IMG/VR virus record: IMGVR_UViG_3300014205_000004
Location: 32,001-96,000 of that record
Direction: 5' to 3' (one strand)
Length of the DNA: 64,000 nucleotides
DNA from: a virus
Lineage: Duplodnaviria; Caudoviricetes
The first letter of the stretch is position 1, and every line of letters starts with the position of its first letter. This document shows positions 1 to 64,000 of the stretch, piece by piece. The notes below the pieces were generated by a model, which saw only the letters and a program-made list of their open reading frames with translations, did no database searches and had not been told where the DNA came from. The translations under genes and the position numbers were made by a program.

Positions 1-374
1 AACTCCTCGACGTTCTCGACCATGATGATTTCGGGATGCACTTCCCGCGCCCAATTCACCACCACCCAGGCGAGGTCGCGAATCTTCTTCTCGACCGGCC
101 TGCCGCCCTTGGCCTTGCTGAAGTGCTTGCAGTCCGGGGAGAACCAAGCCAGACCTACGGGGAGGCCGCTGGTCACTTCCTTCGGGTCAACGCTCCAGAT
201 GTCCTGCACGTAGTGCGTAGCGTCCGGATGGTTGGCCGTGTGCATGATGATGGCTTCGGGGTCGTGGTTGATGGCGATATCGACCTGGCGGTTGAGGGCC
301 ATCTCGATACCGGTGGATGCTCCACCGCCGCCTGCAAAGTTGTCGGCGATGAGCTTCTGGGTGGTCAGGGTCAG
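1..374 (-). CDS. dcm: C5 DNA cytosine methyltransferase (N-terminal part; runs off window)
   Basis: Manual translation LTLTTQKLIADNFAGGGGASTGIEMA...AINHDPEAI...WFSPDCKHFSKAKG...IIMVENVEE contains motif I (FAGxGG), catalytic SPDC and ENV. Apparent CTG start at 374 overlaps the upstream TGA, 7 nt after GGAGG. Confidence 0.92.
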   Translation of the reverse strand, partial: MTLTTQKLIADNFAGGGGASTGIEMALNRQVDIAINHDPEAIIMHTANHPDATHYVQDIWSVDPKEVTSGLPVGLAWFSPDCKHFSKAKGGRPVEKKIRDLAWVVVNWAREVHPEIIMVENVEE

Positions 375-703
375 CTAGTTTCCTCCTGCAAAAAGTTGGT
401 GGCCTCTGAGACGGCCTCTTCTTTTGCGCCCTCCAGGTCGTCGCGAGCAATCGCCAAGGCTTGGAAAAGCAGCAAGTTGTTCTCCAGTTTTGCCTCGATG
501 GAGGCGCACACGTAGCGCAGCGTGGTGGGTCTCAGGACCTTCAGATCCTTTCCGTCGGCAGAGGCATAAAGGATCTTCACGTTCCCGTACGCATCTGGCG
601 AGACTCTCCACGAACCATCGAATGACTGTTCGAAGAATGTGTAATCATCCTCCACTTCCTTGACTTTGTTCTTCAGCTGTTTGTACGTTTCAAGACTGTT
701 CAC
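371..703 (-). CDS. hypothetical protein
   Basis: 110-aa ORF with AAGGAG upstream, coupled to neighbours. Confidence 0.7.
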   Translation of the reverse strand: MNSLETYKQLKNKVKEVEDDYTFFEQSFDGSWRVSPDAYGNVKILYASADGKDLKVLRPTTLRYVCASIEAKLENNLLLFQALAIARDDLEGAKEEAVSEATNFLQEETS

Positions 704-719
704 TTTTGGCGTTACTCCT

Positions 720-1178
720 TTAAGCGGCTTCGGCTTCGGGGTAGGGGTAGCAGGCGCAACAGAACCGTTGCGTGCTCTTCCCTTTCAGCAAGTACACACG
801 CCCGCCCATCGCGATGCGGCTGGAGCACGCAGAGCAATGTCGGTCGGTGGTGGTCTTGGCGCGAATCAGCCGGACACCCGTTGGCCAAAATGTCTGAGCC
901 TTCCGACTGCTTATCGTGCAGCGACGGCTTGGTCCGGTTATGAGGTTGTGCTCGACTTTGCCTTGGCTCAGTCGGCGACGGATTGCGTCGTGACCGTCTT
1001 TTTCCGTCGTCGGAAATTCAGGAAATTCTCTCTCGAAGAGGGCACCGTACTCCCTGGGCGTTCGGCCGGGCCACATGTCGACCAGCGTCAGGGCGATTTC
1101 CAGGAGGGCGTTGATGGGCGCGCTGTCTTCAGCGTCATGAGAGCTTTCAGGATCACTGTTACGAGAGTTGCGACTCAT
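720..1178 (-). CDS. hypothetical protein with C-terminal zinc-binding motif
   Basis: CSAC...CCAC; fits operon packing. Confidence 0.65.
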   Translation of the reverse strand: MSRNSRNSDPESSHDAEDSAPINALLEIALTLVDMWPGRTPREYGALFEREFPEFPTTEKDGHDAIRRRLSQGKVEHNLITGPSRRCTISSRKAQTFWPTGVRLIRAKTTTDRHCSACSSRIAMGGRVYLLKGKSTQRFCCACYPYPEAEAA

Positions 1179-1191
1179 GTTTGTCTTCTAG

Positions 1192-1542
1192 CTACTCACA
1201 GATGCAGATGGTTTTGTGGACGAGACTGCCGGCTCGTCGTAGTTGTTCGATGCAGAGGCGACCAGCAGCCATCGCCTCGTCTTTGGTTGGAAGGTCAGCG
1301 ACGCACTCGACGCCACCGATCTTGAGATGGAGGTACACGGACCAGAACTCGGCCTCTCCTGCGCCGCAGCGTTCGATGTGCTTGCGTTCGTTGCCTTCGT
1401 AGCGGACGGCGGAGACTTCTACTCCGTCGTAGTGGTCCAGAGCGAGGCTGGGTGCGCCCAGCCAAGCGTTTCGCAGTGGGGTTATTCGACCCAACCCTTC
1501 GCTTTCGCAACGGCTTCGATCATGGCGAGACGGGCGCGGCAT
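1192..1542 (-). CDS. hypothetical protein (true start probably near 1485-1494)
   Basis: ORF containing FWSVYLH...ECVADL; fits operon packing. Confidence 0.6.
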   Translation of the reverse strand: MPRPSRHDRSRCESEGLGRITPLRNAWLGAPSLALDHYDGVEVSAVRYEGNERKHIERCGAGEAEFWSVYLHLKIGGVECVADLPTKDEAMAAGRLCIEQLRRAGSLVHKTICICE

Positions 1543-2147
1543 TCAGCCCCTACGATCTCCCCATGAGGATGTTCGCCATCCCAGTGTGCGTGGGCTTCGG
1601 CCAGTGTGAAGCGGCGGCATCCAGCCTGTACCAGCAATCCGCCATCGGGCGAATACGTGGCGTACCAGAGATAGCCCCGCGTGTCCGTCCCGGCAAGGAT
1701 GAGGTTCGCACCCCAGAGGTCCGCATTCCGGAGGTCCGCGCCCCGGAGGTTCGCGTCCCGGAGGTTCGCGCCCCAGAGGTCCGCGCCCCGGAGGTTCGCG
1801 TCCCGGAGGTCCGCACCCCGGAGGTTCGCTTCCCGGAGGTCCGCGCCCCGGAGGTCCGCGCCCCGGAGGTTCGCGTCCCGGAGGTTCGCGCCCCAGAGGT
1901 CCGCGCCCCGGAGGTTCGCGTCCCGGAGGTCCGCACCCCGGAGGTTCGCACCCCAGAGGTCCGCATCCCGGAGGTCCGCATCCCAGAGGTCCGCACCCCA
2001 GAGGTCCGCGTCCCGGAGGTCCGCGCCCCGGAGGTCCGCCCGGCTTTCACCGGCGGCCTCCGCGACTGTGGTGGCGGTTTCCGAGTGGAACGCGACCGTC
2101 CCGTCCCGTCGATAGATTGTAATTCCTTCGCTAGTCATTTGCCTCAC
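1482..2147 (-). CDS. pentapeptide repeat protein with DUF5758-like C-terminus
   Basis: About 22 A(D/N)L(R/W)(G/D) repeats, then VQAGCRRFTLAEAHAHW. Confidence 0.92.
   Translation of the reverse strand: MRQMTSEGITIYRRDGTVAFHSETATTVAEAAGESRADLRGADLRDADLWGADLWDADLRDADLWGANLRGADLRDANLRGADLWGANLRDANLRGADLRGADLREANLRGADLRDANLRGADLWGANLRDANLRGADLRNADLWGANLILAGTDTRGYLWYATYSPDGGLLVQAGCRRFTLAEAHAHWDGEHPHGEIVGAECRARLAMIEAVAKAKGWVE
1705..2040. repeat. 15-bp coding tandem repeat with a near-exact 120-bp-period duplication
   Basis: ggaggt(c/t)cgc unit every 15 nt; lines 1741 and 1861 are identical. Confidence 0.95.
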
Positions 2148-2374
2148 GAGCGTTCAGCGAAGAAGAGGCGCGCTTCGGTGAGCGTCCTGCAGTAGTCGCC
2201 GATGAAGGTGTTGCCTTCCTTGTCGCAGCGCCAGACGGCGTACGGGTGGTAGGCGTTTGCCAGGGAGATGTCCACCAGGACGATGAAGCCCTCGCGGGTT
2301 CGGTCCTGCTTCCAGTCAATGACCGGATGTCCGTTCTTGAGGTAGGGTTTCTCGATGACTCGGGGGTTGTTCAT
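2144..2374 (-). CDS. hypothetical protein
   Basis: MNNPRVIEK... with GGAG RBS and ATGA overlap. Confidence 0.7.
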   Translation of the reverse strand: MNNPRVIEKPYLKNGHPVIDWKQDRTREGFIVLVDISLANAYHPYAVWRCDKEGNTFIGDYCRTLTEARLFFAERS

Positions 2375-2550
2375 TCCCACTCCTTGTACCCGGTTCCTGG
2401 CCGGCGTCCTTCGGTCCACCTGAAGCCGCAGTCAACGCATTTCCATTGACGTCGGCCATCGCCAGGTGAGTTGGATGTCAGTTCGATGTTGCGGCTGCCG
2501 CAGGGGCACCAACGTCGCAGGCTCCTTCGAGACTGCATCTGGTTAGCCAC
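2371..2550 (-). CDS. small zinc-ribbon protein (59 aa)
   Basis: Manual: MANQMQSRRSLRRWCPCGSRNI...WKCVDCGFRW; fills the gap exactly. Confidence 0.55.
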   Translation of the reverse strand: MANQMQSRRSLRRWCPCGSRNIELTSNSPGDGRRQWKCVDCGFRWTEGRRPGTGYKEWE

Positions 2551-2552
2551 GG

Positions 2553-2891
2553 CTACTCAGGAAGGTCAGGGCAGTCGTCACCGTTTTCCTCCTGACACAG
2601 GTACGGCTCAGCGCAGTCCTTGTTGGAATGGTACGAGATGTCTGGAGGAGTAAAGGAGTCAGCGCAATCGCACCCGAAGGAGCCAACGCACTCCTCCACG
2701 CACAGGTCAAACGACACGGCTTCTCCTGCGGTTGACAGCTGCTGGACGATGAACTCTCGAATCTCGTCCAGGTCCTTGACTCTAGCGAGTTTTGGAAGCT
2801 CGACGTAGACACCGATCGACACAGCGACCGGACAAAAGTCCTGCATCGTTTCGTTGTCACCGGGCATTTCGGTGAGTCTCACGTCTGCCAT
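2553..2891 (-). CDS. acidic Cys-rich hypothetical protein
   Basis: GGAGG RBS; MADVRLTEMPG... Confidence 0.7.
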   Translation of the reverse strand: MADVRLTEMPGDNETMQDFCPVAVSIGVYVELPKLARVKDLDEIREFIVQQLSTAGEAVSFDLCVEECVGSFGCDCADSFTPPDISYHSNKDCAEPYLCQEENGDDCPDLPE

Positions 2892-2895
2892 AGTG

Positions 2896-3348
2896 CTAGT
2901 CCTCCGTTTGTGGGGGATGGTCCCCGTAGGCGTGCTTGTCGGAGTAATCATGGATGCACCAGCCACGGCCGAGTCGCAGTTCGCCGGCGATGTCCTTGCC
3001 GTATTCCTGCAAGAACTCCGGCGTCAGCGGGTCCATGCCCAGGCTGACGCGGTACATGAACGCTTGTGCTGCCTTGCGGGATGCCTCTGGGTACTCCAGA
3101 GCCTCGCCGTCCGGGTCTCGGTAGCCGCCCCACCAACCGATCCTGAGCATTTCGGTGATGTTGTTGATGAGCCGCGGCTTCTCGGCTTCGGTTGGGGGGT
3201 GGTCCCGAAGGTAGGCGTCGTTTTCGGCCTTGACCAAGGCCTGGGTTGCAGGGGCGATGCTGCCGATGTCCCAGTAGGAGCCCCACATCGCCTCGCGGCT
3301 GTCGAATTCCTCGGGCGTCGGGCAGTCTTGCTTGATGCAGAATGTCAT
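2896..3348 (-). CDS. hypothetical protein
   Basis: 150 aa, AAGGAGG RBS. Confidence 0.75.
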   Translation of the reverse strand: MTFCIKQDCPTPEEFDSREAMWGSYWDIGSIAPATQALVKAENDAYLRDHPPTEAEKPRLINNITEMLRIGWWGGYRDPDGEALEYPEASRKAAQAFMYRVSLGMDPLTPEFLQEYGKDIAGELRLGRGWCIHDYSDKHAYGDHPPQTED

Positions 3349-3382
3349 TGCGGTAGACCCTCCTTCTTCAAGGCGATGCGTT

Positions 3383-3619
3383 TCACTGAGCCTCCTGCAC
3401 GTCGATGACTTCCCCGCAGCCCATCTGCTCCAGCTGAGGCAGGTACTCGCTGCTGAACATGTCGATCTCTTCCGGTGCGCCGATGCGCAGCCGGCTCTCC
3501 ACCTGGGCCGCGGCTTCGTCTTCAGAGTCAGCGGCGACGAGCACGGTCAGCTGGACGGTCTCTTCGATGGTGACGGCGTAGATGCTGTCAACGTCCTTAC
3601 GCTTGAATGCATTGGGCAT
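3383..3619 (-). CDS. acidic hypothetical protein
   Basis: AAGGAG RBS directly downstream of a promoter. Confidence 0.75.
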   Translation of the reverse strand: MPNAFKRKDVDSIYAVTIEETVQLTVLVAADSEDEAAAQVESRLRIGAPEEIDMFSSEYLPQLEQMGCGEVIDVQEAQ

Positions 3620-3655
3620 ACCGTTGTGTCTCCTTGACTGCTCGGGCGGTGCCAG

Positions 3656-3685
3656 AGCTTACATTGCCGTAGACGACTCTGTCAA
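3656..3685 (-). promoter_or_regulatory. host sigma-70-type promoter
   Basis: TTGACA-18 nt-TAAGCT on the minus strand. Confidence 0.75.
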
Positions 3686-3910
3686 CGCAAGTACGTGAGT
3701 TGCTCGCCACTGACGCTGTCGTAGTTGATCTGACGCCCGCGAGTGACGCCATCGATGGCGCGCTGAAGCCTCGCAATGTCCGACACTGGTAAGCCTGCGT
3801 GACTCATTTGTCGGACGGCGAGCTTCGCCTCCCACACGAGGCGGAGGACGTCTTGCTTTGTTGATTGGGTCTCGGGGGACGGGGTTCGCTTTCGAAAGCG
3901 CTGTGAAGGG

Positions 3911-4231
3911 CTAGCCGCCGTTGCGCGGCTCCGGCAGGTGATGCATGTTGGGGGCGAACTTAGCCTTCAACGCGTCGGACTCGTACCAATCCCCGTAAAC
4001 ACCGGGGTGCTCCAGGAACGTCGGGTGTTCGCCGGCTAGCTTTCCGAGCACGTCAAAGAGTGCGTTAGCCCATCCACGCGTGTATTCGCTGTAGTAAGCA
4101 GCAGCTTCAGCGCGCCTGGCGAGTTCCCGCAGCAAGGCCCACTGGTCTTCTTCACCTTCCGGCGAAGGGTCCAACCAGACGCAGTGGTCCTTGCACTTCC
4201 TGTGGGCTTTCTCGTCGTGCTTGGCTCTCAT
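3911..4231 (-). CDS. hypothetical protein
   Basis: 106 aa, ATGA coupling. Confidence 0.7.
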   Translation of the reverse strand: MRAKHDEKAHRKCKDHCVWLDPSPEGEEDQWALLRELARRAEAAAYYSEYTRGWANALFDVLGKLAGEHPTFLEHPGVYGDWYESDALKAKFAPNMHHLPEPRNGG

Positions 4232-4467
4232 TCGCCGTACTCAATGTCCGCTCGGGAGAGAGCCGGCTCACCAATACTGACGCGCCTGTGCCAGTCCTCG
4301 ACGCTGTTGTAGAGGCAGGCTTGACCGTAGCCGATGACGATGACGCCCTCACGCTCGACGGTGTAGCTGTCCCAGGGAGTTCTCTCTTCCGTCAGGTATG
4401 CGACGTGGAGAATGGTGATGATCTCACCACCTCCTCCAACGTCATCCGTACATTTGAGGATCCTCAC
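4228..4467 (-). CDS. hypothetical protein
   Basis: 79 aa, coupled. Confidence 0.65.
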   Translation of the reverse strand: MRILKCTDDVGGGGEIITILHVAYLTEERTPWDSYTVEREGVIVIGYGQACLYNSVEDWHRRVSIGEPALSRADIEYGE

Positions 4468-4498
4468 TCGACTTCCTTCATCTTCTCGTTCGACCTCG

Positions 4499-4927
4499 CT
4501 AGGCGAGGTCGATTCCTACGCTCTCTAATAGTTCTGCGAAGATAGCGATGTCCTGTTCTTCCCAAATCGGATCCGCATTGGTTTTGGCAACGCGGAAAGT
4601 GAAGCCGTCAGGGCCGGTCAGTTCCCAAACCGAGATGTGGTTCTCGCCTTCACCACCTTCGGTGAGGAAACGAGCGGCGGAGATGCCAAGCGCCTTGGCT
4701 TCAGCCTCGATGCCAGCAGAGTTGAGTTCCTCGATTGGGGTGAGGTTCTCACTGTCCTGCTCCAGCGCCTCAAAGCACGCCGAGACGCGCCCACTCCGAG
4801 TGTGGTACATCTTGTGGCCCATCTCGATTCGGGCCGGGTTGCCGGTCGCCGTACGCGGCTGGCCGTCCAGCGAGCGGCACTGCGGGCAGGATGCCGCTGC
4901 GGTGTGATATGTGGAGTTCGTTGCCAT
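4499..4927 (-). CDS. hypothetical protein
   Basis: MATNSTYHT...CPQC; AAAGG RBS. Confidence 0.65.
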   Translation of the reverse strand: MATNSTYHTAAASCPQCRSLDGQPRTATGNPARIEMGHKMYHTRSGRVSACFEALEQDSENLTPIEELNSAGIEAEAKALGISAARFLTEGGEGENHISVWELTGPDGFTFRVAKTNADPIWEEQDIAIFAELLESVGIDLA

Positions 4928-4968
4928 TGTTCTGCCTTTCAGTCTGATTTGGGTCTTGCGGTATGGGT

Positions 4969-5370
4969 TCACTCGACCTCCTCCCACGTCCACGAGTACA
5001 TGCCGAGGGCCCACACTTCCTTCGGGCCTTCAGGGGTGCTGATGGTCAGTGCCTCGTAGTGAATGTCCTGAAGACCTTCAGCCTCTTCTACAGACCCCTC
5101 CTCGTAGTCACCCCTTTCGCAGATAACACCAGGGTAAGGGTAGTCAGACCACATGATGTCCACCCATTCAGGTGCCACATGCTGCTCTGCTCGGAGCTTG
5201 TTGTGCAGTTCGACGTAGCGATTGGCTTCGTCGCGCTCGAAGAGCGGACAGGCCCACCCGTTCCAGAGCTTTCCGTCCGTCCAGCCTTCGAACGAGACGT
5301 CGTCTGGTAGCCACTCCGCGGTGAAGCGGGTCTTCCGGAATTGCTTAGGCATCATCTGGCTTGGCTCCAT
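4969..5370 (-). CDS. acidic phage hypothetical protein (WNGW motif)
   Basis: EGWTDGKLWNGWACPLF; AGGAAGGA RBS. Confidence 0.75.
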   Translation of the reverse strand: MEPSQMMPKQFRKTRFTAEWLPDDVSFEGWTDGKLWNGWACPLFERDEANRYVELHNKLRAEQHVAPEWVDIMWSDYPYPGVICERGDYEEGSVEEAEGLQDIHYEALTISTPEGPKEVWALGMYSWTWEEVE

Positions 5371-6068
5371 CAGTCCTTCCTGAAGACGTAGATACCGTAT
5401 GCGTTGTCGTCGTACGGGTGGGCTTCGACGGACGAGTAGTCACCGCCCCGGAACAGATCCTTCGCCCAAGCGTCGACCGCGTGGCTCATGTAGCCTGCGA
5501 GCGGGTGGCGTACCTTCTTATGGCCGTAGCCGTTTGGGTCTTCCATCTCGTCCGGGTCGCCGTAGCAGTCTTCATACAAGTGCGCGCCGAAGGCTTCCTC
5601 GTCGTCCCACTCGCCCTGGTACTCGTCGGTGAACGATTCGAGGAAGGAAAGGTCTGGGCTGTCGTCGTAGCAAGCGTCGCTCCAGTTGTACCACGCTGCG
5701 AAGGCTGCGCCGTGCTCCTCAAGCTTCTCGGCGATGGCTGCGACCTTGGCGAAGCTTTCGTTCTCACCCAGGCCCATGTGGGCGAAGCCGTCGTAGTCGT
5801 GGATGGCCCACTCCTCGGCGCTCTCCACCTGGCCGGAGCCGTTGCAGTGGCCGCAATCTACGCGGCCACCCATGTCGCTTGAGAAGCTTCCGTCGCCGAA
5901 GCACTCAGGGCATTCAACCGTGGTGTTCGGGAACGTGGAATCACGGAGCAGTGCCGCGACTTCTTCCTGGATGTGGTCCTCACCGAGTGTCGCGTCGATC
6001 CACTTACCGTGGTGGACGCCGTTGTTGTAGCTTGCCAGGCAAGCTACATAGATCCGGTAATCAGAAAT
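5370..6068 (-). CDS. ardA: ArdA anti-restriction DNA mimic with inserted DnaJ-like zinc finger
   Basis: Frame extended from the ORF track gives ISDYRIYVACLASYNNGVHHGKWIDA...EEWAIHDYDGF...YQGEWDDEEAF...IYVFRKD; very acidic; ATT start 7 nt after AAGGAG. Confidence 0.9.
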   Translation of the reverse strand: MSDYRIYVACLASYNNGVHHGKWIDATLGEDHIQEEVAALLRDSTFPNTTVECPECFGDGSFSSDMGGRVDCGHCNGSGQVESAEEWAIHDYDGFAHMGLGENESFAKVAAIAEKLEEHGAAFAAWYNWSDACYDDSPDLSFLESFTDEYQGEWDDEEAFGAHLYEDCYGDPDEMEDPNGYGHKKVRHPLAGYMSHAVDAWAKDLFRGGDYSSVEAHPYDDNAYGIYVFRKD

Positions 6069-6083
6069 GCGCGTACTCCTTCT

Positions 6084-6392
6084 CTACCAGTCGTAAGTTG
6101 GGATCGGCTCGTGGAAAGCCCCGTCCCGGTCGAAGCGGAGGATGTCGACGTCCTCGACCATTGCGGCTTCGATGATGTCGATGAATGTGGTTGAGAATCC
6201 GAAGCCCAGGGCATCGGTTCTCTCCTCGGGCCCCCACTCGCTAGGGACCACGACGAAGAATCCCTCCGGGTAGATCATCACCCGGAATGGGTCTTCCGGT
6301 TGATAGCGGGCGAGTAGTCGTTCGTCCCCGGTCGTGAGATGCCCGGTGGACAAATCCGCGTAGTTGTAGATGTACTGGTTGTCGAGGTTCAC
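6084..6392 (-). CDS. DUF5983-like protein
   Basis: DLSTGHL...YPEGFFV...LRFDRDG...IPTYDW. Confidence 0.7.
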   Translation of the reverse strand: MNLDNQYIYNYADLSTGHLTTGDERLLARYQPEDPFRVMIYPEGFFVVVPSEWGPEERTDALGFGFSTTFIDIIEAAMVEDVDILRFDRDGAFHEPIPTYDW

Positions 6393-6637
6393 GTCATCAC
6401 CAAGAAGGTCTGACCGCCTTCGCCGGACCAAATGCCAGCGCGTTCGTGGCCGGCTATCCGGGCTGGTGGACAGAACTCGTAGAACGTGACCTTGACGCAA
6501 GTGCCAGGGGCTTGCATCCCAAGGTCCACAAGGCGGGCACGGACGAGTGCGACCGCCTCAACCAAGTCGTTGGCCGATACCATGCCGAAGTCGCCGTCGG
6601 CTTCTTCTTCGCGGTAGAAGTAGTAGCTGTGGTCCAT
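6389..6637 (-). CDS. hypothetical protein
   Basis: 82 aa, MDHSYYFYREE... Confidence 0.7.
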   Translation of the reverse strand: MDHSYYFYREEEADGDFGMVSANDLVEAVALVRARLVDLGMQAPGTCVKVTFYEFCPPARIAGHERAGIWSGEGGQTFLVMT

Positions 6638-7040
6638 ACGATTCTAGCCGTTGGTTTCCCGCTGGTGCAGGGCATCCTGAATCGCCTCGATGGCCTTGAT
6701 GACTGCTTCTGGCGTGATTGAGTCGTCACCCTTGTTGTGGCTGATGTGATCGTAGATTTCCCTTGCGTCGCAAGTCCACGGCAGGTTTGTGTTCCAGTCC
6801 TCTTCGACCTGAAATCCAATACCAATGGTGCCGAACTTGGGGAAGGCGACGATAGCCTGCGCTTCGCTGAGACGAATGCGGTAGAGCCAATAATCCTCGC
6901 CGATTGGCGGGGTTACCATCACGATTCCCCCTTGCGGCATGCTCAGCGTGTCGTTGGTCATTGTGAATTTCTCGTTGATTTCAATTCTCATGGTTTCGAG
7001 CTCCTGATCTCTCTTCGCGGTAGAAGTAGTAGCTGTGGTC
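6606..7040. repeat. 29-bp exact direct repeat (6606-6634 and 7012-7040) flanking CDS 6644-6991
   Basis: tcttcgcggtagaagtagtagctgtggtc occurs twice. Confidence 0.95.
6644..6991 (-). CDS. hypothetical protein
   Basis: 115 aa, AGGAG RBS. Confidence 0.8.
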   Translation of the reverse strand: MRIEINEKFTMTNDTLSMPQGGIVMVTPPIGEDYWLYRIRLSEAQAIVAFPKFGTIGIGFQVEEDWNTNLPWTCDAREIYDHISHNKGDDSITPEAVIKAIEAIQDALHQRETNG

Positions 7041-7051
7041 GTCCATTAGTG

Positions 7052-7420
7052 TCACTCCTTACACTCTCCTTCGTGTTCCTTCTCTCCGCATCCGTCGCAG
7101 GTAGGCTGGGACCCCCAGATCCATCCCATGACGTAGGCTCCAGCACTTTCCCCGCACGAGAAGATTGGGCCAAACCCACTGTCGTCGATCTCGACTCCCC
7201 CATCGCGACACAGCTTCGACGCGTCTTCCAGGATGGCGTCGTGGTCGTGGTCGAAACCACACTCTTCACCAGGCGCGTCACCGATGACGTGCGGGATTTC
7301 GGCGAGTCGAAGCATGTCGATGGCAAGCTGTCTCACTTCGGCCAGTGGGATGCTTATCTCCGAGGCTCCTCCTCCAAAGACTTTGATTTCCTTGTTGGTC
7401 CTGCCGACACCGACTTTCAT
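7052..7420 (-). CDS. acidic hypothetical protein
   Basis: 122 aa, AAGGAG RBS, ATGA overlap. Confidence 0.7.
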   Translation of the reverse strand: MKVGVGRTNKEIKVFGGGASEISIPLAEVRQLAIDMLRLAEIPHVIGDAPGEECGFDHDHDAILEDASKLCRDGGVEIDDSGFGPIFSCGESAGAYVMGWIWGSQPTCDGCGEKEHEGECKE

Positions 7421-7626
7421 TCCATCTCCTTCTGTTGCCTGATGAAGTAGGTCAGGTCGTCCATCGTGGTCGAGTGCAGACGAGCCATGTCGGGGAGGTT
7501 ACCGTCCAACTCTTCCCAACCAGCTATTGGTTCGTAGTAGATGTCGCCGTGCGATTCGACGAGCGAATCGATGTAGCGCGCGAGCACAGCGGCGTGCTCG
7601 CGCACAAACTTAGCTGTGACAGGCAC
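7417..7626 (-). CDS. hypothetical protein
   Basis: 69 aa, coupled. Confidence 0.65.
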   Translation of the reverse strand: MPVTAKFVREHAAVLARYIDSLVESHGDIYYEPIAGWEELDGNLPDMARLHSTTMDDLTYFIRQQKEME

Positions 7627-7904
7627 TAGGGCGCTCCGAAGGAGAGGTCCTGAACGTTCCGCTTCCGGGTAGCGTTGACCATCTCATCCAGGTCGTAGGT
7701 GGACCAGCGATTCGCCTCGTCGGCTGAGAGGAATACGGCTGCCGCCACGATGTCGTCAACCGTACGGTCGCACTCAACCACCTGACCCGGGTCGGCGTAC
7801 TCGATCGTGGTGAAATGGTCGTTCTCACGTACAGCGGTAATGGCGTTGATGGAGATGGCAACCCTGTGCTTTTGCCGGTCTGTAAACGTGATGAACTTGT
7901 TCAT
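7626..7904 (-). CDS. hypothetical protein
   Basis: MNKFITFTD...; coupled. Confidence 0.7.
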   Translation of the reverse strand: MNKFITFTDRQKHRVAISINAITAVRENDHFTTIEYADPGQVVECDRTVDDIVAAAVFLSADEANRWSTYDLDEMVNATRKRNVQDLSFGAP

Positions 7905-7906
7905 GG

Positions 7907-8137
7907 TTAGTTCTCGTCCTCCCATATCCCTGTGCCTTCGCCGATCGGTGCGCCGGCATCGGCCATTTCAAGCGCGTTGACGAAGAGCTTGGCGTACTTC
8001 TCCTCGAAGAACTCAGCCAGGTACTCGTATTCCGGGAACTCGCTCGTGTCTGCGAAGTGCCGGTCAGATGCTTCCTTGCTTGGGAACACGAGGAACCCGT
8101 CGCACGTTGCAGTGATGGTGTAGGTTGGTTCAGGCAA
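7907..8137 (-). CDS. acidic hypothetical protein
   Basis: ORF fits operon packing. Confidence 0.6.
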   Translation of the reverse strand: MPEPTYTITATCDGFLVFPSKEASDRHFADTSEFPEYEYLAEFFEEKYAKLFVNALEMADAGAPIGEGTGIWEDEN

Positions 8138-8594
8138 CGTCGGACCCATCAGCCAGCATCTTCGCTGCCTCAACCACCCAGGTGCTGGTGTTCATGAACT
8201 TGGCGAAGCCGTTGAGGACTACGGCTGCCCCTCCCCCGAACGCGTCAAGTCGTGGCTTCGAGCAGGTGTTTGCCCATTCGAAGCCGATAGGCTTGTCCCG
8301 GTGGTGCTCGTAGGTCCAGCGTTTCAGTACCTCAATGAGTCCGTCGATGTCCCCGCTCTCCTCTTCGTGGAACCAGATGCTGCCGTCGTCTTCTCCTCCT
8401 CCCTGCCAGTCAGCGCGGGAGTACCTCATGTCCTCACCGTAACGGTCGGTTAAGGCGACGAGTTCTTCATCGTCTACGTCACCCCAAGCGCCTTCGTAGA
8501 TGGCATTGGCGGCATCAAGAAGCTTCTTGAGTTCCTTGATAGCATCCGGGTTGTCTTCGACGATGAAGCTGTAGCTGGTGTAGTAGTTAGCCAC
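8130..8594 (-). CDS. acidic conserved hypothetical protein
   Basis: ANYYTSYSF...FEWANTCSKPRLDAFGGGA motif. Confidence 0.75.
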   Translation of the reverse strand: MANYYTSYSFIVEDNPDAIKELKKLLDAANAIYEGAWGDVDDEELVALTDRYGEDMRYSRADWQGGGEDDGSIWFHEEESGDIDGLIEVLKRWTYEHHRDKPIGFEWANTCSKPRLDAFGGGAAVVLNGFAKFMNTSTWVVEAAKMLADGSDVA

Positions 8595-8814
8595 CCGTTG
8601 TCTCCGTATGGTAGTGTTGTCGCGCCCGGTCGAGTGCATCATCAAACGACTCGAACTCCGCCCGAAGATCCGACCAGTGCATTAGGTCGGCCAGCAAGTC
8701 AGTCAGGGCGTGTTCTGGGTCATCCTTCGTCGTCTTGAGGTAGGTGATGATGGCTTCGTCAGCGAAAGTTGCTCTGTCTTCGTTCGTCGGTACGTTCCAG
8801 TCCGGGAGCGCCAT
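8587..8814 (-). CDS. small acidic protein (DLLADLMHW motif)
   Basis: 75 aa, coupled. Confidence 0.75.
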   Translation of the reverse strand: MALPDWNVPTNEDRATFADEAIITYLKTTKDDPEHALTDLLADLMHWSDLRAEFESFDDALDRARQHYHTETTGG

Positions 8815-9134
8815 CAGACCGGCCCCACACCGTGGTTGCAGTAGCGCCCTACTGCCACGCAGTAGCTTGTCCTCGCTTGCAGCATGTGGAGCACGGCATC
8901 GATGTCGGTGAGGTTCTGCTCAGAGTCCTTCGAAGGGTTAATGAAGACGCGCGTGCCGTTGCTGAGGATGATGAGCGCCCACGTGTGGTCGCCGTAGTAC
9001 GCTACCTGCGCGTCGTCCTCGCCTTCGATCGCGATGACGTCCACGCAGTCGCGCTCCCACTTGTCGTAGCCACCGTCCGGGTCATCGATGGTGCGTGGGA
9101 ATGCTTCGAGGTTAACCGGTACGAACTTAATCAA
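8814..9134 (-). CDS. hypothetical protein
   Basis: TTG start after GGGAGG; IKFVPVNLE... Confidence 0.6.
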   Translation of the reverse strand: MIKFVPVNLEAFPRTIDDPDGGYDKWERDCVDVIAIEGEDDAQVAYYGDHTWALIILSNGTRVFINPSKDSEQNLTDIDAVLHMLQARTSYCVAVGRYCNHGVGPV

Positions 9135-10485
9135 CGCGACCTCCCATGGTCCAGCCCCGGACAGTCCGGGTTCCGCTGTTGGCGTCGAAGGAGCGGAAGC
9201 GAGCGCGCTCGGTCTCCTGCGTCGGTTCAGTGGCGTAGGGCACCGTGTTCTTGACGATGTAGTGCCACGTCTTCCCGTCGCCGAGCTTGCGCCGGGCGTG
9301 GTCACGCTCGCGGCCTTCGGGGTCGTGGTACATCGTCCCGCGAGCGTATGTCCCGCGAGGTGCGAACTTCGCGAGGGTGTTGTTGTTGAGAGGCAGCGCC
9401 ATGTCGGAGACGAAGCTCTCGGTTGCGGTGTGGTTGGTCCCGAGAAGGGATACCCGCTTGCTGCGGGTACGGATGTCCTTGGTGTTGATGCCGGCCATAG
9501 GGATGGCGAAGATGTCCCCCTGGCGCACAACTTCGAGGCCTTCGGCTTCGGCGACCTTGACTTCATGCGGCTTGAGGGATTCGTACGCCTCTTCGATGGT
9601 GTTCGCGTCCGTGTCGGGCAGCTGGCAGAGGAAGTAGAGCGGGCGGCGTTCTTGCTCGTCGAAGGAGCTGAGGAACTTGGCCTTCGCGAAGCGGTCGGGA
9701 ACCCAGGTCAGTTCCTCACTCATCTTGGTGCGCTCGTTGTACCGTTCTTCCCACGTCTTCGAGTCATCGTTGTTCAGGGCGGCGAGGCGTCGCTGGTAGT
9801 CAGCCATGTCGGGGTGCGTGTTGTGGCCGGGCTCAATCAGGTACTCGGCCTCGAACAGCGATCCACCCATCCAGTGCCGCCAACGCTTGTACGCCCAGCG
9901 ACCGTTGTGCCAGAAGAGCGTATGGTCGCCCAGCTTACGGTAGGCGACTTCGTACTCGTCGGCGGGGGTTACTGTTCCATCGTCATTCCACTCGAACAGC
10001 CAGCCGTCCTTGCTGTACGGGTACTCGATACCGTCCTGGAGCTTGCGGCGGAGAGTCATCGTGACTGTCCGAACGTCAGCCAGCTCCTCGTTGGAGACGT
10101 AGACGATCTCCTCCTCGGACCGGTCACTTTCGACCTGCAGCGGCTTGATTCTCTCGTGCGGGATGCCTGCCGCGTCCAGGGCGCTGAAGGGGAGGAGGAT
10201 GGACTTGATGCCGCTCCTCGTGATAGCGCCCCGAACAAACCCCTGATGGGAAGTCGTCGTGCTCGAATAGCGGTCGCTGTTGACGAGGAAGAACCCGTCC
10301 TTCCGCGTCCCTACGAGTTGGGCCAGGGGGAAGTGCGATCCGTAACTGAACACGGTGTCGACGTCCTGGCTTTGCCGCGAGCTGCCGCCGATCTTTGCGT
10401 TGACTGAGGCCGGCCGAAGGAACCGTGGCTTCTCCTTGCCGACTTCCTGGATGAATCGTTCGATAACCTGTTGTGCGCTTGTCAT
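9127..10485 (-). CDS. large phage protein of unknown function (452 aa)
   Basis: GAGGAG RBS; motifs FSYGSHFPLA, YSSTTTSHQ, RQGDIFAIP. Confidence 0.85.
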   Translation of the reverse strand: MTSAQQVIERFIQEVGKEKPRFLRPASVNAKIGGSSRQSQDVDTVFSYGSHFPLAQLVGTRKDGFFLVNSDRYSSTTTSHQGFVRGAITRSGIKSILLPFSALDAAGIPHERIKPLQVESDRSEEEIVYVSNEELADVRTVTMTLRRKLQDGIEYPYSKDGWLFEWNDDGTVTPADEYEVAYRKLGDHTLFWHNGRWAYKRWRHWMGGSLFEAEYLIEPGHNTHPDMADYQRRLAALNNDDSKTWEERYNERTKMSEELTWVPDRFAKAKFLSSFDEQERRPLYFLCQLPDTDANTIEEAYESLKPHEVKVAEAEGLEVVRQGDIFAIPMAGINTKDIRTRSKRVSLLGTNHTATESFVSDMALPLNNNTLAKFAPRGTYARGTMYHDPEGRERDHARRKLGDGKTWHYIVKNTVPYATEPTQETERARFRSFDANSGTRTVRGWTMGGRVD

Positions 10486-10533
10486 AGTGTCTCCTCTGTG
10501 TGTGTTGGGTGTAGCTGTCGAGTGTTTGACGGA

Positions 10534-10839
10534 CTAGATGTGCTCGATACCGTTGGCGTCGTCGCATTGCAGGCAGAGCGCTTGCCTGTTCGTGAACTTG
10601 TGGCACGGGCAGCTTTGCTCGCCCTGGCGGTTGATGTCGGTGTTGTCTCCGAAGACCCCGGTGTATGCGAACCCGACACCGAAGAGCTTGGCCATGGTGC
10701 TGATGAACTCGATGAAGGCCGCGTCATCGTCGACGTTTGCCGGCGTGGTCATGTACGCGACGACGGCCCTGCGTATGTCGCTGGTGAGCACTTTGCGCCC
10801 ATTGACGTGAACGTTGTCACCGACGATGCGCTTAGTCAT
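10534..10839 (-). CDS. hypothetical protein
   Basis: 101 aa, Cys-rich C-terminus. Confidence 0.65.
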   Translation of the reverse strand: MTKRIVGDNVHVNGRKVLTSDIRRAVVAYMTTPANVDDDAAFIEFISTMAKLFGVGFAYTGVFGDNTDINRQGEQSCPCHKFTNRQALCLQCDDANGIEHI

Positions 10840-11122
10840 AGGCGTCGTTCCAGTCAGTGATTTCGATGGTTGCGCTACAGTGCGGGCAGACAGTGAAGTT
10901 CCCCGAGTAAGGTGCTACGCGCTGGACGTTCATCTTCTCCTCAGGGTCCTTGTGCATGTGCGAGAGATGGTCGCGGTCGTAGGTCAGTTCGATGACCTTG
11001 CCCTCGTCAGTCCATCGCGGTACGGAGTTGAGCAGGTTGTACCAGCCACACCTCGGGCAGTTGTGTTCGTAGGCCGCAACAACCAGTTCTGTGGTGAAGA
11101 CTTTCGGGGTGGTGTTAGGCAT
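10832..11122 (-). CDS. zinc-ribbon protein
   Basis: CPRC...CPHC; AGGAGG RBS. Confidence 0.7.
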   Translation of the reverse strand: MPNTTPKVFTTELVVAAYEHNCPRCGWYNLLNSVPRWTDEGKVIELTYDRDHLSHMHKDPEEKMNVQRVAPYSGNFTVCPHCSATIEITDWNDAYD

Positions 11123-11387
11123 TGTTGTCCTCCTGAGGGCGAATCGACTTGTACCAGTCCTCCCAGGCCATGAGGGTGTAGTGTTTGATGCTGTCTTCCT
11201 CGATGCCGTAGTTGATGGCGTCCTCTTCGCAGGCTTCGGTGATAGTGACGATGTGCGGCCATTCGAAGCCGAGCATGTAGTTGATGTTGTTGGAGATCCG
11301 TTCCATCGCCTCGTCTTCCGACATGGCGACGGTGTTCATGGTGATCGTGATGCTGTAGTGCTTGGGCAGGTCGGGCTTTGCTGGCAT
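11115..11387 (-). CDS. acidic hypothetical protein
   Basis: 90 aa, coupled. Confidence 0.7.
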   Translation of the reverse strand: MPAKPDLPKHYSITITMNTVAMSEDEAMERISNNINYMLGFEWPHIVTITEACEEDAINYGIEEDSIKHYTLMAWEDWYKSIRPQEDNNA

Positions 11388-12043
11388 TACTGGCGCTCCG
11401 TTTCCCAGAGAAGGCGGTCGTAAATGTCCTGCCCACCGAGAAAGTGGCGCAGTTCCTTCGCTTGCTCGGCTATGGTGTGGTAGATCCGTTCGGCGGTCCG
11501 GGAATCGTCGTCGTACCCGTATTCAGCGCACCAGTCCGCGAAGTTCCGGGAGTTCTCATATCCGCTCGCATCGGACGCGAGGCAATCCAGCACATCGGCC
11601 GCGGTAGGGGGCTTTTTGTGGCCGTTCCCCTGGGAAAACCAGACCGTGATGTAGGGCCCCATCTTTTCCCATTGTCCGTTGCACTGAATACTCTCCCGAG
11701 GGTAGACCCCCTCCATCTGGTGCTTTGTGCCCCGTAGCGGCCCTTCCGTGCGCTGTAGGCACGCGGCGCATATCTCATCGGCGGAATTGCGCCGCCACTT
11801 GCGCAGCGTGCACTTGAAGTGCCGCATTGAGTCGGACATGAAGCCATCGGGCCGCATGGGGAACGGCTCCGCCTTCATGTCGATCCCTATGCTTTCAATG
11901 AAATTCGCGATGGTTGGCGCGGGTATCTTGCGGTCACCGCCGCAAGTCTGGCACGGCCCGTAGGCTGTCCCCTTGTTGAGTGTCGTTCCCTGGAAGGCAT
12001 AAACGCCGTCCTCGCAGTCTGGACAAGGGATTGTTTCAGGCAT
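11387..12043 (-). CDS. conserved phage protein with N-terminal CxxCxG zinc finger
   Basis: CPDCEDG...CQTCGG; PTAADVLDCLASDA...FADWCAEYGYDDDSR. Confidence 0.8.
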   Translation of the reverse strand: MPETIPCPDCEDGVYAFQGTTLNKGTAYGPCQTCGGDRKIPAPTIANFIESIGIDMKAEPFPMRPDGFMSDSMRHFKCTLRKWRRNSADEICAACLQRTEGPLRGTKHQMEGVYPRESIQCNGQWEKMGPYITVWFSQGNGHKKPPTAADVLDCLASDASGYENSRNFADWCAEYGYDDDSRTAERIYHTIAEQAKELRHFLGGQDIYDRLLWETERQ

Positions 12044-12303
12044 CGAACACCTCCCTAACTGTGTCGGCTATGGCTCCGATGAAGCCCCTGACTGCCTGCA
12101 CCAAGCAGACAACAGCGCCCGCTAATAGGGCGCAGATAATTACAGGCACCATACGTATGCCATACCTCTGCGTTGTGTTAATTCTCGTGTTGTGCGACTG
12201 TTGTGCCTTTGTTAAATCAGGGGTTTACCCATAGCTCCTGTTGTTTTTCAATGTTGTAACAACACGGCTTTTCGAATCTGAAAGCCCCTGAAGGCGTGTT
12301 GTT

Positions 12304-12765
12304 TTACGCGATGTGTAGCTCGCGAGCCTTTTGGTACCACTTTGGTGGGTTGCCGTGAGCCCACGACACGCTCTCGTACTGCCTCGTCGGCCCGTCCAGC
12401 GCTATCACGCGAAGGTAGGTTTTCCAGCGGTCGCAGAAGTAGAGCCACCCGCCCTCGTGAGGGCCCAGCACTATGCAGTCATCGCACAGGTCTTCGAGCT
12501 TCTGAGGCCACGCCAGGTAGGCGTAGTACGCGCGGACCTCGTCGTTATCCCAGAAGTTCTCGACGGTGTACTTCTGGCCTTCTTCGGTGAGTGACCCACC
12601 CAGGAAGGCGTGACAGCTGCCACACACGTGCGGACTGTCTGTCTCGCACCAGGAGAAGCACGCCGACATGTCGTTGGTGTTGATGCTGCCGTAGCGTGCT
12701 ACTGCGCAATCCTCGCAGAGGACGCTAGCGGCCTCGTCTACGTAAGCGATTGGTTCAAGACTCAT
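12304..12765 (-). CDS. Cys-rich hypothetical protein
   Basis: CEDC...CGSC; GGAGG RBS. Confidence 0.75.
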   Translation of the reverse strand: MSLEPIAYVDEAASVLCEDCAVARYGSINTNDMSACFSWCETDSPHVCGSCHAFLGGSLTEEGQKYTVENFWDNDEVRAYYAYLAWPQKLEDLCDDCIVLGPHEGGWLYFCDRWKTYLRVIALDGPTRQYESVSWAHGNPPKWYQKARELHIA

Positions 12766-12965
12766 GCTGCGCCCTCCGATGTGCGTTCGACCTTTCCGTC
12801 CTTGTCCACGGTCAACCCGAGCCGGTGAGCACTTGCAACGGCGTCTTCGCGGCGCTCGAAGAAGTGAGGCTCACCGGCCAGGGAGATCGTGCTGGCCGTA
12901 GCAATGGTGTTGCCGAAGATGAACACCCATGCTTGGTTGACTGGCAGGTAGACGAGATGCATCAA
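12762..12965 (-). CDS. hypothetical protein
   Basis: 67 aa, coupled. Confidence 0.65.
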   Translation of the reverse strand: MMHLVYLPVNQAWVFIFGNTIATASTISLAGEPHFFERREDAVASAHRLGLTVDKDGKVERTSEGAA

Positions 12966-13594
12966 GCGGACACGGCCTTTGCCCGGTACCGTTTGACCGC
13001 GGCATCGATGTCGTGAGTCAGGTATCCGTAGTCGTCACCTACGACTTCGTATTCGCTGTCACCGATGGCTTCAGCAACAGCCTCAGCCAGGCCGGACGTC
13101 GCCGGGTCACCGAGGAAACCACCGCACGAGTCGACCCACTCGCCGTCCTCGTCCTCGACGGCGAACCAGAACCCGTAGCCGTTCGCCCAGTCGGTGTATG
13201 CCTGGCAGAAGTTCTCAGCGTCCTTGAAGCGAGCCTCGTAGGTCTTCGCCCCGAGGTTCGCAACCGGCTGCGCCCACACCAGGAGGCCAGCGTTGAGCGT
13301 CCCGTCCCACTGGAACTCGACGCCGGCAGGTACGTGGCCGTTCTTGACCATCCAGATGCAGCCACTGTGTTCGTAGTAGCTGAGGAGGAAGGCGGTGCCC
13401 TTGGTCAGCTTGCGGCGCAACCCGATGGACATATCTCCGAAGCTGCCCTCGAAGCCGAGGTCACTGGGGTGCTTGTAGCTGCCGTGCCGGGTACTGAACG
13501 AGTAGAGCTTCCACCCACCCCAATCGCTCGGGCATTCGAGTTCTTCGTCCGGCTGAACGCTAACCCTGAGCAACTGCGGCCTCTTTTCGTGCAC
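12962..13594 (-). CDS. conserved hypothetical protein
   Basis: YYEHSG...QWDG...YTDWANG...VDSCGGFLG motifs. Confidence 0.8.
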   Translation of the reverse strand: MHEKRPQLLRVSVQPDEELECPSDWGGWKLYSFSTRHGSYKHPSDLGFEGSFGDMSIGLRRKLTKGTAFLLSYYEHSGCIWMVKNGHVPAGVEFQWDGTLNAGLLVWAQPVANLGAKTYEARFKDAENFCQAYTDWANGYGFWFAVEDEDGEWVDSCGGFLGDPATSGLAEAVAEAIGDSEYEVVGDDYGYLTHDIDAAVKRYRAKAVSA

Positions 13595-13946
13595 GGCTCC
13601 ATGCGTAGGTGCGCTCCTTGAGCACCCGCCAGTGCTCGGCCATGGCTTCCGCTACTGGTTCATGAAGGTAGGGCAGGAAGTACTCGGTCGAGCGCCACGT
13701 GGTTGGGTCGATGGTTTCGGGGGTGGCACCATCGAGGTAGCCGACGAGGTGCTCGGCCAGCTCCCGCATCCTGAAGACCATGCACTGCTTGTAGGCAGTG
13801 TCATCGTCGTTGCGGTCCCAAAGAACCGCGATGAACGGTTCAGCCTGCCCGAAGGAGGTATCAGTCAGCCGGCCCATCGCGAGGACTGACCCATCACCAC
13901 CAGAACCGTTGCGGTGATAGGTAGCGGTTACGTCTTCGACAATCAT
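13560..13946 (-). CDS. hypothetical protein
   Basis: YHRNGSGG motif; 128 aa. Confidence 0.7.
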   Translation of the reverse strand: MIVEDVTATYHRNGSGGDGSVLAMGRLTDTSFGQAEPFIAVLWDRNDDDTAYKQCMVFRMRELAEHLVGYLDGATPETIDPTTWRSTEYFLPYLHEPVAEAMAEHWRVLKERTYAWSRARKEAAVAQG

Positions 13947-13952
13947 GTGTTC

Positions 13953-14243
13953 TTACCCTTTCGTGAAGAGGACTACTTGGCCGAGATCGAAGTGCGCCTC
14001 GTACACCTCGCAGGTTTTGAGGGCGTCGAGCGCGACGAGCAGGGTCTGACCGACCATCTGGCTCACAGTCAGGTCGCAGTCGGGTGGTGTGTTGGACTGG
14101 ATGATGGCGCGCAGATCCGCCAGGGCGTCGTTGGACACCTGGTGGTCTTTGCTGATTGCGATGTGGGTCGTCGCCTTGCCTTCACGGATGTGTTGCTCGA
14201 CGACTTGAAGGACGTATGGGTGCGTCCGTGCCCCGACGCTCAG
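13953..14243 (-). CDS. hypothetical protein (probable CTG start)
   Basis: Frame is open upstream of the GTG at 14138 to a CTG overlapping the previous TGA. Confidence 0.55.
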   Translation of the reverse strand: MSVGARTHPYVLQVVEQHIREGKATTHIAISKDHQVSNDALADLRAIIQSNTPPDCDLTVSQMVGQTLLVALDALKTCEVYEAHFDLGQVVLFTKG

Positions 14244-14431
14244 TCGGTCGCCTTCTGTTTGAGGCGGTCGAGACAGTCGCGCACATCTGCGAGGCAGGTG
14301 TAGAAGATCACCTGGTCCAGTTCTCCCAGCTGACGAAGTACGGACCGTGCTTGGTCACTTGTTCGTAAGCGTGCTTGGCGATCGCCTCGAACTCAGCGAT
14401 GGTGAGTGCAGGTTCCATGTGTGTCCTTTCT

Positions 14432-15001
14432 TTACGCTGCCGTGAAGTCCGGGTAGTCAGCCGCGAGCACATCCCGCCAACGTGCACGCGTCTGCACTGC
14501 GTAGCTGGGAAACTTGGAGTGCCGCTTGGCTACCTCCTCCAACGATTCACCCCGGATGCTTGACAGCAGGCAGTCACGCTCAAACGTGGGCAGGCGCATG
14601 ATGCTTTGCAGCAACTCGCGCGTTTCGACGAGAGACGGGACGCTCGAAGGCTCTTGCGGCTCGAAGTCAAGGTCACCCAGGCCCGCCTCCGCGGTTTCCC
14701 GCATCTGGTCGAGTGACCGCGCGCTGATCTTCTGCTGGCCTTTGGTCGTGCGACCGCCCCACATGCGCATCTGGTCTATGACTTCGGCGTTCATGCGGCG
14801 AGCAGCGTAGGAGCCGAAGCCCCCACCCTTCTCCGGATCCCAGCCCCGCCCAGCCCTGACCAGTCCGGTCAGGGTGGCGGAGCGGAACTCATCGCGGGTG
14901 AAGTAGCTGTTCTTGTTGGCCCACTGCGTGGCCACCCTCCCAGCCAGGGGGATGTAGTCGACGATGATGCGCTGCTGCTCTTCGAAGGGGAGAGTGCTCA
15001 C
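14432..15001 (-). CDS. sigma-70 family (FliA/WhiG-like) RNA polymerase sigma factor
   Basis: Region 2 (GLVRAGRGWDPEKGGGFGSYAARRMNAEVIDQMR) and region 4 HTH (LPTFERDCL...GESLEEVAKRH); GTGA overlap start. Confidence 0.85.
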   Translation of the reverse strand: MSTLPFEEQQRIIVDYIPLAGRVATQWANKNSYFTRDEFRSATLTGLVRAGRGWDPEKGGGFGSYAARRMNAEVIDQMRMWGGRTTKGQQKISARSLDQMRETAEAGLGDLDFEPQEPSSVPSLVETRELLQSIMRLPTFERDCLLSSIRGESLEEVAKRHSKFPSYAVQTRARWRDVLAADYPDFTAA

Positions 15002-15192
15002 GCCACGTAGTCGAGTACGGCGTCGAAGTAGCCCTGATGCTTGACGACGAGCATGCGCTTGCCCGCTTCGCGGCCGCGCTGGATGTGCGGCAGCAGTTCC
15101 CGGTCGTAGCTGTAGTAAGCGAACGGCATGGCCGGCGCGATCCCGTCTTCGCTGATGTGGGCAATCTGACGCTTGGTGAGGTAGTAACTCAT
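14998..15192 (-). CDS. hypothetical protein
   Basis: MSYYLTKRQ...; ATGA overlap. Confidence 0.65.
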   Translation of the reverse strand: MSYYLTKRQIAHISEDGIAPAMPFAYYSYDRELLPHIQRGREAGKRMLVVKHQGYFDAVLDYVA

Positions 15193-15578
15193 GCTGCTCC
15201 AGCCTCCTGAAGGGTGGGTTCCTTGATGGGTTTCGGTCGTGATTTCTTGGCTGCGGGGTTGATTTGCAGCAAGCATTCGTCGAGGTTGCTGCCTGTGAAG
15301 CAGCCATGGTGCCGTGCGAGCTCACCTGGCGGGTAGTGGTTGGGGAAGATGGGAATCCTCACCTGCCAGAAGTTGAACGGATATGACGCGTTACCGCGTT
15401 CGTAGTCGCGCACGATGGTGAACACGAGGTGTTCGGTGCGCATGGTGTTTCCGTCGAAGCCATCGAACACTGCACAGTAGTTCCCGCCATATGAAGCGGA
15501 GAACCGTTTGGCCATGTTTCTTGCGGTGGCCCGATAGAGACGTCGTGTTCGCGTCGTCGCAAGCAGAGTCACGCTCAT
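15189..15578 (-). CDS. hypothetical protein
   Basis: 129 aa, coupled. Confidence 0.65.
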   Translation of the reverse strand: MSVTLLATTRTRRLYRATARNMAKRFSASYGGNYCAVFDGFDGNTMRTEHLVFTIVRDYERGNASYPFNFWQVRIPIFPNHYPPGELARHHGCFTGSNLDECLLQINPAAKKSRPKPIKEPTLQEAGAA

Positions 15579-15991
15579 GCGATAGCCTTGAGGTGGTCTC
15601 TGAGGGCGGCTATGAAGCCGAGACGCGTTGGGTTGGGTAGCAACCGTAGGCTGAGCTCCGTTGCATCAATCGGCTCTCCTGCGTTGCCGGCGTGCCATGC
15701 CTCGCAGTCGCCGTTGCTGCATGCGTACCAGTCGTGCTCATTGTCCGGGATGACGAACGCATCGAGCTTGTTGTTGTCGACCGCTTCGTCGAAGGCGTCC
15801 TGCTCGTTGGATGCGAAGACGATGGCGATAGGTGTGTCCCGGTTGCAGATGACCCAGGGGCTCACCCTGTGTGGGTTGTACTCATCGTTTGGTATCCAGC
15901 CATCGAGGCCGACGACGATGTCGTCGCTGAGGTCCATGCCGCGGAATCTGATGGTCACCATGAACCACGTGTCCGACGCGCATGGCGGCAT
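15575..15991 (-). CDS. hypothetical protein
   Basis: IVFASNEQDAFDEAVD...AGNAGEPID. Confidence 0.7.
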   Translation of the reverse strand: MPPCASDTWFMVTIRFRGMDLSDDIVVGLDGWIPNDEYNPHRVSPWVICNRDTPIAIVFASNEQDAFDEAVDNNKLDAFVIPDNEHDWYACSNGDCEAWHAGNAGEPIDATELSLRLLPNPTRLGFIAALRDHLKAIA

Positions 15992-16274
15992 GGAGAAGTG
16001 CAGAGGCAGTTGAGGGGTGGCTTACGCTTGCGTTCCACTGGAGGTCACCTGGCCCTTTCCGTTGGTAGTCCCTTGCGCGACATGCTAGTGCTGCCTCTCG
16101 TCATCGGCGGCAGAACTTGCAGATAGCGCCGCGGTTGGTGACGCGCAGGCTGGGACGGACGGTGAGGTCGATGTTGCCGCACTTCTGGCAGGTGTGGCGT
16201 TCGTTCTTGCTAAGGGTGTTCCTGGCCATGTTGTGTACCTCCGTGTACTAGGTGACGTTGAGGATGTTGTTGGG

Positions 16275-16631
16275 CTACCAGTCGATCACTGCCGCGATGG
16301 CGTCGAGCGTGTCGGCATTCCACTGGTGATCGCGGTCGCCGGCTGGGTAGAGGATGTTGCGGATGGCGTCGAGGCGGTCGTGGGCAGTCCAGGGCCGGGT
16401 TTCCGTGATGGCCTCGAAGCAGCGCATGTGGAAGGCACCAACGCCGCACTCAACCGCTGGCATGCCAGGGCCAATGATGTCCCAGCAGCCACGGCAGCCG
16501 AGGTCATACCACGAAGGGCTGAGGCCCACCCATTGCACGAGCTCTTTGAGGTCAGGCCAGCGTTCACGCGCCTCCGCGATTTCACCGCACGTGATGTGCT
16601 CGTGCTTGGCATGAGTCCAGCAGTAGCTCAT
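16275..16631 (-). CDS. Cys/His-rich hypothetical protein
   Basis: 118 aa, ATGA overlap. Confidence 0.65.
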   Translation of the reverse strand: MSYCWTHAKHEHITCGEIAEARERWPDLKELVQWVGLSPSWYDLGCRGCWDIIGPGMPAVECGVGAFHMRCFEAITETRPWTAHDRLDAIRNILYPAGDRDHQWNADTLDAIAAVIDW

Positions 16632-16897
16632 CGGTTGGCCTCACGTTTCGCCCTGCGCTCATCGCACCATTCACAGCCATCCCAGCAATAGCCGTTCTCG
16701 TCTTCGATGAACCTCAGCTGCATGTCCTGGACGGCATCGCTGAAGGCTTGGAGCATGGAGCGCACCATGTCTTCAGCGTCCTCGTCGTTGGCGTCGAAGA
16801 GCGCGTCAGCGATGCAGTCGTAGATGGCGCGGTACTCGGACGATCCCACATCGTCCGGGCTGTTGAAGCGGTCGAGGAGTCTCATGCGGTCGGCCAT
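16628..16897 (-). CDS. acidic hypothetical protein
   Basis: 89 aa, coupled. Confidence 0.7.
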   Translation of the reverse strand: MADRMRLLDRFNSPDDVGSSEYRAIYDCIADALFDANDEDAEDMVRSMLQAFSDAVQDMQLRFIEDENGYCWDGCEWCDERRAKREANR

Positions 16898-17084
16898 CAG
16901 TCAGCACACATCCCGCGCAGGTGGGTGAAGAAGAACGGGCCGAAGGAGAGGAGGAGACACTCGCCGCCAATGCAGTGGCTCTTCGTGCCGAGGCACCAGC
17001 TAAGGGGTGTGACGCCGAATTCGCAGTTGTGGATGCGTACGTACGCCTGGGTGAATTTGTGCCTGCGCAGTGTCTCGCGCATCA

Positions 17085-17300
17085 CTACCAGCCCATCTCA
17101 GCGAGGTCGGCGCAGGCGTCGCACTGGTAACCGCGTCGAACGTCGGCAGGGGTGAGCCGGTCAGGTCGCTTGCAGGTAGGGCAGGGAAGGTTGCGAGGGT
17201 TCCTCCGGCTTGAAGCACGGAGTGCGCTGTTGCCGCCAGGGTGTGCGAACTGCATGCGGTGTTCGAGCTCGTCCATGTGGTTGCTCTCGTGGATGGTCAT
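17085..17300 (-). CDS. small zinc-finger protein
   Basis: NPRNLPCPTC...GYQCDACAD. Confidence 0.75.
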   Translation of the reverse strand: MTIHESNHMDELEHRMQFAHPGGNSALRASSRRNPRNLPCPTCKRPDRLTPADVRRGYQCDACADLAEMGW

Positions 17301-17410
17301 CGGGTGTAGCCCCTGGCGCGGGCTTCGCGCCGGCCTTCACGGGTGTGGTTGAGCAGTTCCCGGAAGGTCATCGGGGTGTAGCAGGTCGGACAGGTGATTT
17401 TGTGTGCCAC
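17297..17410 (-). CDS. small protein (37 aa)
   Basis: AAGGAG RBS; MAHKITCPTCYTP...; stop overlaps the next ATG. Confidence 0.55.
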   Translation of the reverse strand: MAHKITCPTCYTPMTFRELLNHTREGRREARARGYTR

Positions 17411-17542
17411 GGGTTGAACTCCTTACGTGTGCGGGTTACTCGCCCCCATGTCCCTTTCCCCGAAGGACCATGTAGCCGAGGACGATGAGTGCCACCCAGA
17501 GGGTGCCTTGAAGGACGTGGCCGAAGGTGTCCAGGTCCATGC

Positions 17543-17722
17543 TTACCTCCGCGCCTTGATGCGCATGTCGTCGTGCAGGTGGTAGCCCTTGCGTTGAAGG
17601 GCCGCGGTCAGTTCCTTCTTGCTGGCGAAGTACAGGGGACAGCCGTCCAGCTGTGCGATTGAAGCGGCGCGGATGACCACGTATTGCTTTTCGGAGAGCA
17701 GGTAGTGAGCACGAAGGGACAA
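17543..17722 (-). CDS. small basic protein (59 aa)
   Basis: AAGGAG RBS, TTG start; MSLRAHYLLSEKQY... Confidence 0.55.
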   Translation of the reverse strand: MSLRAHYLLSEKQYVVIRAASIAQLDGCPLYFASKKELTAALQRKGYHLHDDMRIKARR

Positions 17723-17731
17723 GGTGACTCC

Positions 17732-17998
17732 TTAGGCTGTGGTTGCGGTACGGGCGTTGAGGCGCATCCACGCGCCGATGGGGTCGTTTCGCAGGGAGAT
17801 GTGGTTGAAGCGGTCGCGGAGGACATCGAGGATGTCCAGCCAGAGCATTACGTCGGCGTCACTGCCGTATTGCGCTGCTTGCCGGCCTTCGGTGTGTGCC
17901 TGTTGCATGGCTCGCAGCAAGACGGTCTCGTTGACTGCCTTGTCCGCGATCTCGATCAGCTGGTCGACCGAGTAGGGGATGAACGGTGCCTCACCCAT
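17732..17998 (-). CDS. hypothetical protein
   Basis: GGAGG RBS; MGEAPFIPY... Confidence 0.7.
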   Translation of the reverse strand: MGEAPFIPYSVDQLIEIADKAVNETVLLRAMQQAHTEGRQAAQYGSDADVMLWLDILDVLRDRFNHISLRNDPIGAWMRLNARTATTA

Positions 17999-18017
17999 TG
18001 AACAAACCTCCCAGGTG

Positions 18018-18176
18018 TCAGGACTCACAACGCGGGCAGAAGATGCCGTGCGCGTGGTTGAAGTGGTTCATGTTCACCGTGGCCAGGCCGCACCGCGTAT
18101 ACGCGTTGAAGCCACGGACGGTGCGAACACGGTGTATGACTCCGGTGTGGCCATATGCGGCGTAGCGGAAGGGCAC
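18018..18176 (-). CDS. small His/Cys protein (52 aa)
   Basis: GAGG RBS; MPFRYAAYGH...TRCG...CPRC. Confidence 0.55.
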   Translation of the reverse strand: MPFRYAAYGHTGVIHRVRTVRGFNAYTRCGLATVNMNHFNHAHGIFCPRCES

Positions 18177-18185
18177 GGTTGAACC

Positions 18186-18428
18186 TCAGTCCTCTACGAA
18201 GCGAACGAAGGCGTGGATGGCGTCCATCTGGAAGCCCGGTTCGTCAGTCGCGGATGTGCGTTGAAGGACGGCATCGGTGAGACGCCAGTGTGCGGTGACG
18301 GAAGGGACAGCCGGGGGCCAGTCGACTCCGACCAGCTGGTAACCCCAGCGCTTGAGCCAATCGTCGCAACAGGCAACGCACACGTCCTCGAAGAGCGTGC
18401 GCCCGGTGGAAGAGGAGACGCGGAACAT
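18186..18428 (-). CDS. hypothetical protein
   Basis: 80 aa, fits packing. Confidence 0.55.
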   Translation of the reverse strand: MFRVSSSTGRTLFEDVCVACCDDWLKRWGYQLVGVDWPPAVPSVTAHWRLTDAVLQRTSATDEPGFQMDAIHAFVRFVED

Positions 18429-18433
18429 GTGGC

Positions 18434-18598
18434 CTAGAAGCCGAGCATCTGCCGTTGAACGGCCCGGTGACGCATGATCAGGCCGCGGTCACGGGGGACT
18501 TCGGGGAGCGCGTGGAGGCACATGGCGCACACGTCCGGTTGAAGGGTCTGGCGGTTGCAGGCCGGGCAGCGAAGGGACACGGGGGGCAGGACAGCCAT
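18434..18598 (-). CDS. small zinc-ribbon protein
   Basis: GAGGAG RBS; CPAC...CAMC. Confidence 0.6.
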   Translation of the reverse strand: MAVLPPVSLRCPACNRQTLQPDVCAMCLHALPEVPRDRGLIMRHRAVQRQMLGF

Positions 18599-19127
18599 TG
18601 AAGAAACTCCTCGGAAGGAAACACGGGTTGAAGGGGGTAGGCGTCGAAAGCCCGTGGAAGCAGGATGCAGACGCCGCATGCAGCTGCCAGGCCAAGTCCC
18701 TCACGGGGACGGCGCAGGGTGAAATGCGCCAGGGGAAAGTGAGTCGGCCAGCTAACGCGTGGCCAGACGTGGGGGTCACGACTCCCCATACCGCACGGAC
18801 GCCGTGGAAGGGCGTATCTAGGTGCCCAGCGTCAGTCGGCTGCGTGGAAGGTTATGTGCGCTCGTTAGCGCTGTCCCGCGTCTGAACACAGTGTCACCTC
18901 CATATGTGACCGAAAGCGAAGACGGGTGGAAGACGGGTTGAAGGGTAGGCTTTGTGGGTGTGAAGTCAGGTAAGCGGGCCATGTGTGCGCATGTGAAGCC
19001 GAGCACACCCTACGCCCCCATTGAACAAACCTCCAAAGTCGTTGAACGGACGCTACGGTACACAGGTGACTACGGAAGCGTCAACTCCCTGTAGTCACAC
19101 GTGTGTATCCGCGTTGAAGGGCTGTGG

Positions 19128-19490
19128 TTAGGCCTTCAGAGGGATGTAGGGCGTGATGGTGACCTTGACCAGCTCGTTGCCGGTGAGGCCCGCAGCCTTG
19201 AGAGCTTCTCCCGAGAACACGTCCCGCGCAGGGATGGACGCGTAGACGGTCCCGAGGGTGACGTTGCCGGCCTGGCTCACACCAGCCGCGCTCAGGTTCT
19301 CGTCGCTCAGCCGGAAGGTGAAGGTCTTGCCCGTGCCTTCACCCTTCCCGCCGATGTTGATGCCGGTAGCTTTCGCCTTCGGCATCGCGACGCCCTTCGC
19401 CTTCGCCTTGATTTCACGTGCGGCCGCTACGCGGTCTGCCACGCTCATGTTGGCCATCTGGTCGCGAAGGGTAATCGTGTGGGTTGCCAT
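19128..19490 (-). CDS. basic protein (120 aa), probably highly expressed
   Basis: GGAG RBS, strongly biased codons; MATHTITLRDQ...KAKAKG... Confidence 0.8.
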   Translation of the reverse strand: MATHTITLRDQMANMSVADRVAAAREIKAKAKGVAMPKAKATGINIGGKGEGTGKTFTFRLSDENLSAAGVSQAGNVTLGTVYASIPARDVFSGEALKAAGLTGNELVKVTITPYIPLKA

Positions 19491-19902
19491 GGTAGGTAGT
19501 GACTCCGTTGGGTAGTCACGCCAGACTGTGCGCCTAGCGTGCTGGCCAGCCCATAACGCGTCCCGCACGTGTGTACGTACGTTTCGAGTTATCACGCAGT
19601 AGTCGACCACCAGACTTCAGGGAAGATCCTATAGCCCGGTGATTTACTACAAACGCGCCGCGCCCGGACGCGCCCCGAGCTTCGCTACGTGTGTAGCTCC
19701 ACCCGGTGGCGCATCCTGGCGCATATGGGGACTGGCCAGCGCGCGGGAAGTGCGCCCCTGGCCACCATGTGTAACCCCTATTCGGCAAGCGCGTACGTAT
19801 AGCGCTTACCCGTTGACTGCTGGAGCAACTCCAGGTGTGTCCGGGTAACTGCGAGGATCACGCAATCACCCAAATCGGGATGGTGGACGTGCTGCCAGAT
19901 TG

Positions 19903-20010
19903 TCACCGGCGCTTAGTCCTGGAGACGTAGCACGCCATTTCATGCTGTCGCCATATCGTCCACGGGACGCGCGTGCGGCAATGCGGACATTTCCACAAGT
20001 CTTCTGCCAT
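19903..20010 (-). CDS. mini zinc-finger protein (35 aa)
   Basis: MAEDLWKCPHCRTRVPWTIWRQHEMACYVSRTKRR; same AAAGCCAATG start context as CDS 20138-21091. Confidence 0.55.
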   Translation of the reverse strand: MAEDLWKCPHCRTRVPWTIWRQHEMACYVSRTKRR

Positions 20011-20030
20011 TGGCTTTCCCTGGCGCTAGT

Positions 20031-20137
20031 GTGCGCCTATCCGCCAGTCCCTCCAGGGACGTTCGGATAGGCGCACGTAACCCGCCAGGGTGATTGCCCC
20101 TGGCGGGTTACGTGCGGGTAGGGGTAGGGGTTAGGGG
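20031..20137. other. two overlapping perfect hairpins (13 and 18 bp) plus a G-quadruplex-like tract
   Basis: gtgcgcctatccg/cggataggcgcac; gcacgtaacccgccaggg/ccctggcgggttacgtgc; GGGTAGGGGTAGGGGTTAGGGG. Confidence 0.9.
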
Positions 20138-21091
20138 TTAATCGTTTGCGTAGTCTTGCGTGCTAGTGCCCGCTACCGTGCGGGCACGTTCCGCGCGTTC
20201 GAATTCCGCAAGCGCCTTACGTTCACGCGCAACGGCAGGCGAGTCTGCCCGCTTCGCGCGTGCGGCGCGCGCTTCACGTTCGGCTTGCCGCTTCAGGGTT
20301 TCCGCCCATCGGACAACATGCCAAAACATATGGCGTTTCGCGACCGCTTCCGCGCTTTCACCCTCAGGTGACATCCATGCATTATCAGCCGAAAACTGCC
20401 GTTTACAGCCGACAATCGGGCATGGCGCAACGGTCGTGAGACGTTCGCGCACTAGCACCCGAGACGTTTCGCGGGCAGGTGTGCCATGCGGGCAGACCTT
20501 GACGCGATGTGAGCGAAACACTCCGTCGGCATCCTGAGACACGCGATCCGTTTCCGGGCAGGTGCACGCATCGTCAACGGTTACCCGTTGACCGTCGTGC
20601 ACTAGCACCTGAGACGCTTCAGTCTGAAGTACCGCTACCCGCCATCGGGCATCGATCAAGTCCCATAGTGCCTGGACTTCGGGCAAGGGTGCCGTTTCCA
20701 ACGTGTCCAGGCGCATGTAATGCCCGTCAACGCGAGTAACCGTCGCACTTGATGGGTAGTGCGGAAACGGCATATCGTACCCGTAGCGGGTAACACAACG
20801 AGTACAAACGCATACAGCCGACACGTCGTGATCCCGATCGGAACGATCGGGACAAGTGAGCGTGTCCATTGCCGCATAGTCGACCCATTGCGTAGGCGCT
20901 TTCGGCCCGAACGCGGGTTTGGGGTGAGCAACGGAAACCGTTGTTCCGTTCCTACCGTCTCGCGCTTTCGGGGCGGGTACTTCGGGCAGGTGCACGGCGG
21001 GTACGTTGGCTTGCGCGTCACGTTCCACCTTGCGCCACGCCTTAAGGCTAGCGCCTTGCGTCGGGGTGCCCGTCGGGGCAGGTGCTTTCAT
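20138..21091 (-). CDS. first gene of the left arm; zinc-binding protein with C2H2-like motif
   Basis: AGGAG RBS, TAGAAT -10 upstream; CVCTRC and CPIVGC...HMFWH. Confidence 0.75.
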   Translation of the reverse strand: MKAPAPTGTPTQGASLKAWRKVERDAQANVPAVHLPEVPAPKARDGRNGTTVSVAHPKPAFGPKAPTQWVDYAAMDTLTCPDRSDRDHDVSAVCVCTRCVTRYGYDMPFPHYPSSATVTRVDGHYMRLDTLETAPLPEVQALWDLIDARWRVAVLQTEASQVLVHDGQRVTVDDACTCPETDRVSQDADGVFRSHRVKVCPHGTPARETSRVLVRERLTTVAPCPIVGCKRQFSADNAWMSPEGESAEAVAKRHMFWHVVRWAETLKRQAEREARAARAKRADSPAVARERKALAEFERAERARTVAGTSTQDYAND

Positions 21092-21296
21092 TGGCTTTGG
21101 ACTCCTATCGACTGGGATACCCCTATTCTAGGCGGGCAGACGACGCCTGGCCCTATGTGAGACACCACCGGCCACTCGCAACAAACTGTGAACCTAAAGT
21201 AACCCACACTGACTACCACGCCCTCGCCTGGCACAACATTTCGCGCACCTGAAGTAACCCTCAACCCCTTGTCATCCCAACCCAGATGCTGTCTAC

Positions 21297-21629
21297 TTGA
21301 CTGAGTACTTTCTGAGGAGGGATCGAGTCACGGACACTCACCCGCAACCGACACGCCAACAAATCCTCGATGACTACACCGCCGCGGTCGCCGTGCTCCA
21401 AGCAGAGCGCGACCAGGAACTCATCGAGCTCAAGGACAGCCTCTTCGCCGGCCTGGTCCGGACAGCCGTGAACTACCGAAAGTTCATCCCCAGCCACGGT
21501 GGCAATGCCAACCCCCATCACGTGTCCGACGCCGACTACCGGCTCGACTGTGCGGAGTGCGTCGCCCTCACCCAATTCCTGGAAGCGGCATCCGCCGCGG
21601 ACGACTACCTCACGGGAGATGCCTCATGA
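21297..21629 (+). CDS. hypothetical protein
   Basis: First gene of the right arm; stop overlaps the next ATG. Confidence 0.7.
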   Translation: MTEYFLRRDRVTDTHPQPTRQQILDDYTAAVAVLQAERDQELIELKDSLFAGLVRTAVNYRKFIPSHGGNANPHHVSDADYRLDCAECVALTQFLEAASAADDYLTGDAS

Positions 21630-22033
21630 CCGGCGAACGCATGACCGGCGTTTACCCTGCCTACGGGGCCGGCAAGTACTGGTGCGTCGAAAGCGAATGC
21701 AGCTGCAACCCACCCCGGCACTCCTACGTCATCGCCAGGGTCGGCGACGAACGGGTGGTCTACGGCGAGTACTCGGATGGGGGCACCTACGGGATCGGCC
21801 ACTACGAAATCAACCTCGCCCACGCGCGCTTCATCGCGCTCATGCCGACACTCCTCGACGCGGCGATGGATGCGGTCCTCCAGGGCCGGGTGGGCAGTGC
21901 TACCGGCACTTTGTGCCGGACGTGCATCGCCCAGGCGAAGGGACGCGCCATCACGGAGTGCTTCCCCTGGTGCGCGCTCCTCGACCTCGAACGCCTCATC
22001 AACCAAGCGCTCGGGGAGGCGTGGCACGAATGA
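21626..22033 (+). CDS. Cys-rich hypothetical protein
   Basis: ATGA coupling. Confidence 0.7.
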   Translation: MTGERMTGVYPAYGAGKYWCVESECSCNPPRHSYVIARVGDERVVYGEYSDGGTYGIGHYEINLAHARFIALMPTLLDAAMDAVLQGRVGSATGTLCRTCIAQAKGRAITECFPWCALLDLERLINQALGEAWHE

Positions 22034-22404
22034 AACACACCCCCGAACAGTGGGCCGTCTACGAGGCCCTCCTTGCGGACGTCGACGAGACGCAGTTCCT
22101 CATCCAGGCCCACACCTCGGCCGGCCCGGACGACTTCGACGACATCATCGCCGAGATCCCCTGGGTGTTCTTCGATTACCAGACCCGCGAGCGCCACGCC
22201 TACATGATCGCCGCCGTCCCCACGCTGCTCGCCGCAGCCGAGGCCCTCATGGACGAGCACCTGTGGGTGTACGGGCGTGAGTTGCGCACTCGGTCGTGCC
22301 GGCTTTGCCGCGCCATCGCGACCGGCAGAGATGTCGAGCACTACCCGAAGTGCCCCATCCCTGCCCTCGCATCCGCCATCGCCCTGACACGGCCCACCCC
22401 GTGA
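22030..22404 (+). CDS. hypothetical protein
   Basis: MKHTPEQW...IAAVPTLLAA...CRLC...HYPKCP. Confidence 0.7.
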   Translation: MKHTPEQWAVYEALLADVDETQFLIQAHTSAGPDDFDDIIAEIPWVFFDYQTRERHAYMIAAVPTLLAAAEALMDEHLWVYGRELRTRSCRLCRAIATGRDVEHYPKCPIPALASAIALTRPTP

Positions 22405-22607
22405 TGGGGGTGTGCGACGACTGCGGCACAGCCATCGGCGAGGCGTGGGTCACCTCCCGCGGCGTAGTCCTCTGCCTGCCCTGCAACCGCCAGCGCATCA
22501 CCAGGTACGCCGTGGACCAGGCCTGGGCTGAGGCGGATGAAACCACCAACGACCAGTACATGGAGTACATCCACCGGGTCCGCCGGACACAGGAGCGCAA
22601 ACAGTGA
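22401..22607 (+). CDS. small zinc-finger protein
   Basis: CDDC...CLPC. Confidence 0.65.
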   Translation: MMGVCDDCGTAIGEAWVTSRGVVLCLPCNRQRITRYAVDQAWAEADETTNDQYMEYIHRVRRTQERKQ

Positions 22608-22801
22608 AAGACCTCATCCACACCCCGAACGGGTACGTCAAGGTCAGCGAGATCGAGACCTTCCACGTCAAGTACTCGCCCGGCTACTACGACCACCTGC
22701 AGGTCGTCGTCACCCTCCGCAGCGGCCGCGAGTTCCCCACCCGCATGTTCGAGGACACCTTCCTCCGCGCGTACGAGCACGCCACCGGGGCCGGCCGCTG
22801 A
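22604..22801 (+). CDS. hypothetical protein
   Basis: AGGAG RBS, coupled. Confidence 0.7.
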   Translation: MKDLIHTPNGYVKVSEIETFHVKYSPGYYDHLQVVVTLRSGREFPTRMFEDTFLRAYEHATGAGR

Positions 22802-23016
22802 TGTCAGTCGTCAAAAGCATGCGCCGCCATCGACACGACTGGACCTTCGACAGGTTCGCGGGGACCGGTGACCTCTACTGCGCCGCCTTCAACTGGGTCC
22901 CGCCCTGCCAAGCAGAGCTGACCTTCCAGGACGTGCTCGACCTTTTCGCACTGCTCTACAGGCGCAGCGACGCCATCGAGGACACCCTCGTCAGAAAAGG
23001 CTACCAATATGTCTAA
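22801..23016 (+). CDS. hypothetical protein
   Basis: TGATG overlap. Confidence 0.6.
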   Translation: MSVVKSMRRHRHDWTFDRFAGTGDLYCAAFNWVPPCQAELTFQDVLDLFALLYRRSDAIEDTLVRKGYQYV

Positions 23017-23452
23017 ACGAGCAAGCACAGCCACGACCCCGAACGAAATCGCGATCGAGTACGACCGCATGATTCGGGAGGCGAACAAAGCACGGGCCCG
23101 AGCCAAGGCCGAGGCCAAAGCCTGGCGCGAAGCCGCTATCTCCGCCACACGTGACCCGCTCCAGCGCGTCCTCATCGCGGCCTTGCCGCTTGCTGGCGTC
23201 CCCGAGCTCCGTCACAGCCCCAGGTGCTACGACATGGTCGGCGGTTGCCCTTTGTGCGACGCACGCGACACCCTCTGGGACGCCATCGATTACGCCGAGG
23301 ACGCCACTTACGACAGCGCCGCAGCTATCTGCGGCTACTGCCGCGCCGGCTTCCACGACAACTGCCTCATGGACCGCTTGGTCGAAGCGACCAGGGTGTA
23401 CCGCGAGTGCCGCTGCGACGTGCCGGCGCACAAGAAGAGGAAACAAGCATGA
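23009..23452 (+). CDS. Cys-rich hypothetical protein
   Basis: 147 aa. Confidence 0.7.
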   Translation: MSKRASTATTPNEIAIEYDRMIREANKARARAKAEAKAWREAAISATRDPLQRVLIAALPLAGVPELRHSPRCYDMVGGCPLCDARDTLWDAIDYAEDATYDSAAAICGYCRAGFHDNCLMDRLVEATRVYRECRCDVPAHKKRKQA

Positions 23453-23658
23453 ACGAGATGCCGTACAACCCCGAGGAGACGAAAGCCATTCTGCGGGAGG
23501 TAAACGAGATTCGACTGCACGCACTCGATGGCATGGACTACACCGTTCCTCGCATTCCACCCGCACCCACCCGGGCGATGTTGACCCCTGGTGGGTTGAC
23601 TCGTCGCCAGCGCCAACGCCGGAGGGCGCAGAGTGCCACAGGCGGCGCGGAACAGTGA
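23449..23658 (+). CDS. hypothetical protein
   Basis: ATGA overlap. Confidence 0.55.
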   Translation: MNEMPYNPEETKAILREVNEIRLHALDGMDYTVPRIPPAPTRAMLTPGGLTRRQRQRRRAQSATGGAEQ

Positions 23659-23903
23659 GCACCGACAATCGTTCACGCTCGTGGGGAGTCACCTGCCCTA
23701 TCTGTGGGCGCTCGTACGTCCTCACCAACTTCATGTCGTTGCGCTGGCCCGAGTACGGGCACGATGTCTACTTCGGTGGCGGGCGACACATCCGCCGCGG
23801 GTACGCCTACACGAGCAGCGACGGCATCCCCATTACTGACACCCATCTCCGCGCCTGCGACCGGGATCGCACCAAAGCACAGGAAGCGAGGAGGACCAGG
23901 TGA
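23655..23903 (+). CDS. hypothetical protein (CPIC)
   Basis: GTGA overlap. Confidence 0.55.
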   Translation: MSTDNRSRSWGVTCPICGRSYVLTNFMSLRWPEYGHDVYFGGGRHIRRGYAYTSSDGIPITDTHLRACDRDRTKAQEARRTR

Positions 23904-24033
23904 AGCCTGAACCGAAACTCACCTGGTGCGACTGCATTCAGGCGCTCCACCACCGCTGGAAGGGCAAGCCCTGGAACGGCACGGACGAGTGGCACCGATG
24001 CTGCCAGCACCAATGCCCCTGGGGAGGTCTGCA

Positions 24034-24345
24034 ATGACTATTGATGTTGCATTGCTTCGTCAATTGGCCGCGCAGCCAAACACGAAGGTGCGCGAGGATT
24101 TCACCGAGCTTGCCCTGAAATCTATTGGCACGGTGCTACTCAAACCAACAACTGTCGCTGAACTCCTGGACGCCTACGAGGAGCGCGAGCGGCTGCGGGC
24201 GGCGCTGGCGGAGCAAGGGCTTCTCCAGAAGAAGCCGGGCGGGGGGATGCTATGGCACGCCCACGGCTGCCCTGCATCGTTCGATTTCGCGCAATGCAAC
24301 TACCGCTGTCGAGTGGCCCGCGCCGCACTGGAGGGACGGGAATGA
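24034..24345 (+). CDS. hypothetical protein
   Basis: GGAGG RBS; MTIDVALLRQL. Confidence 0.65.
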   Translation: MTIDVALLRQLAAQPNTKVREDFTELALKSIGTVLLKPTTVAELLDAYEERERLRAALAEQGLLQKKPGGGMLWHAHGCPASFDFAQCNYRCRVARAALEGRE

Positions 24346-24665
24346 CTTTCGATGTTGCGAAGTTGCGGCAGTTACATCGCCCCTATCAGCCGGTGCCCCC
24401 TTACGGCGAGCTGTACTGCCAAGGGTGCTATCTGGACTGGCCCTGCGCCACATCCGAACTTCTCGACGCCTACGACGACCTGCTCGCGGCGGCAGAGGCG
24501 GTGCTGAATGACGCCTACATGATCTCCCCAACCAACGGGGATCGTGTTTGTGCGCATTGTGATGCTTACCTCGACCCTGATCCCAGACTGTATGAGGTGC
24601 ACCACGCTGGGTGCCCCATCCAGTCTCTTGCCGCCGCCATCAAGAAAACGAAGGAGCACCAATGA
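24342..24665 (+). CDS. Cys/His-rich hypothetical protein
   Basis: GGAGG RBS; MTFDVAKLRQL. Confidence 0.7.
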   Translation: MTFDVAKLRQLHRPYQPVPPYGELYCQGCYLDWPCATSELLDAYDDLLAAAEAVLNDAYMISPTNGDRVCAHCDAYLDPDPRLYEVHHAGCPIQSLAAAIKKTKEHQ

Positions 24666-24733
24666 AAACGCGCGAAGAGATCATGGCGGAACACGAGCAG
24701 CGAGTACGCGCCGCAGCCTCGGCGAAGACGTGC

Positions 24734-24762
24734 TTGTCAACTGATGCATAACTGAGTACTGT
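24734..24762 (+). promoter_or_regulatory. sigma-70-type promoter containing CTGAGTAC
   Basis: TTGTCA-17 nt-TACTGT. Confidence 0.55.
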
Positions 24763-24792
24763 GTACTTCTGACTACTCTCAGAGGTACGCCT

Positions 24793-25287
24793 ATGACTCT
24801 CTTCCCAAGACGCATCCCGGCAAGTCTCATCCAGTGCATCGCTGCCCCTGTGGTCCTGGTGACCACCATGGCCATGGCCTGTGGCGGGCAGGTCGACTAC
24901 GCGGCCGCGGGGACCCCGATGGCCCAATGCACAGACCACGTCGAGCTCACCCAGGAGATCGTGCCTGGCCCGGTCAGCCACGATGACTTTCGCCTCTACG
25001 CCCTCGCCGCCGGCTGGCCTTGTTCTCTCCTGGACGAGGTCGAAGCCGTCGCCTTCTGCGAGTCGCGCCACAACTCCGACTCGGCCAACACGGCCGGCCT
25101 CGAAGACAAGCCGTCGCATCAGCAGTTCGGCCTGCTCCAGCTGGTGCCTCTCTGGTTCAGCTACGCCGGCACGAACATCGACTTCTGGGCGGACCCGCAG
25201 GTGAACCTGTACACCGCGCGTCAGGCTTACCTCTACGACGTCGAACGCGGCAACGAGCCCTGGACGCAGTGGAGCTGCAAGCCATGA
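24793..25287 (+). CDS. lipoprotein with lytic transglycosylase (SLT)-like domain
   Basis: Hydrophobic leader ending AMAC; catalytic CES, FGLLQL, N..A...W..W.C. Confidence 0.75.
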   Translation: MTLFPRRIPASLIQCIAAPVVLVTTMAMACGGQVDYAAAGTPMAQCTDHVELTQEIVPGPVSHDDFRLYALAAGWPCSLLDEVEAVAFCESRHNSDSANTAGLEDKPSHQQFGLLQLVPLWFSYAGTNIDFWADPQVNLYTARQAYLYDVERGNEPWTQWSCKP

Positions 25288-25508
25288 GACCCGCAGGACA
25301 GGCGTCTGCTGACGAACTCACGTGCGGGGCCCGCTACACGCCGCGGTTCGACTACACCGTGGGCGACCACTGCCTTCACCGGCGGTTCCTTCGGTCTCCG
25401 AAGTGCTGCTGGTGCAAGCAAACGAAGGCGACGATCGAGCGCGAGTTCGATGAGTACCTGGAGCGCACGGACCCGAAGGTCCACGCGCCGAAGGATTAGG
25501 AGGGGAAC

Positions 25509-25742
25509 GTGAAGAAGCACTACATCGCCTGGTACGGCTACGTCGGCTGGTTGGTCGCCATTGCGTGGCTGCTCAGCATCCTGGCCGGAGTCGGGCACGA
25601 GGCCCTTGTGCGCACACTGTGTCCCGGCATCGCAGTCACCAGCATTGTCTGGCTGAGCGTCGCCGTCGCATGGACGCCGAGCGGCAGGCACCACGACTGC
25701 AAAAGCAGCTGCTGGTGCAAAACCTACGGCGACGGCTGGTAG
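25509..25742 (+). CDS. small membrane protein
   Basis: Two hydrophobic segments; GGAGG RBS. Confidence 0.65.
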   Translation: MKKHYIAWYGYVGWLVAIAWLLSILAGVGHEALVRTLCPGIAVTSIVWLSVAVAWTPSGRHHDCKSSCWCKTYGDGW

Positions 25743-25754
25743 AGGAGGTTACTC

Positions 25755-26069
25755 ATGTCTAACACAACTACAGCGTTCACTTCGTTCCCTGTTCCCCTGA
25801 AGGTCCGGCACATCAGCGACTCCGGCCAAACCCTGACCGTGCACGGGTACCGTGGCAACGACCACGGCCACCTCCTCTTCGCCCACAACTCAGACGGTAG
25901 ATTCGTGACCGTCTGGGCCAGTGAATGGGCTGTCGTCGAAGAACCGACGTGCGACGAAGAGGCACGCAACATCGTAGGCGACTGCACTTGCACCGCATGC
26001 ACAGTCCTGCGCTCCAGCGTCGCGCAGGAGCTTGCTTCGTGCCCGCACGGCATCCGGAACGCAGCGTGA
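25755..26069 (+). CDS. hypothetical protein
   Basis: GAGGAGG RBS. Confidence 0.7.
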   Translation: MSNTTTAFTSFPVPLKVRHISDSGQTLTVHGYRGNDHGHLLFAHNSDGRFVTVWASEWAVVEEPTCDEEARNIVGDCTCTACTVLRSSVAQELASCPHGIRNAA

Positions 26070-26334
26070 CTATGACCCACAAAAATCGGGCGGGGGATCC
26101 TGTGATCTCCCCGCTGTCGGAGGACGAACTCTGCGGGCTCCAACACCACATCATGCACCGGTGCGCGTGCAATCGATGGGATGACCCGTGCTTGATAGCG
26201 CGCCTGTTGGTGACCATCGACCACCTGCAGAAACCGTCCCTGCTCTGCCTCGTCGACCGCATGAAGCCCAATCACTGAGTCGATCCCGTATACTGTGGTG
26301 GAATCAAACTACAACGGAGTACTCAGCAAGCCTT

Positions 26335-27009
26335 ATGGCAGACTTCAACACGACCAACGTTCCGGTCACTGCGCTGTACCTTGCTGCAGACGCCGACGAA
26401 TCCGACATCCGAACCTTCGCGACCAATGACGGTGTCGACATCGTCGACATCTACGGTCAGGCCCTTCCGGGCATCTCGTACGTCTCGGGCCCCGAGGGCC
26501 GGCGCTATCCCCTGGAGCGCGGCCAGTACGTCGTCACGTATGCCGACGGCACTCGCAAGGCGTTCTGGCCTTCCGAAATGCAGGCCCTGTACGACCAGGC
26601 CGTCACCTGCGCTGTCACCGGTTCGTTCCTGACCACGCCGACCGAGGCCGAAGTCGTCACCGGGGGCCAGCAGGTTATCCTCACCCTCACCGGTGCGAAG
26701 TGGGCCCCGGCCGACGACCCGGTGGCCGCTCCCACCGTGTTCCCGACCGCGGTAGCCACGGCCATCCGCAACGGCATGGACTCCGACGGTGCTGCGGCCG
26801 GCGGATGGGACGCCAAGGTCAAGGCCGTCATGGCTGTCGGCAACGTCGTCCGCACCAATGACACCGTCGTGACGATCACGCTCCCGGCCACCGCCGATTA
26901 CGTGATTGCCGCGAACGAAACCATCACCGTGACCGTCCCGGCCTTGGCCATTGACGGCGGTATCGACGCTGTTGTCGCCGCGCCGACGTTCACCATCGTC
27001 AACGCCTAA
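26335..27009 (+). CDS. putative virion structural / Ig-like beta protein
   Basis: Thr/Ala/Val-rich, optimal codons, own TATACT -10, GGAG RBS and terminator. Confidence 0.65.
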   Translation: MADFNTTNVPVTALYLAADADESDIRTFATNDGVDIVDIYGQALPGISYVSGPEGRRYPLERGQYVVTYADGTRKAFWPSEMQALYDQAVTCAVTGSFLTTPTEAEVVTGGQQVILTLTGAKWAPADDPVAAPTVFPTAVATAIRNGMDSDGAAAGGWDAKVKAVMAVGNVVRTNDTVVTITLPATADYVIAANETITVTVPALAIDGGIDAVVAAPTFTIVNA

Positions 27010-27031
27010 AGCCACCCTCCTGGCCCAAACC

Positions 27032-27063
27032 AAAGCCCCGATCGCACTGCGGTCGGGGCTTTG
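27032..27063 (+). terminator. intrinsic terminator
   Basis: aaagccccgatcgc-act-gcggtcggggcttt. Confidence 0.8.
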
Positions 27064-27133
27064 CTATTTGTAGACTTGTCGCCTAGACTGAGTACTGAAC
27101 TGAAGCATTCGCGTTAAGCGAACTGGAGCTACC

Positions 27134-27487
27134 ATGTTGACCACCAGCGATCTCAAGAACGCAACAATCGCGCTCTGGCTCGGATACGAGCTGGCGCACA
27201 CCCCAACCTTTGACTGCAGCGGTTGGGTGGACTCCCGCGGCAAGGACTGTGGCGTGCCCGTCGGGTTCGGCCACGACCCTGTCGCCTTCCAGACCCTTGT
27301 GGACCGCGCCGCGGCCGACGGGCGGAGCATCGAGATCTCGTTTGACCCGCTCGTAGAGGCGTCCGACAGCCCCTGGTCCTGCATCATCTCTGACCCAGAC
27401 CCGGACGAACCCACCCTTCTCGGGTACGGGATTTCCGAGACGATGATGGCTGCGTTTCGCGACAGCTTCCTCAGCATGATTGGCTGA
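27134..27487 (+). CDS. acidic hypothetical protein
   Basis: GGAG RBS; 117 aa. Confidence 0.7.
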   Translation: MLTTSDLKNATIALWLGYELAHTPTFDCSGWVDSRGKDCGVPVGFGHDPVAFQTLVDRAAADGRSIEISFDPLVEASDSPWSCIISDPDPDEPTLLGYGISETMMAAFRDSFLSMIG

Positions 27488-27577
27488 AAAGGGCCGCGGA
27501 TGACCGCTGGGCCCACAATGCGCGTTTAGGCGGGCTGACGGGTGTTGTAGAGTGTTCTAGCGCATGCTTCGAAGCTC

Positions 27578-27606
27578 TTGACAGCCTACTAACTGAAGGA
27601 CAAACT
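27578..27606 (+). promoter_or_regulatory. sigma-70-type promoter, likely near-leaderless transcript
   Basis: TTGACA-17 nt-CAAACT; ATG 8 nt later with no RBS. Confidence 0.6.
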
Positions 27607-27614
27607 GAGTACAG

Positions 27615-27836
27615 ATGATCACCTTCTCCATCAACTCCGTCATCGTCAACTCCGACTTTGCAACCGTCGACCCGATCAGCTACCACCTGGCGATGATCGA
27701 GTCCTGGTTGGATTCGGTGGAGACCATTGCTCCGAGCCTCGTCCAGGAGCTCGCGGACCGGTTGCGTAAGGCCGAGCACAAGTTGCTCGACCTCGGTTCG
27801 CATGTTGCTCCGGAGGAGGTGGTTGCCGCGGCCTGA
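27615..27836 (+). CDS. hypothetical protein
   Basis: 73 aa between promoter and terminator. Confidence 0.7.
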   Translation: MITFSINSVIVNSDFATVDPISYHLAMIESWLDSVETIAPSLVQELADRLRKAEHKLLDLGSHVAPEEVVAAA

Positions 27837-27894
27837 TCGTTCACAGGCCGACGCGCCGGCAACCACCTGAGTCCCCGCTCTTCGGGGACGAGCT

Positions 27895-27929
27895 GAAAGG
27901 CCCCGTGTGACTCCTTCACGGGGCCTTTC
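27895..27929 (+). terminator. intrinsic terminator
   Basis: gaaaggccccgtg...cacggggcctttc. Confidence 0.7.
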
Positions 27930-28143
27930 GCTTGCCCGCGAATAGGTGAGAGTAGTCACTAAATGTAACGTGATGCGCGTCAATGCTTGTTAGGTGTGAG
28001 CGTATAGGCTACAGTTGAGTCATCTTAGAAGTACTCAAGGAGTCATATGCTTCACTTTGCGGTCGGTTTCGTCATTGGAGTAGCCCTGGTGTGGGTCCTC
28101 AAGGACGAGATCCTCTACGAAATCAACCTCTGGAAGGTCCGAC

Positions 28144-28590
28144 ATGACGAAAACTGACCCGATTACAGCGCTTTGGGGCCCGGATCCGGTCCTTTTCGTC
28201 GATTGCGACGACACCCTCATCCAGTGGCGTGGAGACCCAAATACGCCCCATCCGTTCGGTACCGGGGCCCTCGTAGACCCCCAAACCGAGCGCCCCATGT
28301 GGGATTGGAACCATCACGTCGTCAAGCTCGTCAACGAATGGCCAGGCCATGTCGTGGTCTGGTCCGGTGGCGGGACAACCTACGCGACCGGGTGGACCCA
28401 GGGGCTCATCGAGTCGCAGGTAGTGACACCGCGGCCAAGCACCGAGGGTTCGTGGCTCCACGTCCTCGACAAGATCCCGTCCATCCCCCGCGCCCAGGAC
28501 ACCGTTATCGAAGACGACAACGGCCACTGGGGCTTCGAGGTCGGGAACGTCATCCATCCTCGCAACCTCCCGGAGGTCGAAGTTGTCTGA
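28144..28590 (+). CDS. HAD-superfamily phosphatase-like protein
   Basis: FVDCDDTL motif I, VWSGGG motif II, IEDD motif IV. Confidence 0.7.
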   Translation: MTKTDPITALWGPDPVLFVDCDDTLIQWRGDPNTPHPFGTGALVDPQTERPMWDWNHHVVKLVNEWPGHVVVWSGGGTTYATGWTQGLIESQVVTPRPSTEGSWLHVLDKIPSIPRAQDTVIEDDNGHWGFEVGNVIHPRNLPEVEVV

Positions 28591-28849
28591 ACTCTTCATC
28601 TTCGTCATGGGGTGCTGGTTCATGGTCAACATCCTGGTTTGGTTCCGGGCGTTCTTCCCGGACCAGTTCGCCAAGCTGTTTGGTCTCGGTACGGCACGCT
28701 GCTGCCTCGCACCCGAGTACCGCGGTGACCAGCGTCCCATCGCCATGCATTCGAATTACGCCGCGATGTCCAGGGAGTGTATTGCCCCTTGCTGCGACCC
28801 CGACGGGTCAGCAGCGCGCAAAGCAATCGCAGCCGGGAAGGCAGAGTAG
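28583..28849 (+). CDS. membrane-anchored hypothetical protein
   Basis: N-terminal TM segment; GGAGG RBS. Confidence 0.55.
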   Translation: MSELFIFVMGCWFMVNILVWFRAFFPDQFAKLFGLGTARCCLAPEYRGDQRPIAMHSNYAAMSRECIAPCCDPDGSAARKAIAAGKAE

Positions 28850-28851
28850 CG

Positions 28852-29307
28852 ATGCTCTTCAAATACCGTGTCCCCGGCGTTGCCGGCGATAACACTGCCG
28901 ACTACTGGGCGAATGCCATATGGGCGGAGCACAACCGGGAGCGTCGCGCTCTCGGCATCCCTCCTCTCACCCGCAGCCCGCTCCTGGACCAGGTAGCGGC
29001 CATTCGTGACGACGACCTCGTCAACGAGGGCTACTTCTCCCACAACGACCCAAACAACAACCCCGGCAACTACCAGTCGGTCGCGGTCCAGCAGGGCCTC
29101 GCGGTCTGGGGTTGGCTCGGGGAAAACCTTGCCATGAACAACTACAAGAACCCTCTGGCAGAGGCGTGGCGTGGACTCATGGCAAGCCCGACTCACCGCG
29201 ACAACATCCTCACTCGTGACTTCACTCACCTGGGTGTGGCCGCGCGTATCCGCCCGGACGGGCTCTATGTCTTCGTCCTCATCTACGCGTCGAGTGACCA
29301 GCTGTGA
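28852..29307 (+). CDS. CAP/SCP domain protein
   Basis: NRERRALG...L...YFSH...GENLA...LMASPTHRDNIL...LGVA. Confidence 0.9.
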   Translation: MLFKYRVPGVAGDNTADYWANAIWAEHNRERRALGIPPLTRSPLLDQVAAIRDDDLVNEGYFSHNDPNNNPGNYQSVAVQQGLAVWGWLGENLAMNNYKNPLAEAWRGLMASPTHRDNILTRDFTHLGVAARIRPDGLYVFVLIYASSDQL

Positions 29308-29498
29308 CCCTGATAGACGCCAGGAAGCTGGTCATCGAAGCCCTTGTCGAGGAGCGGCAGCTGCTCGAAGAGGCCGGCATACCGCCCTCCTACAGGGAGG
29401 ATGTCTCACTCATGCAAGAACTCTGTCTGGATGACGAGGAAATCCTGGAGGCAGTCGTGAAGCTCGTGCTCGCAGACCTGGGGGTACGTCCGGACTGA
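29304..29498 (+). CDS. hypothetical protein
   Basis: Coupled to neighbours. Confidence 0.65.
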   Translation: MTLIDARKLVIEALVEERQLLEEAGIPPSYREDVSLMQELCLDDEEILEAVVKLVLADLGVRPD

Positions 29499-29791
29499 TG
29501 GAACGCTACAGCAAAAACAACGCCTGCCCGAAGTGCTCATACGGACCCAGCCCGCGCCTGCCAATCACAACAACCTACCACTTCAATCGGTGCCAGCTGG
29601 TGCCAGACGACGACATCGTGGAGCACTTCGACCGGCAGTGCCCACGGTGTAGCTACCTGTGGGCGGAACAAACGTTGAGTACGCCGAGGAACTGGCTCGA
29701 ACGGCACGTCGTGGTCACGACAGAGCTGGCGTTCGCGCTCGGTGGGGTTGCCGGAGGCGTCGTCTTCTTTCTTACGGAGGGATCATTGTGA
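29498..29791 (+). CDS. zinc-ribbon protein with C-terminal TM segment
   Basis: CPKC...CPRC. Confidence 0.65.
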   Translation: MERYSKNNACPKCSYGPSPRLPITTTYHFNRCQLVPDDDIVEHFDRQCPRCSYLWAEQTLSTPRNWLERHVVVTTELAFALGGVAGGVVFFLTEGSL

Positions 29792-30714
29792 AACGCATCC
29801 TCGCTCTCTCGCCCGACCTCAGCATCAAGGGCTTCGTCAACATCCGGCCGGACGCGCAGTTCACCTTCCCTGGTGGCGAGCGCCACGTGGACATCAGCAG
29901 CTACCTGCCGTCCGGGTCACCCGCGCGGCTGAAAGCGTACGTGTCCTCTCGCCTGGAGACGTCTGACGACCTCATGGACCTGCTCCTGGCTGTCGACGCC
30001 CTCCAGCGCCGGTACGTCGGTATCCGGATCGCTGCGTACCTTCCGTACATCCCCTACGGAAGGCAGGACCGCTACCAGGAAATAGGTACGCCGTTCAGCC
30101 TCGCCGTAGCGGCCCAACTCATCAACTCCTGCAACTTCGCGTCGGTGCACACCCTTGACCCGCACTCCAGGGTCACAAGGGAACTCATCAAGAACCTGCG
30201 CGTAATGCCGATCGATCCCTTCTACATGTTGGCGATCGACAACCTCAGCTATGAGTGGGACGAGAGCAAGGGCATCTACATCTTCAACGAAGATGTCCCG
30301 GTTTTCGTCGCTCCGGATGAAGGCGCTGCAACGAAGCTGCCACCAAGGTACCTCGTTGACGACGGCGAGGACTGCTCGGTCATCTACGCCAAGAAGACGC
30401 GTGACCCGCTATCCGGAATGGTAACGCCTCGCCTCGACGACCTGGTCTGGACGTACGGCAGCACCCGGCCAGCACTCATCATCGACGACATCTGCGACGG
30501 TGGGGCGAGCTTCACCACACTCGCCAGGGCACTCAAAGCCGCGGGCGCACCCAGGGTGTACCTGTTTGTCACCCACGGGATCTTCTCGAAGGGGCTCCAG
30601 CCTCTGCGTGACGCCGGTATTGACCGCGTCTTCACGACCAACTCCCGGAGCTTCGTGCCTTCGACAGACGAAGACCAAAAGTTCCTCAGCATCTACCGAA
30701 TAGCGAAGGGGTAA
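29788..30714 (+). CDS. prs: PRPP synthetase-like enzyme (probable NARP1 Adps)
   Basis: FPGGERHV, PYIPYGRQDR, DPHS, APDEGA, IIDDICDGGASF, VTHGIFSKG. Confidence 0.92.
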   Translation: MKRILALSPDLSIKGFVNIRPDAQFTFPGGERHVDISSYLPSGSPARLKAYVSSRLETSDDLMDLLLAVDALQRRYVGIRIAAYLPYIPYGRQDRYQEIGTPFSLAVAAQLINSCNFASVHTLDPHSRVTRELIKNLRVMPIDPFYMLAIDNLSYEWDESKGIYIFNEDVPVFVAPDEGAATKLPPRYLVDDGEDCSVIYAKKTRDPLSGMVTPRLDDLVWTYGSTRPALIIDDICDGGASFTTLARALKAAGAPRVYLFVTHGIFSKGLQPLRDAGIDRVFTTNSRSFVPSTDEDQKFLSIYRIAKG

Positions 30715-30716
30715 CA

Positions 30717-32177
30717 GTGACCACCCAACGAAACGTCCTGGAGTGTACCGACGTCTACAAGCTCGGACACCTCCTGCAGTACCCGGAAGGTACCGACTAC
30801 ATCTACTCCTACCTGCAGGCGCGTACGGACAAGAAGTTGCCCGAGACCGTCTTCTTCGGGCTTCAGTACTACCTCACGGAGTACCTCGCGAAGCGGATCA
30901 GCCACTTCGACGTGGACAAGCTCGTGCAGATCCATGAAGTCATCCTCGGCCCGGTGCGCCCGGCGATGCTCGACAAGCTCTACGCTCTGGCGAACCTCGG
31001 GTACTGGCCGATCTCCATCAAGGCCGTACCTGAAGGCACCGTCGTGCCCGTCCAGAACGTCCTCATGACCATCACCAACACCGTCCCTGGCTTCGGCTGG
31101 TGCGTCGGGTTCCTCGAAAGCCTTCTCCTGAAGGTCTGGAACACGATCACCGTGGCCTCGTACTCGCTCCGGCTCCGCCGGCTCGTCAACGCCTTTGCCG
31201 AAGCAACGTGCGACGACTTCAGCCACCTTCCCTTCCAGGTCCATGACTTCGGCTACCGCGGCGTGTCCTCCGAGGAGACCGCCGAGTTGGCCGGCGCTGC
31301 GCACCTGCTCAACTTCTACGGCAGTGATACGGTCCCGGCCGTGCGCATGCTGATGAAGTACTACGACGCGCACTTCCCGATTGCGCTGAGCGTGCCGGCC
31401 ACCGAGCACTCGGTCATGTGCTCGACCGGGCCCGGCGGCGAGTTCGACGCATTCGAACGCCTCATGTTCCGCACGTACCCGGACGGCATCGTCTCGATCG
31501 TATCGGACACCTACGACCTCTGGCGCGTCCTCACCCAGTACGTGCCGCGGCTCGGGCGCAGGATTCTCCAGCGCAACGGCAAGGTCGTGTTCCGGCCCGA
31601 CAGCGGTGACCCGGTGAAGGTGATCTGCGGTGACCCGACCGCGGCACCGGGAACGCCGCAACATCGTGGCGCACTGAACATCCTCTGGGACACGTTTGGT
31701 GGGACCGTCAACAGCAAAGGCTACCGTGTCCTCGATCCGCACGTCGGCCTCATCTACGGCGACGGCTTCTTCTTCGAACGGTTCGAAGAGGTCCTGGGCC
31801 AGATGAAGGCGAACGGCTTCGCCAGTTCGAACCTGGTGGTCGGTATCGGCGGTCTCCTGCTCCAGGCGCACACGCGCGACGAGCTCGGGTTCGCCATCAA
31901 GGCTACGTTCGCTGTCATCGACGGCGAGCCGGTCGAACTCTTCAAGGACCCGGTCACCGACTCCAAGAAGCGGTCTCACAAGGGCCGGCTGGCGCTTCAC
32001 CTCGAAGACGGTGAGTGGGTGACCAAGCAGGGCGTGTCCGAGAGCGAAGAGAAGAACGGCCATCTGGTCGAGGTCTACCGAGACGGATGGATCCGTAAGC
32101 TGCAGTCCCTCGATGAGATCCGTAGCCGCATCGACGTTTCTACCGGTCTGCGGCCGCTCGAACTGGTGGCAGCATGA
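30717..32177 (+). CDS. nadV: nicotinamide phosphoribosyltransferase-like enzyme (probable NARP1 Namat)
   Basis: TDVYKLGH, FFGLQY, HDFGYRG, PATEHSVM, VSDTYD, RPDSGDP, IYGDG, KDPVTD. Confidence 0.95.
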   Translation: MTTQRNVLECTDVYKLGHLLQYPEGTDYIYSYLQARTDKKLPETVFFGLQYYLTEYLAKRISHFDVDKLVQIHEVILGPVRPAMLDKLYALANLGYWPISIKAVPEGTVVPVQNVLMTITNTVPGFGWCVGFLESLLLKVWNTITVASYSLRLRRLVNAFAEATCDDFSHLPFQVHDFGYRGVSSEETAELAGAAHLLNFYGSDTVPAVRMLMKYYDAHFPIALSVPATEHSVMCSTGPGGEFDAFERLMFRTYPDGIVSIVSDTYDLWRVLTQYVPRLGRRILQRNGKVVFRPDSGDPVKVICGDPTAAPGTPQHRGALNILWDTFGGTVNSKGYRVLDPHVGLIYGDGFFFERFEEVLGQMKANGFASSNLVVGIGGLLLQAHTRDELGFAIKATFAVIDGEPVELFKDPVTDSKKRSHKGRLALHLEDGEWVTKQGVSESEEKNGHLVEVYRDGWIRKLQSLDEIRSRIDVSTGLRPLELVAA

Positions 32178-32515
32178 ACGACCAACTGCTTCACAAGCGT
32201 CAGAACATCCAGTGGCTCCTCAATGCGGAGCGTCTGCGCCAGCTGGACCTTCAGCGTGAGGGCCGGTTCCAGTACACCTGCTCCGACCCGGAACTCTCTC
32301 CGGCCGAGCGCCTCGCGGTCCTCACAGAGGAGGTCGGCGAGGTAGCTCGACACGTCAACGACCACACCGACCACAGTGTCGACTGTCAGTCCGAGCTCAT
32401 CCAGGTCGCGGCAGTTTGCCTGGCTTGGCTGGAGTCGTACAACAACTACGAACGTCAGGACCATGGCCGTGTGTCGCTTTCCGACTACGGCAAGATCAAC
32501 GATCAGCGCACGTAG
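32174..32515 (+). CDS. mazG: MazG-like all-alpha NTP pyrophosphohydrolase
   Basis: LAVLTEEVGEVAR...ELIQVAAVCLAWLE. Confidence 0.8.
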   Translation: MNDQLLHKRQNIQWLLNAERLRQLDLQREGRFQYTCSDPELSPAERLAVLTEEVGEVARHVNDHTDHSVDCQSELIQVAAVCLAWLESYNNYERQDHGRVSLSDYGKINDQRT

Positions 32516-32537
32516 TAAACTACGTACGTAGACACGG

Positions 32538-32616
32538 CCGCATGTAGTTCAGGTAGTGATGAACGCCGGGGGTTCAGACCCGGATGTCGCTGGGGCAGGT
32601 CCAGTCATGCGGTCCA
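32538..32616 (+). tRNA. atypical tRNA-like RNA with TCA-containing anticodon loop and encoded CCA
   Basis: Acceptor CCGCATG/CATGCGG + T + CCA; D stem GTTC/GAAC; anticodon stem CCGGG/CCCGG with 8-nt loop GGTTCAGA; variable loop ATGTC; T stem GCTGG/CCAGT with non-canonical loop GGCAGGT. Confidence 0.75.
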
Positions 32617-32619
32617 TAT

Positions 32620-32683
32620 GGAGAACACAGATGCGTCCTCGCTGAATACAACCTTAGCCGCTCACCCCCGGTAGCGAGTCTTC
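32620..32683 (+). ncRNA. candidate structured RNA or leader
   Basis: Nested pairings GGAGA/TCTTC, CTCGCT/AGCGAG, GCCG/CGGT around GAATACAACCTT. Confidence 0.4.
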
Positions 32684-32727
32684 GCACGAATCGACAACAA
32701 CTCGACAGCAACATCAGGAGACCAAGG

Positions 32728-33189
32728 GTGTCTAACTCAGGACTTGACCACATCAGGGTCAAAATCATCAATCAGGGCGACGAAGCCCGCACGATCGCCG
32801 CGCAGGAACGCCGGCTCGCCAAGAAGCTCAAGCGCGCTCGCGAGCGTGCAGTCCCCATGGAGCACATCTGCGACCTGGAGGGTCGCATCACGTCACTGCG
32901 GAACCACCGGCGCATGCCTCTCCGCAGCGACACGCGCGCCGCAAACGTCGCGTACGCGTACCTCCGCAACAAGGCCTACCGCCAGGTGGAGCAGTCCGCA
33001 ATCACGTCGCCGGACTGGGACAAGGCCAAGGCCATGGTCGTCCGGTTCTCGGGCTACATGAACGCCGACATGAAGGCATGGAAGATGATGGACTTCGAGC
33101 AGTGGGCGAAGACGGGCGTCGAGACGCCGCGGTACTGCGCTCCCCCGAAGCCCAAGAAGCCTTATGTGCGGGAAACCGCCGCGGCCTGA
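32728..33189 (+). CDS. basic helical protein of unknown function
   Basis: AGGAG RBS, GTG start; RVKI...EARTI...HRR..LR...RAA..AY.YLR..PDW. Confidence 0.8.
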   Translation: MSNSGLDHIRVKIINQGDEARTIAAQERRLAKKLKRARERAVPMEHICDLEGRITSLRNHRRMPLRSDTRAANVAYAYLRNKAYRQVEQSAITSPDWDKAKAMVVRFSGYMNADMKAWKMMDFEQWAKTGVETPRYCAPPKPKKPYVRETAAA

Positions 33190-33207
33190 CACGCAGCGAC
33201 GAAACGT

Positions 33208-33238
33208 AAAAGCCGGGACCATGTGGCCCCGGCTTTTT
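33208..33238. terminator. bidirectional terminator
   Basis: aaaagccggg...cccggcttttt between convergent genes. Confidence 0.8.
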
Positions 33239-33537
33239 CACGTACCTGCGAGTGGCTTTCGTTTCACTTTGCGGACGTGTAGCCCGGCAGAATCTTTGAC
33301 GAGGTCGATGTCTACGCGATGTTCGCTGGACAGAGCATGAACGAACCTTCGAAGGGCGTACTCAGTCACCCCTGGTGGTGCACGGAATGTCTCTTGCACT
33401 GCACTGGCGTCCAGGAAGAACGCGGCGATGGTCTCCCGGATCTCTGCTGGTAGGGGCCTTCCGCCCTGGCTGCTGAATTGCTTTCGTATCTCAGGGGGCA
33501 CGTACACGGAGTCAAGCTCGCGCCAGGAATCATCCAC
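33238..33537 (-). CDS. hypothetical protein (lone minus-strand gene in the right arm)
   Basis: MDDSWRELDS...; ends at the bidirectional terminator. Confidence 0.6.
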   Translation of the reverse strand: MDDSWRELDSVYVPPEIRKQFSSQGGRPLPAEIRETIAAFFLDASAVQETFRAPPGVTEYALRRFVHALSSEHRVDIDLVKDSAGLHVRKVKRKPLAGT

Positions 33538-33614
33538 ACGACATAGATACGCACAAAACGTAGGTAAGTCAAGGGAAATCCCTGATAGACACAGGATTGC
33601 CACAGACGCGCGTC

Positions 33615-33643
33615 TTGCGTTCTGAGTATTCCTAACGTAGTCT
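33615..33643 (+). promoter_or_regulatory. sigma-70-type promoter with CTGAGTA in the spacer
   Basis: TTGCGT-17 nt-TAGTCT. Confidence 0.55.
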
Positions 33644-33673
33644 GAATGAAGCCTAACTGAGGATACTTACGCT

Positions 33674-34060
33674 TTGACAGCTGAACGCTTGGAAGCCTCG
33701 GTCATCGCCATCGGCGGGACCTTCCACCACATCGTTCGTGCCATGTACGACGACGAACAGAAGACCCTTCAGGTCATCACCAACACCAAGGACGTCTTGA
33801 ACTACGTCGGCGTCGTCAACCTGCGCCACGGCCAGTACCTGGTCGATGGTGTGCTCCGCTGGGGCATCAACCCGACTGTCGCCTCTGGCGAAGACGTAGC
33901 CCCCGAAGTCGTCGCCGAAGCCATCGCCGACACTGTCGCGGCTGTCGCGGCCGTCGCCGACACTGTCGCGGCCGTCGCCGACACTGTCGCGGCCGTCGCC
34001 GACGCTGGCGAAGCTGCCGAAGACTCGGGGGCGCGCCGTGGCCGACGGAACGCGGAATAG
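33674..34060 (+). CDS. hypothetical protein with ADTVAAV repeats
   Basis: 21-bp tandem repeat at about 33926-34003. Confidence 0.75.
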   Translation: MTAERLEASVIAIGGTFHHIVRAMYDDEQKTLQVITNTKDVLNYVGVVNLRHGQYLVDGVLRWGINPTVASGEDVAPEVVAEAIADTVAAVAAVADTVAAVADTVAAVADAGEAAEDSGARRGRRNAE

Positions 34061-34397
34061 CGACGTCGTCCTAGCGCACCTGAACCAGCGTGCTTACGAC
34101 TGGGACTCAGACGTGCCGGACACCTGGGAGCACGGCGACTACTGGCTGCTGTACGACGCGACGGACGCGTCCGACTACGCGGACGTGATCGGCATCATGG
34201 CGGTGTGCCCCTACCAGCTTCATCCGCATCAGCACGCATTCCTCTTCCGCGACATTGGCGCAAGCCACGTGGTTGATGGGGAGTTCGAGAACCTCGACGG
34301 ACTCGACGCACGCAAGGACGGTTGCCCCTTCGTTGGGCGAATCGTCAACAGCAAATGGGAAGGTGGCATCCAGTATGGCGGCACAGCCAATTCCTAG
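34038..34397 (+). CDS. hypothetical protein
   Basis: 119 aa. Confidence 0.65.
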   Translation: MADGTRNSDVVLAHLNQRAYDWDSDVPDTWEHGDYWLLYDATDASDYADVIGIMAVCPYQLHPHQHAFLFRDIGASHVVDGEFENLDGLDARKDGCPFVGRIVNSKWEGGIQYGGTANS

Positions 34398-34541
34398 CGG
34401 CATGCGCGTCTGCATGAAGTGCCGCGAGGTCCTCCCCCTCGACTACTACAGGATCGTGACGGACGTGGGTAAGCCCATGTGCCAGTGGTGTGAGGACAAC
34501 CCCAAGAAAAGCAAGCAAGCCGAAGGAGCGCTGCAATCTCG

Positions 34542-35000
34542 ATGGTAACGACGATTTATCTTGCCGGCCCGGTCGCCGGAGAAACCCTCGCTGCGGCTGG
34601 CAACTGGCGACGCACGGTCGCCGCGTATTTGGACGAATGCGGATTCCGCGTGCTTGACCCGCTCCGCGCCAAGTACGACGTCATCGGCCAGGACGGCGGT
34701 CCTCTCAAGGACAGCTACAGCGGCATCCTGGGTTCTGGCTCGAAGGCGATCTTCGAGCGGGACCTTTACGACGTCCGCCAGGCGGACATCGTCCTCGCCA
34801 ACTTCACCGAAGCGAAGAAGGTGTCGATCGGCACGGTCTACGAAGTAGCCGTCGCACACGAGCTCCGCAAGTACGTCGCCGTCTGCATGCGGACAAATGA
34901 CCCCTTCCACGACCACCCCTTCATCCATGAGTCCGCCAGCATCATTGTGCCGGACCTCTGGGATACGGTGTTCCAACTCGTCAAGGAGTTCTCCGCATGA
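34542..35000 (+). CDS. nucleoside 2-deoxyribosyltransferase-like / N-glycosidase protein
   Basis: IYLAGP...VLDP...IFERDLYDVRQADIVLAN...SIGTVYEV. Confidence 0.85.
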   Translation: MVTTIYLAGPVAGETLAAAGNWRRTVAAYLDECGFRVLDPLRAKYDVIGQDGGPLKDSYSGILGSGSKAIFERDLYDVRQADIVLANFTEAKKVSIGTVYEVAVAHELRKYVAVCMRTNDPFHDHPFIHESASIIVPDLWDTVFQLVKEFSA

Positions 35001-35242
35001 GTGTGTGGCTCCAGGCGAACATTTCGCAGAAGCACCTCAACGCATTCCTGACGGTGTACGAGAACATGTACTCGGACGCCCCGGAAGGGTTCTTCAAGAC
35101 CGTCGAGTCTGAGCTCGTGAAGGGCCGCGTGGACCTCGGTTGGCCGCGGCTGAAGGCAGTATGTTTCCGCCTTGGTATCCGGCCCACGTGCCTTGAAGTC
35201 AACGCGTTCGTCCGCGCATCGCAGGATGCGCTAAGTGACTGA
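34997..35242 (+). CDS. hypothetical protein
   Basis: AAGGAG RBS, ATGA overlap. Confidence 0.65.
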   Translation: MSVWLQANISQKHLNAFLTVYENMYSDAPEGFFKTVESELVKGRVDLGWPRLKAVCFRLGIRPTCLEVNAFVRASQDALSD

Positions 35243-35514
35243 CGTCTCGTTCTACCTCATGGCGTTGATAGCGAGCATCGCACTGGTAGGGAATTGGAAA
35301 CGCTGATAAGGCTCAACATCCGCTACGCCTGGGCCCGGTGGCTTACCGGATGGGCACTCACTGGCGGCATCATGGTCATCATGATGTACTCCCGCGTCAC
35401 CAAGAAGACCCGCTCCCCATAAGGGCGGGTCTTTGGTTTACCCTGTAGTAGACACCGTTTTCATTCATACAGCCCACAACACAGGGTGCGAAATCCACTA
35501 CAGGAGCGCACCCG

Positions 35515-35982
35515 TTGACCGCTGATGTCCACAGGGAGTCCACACTCCATTCCGGCGAAGTCACGCTAATCCTCGCGGCCATAAACGCCGGGCGAGAGGA
35601 CACGCGAGAACTCGACCGCAAGTTTGAAGAACACCGTCGCGACGTCGCAGAACGCTTCGATCAGGGCACCAAGAAGATGGACGCCCAGGAAGCCATCATC
35701 CGCAGCCTCGTTGAGCGTGAGACGGAACGCAACGGGGACGTCAAGAAGCTGGTAGCGGACTACTACGCGAGGAAACAGGAACGCGTCGAGATCCAGAAGT
35801 TCACCGAAGGCCGGCAGAGCATCACCTCGAAGTTCCGCGCCGTCGTGGTCGACGTCGTCAAGGAAGCCAAGAAGCCCGTCCTGTATGCGCTGTTGGTCGT
35901 CCCTGTCGCCTTTGGCTGGCCGCTACTGACCCAGGCCGGCTCACTCATCGCCGCGGCGTTTGGAGTGTGGATGCCGTGGTAG
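35515..35982 (+). CDS. coiled-coil membrane protein (lysis-associated, holin-like)
   Basis: C-terminal TM segments; directly upstream of the endolysin. Confidence 0.6.
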   Translation: MTADVHRESTLHSGEVTLILAAINAGREDTRELDRKFEEHRRDVAERFDQGTKKMDAQEAIIRSLVERETERNGDVKKLVADYYARKQERVEIQKFTEGRQSITSKFRAVVVDVVKEAKKPVLYALLVVPVAFGWPLLTQAGSLIAAAFGVWMPW

Positions 35983-36707
35983 ACCTGATACTCCTGCCGC
36001 CGATCGTTGGTTGGACCACCGGTCGGTTCGGCCAGTCGGACGATGGGTGGACTCCGGAGAACCCGCACCGCGGCTACGACATTTCCGGGCCGGAAGGTAC
36101 CAAGATTATGGCCCCGTGTGACGGGCGCGTCGTGGACTTCACGAACTACGGCGACTTTGGTCCGCACGCGGTCTGCATCGACTACGACGGCAAAGGGAAC
36201 TGGTTCGTTCTGCTCGCGCACTGCAGCAAGTCGTACGTCTCGATCGGCCAGTGGGTGACTATGGGCCAGGCGATCGCGGAGGTCGGCCACGAGGGCAAGG
36301 CGTACGGCGACCACGTCCACATCCAGGTCTGCAAGAACACTCTCTTCAGCACAAACCTCAGCGACTCAATTGACCCTGAGCCGCTCTTCATCACGGAGGA
36401 TGAAATGGAACGGCTTTCACGCATTGAGCGAATCGTCGCAGGGTACGGTATGACTGTCGTTCCCTGGGCGAACGACCCGTCGATCGGCAAGGAGTACTGG
36501 GTGGAGCACCTCTTCCCTGCCGGTACGGCCTTCGTGGCTGCCGACGACCCGCGGCCGTACGACAAGATGGTGACCATCACCGGCGACAACGCGCTCGAAT
36601 ACTGCGACCGCCGCGGCTGGAGCCTCGGTATGGGGCTCGGGCAGGCGCGTGAGAACATCCGTCGGCACTACGACGCGCACGCCAACGCTGGCACGGCCAT
36701 CGAGTGA
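35967..36707 (+). CDS. endolysin, M23 family peptidase
   Basis: HRGYD...G..IMAPCDGRV...LAHC...GDHVH. Confidence 0.9.
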   Translation: MDAVVDLILLPPIVGWTTGRFGQSDDGWTPENPHRGYDISGPEGTKIMAPCDGRVVDFTNYGDFGPHAVCIDYDGKGNWFVLLAHCSKSYVSIGQWVTMGQAIAEVGHEGKAYGDHVHIQVCKNTLFSTNLSDSIDPEPLFITEDEMERLSRIERIVAGYGMTVVPWANDPSIGKEYWVEHLFPAGTAFVAADDPRPYDKMVTITGDNALEYCDRRGWSLGMGLGQARENIRRHYDAHANAGTAIE

Positions 36708-37015
36708 ACGCCCGTCCCACAATCCTGAGCTCAATCCTGGGCATCCTCGTCGTGATGCTCACCGGTCCGATGCTCCTGCTCGGCACGGTCAACGACGACA
36801 ACTGCCCCGACCCAGCCGCCCCCACGGTCCAGCGCGAGTGCTTCGAGCTGCTTACCGATGGCGACTTTCACAAGCGCGTAGCAGCCGCAGCTATCGCCGG
36901 TATCGCGGATCCCTGGCAGGAACTCGCCGGCGGTCTCTTGACGATGTTCGGTATCCCGGCATTCCTGTCGGTCGTGAAGCGCGACGGTAAGGACGAAATC
37001 AAGGAAGAAGGTTAG
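36704..37015 (+). CDS. putative holin / membrane protein
   Basis: Two TM segments, charged C-terminus. Confidence 0.6.
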   Translation: MNARPTILSSILGILVVMLTGPMLLLGTVNDDNCPDPAAPTVQRECFELLTDGDFHKRVAAAAIAGIADPWQELAGGLLTMFGIPAFLSVVKRDGKDEIKEEG

Positions 37016-37017
37016 TC

Positions 37018-37341
37018 ATGGAACCGTTCATGAGCATCCCGGACCGCATCACCGAGTCGCGCAAGCTGATCGGGCTTTGCGTTGCGCTCCTCGCCGTATT
37101 GCTGACGATGGTCACGTTCATCATCTGCTCCGCCTTCCTTGGCACGCCGTGGGCTCCGTTCAACGACATGCTGCAGTGGGTGGCTACCATCGCCGGCGTG
37201 CACCAGACGGCGCAGGCAACCAGTGACGTGGTGAAGTGGCGTGCATCTGGTCAGGCAGGCTACAACCTGCAGACTCAGAACACACCTGTCATCAATTCCA
37301 CGGTTACTCGCACGAATAGGCCCATCATTCCGGGTCTCTAG
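37018..37341 (+). CDS. putative holin
   Basis: SRK followed by TM segments. Confidence 0.6.
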   Translation: MEPFMSIPDRITESRKLIGLCVALLAVLLTMVTFIICSAFLGTPWAPFNDMLQWVATIAGVHQTAQATSDVVKWRASGQAGYNLQTQNTPVINSTVTRTNRPIIPGL

Positions 37342-37435
37342 GACTCTTCAATGTAAGTTACATAGCGAGGCGTCGGCCGCTGCATGTCTGTTACCGTGAG
37401 ACTACAGACTGCACAAAGAAGGCGAATACAGCTAC

Positions 37436-37816
37436 ATGGCCGATCCGTACAAGCGCATCCACAACCACCTGGATGAATATCGGGACTACATCAAGAGCCA
37501 GCCGCAGCGAGTACGTCCAGATGAAGCAATCGAGATGACGTCGGGATTCCTGTCAACGATCGGTTTCCACGACCATCACGTTCCTGTCTTCGACGTCGAC
37601 CAGTTCACGTACCGTTTTCCGTTCCTGGACGAGTACTGGACCCGTCCAGGCGTCGTCTACATCGACCCCGACGAGATGTCTCGTTTCGACACCCGCCGGT
37701 TCCAGACCCGGCTCTTCTCGTGCCTCGCTGAGGCCGATCGCCAGGGACGCCTTTCGCGACTGATCGACAAGGGGAAGGTCTCTAACGTCCGCGCTCTCAT
37801 CGATCGAGGGGTGTAG
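37436..37816 (+). CDS. hypothetical protein
   Basis: 126 aa upstream of the portal. Confidence 0.75.
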   Translation: MADPYKRIHNHLDEYRDYIKSQPQRVRPDEAIEMTSGFLSTIGFHDHHVPVFDVDQFTYRFPFLDEYWTRPGVVYIDPDEMSRFDTRRFQTRLFSCLAEADRQGRLSRLIDKGKVSNVRALIDRGV

Positions 37817-37819
37817 TTC

Positions 37820-39931
37820 TTGGCCACTTCCAGCATCCTCCGCGCACTCTTAGGTCTTCCGCCCAAAGCGGATGCGCTCCTGGTCGCGCGGAATCAGCTG
37901 GTTTCGCCTCCCTCTCAGACTGACATCTGGGTGGCGAGGACCAGTGGCAAGGGCGGCCGCGTCCGGCTTCGCACCGGTGGCGGCACGCTCAGCGAGCAGA
38001 TGATTTTCGATCGGCAGAACGACCCGCTTCGACTGCCCGGTTCCGTAAGTCTCGACGACTTCGACATCACGATGGAAGACATCGCAGCCGAAATGGCCGA
38101 GCGTGCCGACTACGCAGAGGCCGCATCCGGTGGTAAGGGCAAGCTCCTCAAGATTCCCGAGCCGCGAATCAGCAGCAAGATCGCGCTCAAGATTGCCCAG
38201 CAGCTGAACTCGGGCGGTTCGCCGGCCCCTCAGCTCGAAGTGCCCGCCGACCGTGTCGCGCGCGCCAACCTCGCAATCAAGTACTACCTGTCTGACGGCA
38301 TCGCCGGCCCGGCTATTCGAAGTCTCTACGAGTTCGTCATCGGGCCTGGGTTCGACATCGACCCGGTGTATACCTGGGACGAACTGCCTGGCTGGTTCAA
38401 CGTGAACGCACCGGAAGTCGGTATCGCCCGCCAGCGCTACATCGAGAGCCTGGGCACGGAGACCGACGCCGAAGGCAAGACGAAGAAAAAGAAGACCATC
38501 GGCAAGAAGTCGGACGAGCGAGACCGGCTCATCTTCCTCGAATACCTGCGTCTGCGCGCCGAAGAGCTGCGTGATCGCCTCGAACTCGAAGACTTTGCAA
38601 TCGAACTGGCGCGTGACGGGCTTGTGGCCGGTGACGGCTTCGGCTTCCGTGTCGACAACATCATCGACGAGAAAGCCTTCGAAGACCTCCAGCCGAAGGC
38701 TGAGTACCTGTTCAACACGGTCTGGGAGATCCAGGGCGTCAACCCTGTCGCCATCGAGCTCGAAACTGACGAATTCGGCACCCTCGTTGGGGCTACCACG
38801 AAGCCTGCCGGTGACTTCTCGGGCAAAGGCAACCCGGTTTCGACCGAAGACCTCCCCAAGCTCATCCACCTGAAGTGGAACGGCAACCGCTACACGACCT
38901 ACGGCAACTCGCAGCTCATCAACGCACTCACCGAGCTTCAGCTCAAAGAGTCCCTGATGAACGCAATGAAAGCGTCAGCCGACCGGTACTCGCTGCCTAT
39001 CAAGCTGGCGACGTACGGTGTCATGGCTCCTGGCTCAGATGGTGGTCCTATCGCTCTCGACGAGTGGCGGGACGAACTCATCTCGGCCATGACTGCCTTC
39101 AACCCGCAGCGGGACGTCCTGGTCGGCCCGTTCCACTGGGACATCAAGTACATCGGTGCCGAGGGCGACATCCTCGACTTGGCCGGCGACATCGAAGCCT
39201 CGAACCGCCGCATCATGATGTCGATTGGCGTCCCGCCGAACTTCCTCGACTCGAACTACACCTCGTACAACACGGCGAAGATTCAGGTCGCCAACATGTT
39301 CCTGCGCCTCCGCCAGCTGCAGCTTAAGACCGGCGGCGCGATGGAGCGCAGCATCCTGCAGCCCTGGGCGCAGATGCGCGGCTATCGCGACGTCATCGGG
39401 AACGTCATCCCGTTCAAGGTCAACTGGCGCAAGGCGAACCTCGAAGGCGACCCGGAGATGCTTTCCACCATCCGGACGCTCGCTTCGGTACCCACCCAGG
39501 AAGTGATGAGCGTCAAGACGCAGCGTCACCTGATGGGCCTCAACCCGGACATCGAAGAGCAGAACTTCGCCGCGGAGCGCCTTGCACGTCGGGCCCGCTT
39601 CGAAGAGCAGGGTCTCGACCCCAACACGGGCCTCCCGCCTGGCACGGACAAGAGCGGCAACCCCGTGAACGAAGACAACGGGACCGACAACACCGACCAG
39701 AACGACAGCTCGCAGAACAAGAAGAAGGACTCGGGCGACTCAGCAGCCTCGTTGCAGTCGCAGATCGACAGCGTGAAGAACCTCGTCTTCGAGGTCTCCG
39801 CGGAGCAGGGTGCCATGGAAGAGCGCATGGCAGAGCAAATCGAGAAGGGCTGGGAAGAAATGCGCCGTGTGACGACCGCACGCCGGCAGCAGAGGGCCAA
39901 AAGCGGTGAACAAGGAAAAGATCGTGGCTAA
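37820..39931 (+). CDS. portal protein
   Basis: 703 aa; RDGLVAGDGF, LIHLK...YGNS, IGVPPNFL...SYNTA; head-module position. Confidence 0.85.
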   Translation: MATSSILRALLGLPPKADALLVARNQLVSPPSQTDIWVARTSGKGGRVRLRTGGGTLSEQMIFDRQNDPLRLPGSVSLDDFDITMEDIAAEMAERADYAEAASGGKGKLLKIPEPRISSKIALKIAQQLNSGGSPAPQLEVPADRVARANLAIKYYLSDGIAGPAIRSLYEFVIGPGFDIDPVYTWDELPGWFNVNAPEVGIARQRYIESLGTETDAEGKTKKKKTIGKKSDERDRLIFLEYLRLRAEELRDRLELEDFAIELARDGLVAGDGFGFRVDNIIDEKAFEDLQPKAEYLFNTVWEIQGVNPVAIELETDEFGTLVGATTKPAGDFSGKGNPVSTEDLPKLIHLKWNGNRYTTYGNSQLINALTELQLKESLMNAMKASADRYSLPIKLATYGVMAPGSDGGPIALDEWRDELISAMTAFNPQRDVLVGPFHWDIKYIGAEGDILDLAGDIEASNRRIMMSIGVPPNFLDSNYTSYNTAKIQVANMFLRLRQLQLKTGGAMERSILQPWAQMRGYRDVIGNVIPFKVNWRKANLEGDPEMLSTIRTLASVPTQEVMSVKTQRHLMGLNPDIEEQNFAAERLARRARFEEQGLDPNTGLPPGTDKSGNPVNEDNGTDNTDQNDSSQNKKKDSGDSAASLQSQIDSVKNLVFEVSAEQGAMEERMAEQIEKGWEEMRRVTTARRQQRAKSGEQGKDRG

Positions 39932-40115
39932 TCGACAACCTTGGCGTTGTACCGGAACCATCCAGAAGACCGACATGCCGTGCCGGCAGACGCTCGGCTT
40001 CTACGACGCAGACAAGATGCCCCTGGCCGACCTCAAAGGCATCGTCCAGCTGCGTTGCATCCGCTGCAAGTCGCTCGAAGGCAATGGAGACCTCACCCTT
40101 CCTGACGCGGCGTGA
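39924..40115 (+). CDS. Com-like zinc-ribbon protein
   Basis: WRC...CRQTLG...QLRCIRCKS. Confidence 0.6.
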   Translation: MANRQPWRCTGTIQKTDMPCRQTLGFYDADKMPLADLKGIVQLRCIRCKSLEGNGDLTLPDAA

Positions 40116-40122
40116 ACTCTCG

Positions 40123-40152
40123 TAGACAGACTGAGTACTGAGTGTGTACTAT
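40123..40152 (+). promoter_or_regulatory. sigma-70-type promoter with CTGAGTAC in the spacer
   Basis: TAGACA-18 nt-TACTAT. Confidence 0.6.
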
Positions 40153-40186
40153 AACCCCATCTCTTATATGAAGTGGGGCGAGGTTC

Positions 40187-40810
40187 ATGCAACCTGGTGA
40201 AATCGACGGAAAGACGCTCACGCAGTTCGTCATGCATTCGAACGCCATCGAAAACGAGCACCACGACTACATCGAGCAGCGGTTCCAGGCTCATATCGGC
40301 ATCGCGGCAGACATCGCCGCATCTCCCGACTCGGGCTGGCTGTTCACGAAGGACGGGTTGCTGGTCGCGCATCGCGCGCTGATGCAGCACGACCCTTGGA
40401 AGTTCCCCGGCGAGCTCCGGCAGATGGATGTGTTTGTAGGGCAGGACAAGAAGATGAGTCCCTGGCAGGTTCGAGAAGAACTCCCGGATCTCCTGTCGTT
40501 TGCGCGCCGCGGCCTCCCTCACGACCACGCGGACCGGGAAGCGTGGGCGTGGCACGTCCACAACTGGTTCGAGCACATTCACCCCTTCTGTGACGGCAAC
40601 GGCCGTCTCGGCCGTCTCTTCCTCAACGCTGCTCGCCTGTACGTCGGCCTGCCCTGGCTTGTCGTGTGGGAGTGGGAGCGGTGGCAGTACTACGACCGCA
40701 TCATCGGATGGGAGCGGGACCTCAGCGCTTGGTTCCGGCAGATGCCCGACGGCCTCAACATCGATGACTTCGTCCAGGCCTCGCTCACTTCCTGGAGCAC
40801 TGCCGCATGA
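40187..40810 (+). CDS. fic: Fic-domain protein (AMPylase)
   Basis: SNAIE and intact HPFCDGNGRLGR motif. Confidence 0.93.
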   Translation: MQPGEIDGKTLTQFVMHSNAIENEHHDYIEQRFQAHIGIAADIAASPDSGWLFTKDGLLVAHRALMQHDPWKFPGELRQMDVFVGQDKKMSPWQVREELPDLLSFARRGLPHDHADREAWAWHVHNWFEHIHPFCDGNGRLGRLFLNAARLYVGLPWLVVWEWERWQYYDRIIGWERDLSAWFRQMPDGLNIDDFVQASLTSWSTAA

Positions 40811-41080
40811 TGGTCATCGCTACAAACGCCATCCACCACCCAGGTCGTTGGGATCGCAAACGCGGCCGGCGTCGCTGCAGGCAGTACCTGCCTACGGCGA
40901 AAGCCTTTCGGCTGTTCCTCTACACGTTGGAGAGGTAGCCATGTCGAAGAGCAAACCACAGCGCTGCCGTCACTATCTCACCACCTACAAAACCGACAGC
41001 GAGAGCCTCGTCTGGAAGGTCTGCACCAGCTGCGGCACAGCCTTCGAATCCACGCCCATCAAGAATCCCATGGAGTTCGT

Positions 41081-41569
41081 ATGATCATCAAAGCCCCGAC
41101 ACTATGGGTGTCCAACCCCAAGTACCTGCTGGACCTCTCGGTCTTCCTGGCCGGTTCCATTGAGATGGGTGAGGCCGTCAACTGGCAGGACTCGCTCGGT
41201 AAGCGTCTGGAGGCGAATGACTTCCTGGTCATCAACCCGCGGCGCGATGACTGGGACGCGTCCTGGACGCAGTCGATCGAGAACCCCGAATTCCACACGC
41301 AGGTGTCCTGGGAACTCAACTCCATCACCGAGGCTGACTGGGTGGTCTTCCACTTCGAGCCGGGCACGCAGTCGCCCATCACACTCATGGAGCTCGGCTA
41401 CGTCGCCGGCGCGTTCCCGGACAAGGCCATAGTCCACTGCCCAGAAGGCTTCTGGCGCAAGGGGAACGTGGACATCGTGTGCGAGCGCTTCGGTATCTAC
41501 ACCGTAGAGCGTCTGGGCGACATACCGGACCTGCTCAGCGAGTTGGCAGGCCTGAGTTGGGCAGCGTAG
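41081..41569 (+). CDS. nucleoside 2-deoxyribosyltransferase-like protein (second family)
   Basis: VFLAGSI...WQ...NPRR...QVSWEL...SPITLMELG. Confidence 0.88.
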   Translation: MIIKAPTLWVSNPKYLLDLSVFLAGSIEMGEAVNWQDSLGKRLEANDFLVINPRRDDWDASWTQSIENPEFHTQVSWELNSITEADWVVFHFEPGTQSPITLMELGYVAGAFPDKAIVHCPEGFWRKGNVDIVCERFGIYTVERLGDIPDLLSELAGLSWAA

Positions 41570-42096
41570 ATCCCTACGCATCCGCGTACCGAAAGACCCT
41601 GAACGTCAGGCTCGCCGACGATTCGATGAAAGCGCTACTAGCCCGCGGCTTCGACACCCCGGGCGGTGCTGACTTCATCATCCAGCTGTACGAGCGCTTA
41701 ATGGATGCGTACAGCAACGCATGGAGCATCAAAGCACTTTCTGGCAACGAGTGGGCGTACCTGGCCGACGTGGTCATCGAACAATTCCCGTACGTCAGGC
41801 CGGACTTCGATTTCTCGGGCATGTTCACCGCCATCGCCCTCCAGCAGCCATTCCTGCCGGACAGCAAGGTTCGTTGGGAGTTTGACTACCTGCACTTGCG
41901 CAGGGTACTGCTGAACATGGGTCTCGCAGAGGCCGTGTGCGTGTGGGACACGATTTGCCTCATAAGGGAAGAGGCGCAGCAGAGAATACTAACCGGGCAG
42001 CGGCATCGACTCGGCGGTGAACAACCTCCGGCTGGCAAGGTCGCCAAGGTGTCTTTGAAGAAGGCCGTCCGTCGGGTGACTGGACAAATATGCTAA
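41557..42096 (+). CDS. hypothetical protein
   Basis: Long ORF; start uncertain. Confidence 0.65.
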   Translation: MGSVDPYASAYRKTLNVRLADDSMKALLARGFDTPGGADFIIQLYERLMDAYSNAWSIKALSGNEWAYLADVVIEQFPYVRPDFDFSGMFTAIALQQPFLPDSKVRWEFDYLHLRRVLLNMGLAEAVCVWDTICLIREEAQQRILTGQRHRLGGEQPPAGKVAKVSLKKAVRRVTGQIC

Positions 42097-42146
42097 GCTG
42101 CGTTTAGCAGACCCTCTAGTTCCGCGGACCTAGCGAGCGGCCTTTG

Positions 42147-42179
42147 AGCCACCGTCCAATTCAAGGATGGTGGCTTTTT
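42147..42179 (+). terminator. intrinsic terminator
   Basis: agccaccgtcc...ggatggtggcttttt. Confidence 0.75.
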
Positions 42180-42180
42180 C

Positions 42181-42834
42181 TTGTCACAAGCACTGGCACC
42201 TAACCACGTACGGATCCTCTCGGGTGGCTTCGCTTATGCGTCGCGCAACCCGCAGCCGACCATGTCCGTGGCTACGAAGAATTACCTCAGTGCCGGTGGA
42301 GTGAAGGAAGAGGATCTGCTCTACCTCAGCTACCCGTTGGTCCACGAAGGCACCAACAACAACGGTGACGAGTTCACCGCCGAAGAGATGAAAGCCTCGT
42401 ACAAGACGCTGGTTGGCACGGTGGTCGACAAGGACCACAACATGAGCGTCGATGCCATCTGTGGTAAGAACTACGAAGCCGAGTACGTGACGGAGTCCGG
42501 CAAAGGCATCATCAACGTCGACGCGTATGTCTACGCCAACCTCTACCCGGACCTCGAAATCAAGATCCTGGACGGGACCATCAACGCGGTCTCGATGGAG
42601 TGCTTCTTCGCGCGTTCCGAGCAGGTTGCTCTTCGCCGCCGGCGACTCCACGACATCCAGTTCATTGGCTCTGGCCTCGTCCGTATTCCTGGAGACCCCC
42701 AGGCCCTGATCAACACCGACGAGCTGGCGGGTGAGACACAGAGTGGTCTCGTCACGCCTGGCCGCACGCAAGCAGACCGCCGCCGCTTTGCAGCGATTGC
42801 CGCGGCTGTCATCGCCCTCCAGGAGGTTGCCTAA
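42181..42834 (+). CDS. prohead (capsid maturation) protease
   Basis: NNNGDEF, VDKDH, AVSMEC, GLVRIPGD; position in head module. Confidence 0.75.
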   Translation: MSQALAPNHVRILSGGFAYASRNPQPTMSVATKNYLSAGGVKEEDLLYLSYPLVHEGTNNNGDEFTAEEMKASYKTLVGTVVDKDHNMSVDAICGKNYEAEYVTESGKGIINVDAYVYANLYPDLEIKILDGTINAVSMECFFARSEQVALRRRRLHDIQFIGSGLVRIPGDPQALINTDELAGETQSGLVTPGRTQADRRRFAAIAAAVIALQEVA

Positions 42835-44048
42835 TGCCCGAACTCAACGAATCCAACGAACTGCTGTCCCCCGACGAGATGCGGACGTACCTGGCCATGG
42901 CCAAGGAACTGATCACGCTGGAGCGCGTGGAGGCGGAGAACGCCAGCCGGCCGCGCTACGCGGATGCGGCGCGCATGCGCTTCCCTGTCTACACGGCAGA
43001 ACTGGCTGTCGCTTCGAAGGTGTTCTACGACAACGCCAATGAAACGCACAAGGCCGTCTACTCCGCAGAACAGTGGGAAAACATCGGTAACGTTATCAGT
43101 GCTGCACTCGGGTACACCAATGCGGCACACAACGAAGAAGAAGATGTTAATCTGGTCTTGCAGGCCATGGTTTTGGTGCGTGAGCTTGTAGCCCGTGAGG
43201 CTATCGATGGCGCACCCGACTCCACTTGGAAACTCAGTGACCTGGTCTACTGTCTGCAGCTTCTCTGCTCGCTCAAGTGGCAGGAGGAGTGGGACGTCTA
43301 CTTCCAGGAAGAAATGGCCGAAGCCAGCGTTTCCGAAGAAGAAACCACCGCGACGGACACCGTCGAAATCATCACTGCCACGGAAGGTGAAGAAGACATG
43401 GCAATTTCTGACGACGATCTGGCAAAAATTGCCGAGGTCAACAAGGCGTCGAACGAGGAGCTCAAGCAGTCCCTCGCCGACAACACCGCGGCCCTCCTGG
43501 CTGGCCTGAAGGAAATCCTCTCGGCCGCTGCTCCGGTCGCTCCGGTTGTTGCTTCCACGGAAGTCGAAGCCGAAGTCGAAGCCCCGGTCGTCGAAGCCCA
43601 GGGCCAGGCCGAAGCGGCCTTCCCGCCGGCCGACGACAAGAAGGACGAAGAGGACGACGAGGAAGACGACAAGGATTCCAAGGCGTCCGCCCCGGTCGCT
43701 CCGGTCGTCGCCACGAACCTGACCCCTGCTGAGCGCGCTGGTCGCGCTGCTGAACTCGCCCTTGACCAGGAAGCCGAAGCCGCCAAGGCCGAAGCTGCCG
43801 ATCGTCTCGAAGCGAACGTCGGTGGGGGTGGCGGTGCTGCCAGCCTCGGCACCCTCGGTACGGCTTCGTTCCGCCTCTGGGACCCGGCCGATGTCGACAA
43901 GGTCCTCTCGGCTCAGCGCGAAAGCGTGACTGCCGGCCTCACGAAGCGCCTCAAGGGCACGGCCATCGCCGTTGCAAACGGCGGCGGTCCCAAGCGCGAC
44001 GCGTCCGAGTACGCCGAAGCGTTCATCGCTCTCCTTTCCCGCAACTAA
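42834..44048 (+). CDS. scaffold-like head protein with DUF6582-like N-terminus
   Basis: RFPV...YSAEQWENI motif followed by an acidic Ala/Glu-rich region. Confidence 0.7.
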   Translation: MPELNESNELLSPDEMRTYLAMAKELITLERVEAENASRPRYADAARMRFPVYTAELAVASKVFYDNANETHKAVYSAEQWENIGNVISAALGYTNAAHNEEEDVNLVLQAMVLVRELVAREAIDGAPDSTWKLSDLVYCLQLLCSLKWQEEWDVYFQEEMAEASVSEEETTATDTVEIITATEGEEDMAISDDDLAKIAEVNKASNEELKQSLADNTAALLAGLKEILSAAAPVAPVVASTEVEAEVEAPVVEAQGQAEAAFPPADDKKDEEDDEEDDKDSKASAPVAPVVATNLTPAERAGRAAELALDQEAEAAKAEAADRLEANVGGGGGAASLGTLGTASFRLWDPADVDKVLSAQRESVTAGLTKRLKGTAIAVANGGGPKRDASEYAEAFIALLSRN

Positions 44049-44089
44049 GACCTGCGGGCCAGTCACCCCGTCCATAGGAGGACACACAA

Positions 44090-44572
44090 ATGGCCGAACT
44101 CGGCGTCGCACAGGGCATTTCCGCCCAGAAGTTTGAGGTCCTGGACCACAAGGGGCTGAACGCGTCCACGTTCAAGTGCGCGTCCCTGTGCAGCCGGGGT
44201 GACCTCGTCTACATCTCGGCCGCGGGTGTTGTCACCATCGGCACGACCGGCCTCGGTGCCAATGCCCGGTACGCCGGCTTCATCGACACCAATGTCATCA
44301 CCCAGGCTGACCTTGACGTCCGCGTCATCGGCCAGCACGGCGACTACGCTGCCCAGACCACGGGCGTCGTGTCCGTCTGGCAGGAGGGCGAGTTCCGCGT
44401 CTCCAACGTTAGCGGTGTCATCGGCGACAACGTGGCCGTTTACCCGGCCGCGAACGGTGCCCTCTCGGCGTCCCAGACGGGTTCCGACAAGGCGGTTGGC
44501 TTCTCGATCACCGGCAACGGTGGCGTCTCGGGCAAGCCGATCACCATCCGCATCAGCAACTACAACGCCTAA
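44090..44572 (+). CDS. capsid decoration/cement protein
   Basis: Gly-rich beta protein immediately before the MCP; AGGAGG RBS. Confidence 0.75.
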   Translation: MAELGVAQGISAQKFEVLDHKGLNASTFKCASLCSRGDLVYISAAGVVTIGTTGLGANARYAGFIDTNVITQADLDVRVIGQHGDYAAQTTGVVSVWQEGEFRVSNVSGVIGDNVAVYPAANGALSASQTGSDKAVGFSITGNGGVSGKPITIRISNYNA

Positions 44573-44617
44573 ACCGTAAGGCGAGAGACCACCAAACCTA
44601 AGCAGGAGAACCAAGAA

Positions 44618-45598
44618 ATGCCCAACGCAGGAAACCGTGGCCTCTCCCTCGCGGACAAGCAGGCGCTGTTCGCGGAGGCCAAGGACACGCTCAGTGCCAG
44701 CGAGTTCCAGAATGTTCTGGCCACCGCTGCCCTCGTCCCGATCGCCGAGCAGGTGATTGAGACCTCGATCGTCCGGAAGCTCTTCCAGACGGACCGCTTC
44801 AGCCAGGGTGCAACGATTCCCTACACGCTGAAGACCCGGATGAACGCTGCCGCGATCATCCCCAAGTTCGGCATGGCTCCGTCCATGATCGTTCGGCAGA
44901 ACCGCATCCAGGTCGAGCCGTACATCATCAGCCACAAGCACGAGATCAACCTCATCGACATCGAGGACGCGAACTACAACGTGGTCGCGGACTCGCTCGA
45001 AGACGCCGGCAAGGAAGTTGAGATCAAGGAAGACCAGGAAATCCTGCGCCTCCTCTCGACCTACGCCCCGGACGCTGGTGGTGGTTACCCCTCCACGACC
45101 GAGACCATTACGGTCACTGCCGGTCCGGGCGGTCAGGGCACCATGCTCAGCGCGAACGTCTTCCGCGTCGGCTCCTCGCAGACCGCCCCTGCGGGCGGTG
45201 TCGCTGGCGATCCGACCATCCAGAACGTCCAGGTCATGCAGTCGCACCTTCGGGAAATCGGCTACGAGCCTGACCAGGTCCTGACCAGCCCGTGGGGCAT
45301 GGGCAAGTTCAACGGCCAGGAGCTCTTCCTTCACGCCGACAAGCGCGGCAACAGCCGCACCCTCGATACCGGCATGGTCACCGACAGCCTCGGCGTCAAG
45401 TGGACCTGGAACCGCCTGGTACCGCGCAAGTCCATCTACATCATGGACACCGGTGAGCTCGCCCGCTGGGTGGAGCGCAACGGCCTGTCCATCAAGACCA
45501 GCGAACGCGACCTCATGGCCGAGTGGTTCATGTGGGAGCGGGCTTGCCCCTTCCTCCGGAACGCCAACGCGTACGGTCGCATCATCTTCAACACCTAA
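44618..45598 (+). CDS. major capsid protein (HK97 fold)
   Basis: 326 aa, optimal codons, EIKEDQEILRLL backbone helix; followed by a terminator. Confidence 0.88.
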   Translation: MPNAGNRGLSLADKQALFAEAKDTLSASEFQNVLATAALVPIAEQVIETSIVRKLFQTDRFSQGATIPYTLKTRMNAAAIIPKFGMAPSMIVRQNRIQVEPYIISHKHEINLIDIEDANYNVVADSLEDAGKEVEIKEDQEILRLLSTYAPDAGGGYPSTTETITVTAGPGGQGTMLSANVFRVGSSQTAPAGGVAGDPTIQNVQVMQSHLREIGYEPDQVLTSPWGMGKFNGQELFLHADKRGNSRTLDTGMVTDSLGVKWTWNRLVPRKSIYIMDTGELARWVERNGLSIKTSERDLMAEWFMWERACPFLRNANAYGRIIFNT

Positions 45599-45622
45599 AC
45601 CGAGGTCTTCGGTCAGAACCCC

Positions 45623-45652
45623 AAGAGGGTGGGCATACCGCCCACCCTCTTT
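45623..45652 (+). terminator. intrinsic terminator
   Basis: aagagggtgggc-atacc-gcccaccctcttt. Confidence 0.8.
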
Positions 45653-45872
45653 GCATAGGGAAAGGGTCCACCACATGTCCGCCAATGCGGCCGGCAAGAC
45701 CACCATCACGACAGGCTTCTCGCGCATCGCCCGCAGCCAGAAGTCGAGCTTCGCTTCGAAGGCCGACTGCGACTGCCTCTGCCACCAGGGAGCGGCTTCG
45801 CACCTTGAGCCGTGCGTGTGCGTGAGTACCTCTGAAACAGCTCAGAACACGATTCTACAGGGGTAATGTACG

Positions 45873-46502
45873 ATGGCTGACAAAGCGGTCATGGACCTGG
45901 TTGTAGACCTCAAGTCGGACCTTCATTCGGTCCTTCAGGTCTACGTGCCTGAGAAGCTCATGGCCGTCGAGGCTGACCTTCAAACGTGCACGGCGTGGGA
46001 ACAGAACTGGTACCAGCGCCCGCCCGCAATCATCTACAAGAACGGCGTTCCCATCTCCAGTGGGTTCGACATCGACTACGACACGGGCACGCTGTTCTTC
46101 TCGGTCGACCTCCTGGTGACTGACCGTATTACGGCGGAGTTCTTCTACTCGCCCTTCACGGATGAGCAGCTGACGACATTCCTGGAGCGGGCGTGCGCCG
46201 AGGTCGGTGCCAAGCTCAGCCTCGCGGTAGACACCCAGGCCATCCCGGACGCACTCCAGGCGCTCGTTGTCGACTTCGCGTACGTGCGCACCTTCACCGC
46301 GGTCATGGCCGAGACGGCGATGTACCACAAGTGGATCCGCGACGGTGTCGAGGTACACAAGGACATGGTCACCAAGAACCATCAGATGGTCCTCGCCGAG
46401 AAGCGTGCCGGTATGACCGACAGCATCAACAGGCTCAGGCTCTCGGGCTTGAGCGGCGGTCAGGTAGTTGCCACCACGGCGACTGCTCAAGACCTCCTCT
46501 AA
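45873..46502 (+). CDS. head-tail adaptor protein
   Basis: IDYDTGTLFF beta domain plus FTDEQLTTFL helical domain; position. Confidence 0.65.
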   Translation: MADKAVMDLVVDLKSDLHSVLQVYVPEKLMAVEADLQTCTAWEQNWYQRPPAIIYKNGVPISSGFDIDYDTGTLFFSVDLLVTDRITAEFFYSPFTDEQLTTFLERACAEVGAKLSLAVDTQAIPDALQALVVDFAYVRTFTAVMAETAMYHKWIRDGVEVHKDMVTKNHQMVLAEKRAGMTDSINRLRLSGLSGGQVVATTATAQDLL

Positions 46503-46513
46503 GGAAAAGGCAA

Positions 46514-46837
46514 ATGACATCAGAGGAACGGATTCAGCGCGGGATGGCCCCGAGCTTCTACCCGTACGGCAACGTGCCGGGGCCAGACTACGACTTCACC
46601 GACTACGCAGACTACGTCGACCACCTTGTCGTCAACCTGGGCGGTCCGCTGCGCATCTTCCGTGCGGCGATGCTCGACCTGGTCAGCATGATCTGCGTGA
46701 ACCCCGAGCAGAAGAAGGCCGCGCGAGACGTCGTCTTCTCGAAGTTCAAGGAGAACGCTGAACTGCTCGAAGCGTGGTGCAGGTTCTACGGCTTCGACGA
46801 CGAGACCGTGCTCTGCGCCATCAAAGGGTTGGACTAG
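46514..46837 (+). CDS. hypothetical protein
   Basis: AAGG RBS; 107 aa. Confidence 0.65.
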   Translation: MTSEERIQRGMAPSFYPYGNVPGPDYDFTDYADYVDHLVVNLGGPLRIFRAAMLDLVSMICVNPEQKKAARDVVFSKFKENAELLEAWCRFYGFDDETVLCAIKGLD

Positions 46838-47215
46838 ATGTACCCGGATGGTCGCGGCATGTCGTTCGACACGGACGAGCAGACGTTCGTGTTCGACATT
46901 GGCCGAGTGCGCCAGCCTGCGGCGAACCAGAAGTTCCGCGAGGAGACCGTCCTCGCAGGCGTCCGGGGCTCCATCTTCTCAGCCATCTTCACACGCAAGC
47001 AGGTAACGCCGGCTGGCCCTATCTCCGAAGCATCCTGGGTGGCGCACGTGCGTCTTCCCGTGACCTTCGAGCCACGCACCGGTGACCGAATCATCAACGT
47101 CCGTGTCGCGCGCACAGGTCGTGCGGGCCGGTGGGAGACCCTCCGCATCGTGTTCGTCCAGCAGATGGGCGAGCGCGATTACCACCTGTGGCTCAAGGAA
47201 GACGTGGTCAAGTAA
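46838..47215 (+). CDS. head closure/stopper protein
   Basis: PRTGDRI beta-barrel pattern; position. Confidence 0.6.
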   Translation: MYPDGRGMSFDTDEQTFVFDIGRVRQPAANQKFREETVLAGVRGSIFSAIFTRKQVTPAGPISEASWVAHVRLPVTFEPRTGDRIINVRVARTGRAGRWETLRIVFVQQMGERDYHLWLKEDVVK

Positions 47216-48207
47216 TGAGGTACCTGAGTCAGAGCGAAGTGTTCGAGGTCGTGCGTTCTTCGATCGGCACGCTGCGGGCCCGCGGCCAAATCCCTCAGCT
47301 GATGGAGCAGGCGTTCTACAACCACGCCCAGACTCTCGTGCGTATCATGGAACCGGTTACCCCGTCCAGCGCTCGCGGCAAGTACGTCGTCAGGAAGCAG
47401 GGCAACGTGGCCGGCGCTGACGGACGTGCCATCAAAGGCAGGCAGGTAGCTGCCATCCAGATCATCAACACCGACCCTGCCTTCGGCACCTACCTCACGG
47501 GTTCCGCAACCAAGAACGTCGAAAAACCGTCTGGACCGTACAAAATCTTCCCGAAGAAGTCTGGCGGATTCCTCAAGATCGGGGGCCCCAACATATTCGC
47601 CCGCGGCGTCGCTGGCGAGGCCAGGACGCCCACGCGCCCGAGCTGGAGGCCGACCGACCTTTTCGCAGATCAGACAAAGAACAAGCGCGGTGTGCTCTCT
47701 GGCGGTGTACCTATTCGCGACGGCGAAGCCCTTGGTCCTGAGTCCGGTGTGTTTCGTTCCGTAACCAATATCACCTACGGCCGCGGAAAGATGAACGTGC
47801 GGACAGGGAAGCAAGTCAAGTCCTTCAGGTTCAGCACCAGAAAGGGATCGTCAAAGACAGGCCGTCCGTTCTCGCCGGGCGACATGGTGGTCAGATACGT
47901 CTCGAAGCACCCTGGCCGGCTGCCGGCCTTTGCTCTCCGCGACATGATCCTGTCGTTCGGAGAGTTTGAAGCCGACGGGGGACTGCCGGGAGCCGTTCTC
48001 GAATCTTTGCAGAAGTACATGGAAGCCGGCGAGCCGCGCATGGTGATGCAGGAACACGTACCTGTCGGCAACAGACGTATGGACGTGCCTGGCTTTGAGC
48101 ACCGATTCGCTGGCTATCGCCGCGCGGGCGGAACGTTCATGCCTCTCGTGGACGAAATGGTAATCGTCCTGCACGGGCGTCTCAAGATTGGAAGGACCAG
48201 GAAGTAA
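47215..48207 (+). CDS. neck / tail-completion protein (basic)
   Basis: TP..S...VSKHPG motifs; position. Confidence 0.55.
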   Translation: MRYLSQSEVFEVVRSSIGTLRARGQIPQLMEQAFYNHAQTLVRIMEPVTPSSARGKYVVRKQGNVAGADGRAIKGRQVAAIQIINTDPAFGTYLTGSATKNVEKPSGPYKIFPKKSGGFLKIGGPNIFARGVAGEARTPTRPSWRPTDLFADQTKNKRGVLSGGVPIRDGEALGPESGVFRSVTNITYGRGKMNVRTGKQVKSFRFSTRKGSSKTGRPFSPGDMVVRYVSKHPGRLPAFALRDMILSFGEFEADGGLPGAVLESLQKYMEAGEPRMVMQEHVPVGNRRMDVPGFEHRFAGYRRAGGTFMPLVDEMVIVLHGRLKIGRTRK

Positions 48208-48731
48208 TGGCACGAGCATACATGAAGGTCGCAAACGACATCGCCAACCTGCTGAAGATCGCCCGCGTACCGTCAACTGGCGCGACATTGACGACGACTT
48301 CTGGCGACGGGACGCTGACGTTCATCTCGACCCGGGTGTCTGAGTGGGAGACGATTTTGAATCAGCTTCCGTGCATCTACGTCGATATCGATGAGCAGGC
48401 AATCGAGTACATACCGACTGACCAAGGTTACTACCGATTGATTCCGGTACTCATCATGGTGTATATTCCTATACAGGACACTGAGCTCGACACCCCTGAG
48501 GAACGAGCCGATGAAGACGTCCGTGCTGATGAGGACGTGAAGACAATCTTCGAGCACATCGAAGAGATCATCAACGCCCACACCACGCAGAAGGCCATCG
48601 CCAACACGACTCTCCAGTTGGTCAGCGGTGGCATCCCGTACGAGCCGTTCTACGGGAATGATGAGGCAACAGGCATCAGCGTCCGAGTAGCAATGCTCCA
48701 GCTGTCAGCCCTCCAACTCATCCTCCCTTAA
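48207..48731 (+). CDS. tail terminator protein
   Basis: LPCIYV; acidic; precedes the tail tube gene. Confidence 0.6.
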   Translation: MARAYMKVANDIANLLKIARVPSTGATLTTTSGDGTLTFISTRVSEWETILNQLPCIYVDIDEQAIEYIPTDQGYYRLIPVLIMVYIPIQDTELDTPEERADEDVRADEDVKTIFEHIEEIINAHTTQKAIANTTLQLVSGGIPYEPFYGNDEATGISVRVAMLQLSALQLILP

Positions 48732-48769
48732 GCCATGCACTCCTCATAGGGCGTTCCCACTGAAAACAG

Positions 48770-48797
48770 CCCACCGAGACACCCGGTGGGCATTTTT
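48770..48797 (+). terminator. intrinsic terminator
   Basis: gcccaccg...cggtgggcattttt. Confidence 0.7.
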
Positions 48798-48820
48798 CAC
48801 GTTCCGGAGGAACACCCAAA

Positions 48821-49693
48821 ATGGCAAAAGACCCCTCTTCGGTAGCACGAGCGGGCGCGTTCAAGAAGACTCACGGCGGTCCTGGCCTGATCTTCCTGGG
48901 CGACTTCGGCACGACCTTCCCGGACCATCCGGACGACGTCATTGACTTCGCCGGCGGTGTCTCGCAGTTCACCCCCAAGGCGGGCTGGACGGCGCTCGGT
49001 ATGACGAGCGGTGGCGTGACCGTCACCCGCGGCTTCGAGAAGGTCGACCGTATGGCCGACCAGACGTACGGCCCGTTCGACTTCCGCCCCACCCAGTGGA
49101 CCACCCAGGTCTCCACCGAACTCGTGCAGACGGACCTCGCGGCCCTCAAGTACGCCTGGCACGGCAATGCGCCGGCTGTCACGGCGGCGGGTACGAACAG
49201 CTTGATCGCCACGAACGCGGTTACCATCAACGACACCGTCATCGACGTCACGACCAGCGATGGTGCGGACTTCAGTGTCGGCGACATTCTCACCGTTGGC
49301 GAAGGTGCGTCGCAGGAGTACGTCAAGGTCCTCTCGAAGGTCTCGGACGCGCTTACCCTCACCACCGGCACGATCTACGCACACGCCATTGGCGAACCGG
49401 TCCGCAGGCTCGAAGTGCAGGCTGCTGGCTTCGGCACGCGGCGCATCGTGGAGCCGCAGCTCGTGGCAATCATCTGCCCGCTCGTCGAAGAGACGGCCGG
49501 CGTGATTACGCAGGGCTACCGCATGTACGCCATCCGCAAGGCCAAGCTCGACGCCGGCCAGCGCGCCATCAACCACAGCAACACCCAGGACTGGACCATC
49601 CCGATCAGCTTCATGGCCTTCCCGGACCTCGATGTCGCGGATATGGACAACGACACCATGACCGTCATCGACATGGTGGTGGCGACGCCCTAA
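48821..49693 (+). CDS. major tail (tube) protein with inserted beta domain
   Basis: WTALGMTSGGVTVT...DQ; GGAGG RBS. Confidence 0.85.
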   Translation: MAKDPSSVARAGAFKKTHGGPGLIFLGDFGTTFPDHPDDVIDFAGGVSQFTPKAGWTALGMTSGGVTVTRGFEKVDRMADQTYGPFDFRPTQWTTQVSTELVQTDLAALKYAWHGNAPAVTAAGTNSLIATNAVTINDTVIDVTTSDGADFSVGDILTVGEGASQEYVKVLSKVSDALTLTTGTIYAHAIGEPVRRLEVQAAGFGTRRIVEPQLVAIICPLVEETAGVITQGYRMYAIRKAKLDAGQRAINHSNTQDWTIPISFMAFPDLDVADMDNDTMTVIDMVVATP

Positions 49694-49763
49694 TCCCTAA
49701 CGCTCGGGTGGGAGCACCAACGGACGGTGCTCCCACTCCATTCCCAACCAAGGAAACGGAAAC

Positions 49764-50249
49764 GTGTCAGAAGAGTTCCTCCCCGAACCCAGGCAGATCG
49801 CCCTGGGTACTTCTTTGTTCGACGTGGTCCCTCAGCCGATCGCGCGCGTCAAGCGCTTCAAGGTCGCGTGGAGCCACGCCTTCGAAAACTTCAACCGCCT
49901 CGAAGCAGACTTCCGAGACTTGCGTGACACGGACGAGACCGTCGACTCCGACGTCATGTTCGACAAGATCGCTGATTTCGCTCTGGAGATTCCGTACGAA
50001 CTCCTCGAAATCGCCATCCCCGATCTCCCGAAGAGTCTGTTCGAAGACGAAGTCAACGGCGTCACGTTTCCTCAGGTCTACGCAGCCTTTGACGTGATCC
50101 TCGAAGTCAACGACTTGGAGGTCCTCAAGAAGATCACCCCTTTATTCCGGGATATGATCCTGAGTATCGACCCACGACGCGAGAGGATGATCGCTTCACT
50201 GAGGACCGCCTCATCGCCCGAGCAGCCGTCAGAGCAAACCTCAGCCTAG
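49764..50249 (+). CDS. tail assembly chaperone (gpG-like)
   Basis: Located between tail tube and tape measure; acidic. Confidence 0.8.
   Translation: MSEEFLPEPRQIALGTSLFDVVPQPIARVKRFKVAWSHAFENFNRLEADFRDLRDTDETVDSDVMFDKIADFALEIPYELLEIAIPDLPKSLFEDEVNGVTFPQVYAAFDVILEVNDLEVLKKITPLFRDMILSIDPRRERMIASLRTASSPEQPSEQTSA
50138..50144 (+). promoter_or_regulatory. -1 ribosomal frameshift heptamer C CCT TTA
   Basis: In-frame X XXY YYZ; the -1 frame is open to 50635. Confidence 0.8.
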
Positions 50250-50635
50250 AAGACATCCTGGACGACCGAAAAGGTCTGACACCGCGGCAACTCGTGGTCC
50301 TCTGCCAGGAGATCGACTACCAGGACGACATCAGTCTGGCAACACAGCTGCAAGCTGGCGCGATGAGCGTAACAGCCCTCGCCAGCGTCATGGCGATGAT
50401 CATGGGCGGGACGTCAGAAGGCGTCGACCCGATGAATCCAGTACACAACATGCTGGAGCTCGTCCAGACCCTACTTACAGGTGAGAAGAGTCAAGCCCAG
50501 CTAGAAGCTCAAGCGATGAGTGAACGGGAGAAAGAACTCCAGGCCGAACTTCTGGACCACCCGATGTTCCAGAAGTTCCGTGCGGGCCAGCGAGGAGAGA
50601 AGTACCCGTGGCATCTCGAATCTTCCAGCAAATAG
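50138..50635 (+). CDS. tail assembly chaperone frameshift extension (gpGT-like)
   Basis: -1 frame PFIPGYDPEY...VVLCQEIDY...; includes track ORF 50294-50635. Confidence 0.75.
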   Translation, partial: PFIPGYDPEYRPTTREDDRFTEDRLIARAAVRANLSLEDILDDRKGLTPRQLVVLCQEIDYQDDISLATQLQAGAMSVTALASVMAMIMGGTSEGVDPMNPVHNMLELVQTLLTGEKSQAQLEAQAMSEREKELQAELLDHPMFQKFRAGQRGEKYPWHLESSSK

Positions 50636-53600
50636 TCATTGCCCTTACCGGGGAGACGGACGACCTCGAAGGGAAAATGGAAGCGGTCGACAAGCGCCTT
50701 GCGGCGCTGTCGTCCCGCGCCGCTGCACGGGAAAAGCAGTACCAGGACCAGCTCACCGCTCTCGCAAACAAGCGTCTCGACCTTGAAGCAAAGAGGGCCC
50801 GCCTGGAGAAGGCCGACATCGCGCAGATGGCGCACTCGGCCGACCAGCGCATCAAGACCAACAACAAGATCGCCCAGACCGAAAGCCGCATCAACGAGCT
50901 GATCGCCAAGCGTACCGAGCTTGACATGCGTGCCACGGATGCACGCAATAACAGTGCCCGCAAGCAGACGAAAATAGACGGCACCTCGCGTAACCTCGCC
51001 GCCAAAGGCGAGGTCCTCGAAACCCGGAAGGTCAAGCTCGACTTTGACCTCGAAAAGGCTGGCCGCGAGGTCGACAGGCTCTTCGATCGTGTTGAAGCAA
51101 ACTTTATCAGGATGCGTGGCGCGCTCGACCGTGACAAAGGGCAGTCTGCTTCCGCCTTCCTCGCCTTCGACAAGGCGGATAAGGCTGCCGAAGCAGTCGA
51201 GGAGCTAGTTGAAGGCACTGAACGCTACAAGAAGGTCCTCGCCAGCATCAATGCGATGCCAGATGAGGACAAGCGGAATGCAGCCCTCTCCAGGTGGTCA
51301 GAGATTGCTGAGAAGGCCACGCGCATCCAGATTGCCCGCAATGCTGCCTTGGACAAATGGACGGCTTCGAACGACGCCGTAACGATCGCCGAAAAGGCGC
51401 TGGCGGATGCGGAAGCTGCTCGCAGTAAGCAAGGGCAGCAGCGCACCGACGCACAAATCCGTGCGGAGCAGATGCTGCTCAACCTCGTCAAAGAGGAAGT
51501 CAACATCGGTATGCGGGCGACCGAGATCGAAGTCGCTGGGGAACGGGCACGGCAGAACAAGCTAAGCGCTCTCGCACTCGAAGCTCGGCAGCTGCGGGAC
51601 ATTGCCGCTGCCCGTCAGCGCGTCGACGACCTGCTCTCCGCTCGCAGAGGAGACAAAGCCGCTTATCAGTCTGGCCTCAACAACATCGATGCTAAAGACG
51701 TCAAAGCAGCGACTGAGTACAACGAAGCCATCGCAAAGCTGGATCGCGAGATTGCCACGCTCATCCCTCAGGCCGATCGCCTGGAGGCTGAGTACAAAGC
51801 AGCGATGGACGCTATCGCCCACCACACCAAGCTGGCAGAGAACGAGTTCGACAAGTTCAACAAGAAAGCCGGTAAGGCGTCCGGCGATAGTGCATTCGCT
51901 GGTGGTGTGAAGAAGGGAACCAGCCAGGCTTTCGAGCGCGTCTTTGGCGTACCGTTCAGCACCCTCAAAGACGTAATCACGAGCCCGGCCAAGCTGCTTG
52001 CCGGGCTTGGAGCCGGTATTGGCTTCATGGGGACCGGGCTGATCTTCAAGATGTTCACAGCCCCGTTCAAACTAGCGACTCTTGCCGCGGGATCCTTCTT
52101 CAAGGTCATGAACTCTGGCGTTGGCCAGATGAAGCAGTGGATTGGCCAGGCGCACGCATGGAACATGGAGATTCTCCAGTTCAGCGTGCAGACGGGCGTC
52201 GCAGTGAAAGACGCCTCCGAGTTCGTCTCGGTCTTCAAGGTCCTCGGACTGAACACGATGTTCACGTCCATCGGTATCGGTGGTCTCTCGAAGGAGATTG
52301 CGGCCAACAACAAGTACCTGACGTCCATGGGTATCGCCACGCGCGACGCCAACGGTGCTCTGCGCTCTACTGCGGACGTCATCAAGGACCTCCGGACTCA
52401 GTACCACAGCCTGAACGAAGAGGGTAAGCGCGGCTTCCTCTCAAACATCAACAACGTCCTCCCGTTCGCATCCACGCTCCTCCCGATGATCACGATGGAC
52501 CCGAAGATCATCGACAGTCTCCGGGAGATGAACGTCATCCTGGATGAAACAGAGCAGCGCGACATGAACCGTGTCAGCGCATCCATTTCTGCCCTGCAGA
52601 TGACAGGCCAGGGCCTGGCGAACACGTTCGCCACGGCGGTCTCGCCGGCTATCTCCGACTTCGCGAACATCATCATTGACCTCGTCCAGCGTCACATGGG
52701 CAGCATCCAGAACTTCTTCCGGATGATCTCCGACAACGTCCAGGACCTGCTCTTCATGCTTGGCCTGTTTGACCAGATGACCGATCGCATCGGCGGGTTC
52801 TCGGATGCGATGACGTTGGGCGCTGAGAGCGGCGCGGGCATGATGGACCCGTACGCCGAGAGCATCAATCAGACCGACGCGGCCCTCAAGACGCTCCGCG
52901 AAAGCGTCGACGACACCAATGCGTTGATGGAGGACCAGCAGGACATCGTTGATGAACTCCGTGACTCGATGGAAGGTGAGCTCGAAGTCATCAACGACCT
53001 CAAAGAAGGCGTGAAGGATGCGCTCGAAGCGCAGATGAAGCCTCTCGAAGACAGCATCAAGCTGCTCGAAGAGCGCAAGGAGAAGTGGGAAGAAGACAAG
53101 GAAGCGGCTAGCCGGGCGATCGACGCTGAGATTGGTCTCCTGGAACTCCAGAACCAGATCATCGAGCGCAACATGCAGAACGCCACGCGTCCGCTGCGCT
53201 CACGCCTGACGAGTCTCAACCAGCAGAAAGATGCCCTGGACAAGGACAACGGCACCAAGGCGCTCAAGGACCAGATCGACGCAATCAAGAAGGCGAGCGA
53301 GGCGACCGACCGCGCGCTGCGCAACTCTTCGAAGGGCGCGAAGGACGCGCTGCAGGCGCAGATCAAAGCCATTCAGCGCGCGCAGGACGAGTACGAGCGC
53401 GGCCTGGAAGACCAGAAGAAGCTGCTCGAAGACCAAATCACTGCAATCGAAGCCGTCAGTGACGCAGCCGAAGCCGCGGCCAAAGAGCAGGAGTACTGGG
53501 ACCGGCGCGCCTACCTCATGGGGCAGAGCCTCCTCGCACAGGCGGAAGCTCGGGCCCGCGCGCTGAACGACCGTCAGTCGCGTAGCCGGCAGGACGGCGA

Positions 53601-55554
53601 GTCCGACATCGACTACCAGCTGCGTATGATGCAGCTGAGCGAAGCGAACAACATCGACAACCTGCAGCGCCAGGAAGAACTCGCCGGCCTTGAGCGCCAG
53701 CGTAGCCTCGACCTGTTGAACGCTGCTCGCGAAGCTCAGATCAACCTCATCAAGGACGAGATTGACGAGATTGAGCGCCTCGCTGACCTCCGCAAGGCGG
53801 CAGACGATGCTGCCATCGATGCTATCCAGCAACAGATTGATCTCATCGAGCAGCGCGAGCAGGCTGCGTCAGATGCGGCCGCGGCGCGCAAGGAAGCCGA
53901 AGACGACGCGATTGCTGCGCTCGAAGCGCAGATCGACGCCATCGAGGAAATCTCCGACGCGCAGCAGCAGGCTATTGAAGACCAGATCACTGCAGTCGAG
54001 GACCAGATTGAGGCAGCTGAGAACGCCGCCGAGGCACAGGTCGACGCGAACGAAGCAGTCCTGGAGTCCTGGAAGCGCCTGAAGCAGGCCAAGGAAGACT
54101 ACTACACGTACTACGCCGGCAACCCTGAAGCGGAGGGCCTGGCCAACCAGAAGATTGCGAAAGAGCAGGAACTGCTCGAAGTCAACAAGCAGATCGCTGC
54201 GGGTGTTGCCGGTGGGTCCGATGTCGAGTCCCTGCGCAGCCGCGCCAACTCCATCGCGAACGAAATCGCGGCTCTCGAAGCGCGCCTCATCACGATGCAG
54301 TCCGGTGGGGTTGTTGGGGGCACGTCGCTCATCGACAAGCAGATCGACGACATCAACAAGATCAAGGACGCACAGAAGGAGGCCGCGGACCTTCGCCTAG
54401 AACAGCTGGACGATGAGGCCGAGAAGATTCGCGACATCTACGAGCCGCAAATCGAAGCCATCCAGGAGATCATCGAGGGCTACCAGGACCAGACCAAGGA
54501 GATCCAGGCCAAGATCAAGGAAATGGAGCGCGAGAAGGCGTATGCGGAAGAACTCCGCGTGGCCGAGAGCGCGCGCATCCAGAACACGAAGAAAGAACTC
54601 GGTGAGCTCGAAGAGTCTCTCCGTAAGGCGAACACCATCGGTGGCCGGCTCGGCACGACGCTGCGCCACATCTTCATCGACCCGTTCTCGTCTCCAAAGC
54701 AGCGGGCCCTGGAAGACGCCGAGTCGGACTATCGCATTGCTAACCAGGGCAACCCCGACGCTGTGCCGTTCAGCCAGTCGCCTGTGGCCATGATCATCCA
54801 GAACAACCCGTTCCTGAGTGACGAAAAGCCCAGCCTCGGTAAGGCGATCGGTGAGATGCTCGACCGCTCCTGGTACGAGATCAAGCCGTACATGGAGAAG
54901 TTCGGCGAGCTTATGGGTCAGGCCATCATCAAGGGGATGGGTATGGCCCTCAGCTCTGGCGGTAAGGCCTTGCTGGGCAAGTTCGACCCGACTGACAAGA
55001 ACTCGTGGTGGTACCGCTTCCCCGGTACAGCGAACAACGACTCTTGGATGGATGCCATCTTCGGTGGCGTTACGAATTACTCCGCCCCGTCTAGGCTCTT
55101 CGCCGGCCTGGCTGGCGTAATGGCCGGCAACGCTAAGGGCGACTTCGTCAGCACACCGACAATGTCGATGCTCGCGGAAGGTGGCTTCCCTGAAGCCGTC
55201 ATCTCGACCGACCCGAAGTACGCCAACCGGTCACGCGCCATCCTCAGGACCTTCTTCGCGAAGGCCAACGAGACAGGGGCCACTCCCGGTATTCTGGGTA
55301 TGGACAAGAGCATCTCCGGGCTTCACGGAAGCGGCCGGTCCGTAGCAGGTATTGATGCGCGCATGGGTGGCTCTCTCGCAGCGCTAGGAGCCACGACAGG
55401 CGGAGACACGTACAACTTCTCGGTCGGCGACATCTACGCGAATACGAAAGAGGACAGCGAAGCGATCAGCCAGGCGATTACTGGCGAGTTCCGCAAGTTC
55501 ATCGATTCGTTGCCGGCTCACGCGAAGGCAATGGAATTGCAGAAGGTGCGGTAA
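50608..55554 (+). CDS. tape measure protein
   Basis: 1648 aa, Ala-rich coiled coil; C-terminal AEGGFPEAVI motif. Confidence 0.95.
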   Translation: MASRIFQQIVIALTGETDDLEGKMEAVDKRLAALSSRAAAREKQYQDQLTALANKRLDLEAKRARLEKADIAQMAHSADQRIKTNNKIAQTESRINELIAKRTELDMRATDARNNSARKQTKIDGTSRNLAAKGEVLETRKVKLDFDLEKAGREVDRLFDRVEANFIRMRGALDRDKGQSASAFLAFDKADKAAEAVEELVEGTERYKKVLASINAMPDEDKRNAALSRWSEIAEKATRIQIARNAALDKWTASNDAVTIAEKALADAEAARSKQGQQRTDAQIRAEQMLLNLVKEEVNIGMRATEIEVAGERARQNKLSALALEARQLRDIAAARQRVDDLLSARRGDKAAYQSGLNNIDAKDVKAATEYNEAIAKLDREIATLIPQADRLEAEYKAAMDAIAHHTKLAENEFDKFNKKAGKASGDSAFAGGVKKGTSQAFERVFGVPFSTLKDVITSPAKLLAGLGAGIGFMGTGLIFKMFTAPFKLATLAAGSFFKVMNSGVGQMKQWIGQAHAWNMEILQFSVQTGVAVKDASEFVSVFKVLGLNTMFTSIGIGGLSKEIAANNKYLTSMGIATRDANGALRSTADVIKDLRTQYHSLNEEGKRGFLSNINNVLPFASTLLPMITMDPKIIDSLREMNVILDETEQRDMNRVSASISALQMTGQGLANTFATAVSPAISDFANIIIDLVQRHMGSIQNFFRMISDNVQDLLFMLGLFDQMTDRIGGFSDAMTLGAESGAGMMDPYAESINQTDAALKTLRESVDDTNALMEDQQDIVDELRDSMEGELEVINDLKEGVKDALEAQMKPLEDSIKLLEERKEKWEEDKEAASRAIDAEIGLLELQNQIIERNMQNATRPLRSRLTSLNQQKDALDKDNGTKALKDQIDAIKKASEATDRALRNSSKGAKDALQAQIKAIQRAQDEYERGLEDQKKLLEDQITAIEAVSDAAEAAAKEQEYWDRRAYLMGQSLLAQAEARARALNDRQSRSRQDGESDIDYQLRMMQLSEANNIDNLQRQEELAGLERQRSLDLLNAAREAQINLIKDEIDEIERLADLRKAADDAAIDAIQQQIDLIEQREQAASDAAAARKEAEDDAIAALEAQIDAIEEISDAQQQAIEDQITAVEDQIEAAENAAEAQVDANEAVLESWKRLKQAKEDYYTYYAGNPEAEGLANQKIAKEQELLEVNKQIAAGVAGGSDVESLRSRANSIANEIAALEARLITMQSGGVVGGTSLIDKQIDDINKIKDAQKEAADLRLEQLDDEAEKIRDIYEPQIEAIQEIIEGYQDQTKEIQAKIKEMEREKAYAEELRVAESARIQNTKKELGELEESLRKANTIGGRLGTTLRHIFIDPFSSPKQRALEDAESDYRIANQGNPDAVPFSQSPVAMIIQNNPFLSDEKPSLGKAIGEMLDRSWYEIKPYMEKFGELMGQAIIKGMGMALSSGGKALLGKFDPTDKNSWWYRFPGTANNDSWMDAIFGGVTNYSAPSRLFAGLAGVMAGNAKGDFVSTPTMSMLAEGGFPEAVISTDPKYANRSRAILRTFFAKANETGATPGILGMDKSISGLHGSGRSVAGIDARMGGSLAALGATTGGDTYNFSVGDIYANTKEDSEAISQAITGEFRKFIDSLPAHAKAMELQKVR

Positions 55555-58500
55555 ATGACGATCAACGCTCCTACAGTGTCCGCACCAACCGGAAGCATTC
55601 ACCTGCGTCCGGGCACGGGCTTCTGGTTCAACATCACTCCGAACCACACCGGTGCTGAGCAGCTGAACGGTGTGGAGCTCATGATTGCGTCCACGGACGG
55701 CAGCGTGCGCTACACGCCGCAGGTCAGCCCGTTCTATCGGACCGACCTCGCGCTTGACTACACCCAGCCGTACAGCGCCCTGGTCACTCTGCCAAGCACC
55801 ATCCCGCAGAACGTGAACCTCAAGGCGTGGGCGCGCACGTACAGCGGTGGCGTGTGGGGCCCGTGGGGCGTGGCGTCAACCGCGCTGAACAGCTCGAACA
55901 CCAACCCGAGCATGACCCCGTCCTACCCGATCGGGACCATCAACGTTACCGGATCGTCGTACTACTCGCCGTTCCTGGTCACTGTGTCGGACGCGGACAG
56001 CGACAGCATCGCGTACTACCAGCTGACGGTTACCGGCACCGGACTGAGCTACGACTCAGGCAAGCTCGCAGTCACCCAGGCCGCGGGCGGTTCAATCACC
56101 CTGAACGGTCCTGCGAACCTGACTGCCGGCGTGACCTACACCTGGCAGGTGCGCTTCTGGGACAACGCCCACAACGCCGCCACTGACGCCGACCCGTCGT
56201 ACTCGGCCAGCCAGAACTTCACTGGCACCTTCTCCGTCCCTCCGGGCGGCGGTGGTGGGGGCGATACGATCCCCTACCTCGACAACTCCTACACGGTGTC
56301 CCCGCAGGGACAGCAGTCCGCTTCGTCCACGACCTGGACCACGGAGTTTGCGTCGCGCTGGCTGGACAACACGTCCATCACTGCCTACCAGATTCAGCTG
56401 TACCGGATCCCGATGGACCAGCTGCCGCTGCTCGCGACGAATCCCGGTCTCGTCACTCCTGAGCTCATCTGGGACTCTGGACAGACCGAACGCGCAGTCG
56501 CGTCTGGCGTGGCCTTCACTGTGGCCAGCCCTCAGCTTGCGCTGAACTTCCACTACCGGTGGCGCATGTCTGTCTGGGACACGAACGGTAACCAGTCCGC
56601 ATGGACCGACCCGTACGAGTTCTGGGCTACGACCTCGGTCTCCGAGAACTCCGCCCCGAACGTCACCATCACCAATCCGGTAGGCAACCAAGCGGTTTAC
56701 GGACCGCTCGCGCTGAACGGCTCGTTCTCGGACAACTACACGCTCCTGAACACCTTCACCCACTACCAGGTGGAGGTGCGCCGGTACGACAACCAAGCCA
56801 TCATGTGGCGCACGATCCTCATCCGGACGCTCAACGTCGAGCGCCAGTACAAGAACTTCGGGATCGTCTACGGCTCGCTCCGCGGTGATGCTGGAGGAGG
56901 CTACTCTAGTGCCCTCGCCCTGTCCTCGGGCGTGCGCTACGAGTGGCGCGCGCAGGTGTTTGACGACGGTGGTCTTGGTAGCGGTTGGTCGGCCTGGGAG
57001 AGCTTCACGCTCCAGCCTTCCGCCCCGAACGCGCCTACCTCGCTGACCCCGTCCGGGTTGGTCGGTACGCTCACGCCGACGTTCGGGGGCAACTACTCGA
57101 ACAGCGGCGCAGGCGCGGCCGCGAGCGTGCAGATTCTGCTCTACGCGGCTGACCAGACGACCCTGGTCTGGGACTCCGGCCTGCGCACGGCTACAGGCAC
57201 GAGCGGCACTCCGTGGTCCGTCCTCTATGACGGTACGGCGCTCACGCCAGGACAGGTCCTCTACTGGAAGGCCCGCAACCGAGACGAGTTCGGCTTGTAC
57301 GGGCCGTACTCTGCGTTCGTCAACATCTCCATCCAGTCGACTCCGAACGCGCCCACGAATCTCACCCCGTCGACGACGAGCTTCGCCGTCATCCCGAACG
57401 ACAACATCACGTTCGCCGGCGACCACTTCGCCGTCTCTGGCAGCGGCATGAACGCCTGCGAGGTCATCGTCTATCAGTCCGATGGCACCACGCAGGTCTG
57501 GACGTCTGGCACGTACACAGGTGTGTCCGGTACTCGCTTCAAGGTCCCGTACACGGGCCCGGCGCTGTCCCAGGGCCAAACGATTCTCTGGAAGGCCAGG
57601 ACACGCGCGACCGATACCAGTTTCTGGGGCCCGTTCTCCGCGCTCCAGACGGCGATCCTCAACCGCGTGCCACAGACGCCTAACTCACTGGCTCCCAGCG
57701 GCACCAACGTCTCGACGCTCACGCCAACGCTGACCTGGACGACGCAGATGGGCGACAGCTACCAGCACACCGCTGGTGCTGTTGACGGCCGGCGTGCCGC
57801 ATTCCACATCATCGATGTCATCGACCAGGCCACCGGCACGAGCTTCGGCGGCTATCCGCTCAACACCGCGGCGCTCTATCACGACTTCCAGACGGCGCTC
57901 TCCGGCTGGACGACGTCGGGCGGCACATGGTTGGCCGCCGACGGTTACCTCACGGTGACCGTCTCCGCGGCGCACGCTCACCTGTACCGCGACGCGTTGA
58001 TTGAAGATGCTTGGGTGGGGGCCTTCGTCAAGTACGACGCAGCAGCCCGCTCCGGCCTGTTGCTCCGGCGGTCTGCAGCTAACGCGTGGGTCGCTGTCGT
58101 TTACGACGCCGGAACGGTGAAGCTCATCAAGAACGTGGCGGGCACGGTCTCGACCATTCAGTCCGCCAACGTGGACATCACCACCGGTCAGCGTCACCAC
58201 CTGGGCGTGTCGATGTCGGGGTCGAACTACGAAGTCTTCCTCGATGGTGTCTCGCTCTTCTCTGCGACCGATGCACACAACTCCACCCAGACCGACCACG
58301 GCCTGTACGCAAACAGCACCATCGCGACCAACTTCGATGAGTTTGTCGTGGCCGCGGCCAGCGCGGAGACCGCGTCGCACACGACGTCAACTCTGACGGC
58401 CAACAAGCAGTACGTGTGGACCGTGAAGTCGCACGACGGCTACGGGCTGGGTGTTGCGAGCACGCCCGCGTCCTTCTCTACGAACTCCGCGCCGACGACG

Positions 58501-59469
58501 GCCATCACTTCGCCCACGAACGGGAGCACGTTCACTGTCCCTAACCTGACAGTGACCTGGAGCTACGCGTCGGCCGGTGCATACGCGCAGGCGAAGTACC
58601 GCCTCCTGGTCCTGAGGACCGGGGTCGCGGTTTACGACTCGGGCCTCCTCAACGGCACAGCCACCTCCCACCAGATTCCCACCGGGTACCTGCTGCACGG
58701 AGCCATCTACGAATTCCAGGTCACGGTGGCGGACACAAACGGCCTCGCCGCAACATCGACTCCCATCTCCGCGCTCGCGCTGTGGACGCCTCCGGTGCCG
58801 CTGGACGCGCTGACTGTGACTCCGTCCAACTCCACCGCCTCGGTGGTGCTTGAGTGGAGCCGTTCCGATCTCTCCACCGCGGACTTCGGGTACTACGCGA
58901 TTCGCCGGCAGTACACCTCAGTCGACGGTGAAGAAGTCGACGCCATCATCGCCAGGCTGACCGACCAGGAACTGCTCACCTACACCGACTACGTGTGCCC
59001 TGAAGGCGTCACCGTTACCTACAGCATGTTCCAGGTGCAGCTCGTCGGGAGTGACGAAGTGCCCAGTGGATCCCTGTCTGCTGACACCTCGTTGACGTTC
59101 CGCGAGATGTGGATCGTCGACATGGATGACACTGACTATCGTGTCGCACTACTCGACAGTCCTTCACGCGGCTTCGACCACGTCAAAGACGAGGAAGATG
59201 TGAAATACTGGGGTAGGGCAAAACCGGTGCGTCACAAGGGAAACGCACGGTATCAGTCATTCACGATCTCCGGTCGTCTATTTGACGACGAGCGAACAGC
59301 GTACGAAACGCTTCTCGCGATTGACAGGCGGTCGCATGTGGTCTGTTACCGAGACGGCCGGCACCGAAGGATCTTCGGTAACCTCCACCTCAACGAGACA
59401 GATGGTCTCCCCGACTCCTGGTCGGTGAACCTTCAAATCGTTGAAGCCGACTACGACGAAGAGGTTTAG
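55555..59469 (+). CDS. large tail-tip protein: FN3/Ig-like repeats, lectin-like domain, C-terminal Dit-like region
   Basis: Repeated APT.LTP...PTF...YQ...WDSG...YxWxVR...GPWS units; directly after the tape measure. Confidence 0.8.
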   Translation: MTINAPTVSAPTGSIHLRPGTGFWFNITPNHTGAEQLNGVELMIASTDGSVRYTPQVSPFYRTDLALDYTQPYSALVTLPSTIPQNVNLKAWARTYSGGVWGPWGVASTALNSSNTNPSMTPSYPIGTINVTGSSYYSPFLVTVSDADSDSIAYYQLTVTGTGLSYDSGKLAVTQAAGGSITLNGPANLTAGVTYTWQVRFWDNAHNAATDADPSYSASQNFTGTFSVPPGGGGGGDTIPYLDNSYTVSPQGQQSASSTTWTTEFASRWLDNTSITAYQIQLYRIPMDQLPLLATNPGLVTPELIWDSGQTERAVASGVAFTVASPQLALNFHYRWRMSVWDTNGNQSAWTDPYEFWATTSVSENSAPNVTITNPVGNQAVYGPLALNGSFSDNYTLLNTFTHYQVEVRRYDNQAIMWRTILIRTLNVERQYKNFGIVYGSLRGDAGGGYSSALALSSGVRYEWRAQVFDDGGLGSGWSAWESFTLQPSAPNAPTSLTPSGLVGTLTPTFGGNYSNSGAGAAASVQILLYAADQTTLVWDSGLRTATGTSGTPWSVLYDGTALTPGQVLYWKARNRDEFGLYGPYSAFVNISIQSTPNAPTNLTPSTTSFAVIPNDNITFAGDHFAVSGSGMNACEVIVYQSDGTTQVWTSGTYTGVSGTRFKVPYTGPALSQGQTILWKARTRATDTSFWGPFSALQTAILNRVPQTPNSLAPSGTNVSTLTPTLTWTTQMGDSYQHTAGAVDGRRAAFHIIDVIDQATGTSFGGYPLNTAALYHDFQTALSGWTTSGGTWLAADGYLTVTVSAAHAHLYRDALIEDAWVGAFVKYDAAARSGLLLRRSAANAWVAVVYDAGTVKLIKNVAGTVSTIQSANVDITTGQRHHLGVSMSGSNYEVFLDGVSLFSATDAHNSTQTDHGLYANSTIATNFDEFVVAAASAETASHTTSTLTANKQYVWTVKSHDGYGLGVASTPASFSTNSAPTTAITSPTNGSTFTVPNLTVTWSYASAGAYAQAKYRLLVLRTGVAVYDSGLLNGTATSHQIPTGYLLHGAIYEFQVTVADTNGLAATSTPISALALWTPPVPLDALTVTPSNSTASVVLEWSRSDLSTADFGYYAIRRQYTSVDGEEVDAIIARLTDQELLTYTDYVCPEGVTVTYSMFQVQLVGSDEVPSGSLSADTSLTFREMWIVDMDDTDYRVALLDSPSRGFDHVKDEEDVKYWGRAKPVRHKGNARYQSFTISGRLFDDERTAYETLLAIDRRSHVVCYRDGRHRRIFGNLHLNETDGLPDSWSVNLQIVEADYDEEV

Positions 59470-59473
59470 GGAA

Positions 59474-59839
59474 ATGAGAATGTCGACGACCCGTTGGATG
59501 CCTGATACCTGCGCCTGCGTGCTTGAGTACACGTACGATGCCGACCTTCCTGACGACCAGCGCGAGCACACTCCGACCACCGTCACGCCCTGCGAGCGCC
59601 ACGCACATGGGGAGACAGAGTTGGAGTTCCTCGCCGCGCACACCGACAACGTGGTCAAGAACAACACGCACCGTCTGCTCAAAGAAGAGTTCCCCGACAT
59701 GGAGGACAGCGACTTCGAGTGGGACTTCGACCATCCCGATGGTCAGCTCCGCTACAACGTCAAAGGCAGGACAGTCAGTGCCGCGGCGCATGCGCGCGTT
59801 ACCGGCCAGGTTCCTGGTGTGGTGAGGCGTGGCAACTAG
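59474..59839 (+). CDS. hypothetical protein
   Basis: TRWMPDTCACVLEYTYD...C..H. Confidence 0.7.
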   Translation: MRMSTTRWMPDTCACVLEYTYDADLPDDQREHTPTTVTPCERHAHGETELEFLAAHTDNVVKNNTHRLLKEEFPDMEDSDFEWDFDHPDGQLRYNVKGRTVSAAAHARVTGQVPGVVRRGN

Positions 59840-61739
59840 GTACACCCTAGCCTCTTACCCTAATGGTGCGCTGACCGGAAACAAAACGTACTATCAGGCA
59901 CTGGACGGTGGCTTCCTCTACAATGTCGGAGTTGAGGCTATCTACCAGACACGCATACGCGACACATGCACGCTGAGCCATCTGTACGTAAATGTCACGG
60001 CAAACACCGTGTCAGCCACAAGCACCATCAGGACGCGCAAAAACGGTGCAAACGGCGGTCAGTCAGTAAGCATAGGTTCAGACGCGACAGGTCTGTTCGA
60101 AGACACTTCCAACACGGACTCTCTCGCAGACGGCGACCTGGCCTGCTACCAGGTTGTTGCTGGAGCAGACGGTGGTGGGTCGATAACTCTTGCGTTCATT
60201 TCCACACTGCTAGCACCGTCATCGACTGCCGGCATAAACAGCAGTGCGTTCGGATCCAGTTACGCTGCCAGCACAACGTACTATCGACCAATTTCGGGTG
60301 TGGCCGGAACTACGCTCACAACTGAGTCGATGGTGCGATACACCAACCATCTCGCGACCGTCCTGAGCCATTTGCGCGCGTACGTCACTACCAACTCATG
60401 CACATCCACGACTACGGTGTACGTGCGCAAAAACGGAGCCGATGGAGCGCAGAATCTGTCCATTGGCGCAAGCGCCACTGGGGCGTTTGAGGACACGTCC
60501 AACACTGACACCATAGGCGACGGGGATGAGACTAACTACCGTATAGCAACAGGGGCCACCGGCTCTATCTACATGTACACGGTGCAAACAAAATCTAGCG
60601 TTGGTATGATTTCCGCTGGCAACAGTAGCGCCGCGGTCGTCGGAAGCGAATATAGAGGACTTGGCCTTGGCCAGTCTGCCACCCAGAGTTATGTGCAGTT
60701 AAAGGCACGTGGGCTTGTCCCTGACGTACCAAGGTTCAAGTACTTGGGTGCTGCGGTGTCCTCCAACAATCGTACAGTGTCTGTGACACTCGCTTTTCGC
60801 AAGAACGGCACTAACGCAATCAGCGTCAGCGTACCTTCCTCGACGACAGGGTACTACGAGGAGACAAGCACTCAAGTCGACGCTACCGACAACGCAGACA
60901 CCTTCAATTTCGCTTCGATAGCATCTGGAGGCACCGGACAGCTGGGTGTCCGCATGTGGGCCATTACCGAAGTGCCTGGGTACACTGCCGTGTCTCAGAC
61001 GTTTGCGGCGCTCACCGAAGCCATCCAGCAGACCGCGAAGACGAACGCGGTCAGCATCGAGGCAGTTCAAAACCTGGTCCTGCCGTTCGTCACGCTCATT
61101 GAAGCAGACGCTCCGGACTACATCACCCAGACTTTTCTCGTGCCGATTGAGGCGAGGCAGGGTCTCACTGCCACCCGCCTGTTGCCTTTGGAGACCATTC
61201 CGCTACCGACCACCGGGCTCGCGCCGCTCAGGCTCCTTGAGCTTCGGGCGTTTCACGGTGACACGCCTGATACCGGATACGACATTCTCGGGTCCGGGCT
61301 GACGCTAATCTCGAACGACAACGCTGCCGTGCGATCGAATCTCCTGGACGGTATTCGCGTCCCTGAGCCTGGCGAGCCGGCCGTCTACAGCGCGGTGAAG
61401 AACCTGCGGCTCTTGCGTGCCTACGAAGAGGGCACGCTCCTCACGAACTTCAAAATGTGGTTCTCGCCGCGGAACCTCTCCTGGAACGGCGTCGACGTCT
61501 TTGTGACTACGGGAGCGTCCTACGTCGCCCCCACCCAGGACCCCTTGCCGGGCTTCGTCAACAACGCCAGCCAGTACACCGCAGAAAACCCGCTCGTACT
61601 CAACGCGTCCGCGCTGACGTTCGAGCAGACGTTCGGAGACTGGATCCAGGTCCAACTGCGCGTGACATCCCGCGCCCGCGCCGGCCTTCCCCGGACGTTC
61701 TACGTCTACCTGTCCTGGACTGAATGGAGGCCGAACTAG
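59829..61739 (+). CDS. minor tail / receptor-binding protein with three tandem beta domains
   Basis: RKNG...S....TG.(F/Y)E(D/E)TS repeated three times. Confidence 0.75.
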   Translation: MATRYTLASYPNGALTGNKTYYQALDGGFLYNVGVEAIYQTRIRDTCTLSHLYVNVTANTVSATSTIRTRKNGANGGQSVSIGSDATGLFEDTSNTDSLADGDLACYQVVAGADGGGSITLAFISTLLAPSSTAGINSSAFGSSYAASTTYYRPISGVAGTTLTTESMVRYTNHLATVLSHLRAYVTTNSCTSTTTVYVRKNGADGAQNLSIGASATGAFEDTSNTDTIGDGDETNYRIATGATGSIYMYTVQTKSSVGMISAGNSSAAVVGSEYRGLGLGQSATQSYVQLKARGLVPDVPRFKYLGAAVSSNNRTVSVTLAFRKNGTNAISVSVPSSTTGYYEETSTQVDATDNADTFNFASIASGGTGQLGVRMWAITEVPGYTAVSQTFAALTEAIQQTAKTNAVSIEAVQNLVLPFVTLIEADAPDYITQTFLVPIEARQGLTATRLLPLETIPLPTTGLAPLRLLELRAFHGDTPDTGYDILGSGLTLISNDNAAVRSNLLDGIRVPEPGEPAVYSAVKNLRLLRAYEEGTLLTNFKMWFSPRNLSWNGVDVFVTTGASYVAPTQDPLPGFVNNASQYTAENPLVLNASALTFEQTFGDWIQVQLRVTSRARAGLPRTFYVYLSWTEWRPN

Positions 61740-64000
61740 ATGGCTACTGCAATGACGGGGTCCGGGGAGTTTCAACGGGCAGAATCCGGGTTCTTCAGAA
61801 GCTGCGAGTCGGGTGGTTACCTTTACTCTGCCGACGTAAACTACCCTGCGGATCTCATTAAATCCGACCTCACAACCCACCAGCGAGTAGCTGCGATCGC
61901 CCTCCGCGACGAGAACCCGGACTATCACCACTGCTGGGACATTGTGACTGCAGGTGGGTACCTGTACTTATCCGTGCACAACGCAGACACGACTGTGCAC
62001 AACATCGTCAAGGTGGACATCAGCACCTTTACGGTAGTGGACAGTTTGGCGCTTTCTAGCTCCACCTGGTTCTCCAGACTGATTGTCAACGGCACGACGT
62101 TGTACGTGACCGCCACAAACGGCGATGACGCCGCCACTGTGTTCGAGATCGACCTGACCACGTTTACGGAGACCGACAGCCTGGTACTTGACGCCAACGA
62201 GGCCGCTTGGGACGGTGTTTTGGTCGGGACAACCTTGTACCTGAGCACAAGACAGGCACCAGCCCGTGTAGTGCGCGTAGACACCACCACGCTGACGCGG
62301 ATAGACTCGCTCACGCTGTCTACGGGCGAAGATTACGCTTTGGATATTCTTTCAGATGGCACCGATCTATACGCCATTTGTGCTGGCGACGCAGTTTACG
62401 ACCCTGTCGTCGCCGTGAAGATCAATATCGCTTCGTTCACTCGCACATCTGCGCTCACTCTAGACAGTGACGAATGGTACTTCACGTATCTTGGGTGCGC
62501 AATGCTTGACGGCGGGTTCATATATGTAGGCACTTACAACAGCAAAATCGTAAAAGTGCAGACGTCTGACATGACCAGGGTCGGCGCTCTTGCGATGTAT
62601 GGAGGTTTATCAAGCCTTACAGTCTATGGCGGCAGCATTTTCGCAGTTTGTCCGAATGTGGCACCATCACGGGTGGATGAGATACTCATATCCACGTTCA
62701 CAACCACCGCGAATGCGTGGAGATTCGGTTGGGGAGATGGCTACCTAGCTCGTGGCGTGGGCGTGCTAGGTACGAACTTCTACGTATATACCGAGCAGCA
62801 CTCGTTTATGGGAGGCAAGCTCCTTAAGCTCGACCAAGTCAGCCTTGCTGTGCTCGGCGAATACAGCCTTACTGAAGATATAGCATACGCATTCTGCGTG
62901 GGTCCTGATGGCTACATCTACATCACAGCAGACTGGAAGCTGCTGCGGATCGACCCGACCGACATGAGCTTGGATGCTTCTTTGACTTCCTCATACGGCC
63001 CCATTAAGGCGCTCGCGTCAGACGGGGCAACGTACTTGTTCGGTGCCACAGATCAGGGCAACGTCGTAGCCTACTCGTTCGCGTCGTTTGTGGAAGTGAG
63101 CTCACTCGCTACTGCGGAAAGCTCCCTCCGAGGGCTGACCTATGGAGACGATGGGAATCTGTACGCATCTGCTGGCTTGAGCCCGGATAAGATTCTCAAG
63201 ATAACTCCTTATCCGGCGTGGGACGGAGTCGACGACCTGGTTCTGGACACTGGAGAAAACGGAGTTGGATGGCTGGCCGCGGTTGGTGGGTACACGTACG
63301 TCAACACCAACGCAGGCGAGATTGTCAAGATAGACCAAGCCAGCATGACGCGGGTCGGAAGCTTGTCTCCGGGCGGTGGCATGAGCAGTGAGCTGCTCGT
63401 CCACGACGGATTCCTTATAACGCGGGGCAGCACCATAAATACCGTGTTCGTTGACCTCAGCACGTTCACGGTCAGCGACACAGTAGCAAGCAGCAGTCTT
63501 TTCAGCGAACCCGCAGTCCTGGCCGTTAACGCAGGCACCGACACGATCTTCATCGCAGGACCTAACTACGCGAACGGTGTGGCTTTTGCCAGGCTGGAAA
63601 TGTACATAGGTACGCCGGTGTCCGCCACGTTGACTATTCCGCTCGAAGCGCTGGAGCAGAGTGTCCACAGCACGCACACCCTGCTGACTGAAGCCAAGAG
63701 CGGCCTCCGTGTGCCGTTCCTCACGCTTGGCGAGAACTGGGTGAACATTCTGCATCAGATCTCTGCGGCAGGGATCGACACGGTCCTGTACCCGAACAAC
63801 CAGGACATCGACAGCGCGATTGCCGGCGAAGGTTCGGGCGAGGTGCGGTCGCGCCCAGCGCTCTACCGAGTGGACATCCGGGGCCAGATCATTGAGGACC
63901 TCAGTGACCGCGTCATCTCAGCCACAGTGGCCGGTACGCGCTCCGAGGTAGTCAGCCGTACTGCCCAGATTGTCGTCCGGAACACTGACGGCCTCGACCT
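61740..64000 (+). CDS. tail protein: N-terminal beta-propeller-like repeats, then hub-like domain (truncated by window)
   Basis: ATG after TAG at 61739; absent from the ORF track, consistent with no stop before the window end; repeats such as GYLY...IVKVDISTFT; C-terminal DLSDRVISATV...SRTAQIVV. Confidence 0.8.
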   Translation, partial: MATAMTGSGEFQRAESGFFRSCESGGYLYSADVNYPADLIKSDLTTHQRVAAIALRDENPDYHHCWDIVTAGGYLYLSVHNADTTVHNIVKVDISTFTVVDSLALSSSTWFSRLIVNGTTLYVTATNGDDAATVFEIDLTTFTETDSLVLDANEAAWDGVLVGTTLYLSTRQAPARVVRVDTTTLTRIDSLTLSTGEDYALDILSDGTDLYAICAGDAVYDPVVAVKINIASFTRTSALTLDSDEWYFTYLGCAMLDGGFIYVGTYNSKIVKVQTSDMTRVGALAMYGGLSSLTVYGGSIFAVCPNVAPSRVDEILISTFTTTANAWRFGWGDGYLARGVGVLGTNFYVYTEQHSFMGGKLLKLDQVSLAVLGEYSLTEDIAYAFCVGPDGYIYITADWKLLRIDPTDMSLDASLTSSYGPIKALASDGATYLFGATDQGNVVAYSFASFVEVSSLATAESSLRGLTYGDDGNLYASAGLSPDKILKITPYPAWDGVDDLVLDTGENGVGWLAAVGGYTYVNTNAGEIVKIDQASMTRVGSLSPGGGMSSELLVHDGFLITRGSTINTVFVDLSTFTVSDTVASSSLFSEPAVLAVNAGTDTIFIAGPNYANGVAFARLEMYIGTPVSATLTIPLEALEQSVHSTHTLLTEAKSGLRVPFLTLGENWVNILHQISAAGIDTVLYPNNQDIDSAIAGEGSGEVRSRPALYRVDIRGQIIEDLSDRVISATVAGTRSEVVSRTAQIVVRNTDGLD

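Follow-up and report, generated by a model that had tools for sequence, protein, structure and literature searches.

The recurrence of one short word, GTTGAA, always in the same orientation throughout 1.7 kb of a viral genome raises the question of which molecule carries the signal and what might read it. All coordinates given here refer to the window, the stretch of 64,000 nucleotides that was analyzed and that corresponds to bases 32,001-96,000 of a virus contig of 124,496 bp with a GC content of 60.6%. The two ends of the contig share an overlap of 123 nt that falls inside the gene for a 385-aa protein, and they therefore represent an assembly break. Genes point leftward (- strand) from approximately position 21,100 through the contig start, and rightward from approximately 21,500. 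The leftward block encodes a ribonucleotide reductase, a family A DNA polymerase, a primase and DnaB; its further products are an initiator-like HTH protein, UvsW-like and UvrD-like helicases, an FtsK/SpoIIIE-type motor, ThyX, RtcB and a large serine recombinase. Detectable kin are distant only. The product of 9127-10485, 452 aa in length, has 28-48% identity with proteins from Gordonia CQ and Microbacterium EG phages, and the FtsK-like motor shares approximately 36% identity with its counterparts in Cluster J mycobacteriophages. We therefore regard the virus as actinobacteriophage-like, without close sequenced relatives. The copies of the word and its variants are the following.

17413..19118, + strand: array domain with 13 perfect GTTGAA copies, consensus S-G-TTGAA-S; five copies extend to GTTGAAGGG.
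17413, 17593, 17804, 18057, 18105, 18178, 18260, 18454, 18538, 18627, 18937, 19041 and 19113, + strand: GTTGAA copies.
17658, 17997, 18597 and 19020, + strand: one-letter variants ATTGAA.
18406, 18654, 18804, 18844 and 18926, + strand: one-letter variants GTGGAA(G).
17209 and 17507, + strand: weaker copies CTTGAA.

The 13 GTTGAA copies had been listed in a first-pass annotation, and all of them proved exact and on the + strand, with none on the - strand of 17413-19118. The annotation had roughly estimated that less than one copy was to be expected; the computed figure is 0.35 per strand (P = 1.6e-16 for the 13 seen). The variants it had described in the same orientation are similarly overrepresented, ATTGAA with 4 copies against 0.20 expected and GTGGAAG with 5 against 0.17. 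For the family [GA]T[TG]GAA, the array contains 22 copies versus an expectation of 1.22 (P = 2e-20), and none in the opposite orientation. Across all 124,496 bases GTTGAA occurs 35 times on the + strand and 29 times on the - strand; outside the array the counts are 22 and 29, a background level on both strands without skew. Genome-wide hexamer enrichment, proposed earlier as a check, was assessed by scanning the 124.5 kb for every 6-mer without prior selection, and the array emerged as the top non-tandem cluster. The sole stronger local cluster is a 15-bp tandem repeat at 1701-2039. Tandem repeats were rejected as the source of the array, and the word had no match in Rfam.

The array extends over a leader and six tiny genes and takes in the ribosome-binding site of one more. 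From right to left, in the direction of reading, the features are as follows.

19128..19490, - strand: flanking gene for a Lys/Ala-rich orphan protein of 120 aa; it contains no copy of the word and marks the sharp right border.
19055..19084, - strand: weak candidate leftward promoter, TTGACG-N18-TACCGT, read by eye and not called by the consensus scan.
18599..19127, - strand: non-coding leader of 529 nt with 10 copies and no ORF with coding-like codon use.
19010..19021, - strand: 3-codon mini-ORF (ATG GGG GCG TAG) behind an exact 18-nt copy of the gene f start module.
18434..18598, - strand: gene c, 54 aa, zinc-ribbon-like; the word overlaps the start (TTCAATG) and lies inside at +55 and +139 (CTT CAA C, GTT CAA C).
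18186..18428, - strand: gene d, 80 aa; copies inside at +17 (variant) and +163 (CTT CAA C).
18018..18176, - strand: gene e, 52 aa; start region GAGG-TTCAAC-C-GTG, two TTC AAC (Phe-Asn) inside.
17732..17998, - strand: gene f, 88 aa; start region GGAGGTTTGTTCAATG, one TTC AAC inside.
17543..17722, - strand: gene g, 59 aa; copies inside at +59 (GCT TCA ATC) and +124 (CTT CAA C).
17436..17540, - strand: gene h, 34 aa, small hydrophobic protein; weak variant CTTGAAG at 17507.
17297..17410, - strand: gene i, 37 aa; start region AAGGAG-TTCAAC-CC-GTG, left border of the array.

The - strand ORFs of the array are characterized by GC3 values of 0.76-0.84, Shine-Dalgarno sequences and positive codon scores, and codon adaptation is best, within the region, in gene 19128-19490. 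By codon-use measures the stretches 18,599-19,127 (529 nt) and 19,491-20,137 are non-coding, and the leader folds slightly more stably than its shuffles, on the - strand only (z = -2.06). A quadruplet (UGAA) decoding of the + strand, prompted by a tRNA-like gene, was rejected, as its longest open stretch spans 615 nt with 3 quadruplets.

Half of the copies or thereabouts sit inside codons, and the first-pass annotation had argued from their atypical codon choice that they are not a protein-level effect. Two codon-aware null models support this. The seven genes contain 7 TTCAAC, where resampling from genome codon usage predicts 2.4 and synonymous permutation 3.4, and none of 5000 simulations reached the observed number. 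As had been noticed, the codons themselves are unusual in four of the seven coding copies, which read xTT-CAA-C and are composed of CTT or GTT (usage 0.11-0.12) followed by CAA (0.15). The other three are ordinary TTC AAC (Phe-Asn) codon pairs, and these are what could be cited in favor of an array without function that would have arisen from composition, from amino-acid content, from a recent duplication or by chance. We consider this extremely improbable. Enrichment over the genome background reaches P values of approximately 1e-16 to 1e-22 and survives both codon-aware nulls, the array ranks first among non-tandem 6-mer clusters, and its orientation is 22 to 0. Duplication or paralogy cannot explain it, since the longest match in a self-alignment of the region measures 18 nt and no paralogy links the small proteins. 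The word is a nucleotide-level, strand-polar and multi-copy feature, and neither a protein-level nor a compositional effect. The signal is genuine and under selection; we read the word as acting in cis and as selected for high copy number and a single orientation.

In an alignment of the copies, information is confined to eight positions, S-G-TTGAA-S, with approximately 12 bits, and in the leftward sense mRNA the word reads S-UUCAA-C-S. No second box was found within 45 nt on either side of the copies, which rules out a two-element promoter, and promoters of either strand were accordingly rejected as the identity of the words. The borders of the array coincide with gene limits. On the right the last copy lies 10 nt past the stop codon of gene 19128-19490, and the next 1010 nt, consisting of this 363-nt gene and 647 nt of non-coding sequence, contain 0 copies where array density predicts approximately 13; leftward of 17,413 its frequency is no higher than the background. 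Copies are spaced by 77 nt on average and more evenly than in random placement (CV 0.58 vs 0.94, P = 0.006), without helical phasing (power 1.5 at the 10.5-bp period, not significant). Their density is highest in the short intergenic spacers, with 3 copies per approximately 70 nt (about 1 per 23 nt), followed by the leader with about 1 per 50 nt and coding sequence with about 1 per 130 nt. Copy density therefore tracks freedom from coding constraint. Beside the array lie long non-coding stretches, strong hairpins and a G-run tract at 20031-20137.

Dense direct repeats next to such non-coding stretches, hairpins and a G-run tract are also what one might expect of a replication origin with iterons, of a pac/cosB-type packaging array, or of an element like the short repeats beside the T7 terminal repeats. 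This we regard as very unlikely. Iteron-type origins consist of phased repeats of 17-22 bp by an AT-rich region and an initiator gene, whereas the array word is far shorter, at 8 bp, unphased, and spread over six genes rather than packed. There is no AT-rich unwinding region (the GC content of the array is 0.62), the genes for the putative initiator (HTH/RP-C-like), DnaB and primase are located approximately 40 kb away, and no terminase gene is found nearby.

A further feature is the position of the word relative to translation starts. The first-pass annotation had described five cases in which TTCAA sits between a Shine-Dalgarno sequence and a start codon. All five are present; the one at 19021, however, opens only the 3-codon mini-ORF and no gene. 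Of the eight translation starts within the array, five have the word ending 0-3 nt before the start codon and after the Shine-Dalgarno sequence, so that 5 of 22 copies are start-adjacent, and no such arrangement of Shine-Dalgarno, TTCAA and start was found elsewhere on the - strand of the 124-kb genome. In addition, an 18-nt start module that contains the word is present in two exact copies, one in the leader (19017-19034) and one at gene f (17994-18011).

Taking these observations together we tentatively favor, as the most likely reading, that the word is recognized on the immediate-early mRNA and serves to shut off its translation, or to degrade it, in a coordinated way. We lean towards a reader at the RNA level because the word is short, its borders fall at gene limits and it is placed at start codons. 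Every copy is in the sense orientation of co-directional - strand genes, and the word-free 1010 nt to the right delimit the array sharply. The placement next to five of eight starts is unique on the - strand of the genome, and the start module bearing the word was duplicated in front of a mini-ORF of just three codons. Even spacing in the absence of a 10.5-bp phase points in the same direction, as does the fact that copies are densest where coding constraint is lowest. A length of 8 nt, finally, is typical of the targets of RNA-binding proteins and RNases and would be short in an operator. Note that a reader acting on DNA would fit the placement in spacers and the even spacing equally well. 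The first-pass annotation had offered oriented DNA sites and mRNA sites for a phage repressor or endoribonuclease as options, and neither was confirmed, as the searches yielded no related phage for comparison.

In bacteriophage T4, RegB is an endoribonuclease cutting GGAG and RegA a translational repressor, and the targets of both are located on early mRNAs. By analogy, the reader of C-UUCAA-C on the early mRNA of the present virus would be a trans-acting protein that requires many nearby copies, either a translational repressor or an endoribonuclease after the manner of RegA or RegB. If such a protein bound or cut the message 0-3 nt ahead of start codons and at intervals of roughly 77 nt along its length, the immediate-early genes would fall silent together, and the word-free gene just upstream, 19128-19490, would be spared. 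In the other 121 ORFs of the genome sense TTCAAC is neither avoided nor enriched (31 found, 30.3 expected). A potent single-site nuclease is therefore unlikely, and the reader probably depends on clustered copies.

The word as it appears in the mRNA is free of G and predicted to be unpaired, with an accessibility of 0.30 compared to 0.125 for GC-matched hexamers. When the flanks were shuffled, accessibility was 0.28 versus 0.25 in the native context, so that the unpaired state follows from composition in a G-poor message, and selected exposure of the RNA was rejected. An antisense partner was rejected as well: a TTCAAC cluster at genome positions 12,242-12,425 consists of Phe-Asn codons in + strand genes. 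No gene for an RNA-binding protein or RNase was identified near the array with Pfam and PHROG.

The array adjoins a divergent control region, and the large serine recombinase makes a temperate life style possible. Both facts would suit stoperator-like roadblocks, where a phage repressor bound to many asymmetric sites blocks elongating RNA polymerase in an orientation-dependent manner, in lysogeny or at the early-to-middle switch. Many copies within a transcribed block, all in one orientation with respect to transcription, are indeed the hallmark of the stoperators of Cluster A phages, which number approximately 20-30 per genome on both arms, measure 13-14 bp with invariant positions in an asymmetric consensus, and are served by a known repressor (PMC9283540, PMC5559632). 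Those sites, however, are intergenic and distributed genome-wide, whereas the array word has 8 bp, is found inside codons in half of the cases and is restricted to 1.7 kb. A DNA site of 12 bits would moreover be titrated by any host chromosome, and no HTH repressor was recognized among the neighbouring genes with Pfam and PHROG, searches that distant folds could escape. We consider roadblocks an unlikely function of the array.

The + strand of the array is rich in G (35.5% G versus 26.4% C), and its word can equally be viewed as a strictly polar, G-rich 8-bp element without helical phasing. On this basis the copies might be polar DNA signals whose + strand form, GGTTGAAGGG, loads or orients a pump of the FtsK/SpoIIIE/TraB type in the way of KOPS, SRS or clt, or acts like Chi on a helicase-nuclease that enters from the right. 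The virus does encode such a motor, a 420-aa protein with FtsK_alpha and FtsK_SpoIIIE (E = 2e-46). The hexamer GAAGGG, present 10 times in the array where 0.6 are expected, corresponds to the last six bases of the SRS of B. subtilis, GAGAAGGG (PMC8190038), and there is a precedent in the clt loci of Streptomyces plasmids, direct 8-bp repeats that are read by the FtsK-like TraB (PMC4447253). Nevertheless, we find polar DNA signals doubtful. FtsK_gamma (PF09397) was found neither in a six-frame translation of the genome at E <= 10 nor in the motor itself, which extends by only approximately 25 C-terminal residues past the point where its alignment to a cellular FtsK ends, just before the gamma domain of the latter. 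The motor gene lies approximately 27 kb from the array, and in mycobacteriophage Omega, whose motor is homologous, a scan of the right-hand 50 kb revealed no comparable array. KOPS and Chi are skewed genome-wide, but the array word is unbiased outside the array, and the contig ends, whose overlap lies inside a gene, mark an assembly break rather than physical termini. KOPS-type words themselves were rejected, GGGNAGGG occurring 12 times on the + and 4 times on the - strand of the genome without a cluster. The narrower proposal, a clt/KOPS-like track that loads and orients the gamma-less FtsK/SpoIIIE-type pump of the phage or the FtsK of its host, appears to us quite unlikely. If it were true, the virus would move or position its DNA directionally by means of a chromosome-segregation motor, for example so that it crosses septa in a filamentous actinobacterial host or ends up in one of the daughter cells.

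The enrichment, the orientation, the codon cost, the sharp borders, the even spacing and the placement at start codons are observed directly; that the molecule read is RNA, what kind of reader it has and the consequences for gene expression are what we infer. As a reader, the first-pass annotation pointed to the basic 120-aa product of 19128-19490, a proposal that found neither support nor contradiction: the protein is a singleton among 5.8 billion clusters without a match in Pfam, PHROG or the PDB, the ESM Atlas and a sequence search of the PDB gave no usable match, and its AlphaFold model has a mean pLDDT of 44.6, too poor for a structure search. The 317-aa product of 20138-21091 is an orphan as well, a singleton in large protein libraries.

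Relatives of the region were sought at several levels. Megablast against a phage collection returned no match, IMG/VR scans with four nearby proteins and an 18-nt word gave chance matches only, and a scan of JGI metagenomes with a sigma-like protein gave none. Among the sequencing runs that contain the sequence, none was listed as RNA. One groundwater metagenome run contained contigs identical to the window. A strain from wastewater displays 8 listed differences in 16,000-19,130, with 0 in word copies, where approximately 0.7 would be expected by chance; elsewhere it diverges by approximately 5% at 19,640-20,000 and by approximately 2.7% in gene 20138-21091. Among individual phages, Bachita has only a 14-bp tandem repeat within a gene, and Omega a weak GATAGA cluster that apparently arises at the codon level.

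Most of the cis words reported from actinobacteriophages, among them stoperators, SAS and the motifs of Clusters EC, EG and O, have no known function. The present array is unusual even in this company, with a word of 8 nt that recurs about once per 77 nt, comes at a measurable cost in rare codons and is confined to genes that apparently stand first in an early operon. This packing, the codon cost and the sharp confinement suggest that the reader depends on numerous copies close together and on a fixed polarity. An RNA-level reader would make the array a new early shut-off system, similar to RegA/RegB, in a phage of high GC content; a DNA-level reader would make it a guidance track, local in extent, for a tracking enzyme. 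In either case the word provides a precise experimental handle, by synonymous recoding of 22 sites.

How, then, does the array compare with repeated words that have been described before? Like the stoperators of Cluster A, which bind repressors of the L5 gp71 type, it comprises many asymmetric copies of single orientation in presumably transcribed regions of an actinobacteriophage; it differs from these genome-spread, intergenic sites of 13-14 bp by packing 22 copies of 8 bp into 1.7 kb. With the SAS/ESAS elements of Cluster K mycobacteriophages and Cluster EF Microbacterium phages, words without known function at the ribosome-binding sites of a subset of genes (PMC7302621), it shares an unusually conserved word at such sites. 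SAS, however, has 13 bp, incorporates the Shine-Dalgarno sequence and is limited to positions upstream of starts, whereas the array word is inserted between Shine-Dalgarno and start codon and is mostly found in genes or the leader, with 5 of 22 copies next to a start.

Cluster EG Microbacterium phages carry an 18-bp palindrome, GATCAACCNNGGTTGATC, upstream of leftward genes at the right end, Cluster EC phages an 18-bp asymmetric repeat and Cluster O phages 17-bp repeats. The EG and O repeats resemble the array in their location at the head of leftward-transcribed genes, and EG phages also possess the distant homologue of the 452-aa protein of 9127-10485. The EG half-site GGTTGA is identical to the first six bases of GGTTGAAG. 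In OneinaGillian we confirmed the palindromes and found GTTGAA once per strand in the 32 kb examined. EG sites differ from the array, however, in being exclusively intergenic palindromes that number 8-10 per genome and precede the starts by 14-22 bp, so that the resemblance is a lead only and the common hexamer may be a coincidence.

The targets of RegA and RegB in T4 would be a parallel in function, as short words at the initiation regions of early genes that permit a joint shut-off. They differ in sequence, most array copies are away from starts, and no homologue of RegA or RegB was found. KOPS and SRS have in common with the array an 8-bp, G-rich and polar word, with GGTTGAAGGG restricted to the + strand in the array and GAAGGG common to SRS, but they rely on a reader with a winged-helix gamma domain and on a genome-wide skew converging on a dif-like site, whereas the array is a local cluster. 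The clt repeats, finally, are tight 8-bp repeats beside or inside traB, in contrast to an array that extends over 1.7 kb with the FtsK-like gene approximately 27 kb away. Among the repeated cis words of actinobacteriophages, the array is a strand-polar repeated word of a form not previously described.

At and beyond the right border of the array of 22 same-strand GTTGAA, ATTGAA and GTGGAA words, two features were noted:

Window 20031-20137: two overlapping strong hairpins with arms of 22 nt (86% complementarity) and 19 nt (100%)
Window 19099, 19567 and 19687, + strand: ACGTGTGTA, three copies genome-wide, on one strand only

The hairpin pair lies directly past the stop of the orphan gene 20138-21091, and on the + strand it is followed by a G-run tract with two copies of GGGTAGGG. 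All three copies of ACGTGTGTA fall into non-coding stretches flanking gene 19128-19490, which encodes a 120-aa Lys/Ala-rich orphan, and the one at 19099 is part of a perfect palindrome, CACACGTGTG. This element may represent an operator. Wastewater strains diverge from the window by approximately 3-5% in the control region and gene 20138-21091 (window 19640-21100), whereas the array and its genes (window 16000-19130) are nearly unchanged, a contrast that suggests either a mosaic history or strong constraint.

Approximately 2 kb downstream of the array a further gene was found:

Window 14432-15325, - strand: sigma-like protein of 297 aa with a weak match to Sigma70 region 2

With E = 5e-4 the match stays under the Pfam cut-off, and a search for relatives in IMG/VR and the JGI metagenomes found none. 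The protein may be a phage sigma factor.

Two other repeats were located:

Window 21301-51795: CTGAGTAC, 10 copies, of which 8 are + strand copies within the rightward block
Window 1701-2039: tandem repeat of GAGGTCCGCGCCCCG, period 15 bp, 22.6 copies, 85% matches

The former, observed 10 times against 1.4 expected and with its first copy inside the divergent intergenic region, is a second repeated word in this phage, separate from that of the array. The latter is the top k-mer cluster genome-wide, and because its period is 15 it suggests a coding region for pentapeptide repeats. In Mycobacterium phage Omega, the right-arm leftward genes (approximately positions 44,500-46,900 of the stretch scanned) contain 8 GATAGA within 1.8 kb on one strand (P ~4e-10), possibly a codon-level effect.

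Outside the window, an 849-aa gene (genome 98833-101382, + strand) with Hint, intein-splicing and LAGLIDADG domains appears to be intein-bearing. A motor protein is also encoded there:

Genome 21736-22998, - strand: FtsK_alpha and FtsK_SpoIIIE motor of 420 aa

This protein has neither the membrane part nor the gamma domain. Its sequence identity is approximately 36% to FtsK-like proteins from mycobacteriophages of Cluster J, and 40-44% to cellular FtsK.

What the first reader, a model, noticed from the sequence alone, without database searches (positions are those of the whole stretch)
32516..33238. Self-contained unit: aberrant tRNA-like RNA (UCA loop) + second structured RNA + basic protein
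Seen: after a TAAACT -10-like box, a complete cloverleaf with encoded CCA but an 8-nt anticodon loop GGTTCAGA (UCA would read UGA; UUCA would read the quadruplet UGAA) and a T-loop GGCAGGT lacking TTC. All four stems are intact, which argues against simple decay. Three nt after the CCA a second nested stem-loop begins, followed by an Arg/Lys-rich 153-aa gene and a terminator. It is the only tRNA-like element I found in the window, and TGA is used as a normal stop throughout. Inference: an undescribed RNA-protein system. It could be a tRNA mimic or decoy for anticodon nucleases or uncharged-tRNA sensors, a readthrough/frameshift suppressor, a Y-RNA-like RNP, or a processing tag that releases the downstream RNA. 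Its position next to NARP1/MazG favours counter-defence.
Basis: partly seen in the sequence, partly recalled or inferred. Interest (0 to 1): 0.82.

Follow-up and report, generated by a model that had tools for sequence, protein, structure and literature searches.

The report
Phage four-base-codon tRNA gene switch
An odd phage tRNA with one extra base in its anticodon loop most likely reads the stop codon UGA plus the next A as a single four-letter word in a tiny leader gene, which switches on the unknown protein next door; dozens of unrelated phages keep the same matched set, and I found no paper describing it.

Summary
The cloverleaf at 32538-32616 is real. It is the only perfect 21-pair cloverleaf in the 124-kb phage genome, and none appeared in 74 simulated genomes. 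ARAGORN and Rfam's tRNA model miss it. A model built from 13 related phage tRNAs finds it at 29 bits, with the next hit at 14.

The 153-aa gene belongs to a large uncharacterised helical family. In 46 of 53 loci collected through the protein, a tRNA with a stop anticodon (CUA, UCA, one UUA) lies beside it. Many have 8-base anticodon loops carrying UUCA or UCUA.

Between tRNA and gene lies a tiny leader ORF. Its stop codon always matches the tRNA. With 8-base loops the next base is always A (UGA-A, UAG-A). A ribosome-arrest motif (R-x-P-P) then lies in the +1 frame with 8-base loops and in the zero frame with 7-base loops, never elsewhere.

The window has every part: GG[UUCA]GA loop, Met-Arg-Pro-Arg-UGA-A leader, zero-frame TAG backstop, +1-frame RSPP, and a helix over the gene's ribosome-binding site.

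Best reading: four-base decoding by the phage's own tRNA leads to a stall that unmasks the gene. The protein's function is unknown.

This scan noted the same switch earlier on other phage DNA. I found no publication.

The parts
32538..32616 (+). Non-canonical tRNA: perfect cloverleaf, 8-nt anticodon loop GG[UUCA]GA, T-loop GGCAGGU, U73, encoded CCA
   Evidence: Sequence and fold. Unique perfect cloverleaf in the genome. Custom covariance model R1 gives 29.3 bits, E about 3e-6, full length. Missed by ARAGORN and Rfam.
32620..32623 (+). Shine-Dalgarno GGAG of the leader ORF, 7 nt before its ATG
   Evidence: Sequence. SD-preceded mini-ORFs sit at the same place in relatives.
32631..32646 (+). Leader ORF ATG CGT CCT CGC followed by TGA-A (Met-Arg-Pro-Arg, then the four-base site UGAA at 32643-32646)
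   Evidence: The stop lies 85 nt before the main start, within the family range of -65 to -103. The stop is cognate to the tRNA in every locus where the tRNA is known, and the 4th base is A with every 8-nt loop.
32655..32657 (+). Zero-frame backstop TAG, three codons after the UGA
   Evidence: In 15 of 16 loci with 8-nt-loop tRNAs the zero frame ends 3-9 codons after the leader stop.
32647..32670 (+). +1-frame extension Tyr-Asn-Leu-Ser-Arg-Ser-Pro-Pro; the RSPP arrest-type motif is at 32659-32670
   Evidence: The strict R-x-P-P motif is in the +1 frame in 15 of 17 loci with 8-nt loops and never in the other frames. RSPP is reported as partly arrest-permissive (PMC12992588).
32678..32683 (+). 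Anti-SD GTCTTC, pairs with GGAGAC at 32717-32722
   Evidence: MFE structures. P(SD paired) is 0.73 against 0.60 in shuffles for the window alone, which is not significant. Across 26 loci it is 0.85 against 0.65, Wilcoxon p = 7e-7.
32716..32722 (+). Shine-Dalgarno AGGAGAC of the 153-aa gene
   Evidence: Sequence.
32728..33189 (+). 153-aa all-helical protein of an uncharacterised phage family. Invariant residues in the 40-sequence alignment: K12, E19, H60, R61, R66, R70, E88
   Evidence: 755 relatives at E<=1e-3 among 1.84 billion representatives. Alignment A1. AlphaFold model with pLDDT 91.6. No Pfam, PHROG, NCBIfam, PADLOC or PDB match.
33208..33237 (.). Bidirectional intrinsic-terminator-like hairpin closing the unit; the next gene is convergent
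   Evidence: Sequence. Partial matches to terminator-like parts of Rfam models on both strands. The simple terminator scan did not list it.

Best explanation
The unit is a translational switch gated by the phage's own tRNA.

1. The tRNA at 32538-32616 carries a four-base anticodon, UUCA, in an eight-base loop.
2. Ribosomes start at the leader ORF (SD GGAG, ATG 32631), make Met-Arg-Pro-Arg and reach UGA-A.
3. If release factor acts, the tetrapeptide is released and nothing follows.
4. If UGA is read as an ordinary triplet, translation ends three codons later at the TAG backstop.
5. If the phage tRNA pairs with all four bases, the ribosome moves to the +1 frame. It makes Tyr-Asn-Leu-Ser-Arg-Ser-Pro-Pro and stalls on the RSPP motif.
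6. The stalled ribosome covers or unwinds the segment that pairs with the ribosome-binding site and start of the 153-aa gene, so the gene is translated. In this window the +1 frame also runs in frame into the gene, so ribosomes that escape the stall would make an N-terminally extended form.

Shown here by comparison: the tRNA-gene linkage, the match of anticodon to leader stop and fourth base, and the link between loop size and the frame of the arrest motif.

Inferred: the actual four-base decoding, the stall, the unmasking, and that this very divergent tRNA is still active.

The protein's own role is not known. My guess, with low confidence, is a translation-related factor whose synthesis is made conditional on the tRNA working, for example feedback on suppression.
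For: (1) The cloverleaf is not chance. It matches a model built from 13 other module tRNAs, window excluded, at 29.3 bits against 13.8 for the next hit.

(2) In loci found only through the protein, 46 of 53 hold a stop-anticodon tRNA, usually 60-200 nt upstream on the same strand; the window's gap is 112 nt.

(3) Inverse test: 80 IMG/VR loci matched a CTTTCAAT-plus-T-arm pattern. The 71 that are ordinary tRNA-Glu have no family gene. Of the 9 in the 8-nt register, 8 have it.

(4) The leader stop matches the anticodon in every locus where both are known (about 30: TAG with CUA, TGA with UCA). This holds although the anticodon type changes at least 13 times on the protein tree.

(5) The fourth base is A in every locus with a UUCA or UCUA loop. 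With 7-nt CUA loops it is G, C or A.

(6) The Pro-Pro arrest-type motif lies in the +1 frame in all 17 loci with 8-nt loops (strict RxPP in 15). It lies in the zero frame in all 7-nt-loop loci and never in another frame.

(7) With 8-nt loops the zero frame has a backstop within 3-9 codons in 15 of 16 loci.

(8) The main gene's SD is more paired than in shuffles (0.85 against 0.65, p = 7e-7). Blocking a stalled-ribosome footprint lowers pairing from 0.81 to 0.55 (p = 3e-6).

(9) RAPP and RGPP are experimentally shown arrest motifs, and RSPP and RDPP are partly permissive (PMC12992588, PMC10951233, PMC7897499). Eight-base loops with NCUA anticodons decode UAGN in engineered E. coli (PMC4764823).
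Against: - Nothing is experimental: there is no evidence that the tRNA is expressed, processed or charged.
- This window's tRNA is the most deviant of the class. It has G at position 33 where the others have U or C, and G at 37 where the others have A. Its T-loop lacks T54, Psi55 and A58, and there is no clear G18-G19. ARAGORN and Rfam reject it.
- For the window alone, SD pairing is not different from shuffles (0.73 against 0.60). The simulated stall lowers it only from 0.71 to 0.57.
- RSPP is a weaker arrest motif than RAPP or RGPP.
- The phage ends 62 of 141 crude genes in TGA, 16 of them TGA-A. An efficient decoder would therefore also shift ribosomes at the ends of its own genes.
- Loci are related to varying degrees, so the counts are not independent events.
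- In five 8-nt loci the +1 frame ends well before the main start, so coupling by termination near the start is not general.
Confidence: 0.62

Rival explanations
1. Ordinary opal suppressor. The tRNA reads UGA as a triplet and the extra loop base has no effect on frame. The gene is switched on simply because ribosomes run past the leader stop.
For: The yeast mitochondrial tRNA-Thr has an 8-nt loop yet reads triplets (PMC3113583, PMC7609411). Members with 7-nt loops clearly work in the zero frame.
Against: In the window the zero frame ends three codons later at TAG, before any arrest motif or the anti-SD. Across 8-nt loci the zero frame is backstopped in 15 of 16, the PP motif is in +1 in 17 of 17, and the fourth base is A wherever the anticodon is UUCA or UCUA.
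Confidence: 0.08
2. Relic. The window's tRNA is a decayed pseudogene of a once-working module, and the 153-aa protein is now made from its own GTG and SD without it.
For: The T-loop, D-loop and positions 33 and 37 depart from all relatives. Standard detectors fail. The protein sits on a very long branch. The window's SD is only moderately paired.
Against: All 21 stem pairs are intact with a single G-U, although many conserved loop positions have changed; neutral decay would break stems too. CCA, the leader SD, ATG, UGA-A, the TAG backstop and RSPP are all intact. The protein keeps every invariant residue. Several relatives also have deviant T-loops: L016, L018, L025, L041, L048, L049.
Confidence: 0.17
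3. The +1 shift happens without four-base pairing, by slippage at a slow stop codon as in prfB. The adjacent tRNA serves another purpose, such as general suppression for other phage genes.
For: Programmed +1 shifts at UGA are known in release factor 2 autoregulation (reviewed in PMC5009743).
Against: There is no slippery CUU-U before the stop; the window has CGC UGA A. The leader stop and fourth base co-vary with the anticodon through many switches. No in-frame TGA genes or further UGA-A plus RxPP leaders stand out in this genome.
Confidence: 0.06
4. tRNA mimic acting outside translation: a decoy for anticodon nucleases, a sensor ligand, an RNP scaffold or a processing tag, possibly in counter-defence.
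For: It lies next to a NAMPT/PRPS-like pair and a MazG-like gene. The basic helical protein could bind RNA.
Against: Decoys should copy the anticodons of targeted tRNAs. Here the anticodon is always a stop anticodon and is matched by a translated leader. The neighbours are not conserved. There is no hit in defence-system models.
Confidence: 0.05

Closest known systems
+1 frameshift-suppressor tRNAs (sufD, sufJ and similar laboratory mutants; own knowledge) and engineered quadruplet-decoding tRNAs (PMC4764823, PMC9094753, PMC8481270)
   Same: Eight-base anticodon loop with a four-base anticodon complementary to a four-base site. UAGN and UGAN sites are the ones used in engineering.
   Different: Those are mutants or designs. 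Here it is a wild-type, conserved phage gene with a dedicated target leader next to it. The window's copy also lacks U33, A37 and the canonical T-loop.
RAPP/RGPP-type regulatory arrest peptides (ApdA, ApdP, ApcA; SecM with RAGP) that unmask a downstream ribosome-binding site (PMC7897499, PMC10951233, PMC12992588)
   Same: A short upstream ORF ends in R-x-P-P a fixed distance (40-70 nt) before a gene whose SD is paired.
   Different: Known ones sense secretion or membrane insertion through the nascent chain and are always translated. Here the motif is reached only after a stop codon is decoded by a dedicated tRNA, in the +1 frame when the loop has eight bases. The leaders are far shorter.
Autoregulatory +1 frameshift at an in-frame UGA in release factor 2 (prfB) (PMC5009743)
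   Same: Competition between termination and a +1 event at UGA sets expression of the downstream reading frame.
   Different: prfB uses P-site slippage on CUU-U plus an internal SD and senses RF2 itself. This unit has no slippery site and instead carries a matching tRNA.
Suppressor tRNAs of phages with reassigned stop codons (PMC11210395, PMC9523058)
   Same: Phage-encoded tRNAs with CUA or UCA anticodons.
   Different: Those phages carry many in-frame stops in their genes. This phage uses TGA as its commonest stop and shows no recoded genes. The only matched target found is the adjacent leader.
Yeast mitochondrial tRNA-Thr(UAG) with an 8-nt anticodon loop (PMC3113583)
   Same: A natural tRNA with an enlarged 8-nt anticodon loop.
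   Different: It reads triplets (CUN) for a sense-codon reassignment, is not linked to a leader, and causes no frame change.

Membership tests
Canonical tRNA (Rfam RF00005 / ARAGORN) | Cloverleaf with 7-bp acceptor, 3-4-bp D, 5-bp anticodon and 5-bp T stems | tested here: met
   All 21 pairs form with one G-U. MFE is the cloverleaf, z = -2.2.
Canonical tRNA (Rfam RF00005 / ARAGORN) | Score above threshold in the curated detectors | tested here: not met
   ARAGORN finds 0 genes even at relaxed -ps85. Rfam tRNA has no match at E<=10.
Canonical tRNA (Rfam RF00005 / ARAGORN) | 7-nt anticodon loop with U33 and purine 37; T-loop T54-Psi55-C56-R57-A58; G18-G19 in the D-loop | tested here: not met
   The anticodon loop is 8 nt, GGUUCAGA, with G at 33. 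The T-loop GGCAGGU keeps only C56 and R57. The D-loop AGGUAGUGAU has no clear G18-G19.
Phage stop-anticodon tRNAs with 8-nt loops (class defined here) | Match to covariance model R1, built from 13 members without the window | tested here: met
   29.3 bits, E about 3e-6, model positions 1-75, exact ends 32538-32616. The next hit in 64 kb scores 13.8 bits.
Phage stop-anticodon tRNAs with 8-nt loops (class defined here) | Loop of the form N-N-[UUCA or UCUA]-N-N | tested here: met
   GG[UUCA]GA. However, the flanking bases differ from the class, which has U or C at 33 and A at 37.
Phage stop-anticodon tRNAs with 8-nt loops (class defined here) | Lies next to a gene of the helical family, with a leader whose stop and fourth base match | tested here: met
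   The tRNA is 112 nt upstream of the gene. The leader ends TGA-A.
RAPP-type arrest-peptide leaders | R-x-P-P motif at the end of a short upstream ORF | tested here: met
   RSPP at 32659-32670 in the +1 frame after UGA-A.
RAPP-type arrest-peptide leaders | The downstream gene's SD is sequestered and is freed by the stalled ribosome | tested here: inconclusive
   Window: P(SD paired) 0.73 against 0.60 in shuffles, and 0.71 falling to 0.57 with the footprint blocked. Significant only across the family.
RAPP-type arrest-peptide leaders | Demonstrated elongation arrest on the ribosome | not testable with these tools
   Needs toeprinting or in vitro translation.
Frameshift-suppressor / quadruplet-decoding tRNAs | A four-base site is decoded as one step, giving a +1 frame product | not testable with these tools
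   Supported only by comparison: the motif frame follows loop size in all loci examined.
prfB-type programmed +1 frameshift | Slippery CUU-U before the UGA and an internal SD three nt upstream | tested here: not met
   The site is CGC UGA A. The only SD is the leader's own, 20 nt upstream of the UGA.
Helical protein family (no name; alignment A1) | Full-length alignment with the invariant K, E, H-R, R, R, E positions | tested here: met
   E down to 4e-15 against relatives, with all seven invariant residues present.

The most novel reading that the evidence does not exclude
Phages carry a natural four-base codon. A dedicated tRNA with a four-base anticodon (UUCA or UCUA) reads UGA-A or UAG-A as one word. 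Its only job is to open an arrest-peptide leader that turns on a conserved, still unknown helical protein. This would form a private translational channel that reports whether the phage's own decoder is working in this host. The protein may then act on termination, suppression or stalled ribosomes as feedback.
Probability: 0.5. Interest if true: 0.92.

Novelty: categorically new. Interest (0 to 1): 0.85.

Why it matters
- **Natural four-base codon.** Four-base decoding is known from laboratory suppressor mutants and from synthetic biology, not as a conserved wild-type device. Here anticodon, four-base site and reading frame co-vary across dozens of phage lineages, including cultured ones (Agrobacterium phage OLIVR1, Stenotrophomonas phages DLP_5 and Summit, a Rhizobium prophage). 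The idea can therefore be tested directly at the bench.
- **A new trigger for arrest-peptide leaders.** The trigger is a tRNA rather than secretion.
- **A large protein family linked to translation.** The family has 755 representative clusters and no annotation.
- **Detection gap.** Standard tRNA finders miss many of these genes, including this one.
- **Possible tools.** The matched tRNA-leader pairs could serve as ready-made orthogonal parts.
- **Caveat.** The same switch was already noted by this scan on other phage DNA, so this window is a further and unusually divergent instance, not the first sighting.

Tried and rejected
- **Close relatives of the phage.** None in GenBank phages by DNA. 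The portal-like protein has no hit. The best NAMPT identity is 45%. The protein has no relative above 41% identity among 1.84 billion representatives. Covariation within this exact tRNA variant could therefore not be tested.
- **Exact anticodon-arm search in IMG/VR.** One chance hit.
- **The search for related loci with the 40-row alignment.** Failed; a 7-row alignment worked.
- **Protein function.** No Pfam, PHROG, NCBIfam, PADLOC or PDB sequence match. Foldseek and VIA-align gave only generic helical hairpins. The protein atlas gave nothing usable.
- **Does the gene's own stop codon match the tRNA?** No.
- **Is the protein generally made as a read-through fusion?** No. Only the window, L003, L007, L050 and a few others are in frame, about what chance would give.
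- **Is TGA recoded in this phage?** No sign.
- **Other UGA-A plus RxPP leaders in the genome?** Five sites against about 2.4 expected. None of the other four showed the SD-and-ATG leader layout; the one I inspected, at 34415, lies out of frame inside a real gene.
- **Conserved third gene?** None, except terminase in five loci.
- **Does the protein clade follow the anticodon type?** No. It switches at least 13 times on a quick, poorly resolved tree.
- **Sequencing runs.** No RNA holder is listed. The laid contigs were 99-100% identical, fragmentary and barely covered the tRNA, so they gave no variation and no expression data.
- **Complex prediction.** Not run, because there is no defensible protein partner to test.

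Full report
**Setting.** The window is bases 32001-96000 of a complete 124,496-bp virus record with direct terminal repeats and 60.6% G+C. It has no close cultured relative. Nearly identical DNA occurs in landfill, groundwater and wastewater metagenomes. The finding lies at the end of a plus-strand operon holding a NAMPT-like gene and a MazG-like gene. It is closed by a hairpin with a T-run before a convergent gene.

**The observation.** The sequence at 32538-32616 folds as its minimum-energy structure into a cloverleaf of exact tRNA dimensions, with U73 and an encoded CCA.
- I scanned both strands of the whole genome for perfect cloverleaves: 7/4/5/5 base pairs, D-loop 7-11, anticodon loop 7-8, variable 4-5. 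This was the only one.
- No such cloverleaf appeared in 74 simulated genomes of the same dinucleotide make-up. One-mismatch versions are expected 0.36 times per genome. It is not chance.
- ARAGORN finds no tRNA in the genome, and Rfam's tRNA model gives nothing even at E = 10. The reasons are the 8-base anticodon loop, a T-loop that keeps only C56 and R57, and an atypical D-loop.
- The 212-nt gap up to the next gene is not unusually stable (z = +0.65), so the 'second structured RNA' is not supported as stated.
- The 153-aa ORF starts at GTG 32728, and its N-terminus aligns with homologues.

**The protein.** A word-based search found only the protein itself. The exhaustive search found 755 representative clusters at E<=1e-3, at roughly 27-41% identity among the best hits.
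- The family is 110-170 aa long, with invariant K12, E19, H60, R61, R66, R70 and E88.
- The AlphaFold model is confident (pLDDT 91.6) and all-helical: a long hairpin plus a small helical domain.
- No library names the family, and fold searches return only generic hairpins.
- Among 50,697 GenBank phage records it occurs only in Agrobacterium phages OLIVR1-3, in Stenotrophomonas phages DLP_3, DLP_5 and Summit, and in Phage NCTB.

**Linkage to stop-anticodon tRNAs.**
- In OLIVR1 the gene is preceded by a tRNA that ARAGORN reads with the four-base anticodon CCUA. In DLP_5 and Summit it is followed 7 nt later by an annotated amber suppressor.
- I fetched 45 IMG/VR loci and 3 bacterial-genome loci purely through a protein motif. 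ARAGORN found a tRNA with anticodon CUA or UCA, or an aberrant four- or two-base 'anticodon' containing them, next to the gene in 22 of the 45 and in 3 of the 3.
- Relaxed ARAGORN, my own scan and a covariance model raised the total to 46 of 53 loci. Two of the seven without one end at a contig edge.
- Many of these tRNAs are non-canonical. They show recurrent 8-base loops CU[UUCA]AU, AU[UUCA]AC, AC[UUCA]AA, CU[UCUA]AU and AU[UCUA]AN, shortened D-arms, and deviant T-loops in L016, L018, L025, L041, L048 and L049.
- Inverse test: a pattern for CTTTCAAT plus a T-arm hit 80 listed IMG/VR loci. Of these, 71 are ordinary tRNA-Glu(UUC) in the 7-base register, none with the family gene. Nine are in the 8-base register, and eight of them have the gene.
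- A covariance model built from 13 of these tRNAs, without the window, finds 32538-32616 full length at 29.3 bits (E about 3e-6). The next hit in 64 kb scores 13.8 bits. The window's element therefore belongs to this class.

**The leader.** Printing the spacers showed a tiny ORF with its own Shine-Dalgarno between tRNA and gene.
- Its stop lies 65-103 nt before the main start; in the window it is 85 nt.
- The stop is TAG wherever the tRNA is CUA and TGA wherever it is UCA, in every locus where both are known, about 30 in all. The anticodon type nevertheless switches at least 13 times on the protein tree, for example between the sister N4-like phages OLIVR1 (CUA) and L040 (UCA).
- With 8-base loops carrying UUCA or UCUA the next base is always A, complementary to the anticodon's 5' U. 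With 7-base CUA loops it is G, C or A. OLIVR1's odd loop, CCUA against TAG-A, is the one mismatch, and its arrest-type motif is in the zero frame.
- In 8-base-loop loci the zero frame meets another stop 3-9 codons later in 15 of 16. The +1 frame reaches the main start, or runs into the gene, in 11 of 16. In 7-base-loop loci the zero frame reaches the start in 8 of 11.
- In L007 the gene itself begins ATG-TTG-TAG.

**The arrest motif.** Earlier notes of this scan on other phages describe the same switch and point to an R-x-P-P arrest motif. I tested this on my own loci.
- A Pro-Pro motif lies in the +1 frame in all 17 loci with 8-base loops. The strict form R-[AGSDPN]-P-P is present in 15, and the window has RSPP at 32659-32670.
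- It lies in the zero frame in all loci with 7-base loops.
- It never lies in the other frames.
- By my own arithmetic a Fisher test on this split gives p below 1e-7, not corrected for relatedness.
- RAPP and RGPP are experimentally shown arrest motifs that resist EF-P. RSPP and RDPP are partly permissive (PMC12992588, PMC10951233, PMC7897499).
- The motif ends 40-70 nt before the main start; in the window, 57 nt.
- The main gene's SD is more paired than in shuffles across 26 loci (0.85 against 0.65, p = 7e-7). Blocking the footprint of a ribosome stalled on Pro-Pro lowers pairing from 0.81 to 0.55 (p = 3e-6).
- For the window alone both effects are small.

**Reading for the window.** The order of parts is:
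- tRNA with loop GG[UUCA]GA;
- SD GGAG at 32620;
- leader Met-Arg-Pro-Arg, then UGA-A at 32643-32646;
- zero-frame TAG at 32655;
- +1 frame Tyr-Asn-Leu-Ser-Arg-Ser-Pro-Pro;
- anti-SD GTCTTC at 32678, pairing with GGAGAC at 32717;
- GTG at 32728.

Four-base decoding would lead to a stall and then to exposure of the gene's start. The +1 frame is also in frame with the gene here.

**What is not shown.** Expression, charging, decoding, stalling and the protein's function are all untested.
- The tRNA is the most deviant of its class, so a relic remains possible (I give it 0.17). Against that, all stems, the CCA and every leader element are intact, and the protein keeps all invariant residues.
- The phage uses TGA as its commonest stop, with 16 TGA-A ends. 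It shows no recoded genes and no second convincing target.

**Novelty.** Full-text searches found engineered quadruplet tRNAs, arrest peptides and recoded phages, but nothing on a natural phage tRNA-plus-leader switch. This scan has noted the same switch on several other phage genomes, so this is a further, unusually divergent instance of an unpublished class.

Noticed in passing
window 29788-32515: PRPS-like, NAMPT-like (PF04095, phrog_448) and MazG-like (phrog_2831) genes form the operon just upstream of the unit. This adjacency is not conserved in other loci that carry the switch.
   Followed up: partly
L007:2474-2866: In this IMG/VR phage the family gene itself starts ATG-TTG-TAG and has no other start, so its product seems to need amber suppression by the tRNA(CUA) that ends 4 nt upstream.
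   Followed up: partly
L016:1997-2151: Two stop-type tRNAs stand in tandem before the family gene: one with anticodon UUA (ochre), and one missed by ARAGORN with loop CC[UUCA]AU. The leader there ends TGA-A.
   Followed up: partly
L020:3372-3831: ARAGORN calls a tmRNA-like gene about 500 nt downstream of the family gene in this phage contig.
   Followed up: no
L054-L133 (IMG/VR): The 8-base loops look like tRNA-Glu(UUC) or tRNA-Arg(UCU) loops with one added A: UGA-A contains GAA and UAG-A contains AGA. ARAGORN labels them '?(Glu|SeC)' and '?(Arg|Pyl)'. This may hint at their origin or at the amino acid inserted.
   Followed up: no
L006, L021, L024, L028, L051: In five loci the switch lies within about 2 kb of the terminase genes, upstream of them in four (L021, L024, L028, L051; small and large subunits identified in L051), at the border of the packaging genes. 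L051 is a prophage in the Rhizobium leguminosarum bv. trifolii CC278f chromosome.
   Followed up: partly
The phage is very distant from cultured ones.
   Followed up: no
whole genome (G000): TAG ends 39 of 141 crude gene calls (28%), which seems high for a 60.6% G+C genome. The gene calls are rough.
   Followed up: no
window 34400-34548: A small ORF with two CxxC pairs, a zinc-ribbon-like protein, lies just before the nucleoside deoxyribosyltransferase-like gene at 34542-35000.
   Followed up: no
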